Assembly: GCA_964510585.1 (NCBI GenBank)
Contig: CAZECW010000124.1
Coordinates: 1 to 6,403 of the forward strand
Length of the DNA stretch: 6,403 bases
Direction: 5' to 3'
DNA from: an uncultured archaeon
GTDB taxonomy: Archaea; Asgardarchaeota; Jordiarchaeia; Jordiarchaeales; Jordiarchaeaceae
Shown: positions 1 to 6,403 of the stretch, in pieces
How the letters are laid out: every line of letters starts with the position of its first letter
Position numbering within the stretch: position 1 is the first letter of the stretch
Made by a program: the position numbers and the translations under genes
The notes under the pieces: generated by a model
Seen by the model: the letters and a program-made list of their open reading frames with translations, nothing else
Database searches by the model: none
What the model was told of the DNA's origin: nothing

Positions 1-24
1 TTGTTTCTTAGCAGGGCGCCTCAA
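1..24 (-). CDS. Possible 5' start of a divergent gene running off the window (MRRPAKKQ...)
   Basis: GAGGTGG on the minus strand (32-38) lies 7 nt before a TTG at 24, and the frame is open to the window edge. Only 8 codons are visible, and this competes with the model in which it is left-flank/left-end DNA. Confidence 0.2.
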
Positions 25-82
25 AGCAATACCACCTCAAATAGTGTATTAAAAATACGCGTCAAATTTCAAAAATCTTTCT

Positions 83-126
83 AAAGACAAATAAATCTAC
101 ATCACCTGTGGACATAAGCGGACATA
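83..126 (+). repeat. IS607-type left-end direct repeats (putative TnpA HTH binding motifs)
   Basis: GTGGACATA (108-116) and GCGGACATA (118-126) are 10 nt apart, with weaker copies ATCTACATC (95-103) and AAAGACAAA (83-91), directly upstream of the tnpA ATG. Short direct repeats of about 9 bp are the known architecture of IS607-family ends. Confidence 0.6.
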
Positions 127-131
127 TTATT

Positions 132-713
132 ATGGATAGACTGTACACTTTAAAAGAAGCAAAGATGCTACTCGGTGTCTGCACAAAGACTATTCAGCGG
201 TGGGACAGGGAAGGAAAAGTAAGAGTGGTGAGAACCTCTGGAGGTAGAAGACGTATTCCTGAAAGCGAAATACTGCGGATACAGGGAGAAGAAAGAAGAA
301 AGGGGAGGGTTATTGGATACGCTCGGGTCTCGTCTCCGTCACAGAGAGACGATTTGGAACGTCAAGTAGCGTTAGTCAAAAATAGAGGGGTGGAAGAAGT
401 GCTAACCGATGTGGGGTCGGGGCTGAATGAGAAGAGACGAAATTTCAGGAAAATATTAAAAATGGTGGCGGAGAGGAAAATTTCCCATATTGTAATATCT
501 TATCCTGATAGGCTTACCCGGTTCGGATTCCAAACGCTAAAAAACCTTTTCTCCGCCTTTGGAACCGAAATAACCGTAATAAAAGAAGACCAGTACAAAT
601 CACCGCAAGAAGAAATGGTAAAAGACCTAATAACCATAATTTCACACTTCTCCGGCAAACTCTACGGCACCCGCTCCCACAAAAATAAACAAAACAAAAA
701 AATGCAAACATAA
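132..713 (+). CDS. tnpA: IS607-family transposase TnpA (N-terminal MerR-like HTH + serine recombinase domain), 193 aa from ATG132; the ORF track starts at GTG108
   Basis: N-terminal LYTLKEAKMLLGVCTKTIQRWDREGK..RTSGGRRR HTH; catalytic GYARVSS; DVGSGLNEKRRNF, YPDRLTRFGF and EEMVKDLITIISHFSGKLYGTRSHK are all IS607 TnpA hallmarks. Confidence 0.95.
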   Translation: MDRLYTLKEAKMLLGVCTKTIQRWDREGKVRVVRTSGGRRRIPESEILRIQGEERRKGRVIGYARVSSPSQRDDLERQVALVKNRGVEEVLTDVGSGLNEKRRNFRKILKMVAERKISHIVISYPDRLTRFGFQTLKNLFSAFGTEITVIKEDQYKSPQEEMVKDLITIISHFSGKLYGTRSHKNKQNKKMQT

Positions 714-720
714 ACATTCC

Positions 721-944
721 CTAAAAAGGGAAAAATGCCCAAAACACTTGTACACCACACCTCCACATATGAGCATAGATGTGTAGAAAACTAGAAGGGA
801 TGCTTACATTAGCACCGCTTACCAACCCCGCCACCCATTTAACTAAACTAATGAGAATGTGGTAGTGGGGACTAGGATTTGAGCTAACCACTGATAAACA
901 AGCACATATAGGTAGATTGAAAGATACTGCACCACTCCACCCAT
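721..944 (-). pseudogene. Hydrophobic ORF of about 72 aa broken by a 5-nt tandem duplication; probably a remnant or truncated membrane protein gene
   Basis: ATG at 944 lies 6 nt after the stop of 951-1154. The ORF stops at 843-845 after 33 aa. Removing one copy of the minus-strand TTAGT-TTAGT tandem fuses it to the C-terminal part of the 721-978 ORF (..QWLAQILVPTTTFSLVKWVAGLVSGANVSIPSSFLHIY..). Confidence 0.45.
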
Positions 945-950
945 AGCTTC

Positions 951-1154
951 CTAAATGATGGGTAGAACGGATTCCCACTTAACGGAAATTCCCACCACAA
1001 GTAAGCCGATAATAACGCCCAGCGCCGCGCCCATACGCCTGTGAGAAGTCGCCAGCCTCACAATGTTAATAATAACCAAACCCAACCCCACCAAAAGAGC
1101 AATCCCAAAAACAATATTAAAAAGATCATGAAACAAGGGATAAAAAAATACCAA
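951..1154 (-). CDS. Small two-TM membrane protein (67 aa); topology resembles TrbC/VirB2-type pilins
   Basis: Two clear hydrophobic helices (IVFGIALLVGLGLVIINIV; AALGVIIGLLVVGISV) are joined by a basic loop (RLATSHRR). TTG start, with a TATA box 28 nt upstream. The family assignment rests on pattern resemblance only. Confidence 0.65.
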   Translation of the reverse strand: MVFFYPLFHDLFNIVFGIALLVGLGLVIINIVRLATSHRRMGAALGVIIGLLVVGISVKWESVLPII

Positions 1155-1180
1155 AAAATCACAAAGGATGCGGAATGTGG

Positions 1181-1188
1181 GTTATAAA
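1181..1188 (-). promoter_or_regulatory. Archaeal TATA box for the 951-1154 gene (leaderless transcript)
   Basis: Minus-strand TTTATAAC ends 27-28 nt upstream of TTG1154. Confidence 0.5.
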
Positions 1189-1896
1189 TGGCTACGATAA
1201 GCTAAAAGCTATTTGCAAATGGGTAGCAATATAGACTTTTTTATTAATTTTTCCCTAAACAGCTTATGAAACTGGGTTTTTTAAGCCTTCTTTCCAAAAA
1301 AGGAGACATAAAAACCATATGTTCAAGCGGTACTCCTTTGTGGGATTCTCTTTTTTGCGGTTGAATTCTTTTGGGCCATATGTTTAAACGGCAATCCCTA
1401 ATGCTGGTTTCATGTTTTGTCCTGTCCTTTTATTCACTCTTCGTAATCCCTCCCGCCACCACCTATATACATGACGGTGTTAAAAAATTGGAAATACCCA
1501 TTTCTCCAAAATACTCCACAAAAAGAACCCCACAGAAGGGAGCTCTCCCTAAACACATGGCTTTTTTGGGAAACTCCATATTTTAGCACAAACAAAAATG
1601 TGGTAAAAACTGGGCTGGAGAGCATTGCAGATGCGATTGGGCCAAGGGCTGGAGCAGCACAAACAAAAACCAGCCATAAGGAGTCCTGCCTGAACATATG
1701 GATAAAAATGTTTATTTCCTGGGACAAAAAGGAAAAAAATTAAAAGGAAAATCTATAGGCGGGAAAATTTCTACTATTTTCTCGAGTTAACATTTGGGCT
1801 CTCCCTTTAAGTGTATATTTCTTTATCTAGGCAAGCCCGATTTATTTGACAGAAAACTTTCTCTCTGTTTGATAATAGATGGTGTAATGTTAATAG

Positions 1897-2328
1897 TTAG
1901 ATTTTTTTAATAGTTGCGGTTACTTTTCTTATGAGTTCGTTTGTGTGGTTGCAGTTTGTGCTCTGGCAGGTGGTGCAGATTGCGAGTGGGCTTAGGGCTG
2001 TTTTCACGAGGTAGACCTTTGTGTGGTCTTGTCTTGTGGTGTATTCTTTGTGTTCGGGGTAGAGTTGGGGTAGGGTTTTTAGTACTGCGAGTTCCTGTTC
2101 TTTGGCGCAGGTTTTTTGGAGTTCTTTAAGGAGGTAAGCTGTTAAATATTTTATGTGGGGTAGTTTTTCTACTGGTCGGGGGTTCTGGTAGTTCAGTATG
2201 TTTCCGCAGGTTAAACATTTTATGTATCCTACTACTTCCACTATTTCTGTGGGGATTACTGTTTGCTGGTGGTTGCGGTCAAGTAGGAGGACTTCGGAGT
2301 AGAACTTCATGTTCACCAACTGTTTCAC
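1897..2328 (-). CDS. Hypothetical Zn-binding protein (143 aa) with two widely spaced CxxC motifs
   Basis: KCLTCGN and ICTTCQS motifs about 80 aa apart; GTG start overlaps the upstream stop (GTGA coupling), indicating an operon with 2325-2720. Confidence 0.7.
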   Translation of the reverse strand: MKQLVNMKFYSEVLLLDRNHQQTVIPTEIVEVVGYIKCLTCGNILNYQNPRPVEKLPHIKYLTAYLLKELQKTCAKEQELAVLKTLPQLYPEHKEYTTRQDHTKVYLVKTALSPLAICTTCQSTNCNHTNELIRKVTATIKKI

Positions 2329-2720
2329 TTCCCCATATTATTATTGTTGTTGTTGGTTGTTGTGGTGTATCCTTTTAGTATGTAGAGGTTGGGTTTTGGG
2401 TTGCTTAGTTGGACTGGTACTGTTTTTGTTTCTCCGAGTAGTTCCTCAGCCTTTTTTCGTCCCATGCTGGTTAGGGATATTTTCTTGTCTTTGATTTTGA
2501 AAAGTTGGGGGTAATCGTTTATCATCGTGTAGAGGTCTTTCCAGCGTTTTAGGAGGGCTCGTCTGCGGGCTATGCTCGTGAGTGTTCCGATGCCTATGGC
2601 GCTGCTTGTGGTTTCCGCTTCGGCTATGCGGAAAACCATTAGTATGTTTTTAAGCGTTTTATCCTCGCTTGGTTGAGTGCCGGCATTGTTTTTCTTTGAG
2701 TCTGAATCCGTTTCTTTCAC
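2325..2720 (-). CDS. Hypothetical protein (131 aa), probable winged-helix DNA-binding protein
   Basis: KKISLTSMGRKKAEELL fits the wing / 'LT..G' C-terminal wHTH motif, preceded by helical segments. GTG start with a purine-rich RBS-like stretch and a strong TATA box 26 nt upstream. Confidence 0.7.
   Translation of the reverse strand: MKETDSDSKKNNAGTQPSEDKTLKNILMVFRIAEAETTSSAIGIGTLTSIARRRALLKRWKDLYTMINDYPQLFKIKDKKISLTSMGRKKAEELLGETKTVPVQLSNPKPNLYILKGYTTTTNNNNNNMGK
2337..2366 (-). repeat. Low-complexity ACN/AAY trinucleotide tract encoding TTTTNNNNNN
   Basis: Minus strand reads acc aca aca acc aac aac aac aat aat aat at the 3' end of the 2325-2720 gene. Confidence 0.7.
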
Positions 2721-2745
2721 CTCTTCCCTCTTTTTTTGAGTATCC

Positions 2746-2754
2746 TTATATAAA
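2746..2754 (-). promoter_or_regulatory. Archaeal TATA box of the wHTH/Zn-ribbon operon
   Basis: Minus-strand TTTATATAA ends 26 nt upstream of GTG2720. Confidence 0.7.
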
Positions 2755-2755
2755 C

Positions 2756-3071
2756 CCCTTGAAAGAGGGACTCAGAGGTAGCATTCTTGTAATTCCTCAA
2801 GTTCATGTTTCTTATGCCCTTTTTTAAGGGAAAGATAATAATGGTGGGGGGGTCTTTAAAGGGCGATGGCACTAAGTTAAGGTAAGAGGGAGATGTGGTT
2901 TCGTTCGATTCCGCTTCTAAAAGGCGTTTATGGAGCTCCTTTAGTTTAGAACCCTGAAATAAGGGGTGGAATCAGGCGGATCAACATCACTCCACGAGTA
3001 CAAGAAAAGAATTTGGGCTTAACTTAATGCCATTGTTTTTAAAGGGGATCTCTTTCAGAGCTTTTAAAGGG
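2756..3071. promoter_or_regulatory. Array of 14-bp palindromic CCCT-N6-AGGG boxes (operator- or iteron-like)
   Basis: Perfect boxes at 2756-2769, 2817-2830 and 2952-2965; a near-perfect CGCT-TCTAAA-AGGC at 2912-2925; TTTAA-AGGG half sites ending at 2863, 3046 and 3071 (TTTTAAAGGGGA exact direct repeat at 3037 and 3062). Confidence 0.5.
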
Positions 3072-3125
3072 GAGCGTGACTCTGAAATACCGGTACACTA
3101 TGGGAGTGTGGCAGGAAACGTGTGG

Positions 3126-3133
3126 TTTATAAG
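3126..3133 (+). promoter_or_regulatory. TATA box upstream of the candidate small RNA
   Basis: TTTATAAG lies 23 nt before the start of the GC-rich stem at 3156, with no ORF downstream. Confidence 0.5.
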
Positions 3134-3155
3134 TGATTAAGTGTCAATATATTTT

Positions 3156-3235
3156 GGTGGCGACCGGCGATTCCTTTCTCGAAAAAGGGATACAATGAAA
3201 CCACGACATTTCACCTCATTGGCCGGTCGCCCACC
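3156..3235 (+). ncRNA. Candidate ~80-nt structured RNA (three-way junction), unknown family
   Basis: 13-bp closing stem (3156-3168 / 3222-3235; 11 G-C pairs, one bulged C) encloses hairpins 3170-3191 and 3193-3221. TATA box upstream; T-rich TCTTATTTT directly after. Confidence 0.5.
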
Positions 3236-3379
3236 TCTTATTTTAACACGCGACTTCTGACTCCCACCAAACATTCTCCCCTGATGCTCTTACACATGTA
3301 ATGCTCAGATCCCCTATTTCCCCTCCGAAAAAGAGCCGCTCCATTCTGTTTTACCTATAAGAATTCTGATTCGGGGAGC

Positions 3380-3473
3380 TTTTATACATATTTTTAAAAA
3401 TTTCTAGTAGCGACCTTTGCAAAAAGGCGTTGGCTCACCAGAAGAGTGAGTCGAGAGAAAGACTTTGAGGTGA
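3380..3473 (+). promoter_or_regulatory. tnpB upstream region: TATA-like boxes, two hairpins and an RBS
   Basis: TTTTATAC (3380-3387) and TTTAAA (3393-3398); hairpins CCTTT-GCAA-AAAGG (3414-3427) and GGCTCAC-N7-GTGAGTC (3432-3452); GAGGTGA (3467-3473) 6 nt before GTG3480. Confidence 0.55.
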
Positions 3474-3479
3474 AATGTT

Positions 3480-4771
3480 GTGGACGCGATTGTAATCAGA
3501 ACTTTGAGATTTAACATTGAAAGTAATGCATGTTTGGATAAAGCTTTAGAGGTTTTCAAGGACATGGTAAACGAGATGTTGAAGTACGGGCTTGAAAACG
3601 AGGTTTACTCCGCCACAGAATTAGAGAAACATTTCTGGAACCCCTTTAAAGACAAATACCGCCTGGCAACTCACTACACCACCAGCGCCTCACGATACGC
3701 CGCAAGCCTACTCCAATCCCACCTCAGCAACCTGAAAGCCTGGAATGCAAACAGAAAGCCAACCAAGGAACCTAGCCCCCCAAAGCAGAAAAAACTCTGC
3801 ATGAGACTCCAAACGATACTAGCACGCCCCAAACTAGTTAACGGAAAACTAGAACTACACATAACCATAACCACAAAACCCAAAAAAGAACACGTAAAAC
3901 TGGCACTTCAGCCATACTCCTACGCCGAGCCTCTAGTTAAGGCCTGGGCTGCAGAAGAACTTAAAGTAGGCGAAATCACCATAAAGCCATCCGAGGTCTA
4001 CATACCCTTCAAGCAGAAAGTAACCTGTAACGAAAACCCCATAGGCGCAATGTTCTTCGACACCAACCTTTCAAGTTTGGACTTCGTCGTCGCAACAAAG
4101 AACGGAGTTTTCAAAGCCTTCAGCTTAGACATCTCACTGATCCAAAAAATCAGGCAGAGATACGCAGAAAAGAGAAAGCGAATCCAGAACAAGGTTAAAA
4201 ACCCCAAAGACAGAAAAAGACTCTGGGAGAAGTACGAGAAACGCGAGAAGCGGCGGGTGAACCACCTGCTGCACCTCGTAAGCAGTTTAGTCGCCGGGAT
4301 TTCTGAGAGGTACGGTGGGCTCTGCGCTGTTTTCGGAGACCTAACCGGGATCCGGAACAGCATAAACGAGCTTCCGCGCACAAAGGAACTCAGACATCAG
4401 CTAAACCTCTGGCCCTTTGAAAGGCTTCAACAGCTCTGCGAGTTCAAGTTGCTCCAGAAACCTCTTCTGGAGGGTGTTGGATTGGCTGCTTGACTCTGTA
4501 CATTAGCGAGGAGTACACTTCCTCTACCTGCCCCTTGTGCCGAAGGATAACTGAAACGCCCCGAGGACGGATATTCAGGTGTCCGTACTGTGGTTACAGC
4601 GGTGATCGACATATTGTTGCAGCGATAAACATGGCCCTTAAGCCTGGTCCCGAGTGGCTTAACTGGGTTAGCCGGGTGGTCACTCCCTACCCCAAGGTAA
4701 CCAGAATCAGGGTTGACCCAAAAATCAGCCCTGAGGAGACCTTGAACCGGGTTTTGGGAACCAGTCCTTAA
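3480..4771 (+). pseudogene. tnpB: TnpB (RNA-guided RuvC nuclease family, about 422 aa when repaired), split by a frameshift at about 4458-4483 into ORFs 3480-4493 and 4490-4771
   Basis: N-terminal IRTLRF strand; RuvC-I FFDTN (D194, nt 4059); basic helical region (EKRKRIQ..EKRRVNHLLH); RuvC-II region VFGDLTGIR; W-P-F..L..LCEFK; ISEEYTSSTCPLC..FRCPYCG Zn ribbon; DRHIVAAIN RuvC-III region. Confidence 0.9.
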
Positions 4772-4902
4772 GAGTCGTTATAGGTGTGGCGAGTTTGGGT
4801 ATCCGCCGAATGCCAATGAGCCCCCTAAAAGGGGTGAGGAAGGGAATGATTGTGGACTTATGTCTACTTAACCCAATACCCTTATCCTATTCATTTTCTG
4901 GG
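4772..4902 (+). ncRNA. Putative TnpB omega/reRNA scaffold overlapping the element right end
   Basis: Non-coding stretch after the tnpB stop with stems GGCG/CGCC (4788-4807), CCCC-CTAAAA-GGGG (4821-4834) and AGGGAATGA/TCATTTTCT (4841-4849 / 4891-4899, two G-U pairs), ending at TGGG. The position is as expected for TnpB guide scaffolds; boundaries are inferred. Confidence 0.5.
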
Positions 4903-5413
4903 AATTAAGCTGTTACCTAATTTGTGGATACCGGTTCCCAACTATGGTTATGGAGTGTTTACCGATTTTATTAGTGATTTGGGTGTGGGGCCTTCCTCAT
5001 TCATCTTTAATACTGGTATGATTGTTGCGGGTGTTCTTACCGTGCTAATGTTTCCCACTCTGCTCAGGCCGCTGGGAAGTACGGGGAAAGCGAAGATAGG
5101 TGTCGCATTAGGAATTATTGCGGGGGTAGGGTTGGCTGGTGTCGGTGTCTATCCAGAAAATACAGGGTTTTACCATGTTTTGTTTGCTTCCATGTTCTTT
5201 ATTTCTATTTTTATTGCGGCGGGTGTTCTCAGCTATGCTAATGAGTCAACTTCGTTCTTTTCAAAGACTGTTCAAAGATTGGGCTACTTCGTATTTCCAG
5301 CGGGTCTTGTTTGCACTGGTCTTATTCTAATTTTCGGGCCCCCTCCAGAATGGGTTCATCTCTTCTTATTATTAATTTGGGCTCTACCACTAAGCATAGA
5401 AATGTTGGCTTAA
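4850..5413 (+). pseudogene. 5'-truncated DUF998-like multi-pass membrane protein gene (paralog of 5542-6234)
   Basis: YxxxxxxISDLG..FN.G, G.GV..E....H..F and G..PEW motifs. Gap-free alignment with the downstream paralog gives 83/162 identities from WIPVPN onward. The N-terminal TM helix of the paralog is missing, there is an in-frame TGA at 4847-4849 and no RBS, so TTG4850 is probably not a real start. Confidence 0.75.
4851..4870 (+). repeat. IS607-type right-end tandem motif
   Basis: TGTGGACTTA-TGTCTACTTA (8/10 tandem, 10-nt period), same orientation as and 9/10 identical to the left-end motif TGTGGACATA. Confidence 0.55.
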
Positions 5414-5541
5414 GGGAACTGCCTCTGATAGCCTAAGCTTCAAGACCCTAAGACTTAAACTCCCCACTTATCCCCCTTTTTTCACAGAAAAAAATATAAC
5501 TAGTTTAGTAGCGAATATTTGAGAAGTATGATTCCCGTGGT

Positions 5542-6234
5542 GTGGTGATCTCTGTGAAAAATAAAAAGTCCGGTTTAGGGAAAAAGCTCCCGTTGACTTT
5601 TGTAGGCGGTGTTATTGCCTTCTTGGGCATAACTATTGCAGTTGTTTGCATTTTGAGTGCAGTGTTCCTTTACACCAGTGTCTCTCCAGTTATGCCTTAC
5701 TCAGTTAAGATATTCCTCTTTAGGACTTGGGTTCCCGTTCCCAACTTTGGATACTCCTGGACTCGCCAAGCTATAAGTGACTTAGGCGTGGGTCCTACTT
5801 CCTTCATGTTCAACGTGGGTCTAATCATTACTGGTATACTATATCTCCCGTTCCTTCCTACGATCCTTAAGCCTTTGGGATACACTAGAACCGCCAAGAT
5901 TGGGATGGTAACAGGTTGGATTGCATGCGTCTCCCTCATCGGGATAGGCGTTTTTTCAGAGGTGGCATCATTCTACCATAACCTATTCTCCATATTGTTC
6001 TGGATGCTCATCGCATTAACAGCCGGTATCCTAAGTTTGGCTATGCGTTCATCATCATTCTTCTCAAAGGCAATGCAGCGTATCGGATACTTTGAGTGGG
6101 CAGCAGGCTGGACACTGGGAGTCCTCACCCTCCTCTACGGCGCTATTCCCGAATGGCTCATGCTCCTCACACTAACTATCTGGATTTACGCTCTGAGCAT
6201 AGAAATGATAGTTAAAGGAAGAAAAGCCCAATAA
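5542..6234 (+). CDS. DUF998-like multi-pass membrane protein (230 aa; true start possibly GTG5554)
   Basis: N-terminal TM helix, then GYSWTRQAISDLG..FMFNVGLIITG, GIGVFSE..FYH.LF and YGAIPEW. GGTGAT RBS-like site at 5544-5549 fits a start at 5554. Confidence 0.88.
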   Translation: MVISVKNKKSGLGKKLPLTFVGGVIAFLGITIAVVCILSAVFLYTSVSPVMPYSVKIFLFRTWVPVPNFGYSWTRQAISDLGVGPTSFMFNVGLIITGILYLPFLPTILKPLGYTRTAKIGMVTGWIACVSLIGIGVFSEVASFYHNLFSILFWMLIALTAGILSLAMRSSSFFSKAMQRIGYFEWAAGWTLGVLTLLYGAIPEWLMLLTLTIWIYALSIEMIVKGRKAQ

Positions 6235-6267
6235 AATAGAATTCCTAAAATCAGGTTCTACACTTAC

Positions 6268-6403
6268 AGAACCTTGGCGAGAAAGCCCCCGACTTTAGTC
6301 GCGGGGATGAATCGCCCAAAAAGCTTATAAGAAAGTAGGAAAGGATGATGATTGTTGGTAGCTGAAGGGTTTGGCTTGGGCTTAAGGGGCTAAACAAGAC
6401 GCA
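6268..6403 (+). mobile_element. Left end of an IS200/IS605-family (IS608-like) element continuing beyond the window
   Basis: TTAC (6264-6267), then 14 nt, then AAAG (6282-6285) at the foot of the hairpin CCCC-CGAC-TTTA-GTCG-c-GGGG (6286-6306, one 3'-arm bulge). An outer GGCGA/TCGCC stem and AAAAGCTTATAA follow. This is the IS608 left-end layout. Confidence 0.75.

Follow-up and report, generated by a model that had tools for sequence, protein, structure and literature searches.

Results

Organization of the locus

The window, by which we mean the whole 6,403-nucleotide stretch analysed here, is a contig of a hot-spring Asgard archaeon, and the following features lie on it.

1-106, no strand: terminal stretch of T, a repeat present in several copies and having no relation to IS607; contig C97 ends in a sequence 99% identical to it
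107-111, no strand: TGTGG, flanking host sequence at the C97 locus; 111 is the last position at which the window and C97 agree
112-131, plus strand: inner remnant of an IS607 left end; the motif GGACATA occurs twice, at 110-116 and at 120-126, with a spacing of 10 nt
132-713, plus strand: tnpA, an open frame for an IS607-family serine transposase of 193 aa, whose C terminus is non-native beyond residue ~187
843-1141, minus strand: small membrane-protein pseudogene, with an in-frame TAG (951-953) and missing N-terminal codons
1142-1181, plus strand: final 40 nt of a MITE of ~185 nt; the query copy has ~13 further matches in the genome
1182-1896, no strand: left arm of the tnpB module (1182-1231 and 1755-1896), 80-86% identical to L032 3156-3389
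1229/1232-1757, no strand: three nested MITEs that interrupt the left arm
1897-2720, minus strand: gene for a ~270-aa protein, N-terminally a winged helix and C-terminally Cys/His-rich, split into orf143 and orf131
3126-3246, plus strand: TATA-like box and, after it, a candidate structured RNA (closing stem ~3158-3240), conserved in L032 and L033
3380-3479, plus strand: promoter-like box of tnpB (TTTTATAC), structured leader and GAGGTG Shine-Dalgarno sequence, seen as blocks of a three-way alignment with L032 and L033
3480-4771, plus strand: tnpB, a pseudogene whose reading changes frame (3480-4493, then 4490-4771)
4772-4881, plus strand: omega-RNA-like tail and IS607-type right end, with a hairpin at 4852-4867 and the terminus ...AATACCC at 4881
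4882-5413, plus strand: 3' part of a DUF998 gene (Pfam DUF998), which encodes a membrane protein and is interrupted by the insertion; its 5' part is on contig C35
6264-6403, plus strand: first half of an IS200/605-derived PATE (285 nt, ~90 copies), where the contig ends

Collinearity with L034, an independent assembly by JGI, extends from 20 nt upstream of base 1 of the window to base 5481, L038 covers 35-1611, and overlapping Logan contigs from three studies tile 82-5481. In the Logan contigs of three hot-spring runs the only joints are skips of MITEs (from 1303 to 1702 and from 1362 to 1603), and no joint connects 111 with any position further on, or 4881 with a left end, although such contigs are uninformative on rare circles. 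The depths in X1 (297 for 1-107 versus 59 for tnpA) are whole-contig means and were not used as evidence.

The right end and its empty sites

At 4881/4882 the insertion is bordered on the right by a true IS607-family end, which recombined with a CC (GG) target. Orthologues of the DUF998 gene with 90% identity in three sister species (G001, G003 and G004) join C35-like sequence to position 4880 onward. Their empty site reads ...TTTAC, 20 nt, GAAGCC/TTATCC... and the filled site in the window ...AATACCC/TTATCC; homology with the sister species begins at the CC of 4880-4881, the dinucleotide that the terminus shares with its target. Empty-site alleles had been anticipated with a boundary at about 4903; they exist, at 4881/4882. 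The tail is conserved in L032 and L039 with unrelated flanks past 4881, the right end being common to L032 and the degraded copy L017/L039, and it aligns with the canonical IS607 right ends of L068, L064 and L067, which likewise finish in ...ACCC. As had been proposed, the DNA 3' of tnpB is therefore a genuine IS607-family right end, of the subfamily of the window tnpA. Exact scans with a 20-mer of this end gave no loci beyond the two already known.

In the tail, a candidate omega RNA, three hairpins recur across three loci, with 5 of 25 pairs preserved by two-sided changes; in the terminal hairpin, pairing is preserved in one locus by A-U replacing G-U. The L032 copy has its own empty site in G005. 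When that site was used to locate the left junction of L032, the left neighbour seen in G005 did not appear within 9.7 kb, a stretch that holds host-like TPR and CN-hydrolase genes, so synteny there simply differs from G005.

The left side of the insertion

Further copies of the T repeat, with 78-79% identity, lie at contig ends of the sister genomes G004 and G003; all copies finish in ...ATC(A/G)CC and have different flanks, and a search of the assembly for the interior of the repeat found none. Past TGTGG, C97 continues with TTGTTTGTG..., and the G003 orthologue, which lacks the T repeat, reads TGTGC TTGTTTGTG. On the tnpA side of the T repeat the window reads TGTGGACATAAG. In the canonical relatives L064, L068 and c47a, 52-62 nt separate the initial GCC from the ATG and include a TATA box, the outer left end having the form GCC...AACAGTTA...; by comparison with these relatives the 111/112 junction falls inside the left end, which abuts the flank of the C97 locus. 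What is left is ~20 nt, with the outer ~40 nt, terminus and TATA box included, gone. The tnpA fragment is thus fused on its left to host flank from the C97 locus, and the window has no left terminus with the same core beside the other half of the target. With up to 3 mismatches allowed, the left flank expected from the empty site (20 nt, ...CCCCTGAAGCC) occurs neither in the window nor anywhere in the assembly, and an exact scan of metagenome contigs for a filled right junction, using the right flank of C97, returned 0 matches.

A motif common to both ends

The IS607 family has subterminal motifs that are inverted between the ends and a GG/CC core common to end and target (PMC6188088). Paired motifs were predicted for both ends, and pairs are indeed present at 108-127 and 4850-4869; the right-hand "tandem repeats", however, are the arms of a conserved 6-bp hairpin, GTGGAC-TTAT-GTCTAC, and the better match to the left end is inverted (GTGGACATAAG at 108-118 versus GTAGACATAAG on the minus strand at 4857-4867). 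When 11-mers of 108-128 were compared with the rest of the window at up to 2 mismatches, only 4852 (plus strand, 2 mismatches) and 4857 (minus strand, 1 mismatch) matched; among 20000 shuffles of 4772-4881, a match with at most 1 mismatch arose in 56. The two ends carry short subterminal motifs in inverted relation, and the shared motif may reflect one TnpA-binding specificity.

tnpA and its relatives

The transposase is the open, 193-aa IS607-type frame that had been expected, with its ATG at 132 rather than 133. It is a serine recombinase with an N-terminal MerR-like helix-turn-helix (Pfam HTH_17/MerR, residues 4-51), a C-terminal catalytic domain (Resolvase, residues 60-190) and a YARVSS motif, and its PDB matches include MJ0014 (E 3.5e-49) and the TnpA proteins of ISC1904, ISC1926 and IS1535, down to E 4.9e-17. 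Canonical IS607 relatives are 72-74% identical to it. In the closest of them the C terminus is a conserved ...KEVIKNVKNIL, unlike the tail in the window, and tnpB lies within ~50 nt of the tnpA 3' end or overlaps it (L064, L067 and L068). In the window tnpB is co-oriented with tnpA, as noted originally, and starts at 3480, 2766 nt past the tnpA stop; no trace of a cognate tnpB remnant was found in the window. We conclude that 132-713 is a fragment of an IS607 copy whose TnpA subfamily is common with the right end, and which has lost its outer left end, promoter, native C-terminal tail and abutting tnpB.

Compared with L068, the window TnpA is 73% identical and the window TnpB 22%, versus 60% and 40%, or 56% and 37%, for the TnpA and TnpB of canonical pairs. 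To judge from these identities, TnpA and TnpB of the window do not seem to be a co-inherited pair. The relatives do not define a right end proper to tnpA, two G016 copies diverging near the stop codon, and the GGG at 734-736 and at 795-797 are mere candidates.

Between tnpA and the module lie the membrane-protein pseudogene, with paralogues on C99 (51% identity) and C4 (41%) and no 90% orthologue in the sister species, and the MITE tail, whose genome matches all terminate in ...GGAATGTGGG. Of the nested MITEs further on, 1376-1560 lies within 1313-1375/1563-1701, which lies within 1229-1314/1702-1757, and the outermost has TATAG on both flanks. An Rfam search of the window and the PATE gave no match above chance.

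A conserved tnpB module

Positions 1182-4881 appear to form a module that comprises the winged-helix, Cys/His-rich gene, a structured RNA candidate with its putative promoter, tnpB with a promoter, and the omega-RNA-like tail. Other Jordarchaeia/Freyarchaeia contigs have the module too, with tnpA not nearby: homologues of orf143/orf131 and of tnpB stand together in L032 and L033, and no TnpA match was found upstream of tnpB in 8.3 kb of L082, which extends L032, or in 3.3 kb of L033. The left boundary, 1182, is where homology with L032 ends; a TPR gene comes next there. The left arm was also tried as a degenerate left end and tnpA start, and the alignment was unconvincing. Across the module loci, orf143 protein identity is 86-88% and that of TnpB 60-65%. 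In the window the module is broken by the tnpB frameshift and by MITE insertions.

The ~270-aa gene is split by a run of four C residues at 2331-2334; it is a single open reading frame in L033 and in the assemblies L035/L036, which have five, run X2 has the extra C, and L034 shares the split. An AF2 model of the protein (pLDDT 82) places a winged helix at residues 12-96 (Z up to 10.7). No Pfam or PHROG family and no Foldseek match at E <= 0.001 was found, VIA-align with the whole protein recovered the N-terminal winged helix only, and its relatives number only 8 among 1.8 billion representatives. In the RNA candidate at 3126-3246, 3 of 28 predicted pairs are preserved by two-sided changes.

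That tnpB has a promoter and ribosome-binding site of its own, as had been suggested, agrees with the conserved TATA-like box, structured leader and Shine-Dalgarno sequence in front of it. The gene itself is not intact: it occupies two frames, 4 nt short of the intact homologue in L033, and the window contains no continuous open reading frame with both RuvC and zinc ribbon. Pfam matches are OrfB_IS605 (weak) and Cas12f1-like_TNB, with PF27234 (MJ0013) precomputed for the product, and the 337-aa product is identical in four other assemblies (L034-L037). The L032 gene is 8 nt shorter than that of L033; as the indels in the window and L032 differ in size (-4 versus -8), the breaks are independent, and a shared, programmed frameshift was rejected on this ground.

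Discussion

In this study, the balance of evidence leads us to read 107-4881 as strain-specific DNA within a DUF998 gene, and probably as a mosaic of decayed mobile-element pieces. The tnpA fragment and the tnpB module would owe their proximity to juxtaposition and rearrangement, within a region where insertions collect, and a TnpA of the window subfamily probably mobilised the module, in trans or formerly in cis. Because the left terminus is absent, no part of the window is likely to be transposable as a unit at present, and one bounded, cargo-carrying IS607 transposon at 107-4881 is unproven. The process would be an ordinary one, transposon pieces accumulating and decaying in a MITE-crowded Asgard archaeal genome. 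Several observations argue against a mosaic. The left-end remnant and the right end have in common a motif that the rest of the window lacks, the right end falls into the subfamily of the window TnpA, tnpA and tnpB are co-oriented in the canonical order, and all of 112-4881 lacks 90% orthologues in the sister species, as a single large insertion might. Moreover, the left terminus of the module is set by one other locus only (L032), without empty-site support, and C97 and the window start may be either alleles or two copies.

These same observations (the motif, the subfamily of the right end, gene order and orientation, and sister species without everything from 112 to 4881) favour an ancestral composite IS607 element in the DUF998 gene, consisting of a left end, tnpA, captured cargo with a foreign tnpB, and the right end; the T repeat would later have hit the left end and MITEs the interior, and the tnpA-less copies elsewhere would be deletion derivatives. 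As the expected left flank precedes neither 112 nor 1182, its true left junction possibly lies beyond the T repeat. We hold such an element to be possible, though doubtful, given the unequal identities of TnpA and TnpB to L068 (73% versus 22%), the coincidence of the module boundary at 1182 with the end of L032 homology and its TPR gene, the replaced TnpA tail with no native tnpB remnant, and the TGTGG after the T repeat, which as host flank of the C97 locus speaks for rearrangement rather than a second T insertion. If it were real, the architecture of the original prediction would be right with only the ends wrong, and a natural IS607 element with kilobases of cargo would widen the range of DNA known to be moved by serine transposases. 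An intact, mobile 4.8-kb transposon with the crossover cores CAGGG (12-16) and CTGGG (4898-4902), as first proposed, has for it only the open tnpA and the common motifs, and we put its chances close to nil. Positions 1-106 are a different repeat; the right boundary is 4881/4882 with a CC core, and the empty sites already contradict the proposed one; the canonical relatives and this right end have their CC core on the strand opposite to the GG at 110-111, so the cores would be inverted (for the mechanism see PMC6188088). The left end is cut to ~20 nt, its outer part absent, and joined to foreign DNA, the flank predicted by the empty site is not present, tnpB is frameshifted in all assemblies seen, and the winged-helix gene is split in the window and in L034. 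What was considered cargo is, with tnpB, a module found elsewhere without tnpA; TnpA and TnpB lack co-divergence, and between tnpA and the module stand a pseudogene and a MITE tail.

An assembly chimera at the intervening repeats would also link tnpA to tnpB, and the interval does hold several multi-copy MITEs in a genome fragmented at repeats; with L034 collinear to base 5481, L038 across 35-1611 and Logan contigs over 82-5481, we find this extremely improbable. For the module, the stronger conservation of orf143 (86-88% versus 60-65% for TnpB) and the conserved structured RNA and leaders might suggest a domesticated, immobile host locus, an RNA-guided regulator with a winged-helix partner. 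This is very unlikely in view of the precise insertion relative to three sister species, the different flanks in each genome and the decay of 3 of 4 copies (the window and L032 are frameshifted, and L017 contains stop codons). Returning to the mosaic, we tentatively suggest that its module could be an IS607-derived cargo element, not described before, of Jordarchaeia/Freyarchaeia. It would combine an IS607 right end with a DNA-binding winged-helix, Cys/His protein, a structured RNA driven by a promoter and a divergent TnpB, and would spread transposase-less by borrowing a TnpA of the subfamily whose fragment is its neighbour here.

With IS607, IS1535, ISC1904/ISC1926 and the MJ0014 element the window shares a TnpA of N-terminal MerR-like helix-turn-helix and C-terminal serine-recombinase domain. 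Short repeated motifs beside the tnpA start and a right end with the CC/GG dinucleotide of the target (PMC6188088) are likewise as in this family, and the closest TnpA relatives belong to canonical tnpA-tnpB elements with a similar right end. Unlike in the family, where tnpA and tnpB abut, 2.77 kb lie between the two genes, the left terminus is absent, tnpB is frameshifted and of a TnpB lineage other than the partners of the closest TnpAs, and additional conserved genes and an RNA candidate lie upstream of it. Mapped to the base through the empty sites of three sister species, the right end documents, for Asgard archaea, an insertion of IS607 type at a CC/GG core; the TAM/core logic of this type has been described (bioRxiv 10.1101/2023.08.09.552727).

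As with the TnpB-omega/reRNA systems of ISDra2 and ISXfa1, the conserved, predicted structured tail 3' of tnpB, here a candidate omega RNA, appears to reach precisely as far as the element boundary and has a terminal hairpin; in contrast to them, tnpB of the window is broken. Like MITEs and PATEs moved in trans, the module in L032 and L033 has a transposon end but encodes no transposase, whereas it measures 3-4 kb, contains protein genes and has a left terminus that is only putative. With its winged-helix, Cys/His gene and structured RNA, this conserved tnpB module is a candidate transposase-less IS607 derivative.

Right end and insertion site

The right end of the tnpB module (1182-4881) is real; it lies at 4881, and it is an IS607-type end that marks a true insertion into a DUF998 gene. 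Two loci homologous to the module, L032 (on a 427-kb JGI contig; TnpB 65% identical) and L017/L039 (from a sister genome), match the window through ...CTTAACCC(A/C)ATA(C/T)CC, and past this terminus the flanks of window, L032 and L017/L039 are wholly different. The stretch 4880-6260 has 90% orthologues in the sister species G001, G003 and G004, joined directly to sequence that in the present genome is found on contig C35. The uninterrupted DUF998 gene of these species reads ...TTTAC, then ACCAGTTTTCCCCTGAAGCC, then TTATCC...; C35 stops after TTTAC, at a PATE, and the window takes up again at TTATCC after ...AATACCC. The CC at 4880-4881 is common to element and target, and such a shared dinucleotide is expected of the two-base crossover of serine recombinases (PMC6188088).

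Features of the window
1-106: end of the T repeat; in G004 and G003, contigs end in copies of 78-79% identity
107-111: TGTGG, host flank of the locus on contig C97; the repeat-free G003 orthologue has TGTGC TTGTTTGTG
132-713: tnpA, an open frame of 193 aa with HTH_17/MerR and Resolvase domains
843-1141, minus strand: small membrane-protein pseudogene with an in-frame TAG (951-953), first codons lost
1142-1181: MITE tail, the end of a 185-nt MITE
1229-1757: three nested MITE families, 1376-1560 within 1313-1375/1563-1701, within 1229-1314/1702-1757
3480-4493 and 4490-4771: tnpB, starting at 3480 and co-oriented with tnpA, in two frames
6264-6403: first half of a PATE (285 nt), a repeat found at about 90 places in the genome

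The motif pairs originally proposed for the two ends lie where they were placed, but the right-hand pair consists of the two arms of a 6-bp hairpin and not of repeats. The pairing is retained in one locus with A-U replacing G-U (GTAGAC...GTCTAC), and the hairpin is the last of a predicted three-hairpin, omega-RNA-like tail. Searching the rest of the window for the left-end 11-mers with up to 2 mismatches gave matches only at 4852 (plus strand) and 4857 (minus strand), and 56 of 20000 shuffles of 4772-4881 equalled the 1-mismatch match. The canonical IS607 copies that carry the closest TnpAs finish with a hairpin and then ...(G/T)AACCC, and the window right end aligns with theirs, for example TTGTGGACTTA... 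in L068 and GGTCTTATGACTAC in L064 and L067. By this alignment the right end belongs to the subfamily of the window TnpA, so the idea of two ends with a common TnpA motif was reasonable.

The left side of tnpA

The tnpA product matches solved transposases of the IS607 family: MJ0014 (E 3.5e-49), ISC1904, ISC1926 and IS1535. Its closest relatives (72-74% identical; L064/L066, L067 and L068/L069) all lie within canonical copies. These start GCC...AACAGTTA... at 52-62 nt ahead of the ATG and include a TATA box there; their tnpB begins at most about 50 nt from the tnpA 3' end or overlaps it. Compared with these relatives, the outer left end of the window tnpA, terminus and promoter, is missing. 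Only 20 nt separate the junction at 111 from the ATG, and no more of a left end stands ahead of tnpA because 1-106 is T repeat and 107-111 is flank of the C97 locus: the end of C97 is 99% identical to window 1-111 and continues into a citrate-synthase-like gene. Moreover, the CC core of the canonical relatives and of the window right end lies on the other strand from the GG at 110-111, and the empty site predicts a left flank of 20 nt that is absent from the whole assembly at up to 3 mismatches. The left side thus does not close an element. The original prediction of one intact mobile element of 4.8 kb, with crossover cores at CAGGG (12-16) and CTGGG (4898-4902), is contradicted by the T repeat at 1-106 and by the boundary at 4881.

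The 3' side of tnpA is likewise altered: the TnpA tail past ...SHKNK is unlike the conserved ...EVIKNVKNIL of the relatives, and there is no trace 3' of the window tnpA of their cognate tnpB type. The T repeat is the terminus of a multi-copy element with an inward-reading gene that begins MFLLSYENKVYSEKKPCPKC... about 115 nt from the repeat end; its interior was not found in this assembly.

The tnpB module

The original description of an open tnpA with a co-oriented tnpB starting at 3480 holds, except that tnpB is broken into two frames. In the same linker, compared with the intact homologue L033, the window is short by 4 nt and L032 by 8 nt; these breaks are independent, and a programmed frameshift was rejected. 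The 337-aa product is identical in four other assemblies. In the RuvC-III region (window 4559-4640 and homologues) the window TnpB lineage has GDRH, where the usual motif is DRD and the related archaeal IS607 TnpBs sampled have DRQ or NKQ; the His therefore does not have to reflect loss of an Asp retained by relatives.

The supposed cargo goes with tnpB and not with tnpA. L032 and L033 share with the window one conserved set: a 270-aa gene, a candidate structured RNA (3126-3246), the leader of tnpB and tnpB itself. The right end of the module is common to L032 and L039. Homology to L032 starts at 1182, precisely at the end of the 40-nt MITE tail, with a TPR gene in L032 about 45 nt to the left, and no TnpA match was found upstream of tnpB in 8.3 kb (L082, which extends L032) or 3.3 kb (L033). 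Protein identity across these loci is 86-88% for orf143 and 60-65% for TnpB.

The 270-aa gene is single in L033 and also in L035 and L036, assemblies of the same population; in the window it is split into orf143 and orf131. The C run at 2331-2334 has four residues in the window and L034, and five in L035, L036 and the hot-spring run X2. Because this run varies in length, and C5 fuses the frames into one wHTH/Cys-His gene, the split is either a polymorphism of this population or a slip in the assembly. In the predicted protein, a winged helix (Z up to 10.7) makes up the N-terminal part and a Cys/His-rich domain the C-terminal part; for the latter, a search with the whole-protein model gave no fold match. 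Distant relatives occur in other contexts; one of them, 38% identical and on L041 (ENA contig k141_1498222), lies downstream of genes for ParA, ParB and a Gtr1/RagA-like GTPase, a plasmid-like setting without tnpB. At 3126-3246, a TATA-like box precedes an RNA candidate of about 85 nt, in which a 13-bp G+C-rich closing stem surrounds two hairpins. This candidate is conserved in both L032 and L033, where some of the changes are compensatory; a search of Rfam gave no match.

Origin of the arrangement

Identity of TnpA and TnpB between pairs of loci
L068 and c47a (canonical): TnpA 60%, TnpB 40%
L009 and L025 (canonical): TnpA 56%, TnpB 37%
L068 and L009 (canonical): TnpA 50%, TnpB 26%
Window and L068: TnpA 73%, TnpB 22% (computed with the intact L033 TnpB)

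By these identities, the window tnpA and tnpB are not a co-inherited pair. The best account, which we hold to be somewhat probable, is a mosaic made up of a tnpA fragment truncated on both sides, further debris, and a tnpB module that has decayed and has its IS607-type right end in DUF998. The motif common to both ends would then be explained by a single TnpA subfamily, and its presence in both the left remnant and the right end suggests that the module was moved by a TnpA of the window's subfamily. An ancestral single composite element whose left end was later hit by the T repeat seems rather improbable; in its favour, the whole of 112-4881 is missing from the sister species, and the expected flank is found at neither 112 nor 1182. 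If it existed, its outer left end (GCC...AACAGTTA..., TATA box) should follow ...ACCAGTTTTCCCCTGAAGCC and run through the T repeat into TGTGGACATAAG; if the pieces arrived separately, a 1182-type end or unrelated DNA should follow ...ACCAGTTTTCCCCTGAAGCC.

It is unlikely that the linkage of tnpA and tnpB is an assembly chimera, because the independent assembly L034, which starts 20 nt ahead of the window, is collinear with it up to base 5481, and overlapping contigs of three studies also cover the region. The window is the complete contig C124 (6403 nt) of a 217-contig, 3.78-Mb genome, and the runs containing its sequence are hot-spring metagenomes. Its closest protein hits carry the source names Candidatus Jordarchaeia / Freyarchaeota, both Asgard archaea. 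L034, which comes from another sample, departs from the window sequence after base 5481, a short way beyond the first DUF998 gene; the second DUF998 gene therefore does not adjoin the first in all populations.

Other repeats

Paralogues of the 843-1141 pseudogene occur on contigs C99 and C4, with no 90% orthologue in the sister species. Each nested MITE family has 1 to 5 further matched copies in the genome, and ATATG-like or TATAG sequences are found at the joints. The 285-nt repeat is inserted after TTAC, its ends bear hairpins, and many contigs of the assembly, the window included, end at copies. Its first 66 nt or so are found again on contigs C7, C169 and C162, in each case about 60 nt ahead of a Y1 (IS200/605) tnpA gene, so the repeat is a PATE derived from that IS. 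One copy, on C35, interrupts the same DUF998 gene within its 5' part.

Follow-up and report, generated by a model that had tools for sequence, protein, structure and literature searches.

A predicted transposon-borne small RNA with a loop complementary to the tnpB translation start in an Asgard archaeon

Introduction

TnpB is the ancestor of Cas12 and, via IS607 elements, of eukaryotic Fanzor. The non-coding RNA associated with it, the omega-RNA (or reRNA), derives from the 3' end of tnpB together with the right transposon end, and carries the guide. Little is known, to our knowledge, about how the dosage of TnpB is controlled in the host beyond the processing of its own mRNA, and we know of no regulatory RNA that has been characterised in Asgard archaea. 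The antisense RNA-OUT of IS10 is an RNA through which a transposon restrains itself. Similarly, IS200 is restrained by the RNA art200 plus a stem-loop in the 5'UTR that sequesters the Shine-Dalgarno sequence (SD) (PMC4513863). In archaea, sRNA41 and sRNA162 of Methanosarcina mazei are base-pairing small RNAs that mask ribosome-binding sites (reviewed in PMC5867862).

Here, we analyse a 6,403-nt stretch of DNA (the window) from a hot-spring Asgard archaeon of the Jordarchaeia/Freyarchaeia, whose genome assembly of 3.78 Mb is estimated to be 96% complete. The window carries an IS607-type element, and our analysis suggests that a small-RNA gene inside this element presents, in a hairpin loop, a mirror of the translation start of the neighbouring tnpB.

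Results

The IS607-type element and its tnpB

The element begins with tnpA (108-713, plus strand), a gene for an IS607-type serine recombinase in which Pfam recognises a resolvase domain plus a MerR-like HTH. A left-end motif at 108-126 recurs at 4852-4867 as the right-end motif, and the sequence of the pair fits the two ends of one element. Its order is tnpA, about 2.7 kb of other material (cargo) and tnpB, with the RNA gene lying inside.

Several other repeats are found in and around this element. A MITE-like repeat of about 170 bp (2866-3033, with 16-nt terminal inverted repeats at 2866-2881 and 3018-3033) lies about 75 nt upstream of the promoter block of the RNA; one full-length copy with 71% identity is present on contig C11, and end fragments are present on C32 and C136. 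The cargo holds nested inverted repeats, 1315-1338 with 1678-1701 (24 nt, 88%) and 1369-1410 with 1667-1708 (42 nt, 71%), which flank some 340-390 bp and may constitute another miniature element. A 12-nt word related to them occurs upstream of a TnpB pseudogene in a related genome (G004:C127). In another relative, G003, we found at least six related IS607-type tnpA copies or fragments (contigs C53, C177, C35, C98, C49 and C92; loci L077, L082, L084 and L086-L088), several of them at contig ends, and neither the small RNA nor this tnpB was detectable at any of them.

The tnpB gene (3480-4771, plus strand) matches Pfam OrfB_IS605 weakly, contains a Cas12f1-like TNB domain, and has a frame that is broken once. 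Homologues of this TnpB are found at 60-65% identity, and the N-termini of two of them (P0002 and P0003, from Freyarchaeota/Jordarchaeaceae MAGs) begin at the same residue, which confirms the GTG at 3480-3482 as the start. The break lies at about 4470. Removal of the 23 nt at 4459-4481 restores one frame of 422 aa, colinear with homologue P0004, and we therefore consider tnpB probably intact once this intron-like insert is removed, and the target gene probably alive. The insert is placed between two 3-nt bulges on opposite strands with a 5-bp helix separating them, a bulge-helix-bulge-like fold, and homologue P0003 carries there a longer insert, which stays in frame and is read through. A sequence search of the PDB with a TnpB homologue as query matched the C-terminal zinc-ribbon/RuvC-III part only. 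The sole relative of this TnpB within the genus is a 5'-truncated pseudogene, and viral contigs yielded no relative. We note that the tnpB leader itself is predicted to fold into a hairpin (3433-3473), in which the stretch at about 3433-3439 pairs with the SD, with a z-score of only -1.6; it would be a possible second masking layer, acting in cis.

A three-way junction with an open loop

Upstream of tnpB, the plus strand of 3156-3235 folds into a compact three-way junction. An outer stem of 13 bp, 11 of them G-C and with one bulged C (3156-3168 with 3222-3235), encloses hairpin 2 (3170-3177 with 3184-3191, spanning 3170-3191) and hairpin 3 (3193-3198 with 3216-3221), the latter with six base pairs, four of them A-U, and a 17-nt loop. 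The junction linkers are 1, 1 and 0 nt long. A preliminary description of this DNA had reported precisely this arrangement of a G-C-rich stem and two hairpins with almost no linker, and all of its coordinates hold, both in the sequence and in RNAfold, whose MFE structure is exactly this junction. The predicted energy of -36.2 kcal/mol compares with -18.9 ± 3.3 kcal/mol for 200 shuffles (z-score of -5.3), none of which folded as well.

The junction forms an autonomous domain within a fold of 375 nt and is predicted to persist at 60 and 75 °C (-10.5 kcal/mol at 75 °C). Hairpin 3 leaves its loop 95% unpaired across the ensemble, and the loop is still open at 75 °C. An alternative TGAAA/TTTCA pairing, put forward earlier as a possible switch, is consequently minor in the ensemble, and the relatives do not keep it; we see no support for the switch. 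The minus strand of 3156-3235 folds equally well, because palindromic DNA must fold on both strands.

Predicted promoter and termini, and identity of the RNA

The junction is preceded by a conserved promoter block (3107-3155, plus strand), which shares about 80% identity with four further loci, spread over three genomes of the same genus. Within it, a TATA-like octamer (3126-3133) precedes the outer stem, with about 27 nt separating it from the stem's first base, and a transcript is predicted from the sequence to start at about G3156. The outer stem is followed by a T-run (3241-3244) of only four T, a candidate archaeal terminator. Both signals noted in the preliminary description, a TATA box at the correct distance and a U-rich end, are thus present in the sequence, while the minus strand is without a T-run and without a suitably placed TATA box. 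As the T-run comprises four T only, read-through into tnpB is likely.

Alignments of the loci from the genus reveal that the promoter block is better conserved than the RNA body. In all four full copies, TTTT followed by AA stands at the equivalent place, and homology stops there. The conserved unit therefore extends from the promoter, at about -45, to the T-run; it is found at five loci of four genomes and in two different contexts, which fits a self-contained gene. The conserved TATA block and the T-run bound the unit, and the open reading frames in it are not conserved, making it a candidate transcript. The best reading of the site is that of an undescribed small RNA that stands free and has a promoter of its own: judged from the sequence, a small-RNA gene of the IS607-type transposon most probably occupies 3156 to about 3244, with a product of about 85-90 nt.

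As suspected from the start, the site has no tRNA identity, nor that of a tmRNA (ARAGORN), and no known family covers it: cmscan against Rfam 15 gave no match at 3100-3250 with E <= 1. We rejected the omega-RNA as an identity, given that the RNA lies 245 nt upstream of tnpB and the right-end motif lies at 4852-4867, and we likewise rejected a cis-antisense transposon RNA of the RNA-OUT or art200 type, with the gene (3156-3244) and its target (3466-3483) on the same strand. The proposed role of a cargo antitoxin or copy-control RNA finds no footing, as we see no connection between the RNA and the genes of the cargo.

A small family within one genus

BLAST against 60 related genomes recovered the RNA element in the same genus only. 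Three full copies (G001:C46, G003:C77 and G004:C160), near-identical to one another and about 75% identical to the window, lie between a divergent nrdD-like gene and convergent ChsH2-OB/thiolase genes, with tnpB absent nearby. What these copies share with the window is only the unit from about 45 nt upstream of the start to the T-run. Across the four full copies, the stem of hairpin 3 is invariant and its loop retains the anti-SD core; the position of the outer stem is kept, and two changes in it are fully compensatory when the window is compared with G003. The covariation analysis of the four full copies counted two pairs altered on both sides, which does not exceed what shuffles give (135/500), and with so few copies, three of them near-identical, covariation is not statistically meaningful.

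The nrdD-linked copies fold weakly (-9.5 to -16 kcal/mol; z-scores of +0.8 to -0.9), no better than shuffles, and by our own count from the alignments the divergence among them is about as high in the RNA bodies as in the flanks. Their loops read as a mirror of an SD, a 6-nt spacer and an ATG. A search of the relatives' genomes gave no near-perfect target for these loops, and allowing up to three mismatches gave generic SD-ATG regions at the control rate. Given the weak folds, the flank-like divergence and the missing near-perfect target, the nrdD-linked copies may be drifting or relics.

A fifth locus (G001:C173; L022, 1187-1548) has a degraded 5' part of tnpA fused directly to the RNA promoter. 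The tnpA part is 81% identical to window positions 107-436 and begins exactly at the left-end motif, the promoter is 81% identical to window positions 3113-3159, and 4 nt of the RNA follow before the contig stops. On this sequence evidence, the locus derives by deletion from the same IS607-type element. Linkage of the RNA gene to this tnpA is therefore seen in two genomes whose left flanks differ, and the gene can be assigned to the mobile element. The family did not grow in wider searches: a pattern scan of genome contigs returned the already known loci only, two metagenome scans returned nothing but one A-T-rich chance match, a viral-contig scan and a plasmid search returned no family member, and the covariance model R1 found no new member in all 11 genomes of the class. 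The RNA family is tiny and confined to one genus.

The loop mirrors the translation start of tnpB

A repeat search of the window reveals an 18-nt inverted repeat (I9) between 3201-3218 and 3466-3483. The first copy, an anti-Shine-Dalgarno/anti-start segment on the plus strand, occupies the loop of hairpin 3, with its last 3 nt in the stem. The second, also on the plus strand, is the predicted target: the translation-initiation region of tnpB, with the SD at 3467-3473, a 6-nt spacer and the GTG at 3480-3482. As RNA, 18/18 positions pair (17 Watson-Crick and one G-U), and the pairing covers exactly the SD, spacer and start codon. In a genome-wide scan of seeded duplexes with the loop, covering both strands of the 3.78-Mb assembly and with the RNA's own antisense strand set aside, this duplex (-31.4 kcal/mol) is the best non-self site, the next reaching -26.0 kcal/mol. 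At 75 °C, the duplex is predicted to be still favourable (-13.3 kcal/mol).

The target lies about 265 nt from the loop on the same strand, tnpB beginning 245 nt downstream of the outer stem. The chance that the genome-best site would fall this near and on the same strand is about 1 in 10,000 or less (a few hundred bases in 7.6 Mb). When the 600 nt upstream were shuffled, the longest contiguous run had 16 pairs, although G-U was allowed without limit. A point against a regulatory role is that none of 13 distant TnpB loci in related genomes has an upstream anti-start run above its own shuffles. The RNA is predicted to offer what small RNAs that mask ribosome-binding sites use, an accessible segment complementary to an SD and start codon. 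Of the earlier proposal of an accessory RNA for the downstream TnpB, the link to TnpB stands, now in the form of these 18 nt by which the loop complements the tnpB ribosome-binding site and start codon, whereas a role as guide or accessory RNA falls away.

Discussion

Proposed mechanism

We infer that the RNA is transcribed with the predicted ends, that it pairs with the tnpB mRNA in vivo, and that it represses tnpB. In this model, a transposon-borne base-pairing RNA masks the tnpB translation start, a reading that we favour tentatively, rating it slightly short of an even chance. Transcription would begin at about G3156 from the RNA's own TATA promoter and stop, for the most part, at the T-run. 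Together, hairpin 2 and the outer stem, rich in G-C, would make up a heat-stable scaffold on which hairpin 3, weak and A-U-rich, displays its 17-nt loop. Pairing between loop and mRNA would begin in the anti-SD half and, with hairpin 3 opening, proceed to the start codon, and the duplex would block 30S binding and limit TnpB synthesis. We note a topological limit of this model: a closed 17-nt loop and a long mRNA cannot form the full 18-bp helix (1.6 turns) unless hairpin 3 melts, and melting may still be insufficient. Consequently, only part of the 18 nt may pair at once, or the junction may have to open for the full helix.

Alternative explanations

The main rival is action in cis. Here, the conserved promoter would be that of tnpB, the junction would be the 5' domain of a leader of about 325 nt, the weak T-run would attenuate transcription, and in read-through transcripts the loop would fold onto the ribosome-binding site in a long-range pseudoknot. 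Such an arrangement would suit a T-run of only four T, the placement of RNA and tnpB on the same strand 245 nt apart, the autonomy of the junction as a 5' domain in the 375-nt fold, and our not finding a clearly conserved second promoter upstream of tnpB. However, A-T-rich TATA-like words at 3380-3401 could be tnpB's own promoter, and an 18-bp loop helix in cis would be under the same topological limit. Moreover, at the three nrdD-linked loci homology stops at the T-run with no plus-strand gene after it, so that the unit behaves as its own gene, and we regard the cis leader as unlikely. More improbable still is a relic without function, either an inverted 18-nt duplication of the tnpB start or a decaying RNA gene, in a stable, palindrome-rich stretch. 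The family is indeed tiny and limited to one genus, and its nrdD-linked copies look neutral, with weak folds and bodies as divergent as their flanks. Decay, however, would not keep what the window copy keeps: the perfect 13-bp G-C stem, the intact promoter and T-run, and an 18/18 match that joins the only large open loop to precisely the SD and start.

The remaining explanations place the signal in DNA or protein. The 13-bp inverted repeat or the 18-bp sites might serve as recombinase or repressor-looping sites, or form a cruciform; inverted repeats I5 and I9 are both present, and the element encodes HTH proteins (Pfam). Yet the relatives keep the hairpin topology and not the 13-bp palindrome, the known end motif of the element (108-126 and 4852-4867) is a different one, and a DNA-level function would not account for the placement of one copy in a single-stranded loop and of its partner on the SD plus start. 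We consider it very unlikely. A small protein is a poorer candidate again. A minus-strand ORF of 25 codons (within 3156-3221) has a perfect SD with 6-nt spacing in both the window and G001:C46, but its start codon is lost in G003 and an equivalent ATG-initiated frame is not recovered in G004, so that a gene is improbable here; of the base changes separating G003 from G004, about 7/10 alter the peptide. The alternative, a 21-aa plus-strand ORF, is frameshifted between the window and its relatives, and we rejected both. Least credible of all is the alternative offered in the preliminary description, a MITE of 80 bp whose terminal inverted repeats are imperfect and for which TATTTT would be the target duplication. 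The outer arms are inverted repeats and TATTTT does occur on both sides, but the target-site duplication does not hold up, both occurrences being accounted for by a T-rich initiator region and a T-run, each of them conserved. BLAST and the covariance model R1 find a single copy in the 3.78-Mb assembly (estimated 96% complete), on which the MITE reading fails; relatives have one or two, at a syntenic site, and homology continues about 45 nt upstream of the supposed end at the outer stem, into the promoter. A real MITE-like repeat, with several genomic copies, adjoins at 2866-3033 and illustrates the form that a MITE takes in this genome.

Significance and relation to known systems

A small RNA that is encoded by the transposon on the same strand and masks the start of tnpB would, if real, add a new point of control over TnpB; in our literature searches, no upstream small RNA directed at a tnpB start came to light. 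It would likewise add to the very few concrete regulator-target pairs that have been predicted in Asgard archaea, and the pair, being short, heat-stable and defined to the nucleotide, lends itself to direct testing in vitro. If the site is only a relic, it is a curiosity. A broader proposition appears possible but doubtful: that Asgard IS607-type transposons carry a separate anti-start small RNA restraining TnpB, as part of a wider Asgard habit in which a hairpin RNA beside a gene mirrors, in its loop, that gene's translation start. Taken as a whole, this would amount to a gene-specific layer of post-transcriptional control, so far undescribed both in this lineage and for TnpB.

Among described RNAs, sRNA41 and sRNA162 of M. 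mazei resemble the present candidate in being intergenic and structured, in exposing a sequence complementary to a ribosome-binding site and in the repression of initiation, here predicted. There is no sequence or Rfam relation between them and our RNA, which is transposon-borne, belongs to an Asgard thermophile, has one near-perfect 18-nt target in the neighbouring gene, and is a computational prediction. With the omega-RNA of TnpB it shares the character of a non-coding RNA associated with tnpB in IS605/IS607 elements; in contrast to the omega-RNA, it lies upstream, has its own promoter, and contains a specific segment that matches the tnpB start. The likeness to art200 and RNA-OUT is that of a mobile element whose RNA pairs, by prediction in our case, with the translation start region of the element's own gene. 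The local anti-SD hairpin of tnpB, acting in cis, parallels the double control of IS200, and by this analogy tnpB may be under double control by the RNA and its own leader hairpin. However, art200 and RNA-OUT are antisense RNAs of the opposite strand that overlie their targets, whereas the RNA described here would act from the same strand, 245 nt upstream, through pairing of a hairpin loop, and the gene it would regulate is tnpB rather than the transposase.

Follow-up and report, generated by a model that had tools for sequence, protein, structure and literature searches.

A tnpB gene of an IS607-family element from an Asgard archaeon, with a clade-conserved variant RuvC site and a candidate 23-nt BHB intron

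Rearranged RuvC active sites have been catalogued in several branches of the TnpB family. As far as the available text of Altae-Tran et al. 2023 (PMC10691335) describes them, the RIIr-3 and RIIr-5 branches have a rearranged RuvC-II, in which the canonical Glu is replaced by Gly or Pro and an alternative Glu is located about 45 residues downstream. The rearranged RuvC-II is also that of the 'TnpB2'/Fanzor group of Jiang et al. 2023 (PMC10530073), and in Fanzor2, according to the sections of these reports that treat it, the alternative Glu is essential for cleavage (PMC10691335, PMC10530073). Replacement of the RuvC-III Asp by His is assigned, in the same available text, to RIIIr-4, a branch associated with MazE/RHH genes, and to the archaea-specific Ser-6/RIIIr-6 branches, and its describers consider the Asp-to-His rearrangement probably active (PMC10691335). 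That text contains no mention of Asp-to-His combined with a rearranged RuvC-II. With respect to the interruption of archaeal protein genes, the cbf5 pre-mRNA of Crenarchaeota contains a bulge-helix-bulge (BHB) intron (PMC2738675).

Here we describe a tnpB gene in a stretch of 6,403 nucleotides of DNA, the whole of which was analysed and is called the window below. The host is a Jordarchaeia/Freyarchaeia (Asgard) archaeon. Taken as one explanation, an IS607 tnpB that carries a 23-nt BHB intron and encodes a variant RuvC site conserved in its clade accounts best for the data, and we put its probability at roughly 0.6. Like RIIr-3, RIIr-5 and TnpB2/Fanzor, as these are portrayed in the available parts of the two catalogues, the window TnpB has Gly at the canonical RuvC-II position, and 50 residues further on, two before YTS, it has a conserved Glu; unlike them, its clade also has His at RuvC-III. 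As in the RIIr/Fanzor2-like group of that text, the gene is associated with an IS607 serine recombinase, both in the window and in L009, L047 and P0008. The conserved His at the catalytic Asp position and the archaeal host are shared with RIIIr-4 and Ser-6/RIIIr-6 as outlined there, and the serine recombinase with Ser-6.

The layout of the window is best explained by a passenger-carrying IS607-family element, consisting of tnpA, a passenger gene, tnpB and an omegaRNA-like end that reaches to about 4881. The tnpA gene (108-713, forward strand) encodes a 201-aa serine recombinase with a MerR-like HTH (Pfam Resolvase, 1.7e-21; HTH_17, 1.8e-8; MerR_1), and the same gene is found upstream of the tnpB copies in L009 and L047. 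In the more distant homologue P0008, tnpB overlaps an IS607 tnpA, forming a canonical tnpA-tnpB pair on 14 contigs. The preliminary description, made from the letters alone, had likened the Gly with its downstream Glu to the IS607-associated, Fanzor-related TnpB clade; the pattern is indeed the known rearranged RuvC-II in the available descriptions (PMC10530073, PMC10691335), and the two tnpA genes place it in an IS607 setting.

The passenger gene (1897-2720, reverse strand) was recognised as conserved by alignment and tblastn, and Pfam gave no match for it. Its nucleotide identity to L008 and L009 is 80-84%, above that of tnpB. It forms one 269-aa ORF in L009; in the window, a repeat of Asn/Thr codons differs in length by 4 nt and splits it into 131 and 143 aa.

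At the other side of tnpB, a conserved structured 3' region (4707-4881, forward strand) resembles an omegaRNA scaffold in alignments, and RNAalifold yields a consensus fold with eight compensatory pairs; neither this RNA nor the hairpin of the candidate intron matched an Rfam family. Homology to all other copies ends at about 4881-4883, which marks the right end of the element, the flanks being divergent in four lineages. From TnpB biology, the guide segment would be expected just past this end, at 4882-4900 (forward strand). The flank beyond the right end lies within the 5' portion of a DUF998 gene (Pfam) that is truncated, and the flanks differ in every locus. The window contains no tRNA gene. 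No other close tnpB copy was found in the same genome, so that the gene is single-copy there, and an alignment search with the middle region for related loci added three metagenome loci and no new genome locus.

The tnpB gene itself comprises an open frame with a GTG start (3480-4459, forward strand), encoding residues 1-326 and two nucleotides of codon 327 with the WED/REC, RuvC-I and RuvC-II regions, and a second part (4483-4771, forward strand), encoding residues 327-422 and the stop with the alternative Glu, the C4 zinc finger and RuvC-III. The first part is 60-65% identical to P0002 and P0003. Assignment to TnpB relies on the Cas12f1-like_TNB domain in the second part (PF07282, 3.6e-12), a weak PF01385 match, and matches of the TnpB profile to Cas12f/TnpB chains at 6e-52 to 5e-30. 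An AF2 model of P0003 (pLDDT 90.8) has Cas12f, TnpB and Fanzor2 as its top folds, with TM scores of 0.66-0.68 to AsCas12f and further matches to Fanzor2 and ISDra2 TnpB.

All four catalytic-site residues lie where the preliminary description had placed them. The RuvC-I Asp194, the D in FFDTN, is encoded by GAC at 4059-4061 (forward strand, as are all positions that follow), and its column hardly varies among 104 relatives. Gly286, the G in VFGDL (GGA, 4335-4337), takes the place of the canonical RuvC-II Glu, and the alternative Glu336, the first E in ISEEYTS (GAG, 4508-4510), follows 50 residues later once the insert is removed. At the RuvC-III Asp position is His370, the H in GDRHIVAAINM (CAT, 4610-4612). 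The C4 zinc finger, CPLC...CPYC, spans 4529-4591, and none of its four Cys columns varies more than slightly in the 104 relatives. In the profile of these relatives, the residue columns are aligned with lEdL, PxxTS and dRDvnAAlNI, the motifs that solved Cas12f/TnpB structures have there. Of the canonical D-E-D triad, therefore, Asp194 is kept, but Gly286 stands for Glu and His370 for Asp.

Both unusual residues recur in the homologues. In an alignment of 109 related proteins, the canonical RuvC-II column is E in 99 and G in 9; the Glu336 column is E in all nine rows with G, and P or A where Glu is canonical. Gly is found in all clade members except L044 and L012, which read VFEGL, and His in seven of the seven clade members covering the RuvC-III position. 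The downstream Glu and the His are kept in all Jordarchaeia/Freyarchaeia homologues that cover these positions, and P0008 and P0013, at about 32-38% identity, are also of the D-G-E-H type. More widely, the RuvC-III Asp is replaced by His, Gln or Asn in 42 of the 109 related TnpBs (about 40%), and the tree contains at least eight well-supported D/H switches. Neither Asp194 nor Glu336 varies within the clade, and P0008 and P0013 keep both. We also considered Asp368, two residues before His370, as a stand-in catalytic residue and ruled it out because L045 reads GNRH, with Asn at that position.

On these alignments, the unusual active-site residues are traits conserved in the family and not private mutations or decay. 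Since the His is clade-conserved, the situation that the preliminary description had named as speaking against a genuine variant, namely close homologues with E and D at these positions, was not encountered. The active site is a member, or a combination, of rearrangement kinds already on record, because both types have been catalogued (Altae-Tran 2023; Jiang 2023). With regard to RIIIr-4, the available text of the catalogue defines this branch by loss of the C4 zinc finger, whereas the window TnpB keeps it. Because the finger is present and conserved, the window TnpB is, by its sequence, not a RIIIr-4 protein; no RHH/MazE neighbour of the window tnpB was seen.

In a quick ML tree, from which reference RIIr-5 and Fanzor sequences were left out, the clade grouped with DRD/DRH-type archaeal TnpBs and apart from the G-altE-D rows, at a split with 97% SH-aLRT; within the same sampling, a single origin with the G-altE-D rows was not rejected by the AU test (p 0.17). 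The tree suggests that the Gly/alternative-Glu rearrangement may have arisen independently in this clade.

The His at RuvC-III raises the question of whether the protein cuts DNA. The RuvC-III Asp is essential in the tested TnpB and Cas12 enzymes, and some relatives have Gln or Asn there, as would suit a binding-only TnpB: the gene would be spliced and expressed, His370 would abolish cleavage, and the product would serve in RNA-guided DNA binding or regulation, as TldR, Cas12k and Cas12m do. With these it has in common that a catalytic RuvC position is held by a residue other than Asp. The low copy number, with several copies immobilised or decayed, points the same way. TldR, Cas12k and Cas12m, however, have lost mobility, are adjoined by fixed partner genes and often lack several catalytic residues or the C-terminus. 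The window tnpB, in contrast, keeps the Asp and the Glu as well as the C4 zinc finger and a full-length RuvC, and belongs to a transposon that carries tnpA and ends in a conserved omegaRNA-like region, without a fixed host-gene neighbour. The hallmarks of a TldR-like exaptation (immobilisation, a fixed partner and an eroded site) are not those of this family, in which the flanks differ at each locus and Asp194 and Glu336 never vary. Such invariance would not be expected if the site were dead. Altae-Tran 2023, in the available text, reasons that where a rearrangement is conserved, activity has been retained (PMC10691335). We therefore consider a binding-only protein rather unlikely. The earlier statement that loss of the RuvC-III Asp is typical of nuclease-dead derivatives is too strong for this clade, given that the Asp-to-His change is catalogued and conserved next to an invariant Asp194 and Glu336.

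The second unusual feature of the gene is that its reading frame is broken at 4460-4493. The repaired frame assumed in the preliminary description is real, because frame 0 stops at the TGA at 4491-4493 and the remainder continues in frame 2. What breaks the frame is a 23-nt insert (4460-4482, phase 2, inside Asn327) that is missing from all other TnpBs, rather than a plain 1-nt indel within conserved coding sequence. Its boundaries are unambiguous in the window, being fixed by the insert-less L045. Removal of 4460-4482 produces the same junction as in the insert-less L045 and L013 and a 422-aa ORF, and restores the gapless EFKLLQ-NG spacing (...LQNG...) of all other TnpBs. In homologues, the insert measures 0, 14, 19, 21, 23 or 27 nt between invariant flanks. 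When translated, it is the sole segment with pLDDT below 50 in the AF2 model.

The apparent frameshift most probably reflects a 23-base intron of the tRNA type, which the host would have to remove from the mRNA by splicing. On the 5' strand of the candidate BHB (4444-4457), the exon helix (4444-4449 and 4451-4453) pairs with 4488-4493 and 4484-4486, and the central helix (4454-4457; CCAG/TTGG) with 4477-4480; the bulges are AAA at 4458-4460 (5') and ATT at 4481-4483 (3'). In each of the six loci with an insert, the fold is a canonical BHB in which the central helix has four pairs, both bulges measure 3 nt and the exon helix is 3+6 bp long, and boundaries placed at random in the same genome give this geometry at a rate of 0.0014 per boundary (0.14%). 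Across six homologues from two lineages, which make up the covariation sample, 100% of the 88 BHB cells are paired, with two compensatory pairs, one of which joins synonymous third positions of a Phe and a Leu codon. The BHB-like fold is the MFE structure for 4436-4500 (z = -3.0). With a different flank, the MFE fold of the window insert is a competing 8-bp hairpin; the intron-side helix is weak and has a conserved C-U mismatch, and the 5' bulge lies opposite GUG in the MFE fold.

The same break could be attributed to a decaying pseudogene, in which a variable coding loop sits on a DNA hairpin that is a hot spot for indels, the window copy is off by one base and dead, and the BHB-like fold is incidental. 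Frameshifts and truncations do occur in the family: 2 nt are deleted in L045 and 1 nt is inserted in L013, L010 and L015 have several indels, and L044, L047 and L012 are N-terminally truncated. The decayed copies include the two that lack the insert, and each broken copy is one base away from in-frame. The single copy in this genome and the likewise split passenger gene would fit decay, as would the 3' part of the insert, which read in the exon-2 frame would give a semi-conserved (R/G)CW(T/N/I), and a short GAA microhomology, which could account for deletions of the hairpin in the DNA itself. However, the window and L008, with inserts of 23 and 19 nt that are both not multiples of 3, show no other defect over about 420 codons despite a mutual dS of 0.66-1.0, and their dN/dS is 0.20 in exon 2 versus 0.21 in exon 1, which puts both exons under purifying selection of equal strength. 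Decay also leaves unexplained the exact BHB geometry at independently defined boundaries (p about 0.001), the compensatory pair at synonymous sites within the exon helix, the absence of the insert from all other TnpBs, and the occurrence of inserts of this type in essential genes of this genome. A pseudogene thus seems unlikely. The simple decay envisaged in the preliminary description does not agree with conserved residues and a dN/dS of about 0.2, and a BHB intron is the best account of the interrupted frame.

Recoding was considered as well. A programmed ribosomal frameshift, transcriptional slippage, or a TnpB split into two polypeptides with a restart at TTG 4490 might make use of the stable hairpin at the break and of the C-run present in some homologues. 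The shifts needed, however, would not all go the same way (1 mod 3 for 19 nt, 2 mod 3 for 14 and 23 nt), a shared slippery site is missing, the C-terminal part has no conserved start codon in L008 or L044, and two homologues lack the segment altogether; this group of mechanisms is very improbable and was rejected. We also rejected an assembly or sequencing error in the MAG contig, which is hardly credible although the window is the entire 6.4-kb contig of a 217-contig MAG. An identical 337-aa frame-0 product is on record from six contigs, which makes such an error unlikely, and differing insert lengths recur in independent assemblies (L007/L008, L012/L044/L047 and L010/L015/L048).

The interpretation as a BHB intron is consistent with the rest of the host genome, which encodes two EndA proteins (PF01974; contig C157, 27039-27287, and contig C126, 19921-20181) and one RtcB (PF01139). 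In this genome, 30-nt BHB inserts with stop codons break two essential genes, an aminoacyl-tRNA synthetase gene and rtcB, and their excision restores EPSG-LFHLG in the former and LPD-AHQGYG in the latter. The lineage is the richest in tRNA introns among Asgard archaea (PMC11291895; 10.64898/2026.10.13.758758). Like the cbf5 intron (PMC2738675), the tnpB insert is a tRNA-type BHB candidate in a protein-coding frame, is polymorphic for presence and absence, and would need EndA and an RNA ligase. Unlike cbf5, the present case concerns an Asgard host, a mobile-element gene and an intron of variable length (14-27 nt), the splicing of which is predicted.

In the proposed mechanism, the host EndA paralogues and RtcB would remove 4460-4482 from the mRNA, with cuts behind the second base of each bulge (4459/4460 and 4482/4483), and join CAG AA to T GGC, so that the 422-aa protein could be made. 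The active site of the spliced protein would be composed of Asp194, Glu336 contributed by the strand before the zinc finger, with Gly286 at the canonical position, and His370. We infer that splicing takes place and that a protein with this D/E(alt)/H site can still cut DNA under RNA guidance rather than only bind it, possibly with an altered metal or substrate preference. A broader proposal is tentative, and on balance doubtful: mobile-element genes of Jordarchaeia/Freyarchaeia might acquire mini-introns of the tRNA type and lose them again in the way that the tRNA and housekeeping genes of these archaea do, TnpB output might be gated by EndA/RtcB, the cut could help to partition mRNA and omegaRNA, and the spliced protein might be an active nuclease with an Asp/relocated-Glu/His RuvC site.

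The clade adds conserved, zinc-finger-bearing, IS607-linked TnpBs that join a relocated Glu to the Asp-to-His change. We know of no bench-tested enzyme with a D/E/H RuvC site, and the 422-aa protein is a compact candidate for asking whether such a site cuts DNA. To our knowledge, published BHB introns in archaeal protein genes are essentially limited to cbf5. The length-variable candidate intron of 14-27 nt, with insert-less alleles in two sub-lineages, is tractable for studying intron origin, drift and loss. Standard annotation would label such genes pseudogenes; in public records, these genes appear as 337-aa or 383-aa 'hypothetical' or partial proteins.

The TnpB-like gene lies on a complete 6,403-bp contig of a 3.78-Mb MAG with 217 contigs, and the closest protein matches to this contig are labelled Candidatus Freyarchaeota or Jordarchaeia (Asgard archaea). 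It begins with a GTG at 3480 and stays in frame 0 until a TGA at 4491-4493 (337 aa); the remainder, with the zinc finger and RuvC-III, continues in frame 2 up to 4771. The second piece matches the Pfam family Cas12f1-like_TNB (3.6e-12) and the first gives a weak OrfB_IS605 match. A DNA alignment of all homologues places the break in a segment of variable length with invariant flanks, GAGTTYAAGYTGCYYCRGAA before the insert and TGGCTGCTTRAC after it. The insert is 23 nt long in the window (4460-4482), 27 nt in the homologous locus L009, 21 nt in L010, L015 and L048, 19 nt in L007 and L008, 14 nt in L012, L044 and L047, and 0 nt in L013 and L045; three of these lengths are not divisible by three. 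It is extra sequence compared with all the other TnpBs that were examined; once it is removed, EFKLLQ-NGCLT lines up with EYKAKL-NGIPV and the like free of gaps. P0003 is a close homologue whose AF2 model includes its 27-nt insert in translated form, and the sole segment of this model with pLDDT below 50 is located within the insert.

The insert boundaries form a canonical bulge-helix-bulge (BHB) motif on the plus strand. Exonic CCAG (4454-4457) pairs with intronic TTGG (4477-4480) in the central helix, which is bordered by 3-nt bulges, AAA (4458-4460) on the 5' side and ATT (4481-4483) on the 3' side, and outside these 4451-4453/4484-4486 (3 bp) and 4444-4449/4488-4493 (6 bp) make up the exon-exon helix. 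Cutting each bulge between its second and third bases gives CAGAA/TGGC, the exact junction of the two insert-less homologues, and the placement in the window has no freedom because a one-base shift fails to reproduce L045. All six insert-bearing loci fit this geometry, which only 0.14% of random boundaries in this genome do. Across six sequences, 88 of 88 cells of the BHB pairs are standard, with a compensatory pair in the central helix (A-U/G-U/G-C) and another in the exon helix (U-A/C-G, at third positions of Phe and Leu codons), and sliding the partners by 1-3 columns lowers pairing to 15-50%. When the insert is folded together with its flanks (4436-4500), the structure of lowest energy is BHB-like (z = -3.0).

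We therefore read 4460-4482, with a probability of about 0.75, as a candidate BHB intron in the tnpB pre-mRNA. The value is not higher because of several features that would also suit a pseudogene or an indel hot-spot, a reading that we regard as unlikely. Decayed copies do occur in the family: a 2-nt deletion is present in L045, a 1-nt insertion in L013 and several indels in L010, L044, L047 and L012 have no N-terminus, and both insert-less copies belong to the decayed ones. In addition, the 3' part of the insert would encode a semi-conserved Cys-Trp in the exon-2 frame, GAA microhomology could mediate a hairpin deletion at the DNA level, and the intron-side helix is weak. The tnpB copies of the window and L008 show no further defect over about 420 codons. 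Between these two, whose inserts are both not multiples of three (dS 0.66), dN/dS of exon 2 (4483-4771) is 0.20 and that of exon 1 (3480-4459) is 0.21, implying that exon 2 was translated in the TnpB frame while the two copies diverged. The insert-less L013, a 1,131-nt contig, stops exactly where a strongly conserved non-coding block (GTGGCGAG...) starts (window 4786); this may be chance or a hint that the contig came from a processed transcript.

The intron reading can be set beside the host's splicing equipment. The genome has one RtcB and two EndA-type endonuclease genes, the latter consistent with a broad-specificity heteromeric enzyme. A TyrRS/TrpRS-family gene (PF00579; L050 1535-1564, on G000:C4) is interrupted directly before its HLG(H/W) motif by a 30-nt BHB insert that contains three stop codons, and BHB-guided excision yields ...EPSGLFHLGW.... 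Likewise, rtcB (L057 1561-1590; G000:C58, about 3762-3791) has, between LPD and AHQGYG, a BHB-type insert of 30 nt that includes an in-frame TGA and whose excision restores the canonical LPDAHQGYG. RtcB ligase is thought to seal spliced RNAs, and here the RNA ligase would itself need splicing. The intron starts in L050 (1535-1546, AAACCTTTTAGG) and in the L008 tnpB (6975-6985, CCCCTTTAAGG) are similar and both introns end in CCRGAA, which may reflect a common constraint on the mini-introns or their descent from a common ancestor. Introns occur in 92-95% of tRNA genes of Freyarchaeia/Atabeyarchaeia (PMC11291895), and Freyr-/Jordiarchaeaceae have the most intervening sequences per tRNA among Asgard families (10.64898/2026.10.13.758758). 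The published protein-gene BHB intron is that in cbf5 of Crenarchaeota (PMC2738675); our literature search found no published description of BHB introns in the mRNAs of Asgard archaea, nor of an intron in a tnpB gene.

Turning to the active site, the four residues named in the preliminary description are located exactly where it had put them: on the plus strand, the RuvC-I Asp of FFDTN (Asp194; GAC, 4059-4061), the RuvC-II Gly of VFGDL (Gly286; GGA, 4335-4337), the alternative Glu, the first of ISEEYTS (Glu336; 4508-4510), and the RuvC-III His of GDRHIVAAINM (His370; CAT, 4610-4612). An alignment of 109 relatives and a profile-to-PDB alignment place these columns opposite the following Cas12f/TnpB positions: the RuvC-I Asp, the Glu of lEdL, Pro/Ala in (N)PxxTS and, within dRDxNAAxNI, the catalytic Asp. 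The model of the intact P0003 (pLDDT 90.8) matches Cas12f, Fanzor2 and ISDra2 TnpB.

On the sequence evidence, the active-site substitutions are not private damage. The close homologues, only a handful and every one from Jordarchaeia/Freyarchaeia, retain, wherever they cover the region, the downstream Glu (in SE(A/E/G)YTS) and the His (in G(D/N)(R/K)H.VA), and clade dN/dS is about 0.2 in both halves of tnpB. Simple decay, which had been considered possible and under which close homologues should all have Glu and Asp, is therefore rejected. The Gly is absent only from the L044/L012 sequence (VFEGL). L044 and L012 are near-identical N-truncated copies in which the canonical position is again Glu (GAA GGC); their near-identical sister L047 has VFGDL (GGA GAC), a difference of two transitions in adjacent codons. 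A search of a library of 1.84 billion proteins gave as the next relatives P0008, at about 36-38% identity, and P0013, at about 32-39%; both are likewise D-G-E-H. The P0008 gene is intact (412 aa), occurs on 14 contigs and overlaps an IS607-type serine recombinase gene at the 3' end of the latter. Among the 109 relatives, Asp194 and the (alternative) Glu are conserved throughout; the RuvC-III column contains D (67), H (29), Q (10) and N (3), with no small or hydrophobic residue at this catalytic position, and well-supported branches of their tree force eight or more D/H switches. In archaeal-type TnpBs with the RuvC-I Asp and the Glu retained, this position has changed many times between D, H, Q and N.

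Fanzors and several TnpB clades have Gly or Pro for the RuvC-II Glu and, about 45 residues further on, an alternative Glu, which is essential for Fanzor2 cleavage (Jiang 2023, PMC10530073). Altae-Tran 2023 (PMC10691335) lists clades with a rearranged RuvC-II, among them RIIr-3 and RIIr-5, as well as clades with a rearranged RuvC-III, and argues that conserved rearrangements imply retained activity. Unlike RIIIr-4, the window TnpB retains a C4 zinc finger, so it does not belong to RIIIr-4. The earlier label, Fanzor/IS607-type plus His, is right in kind, but clade membership is unproven: in a quick ML tree the window clade falls among DRD/DRH-type archaeal TnpBs, split from the G-altE-D rows with 97% SH-aLRT, yet one common origin for all Gly/alt-Glu proteins is not rejected (AU test, p 0.17). 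Since both types of rearrangement are already catalogued, the active site is a new member or combination of kinds already known and no new kind.

The most likely mechanism has three parts. EndA would cut the tnpB pre-mRNA at both bulges and RtcB would seal it; the 422-aa TnpB, judging from conservation, would bind the 3' omegaRNA; and it would act via Asp194, Glu336 and His370 on DNA matching a flank-derived guide. As the predicted action we lean slightly towards DNA cleavage over binding only. About 110 nt 3' of the tnpB stop are conserved across all lineages with covarying hairpins, and homology between loci stops at about 4881-4883, after which each locus has different DNA. This pattern is the one expected if an omegaRNA scaffold extends to the right end and its guide comes from the flank.

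The right-end flank is the first, 5'-truncated copy (4850-5413) of tandem DUF998 paralogues, the second being at 5542-6234. The first copy starts inside or just after the transposon right end and has no counterpart of a roughly 45-residue N-terminal segment of the second, a truncation which suggests that the element inserted into the 5' part of the first DUF998 gene. On the other side, an IS607-type tnpA (108-713) is separated from tnpB by 2.77 kb, and this spacer contains a conserved passenger gene of unknown function (1897-2720, minus strand). The passenger, one uninterrupted 269-aa ORF in L009, is broken in the window into two overlapping ORFs (stop/start GTGA) by a 4-nt length difference in an AAC/AAT (Asn/Thr) codon repeat (2320-2345, minus strand). 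At the same site L008 has a 12-nt in-frame difference.
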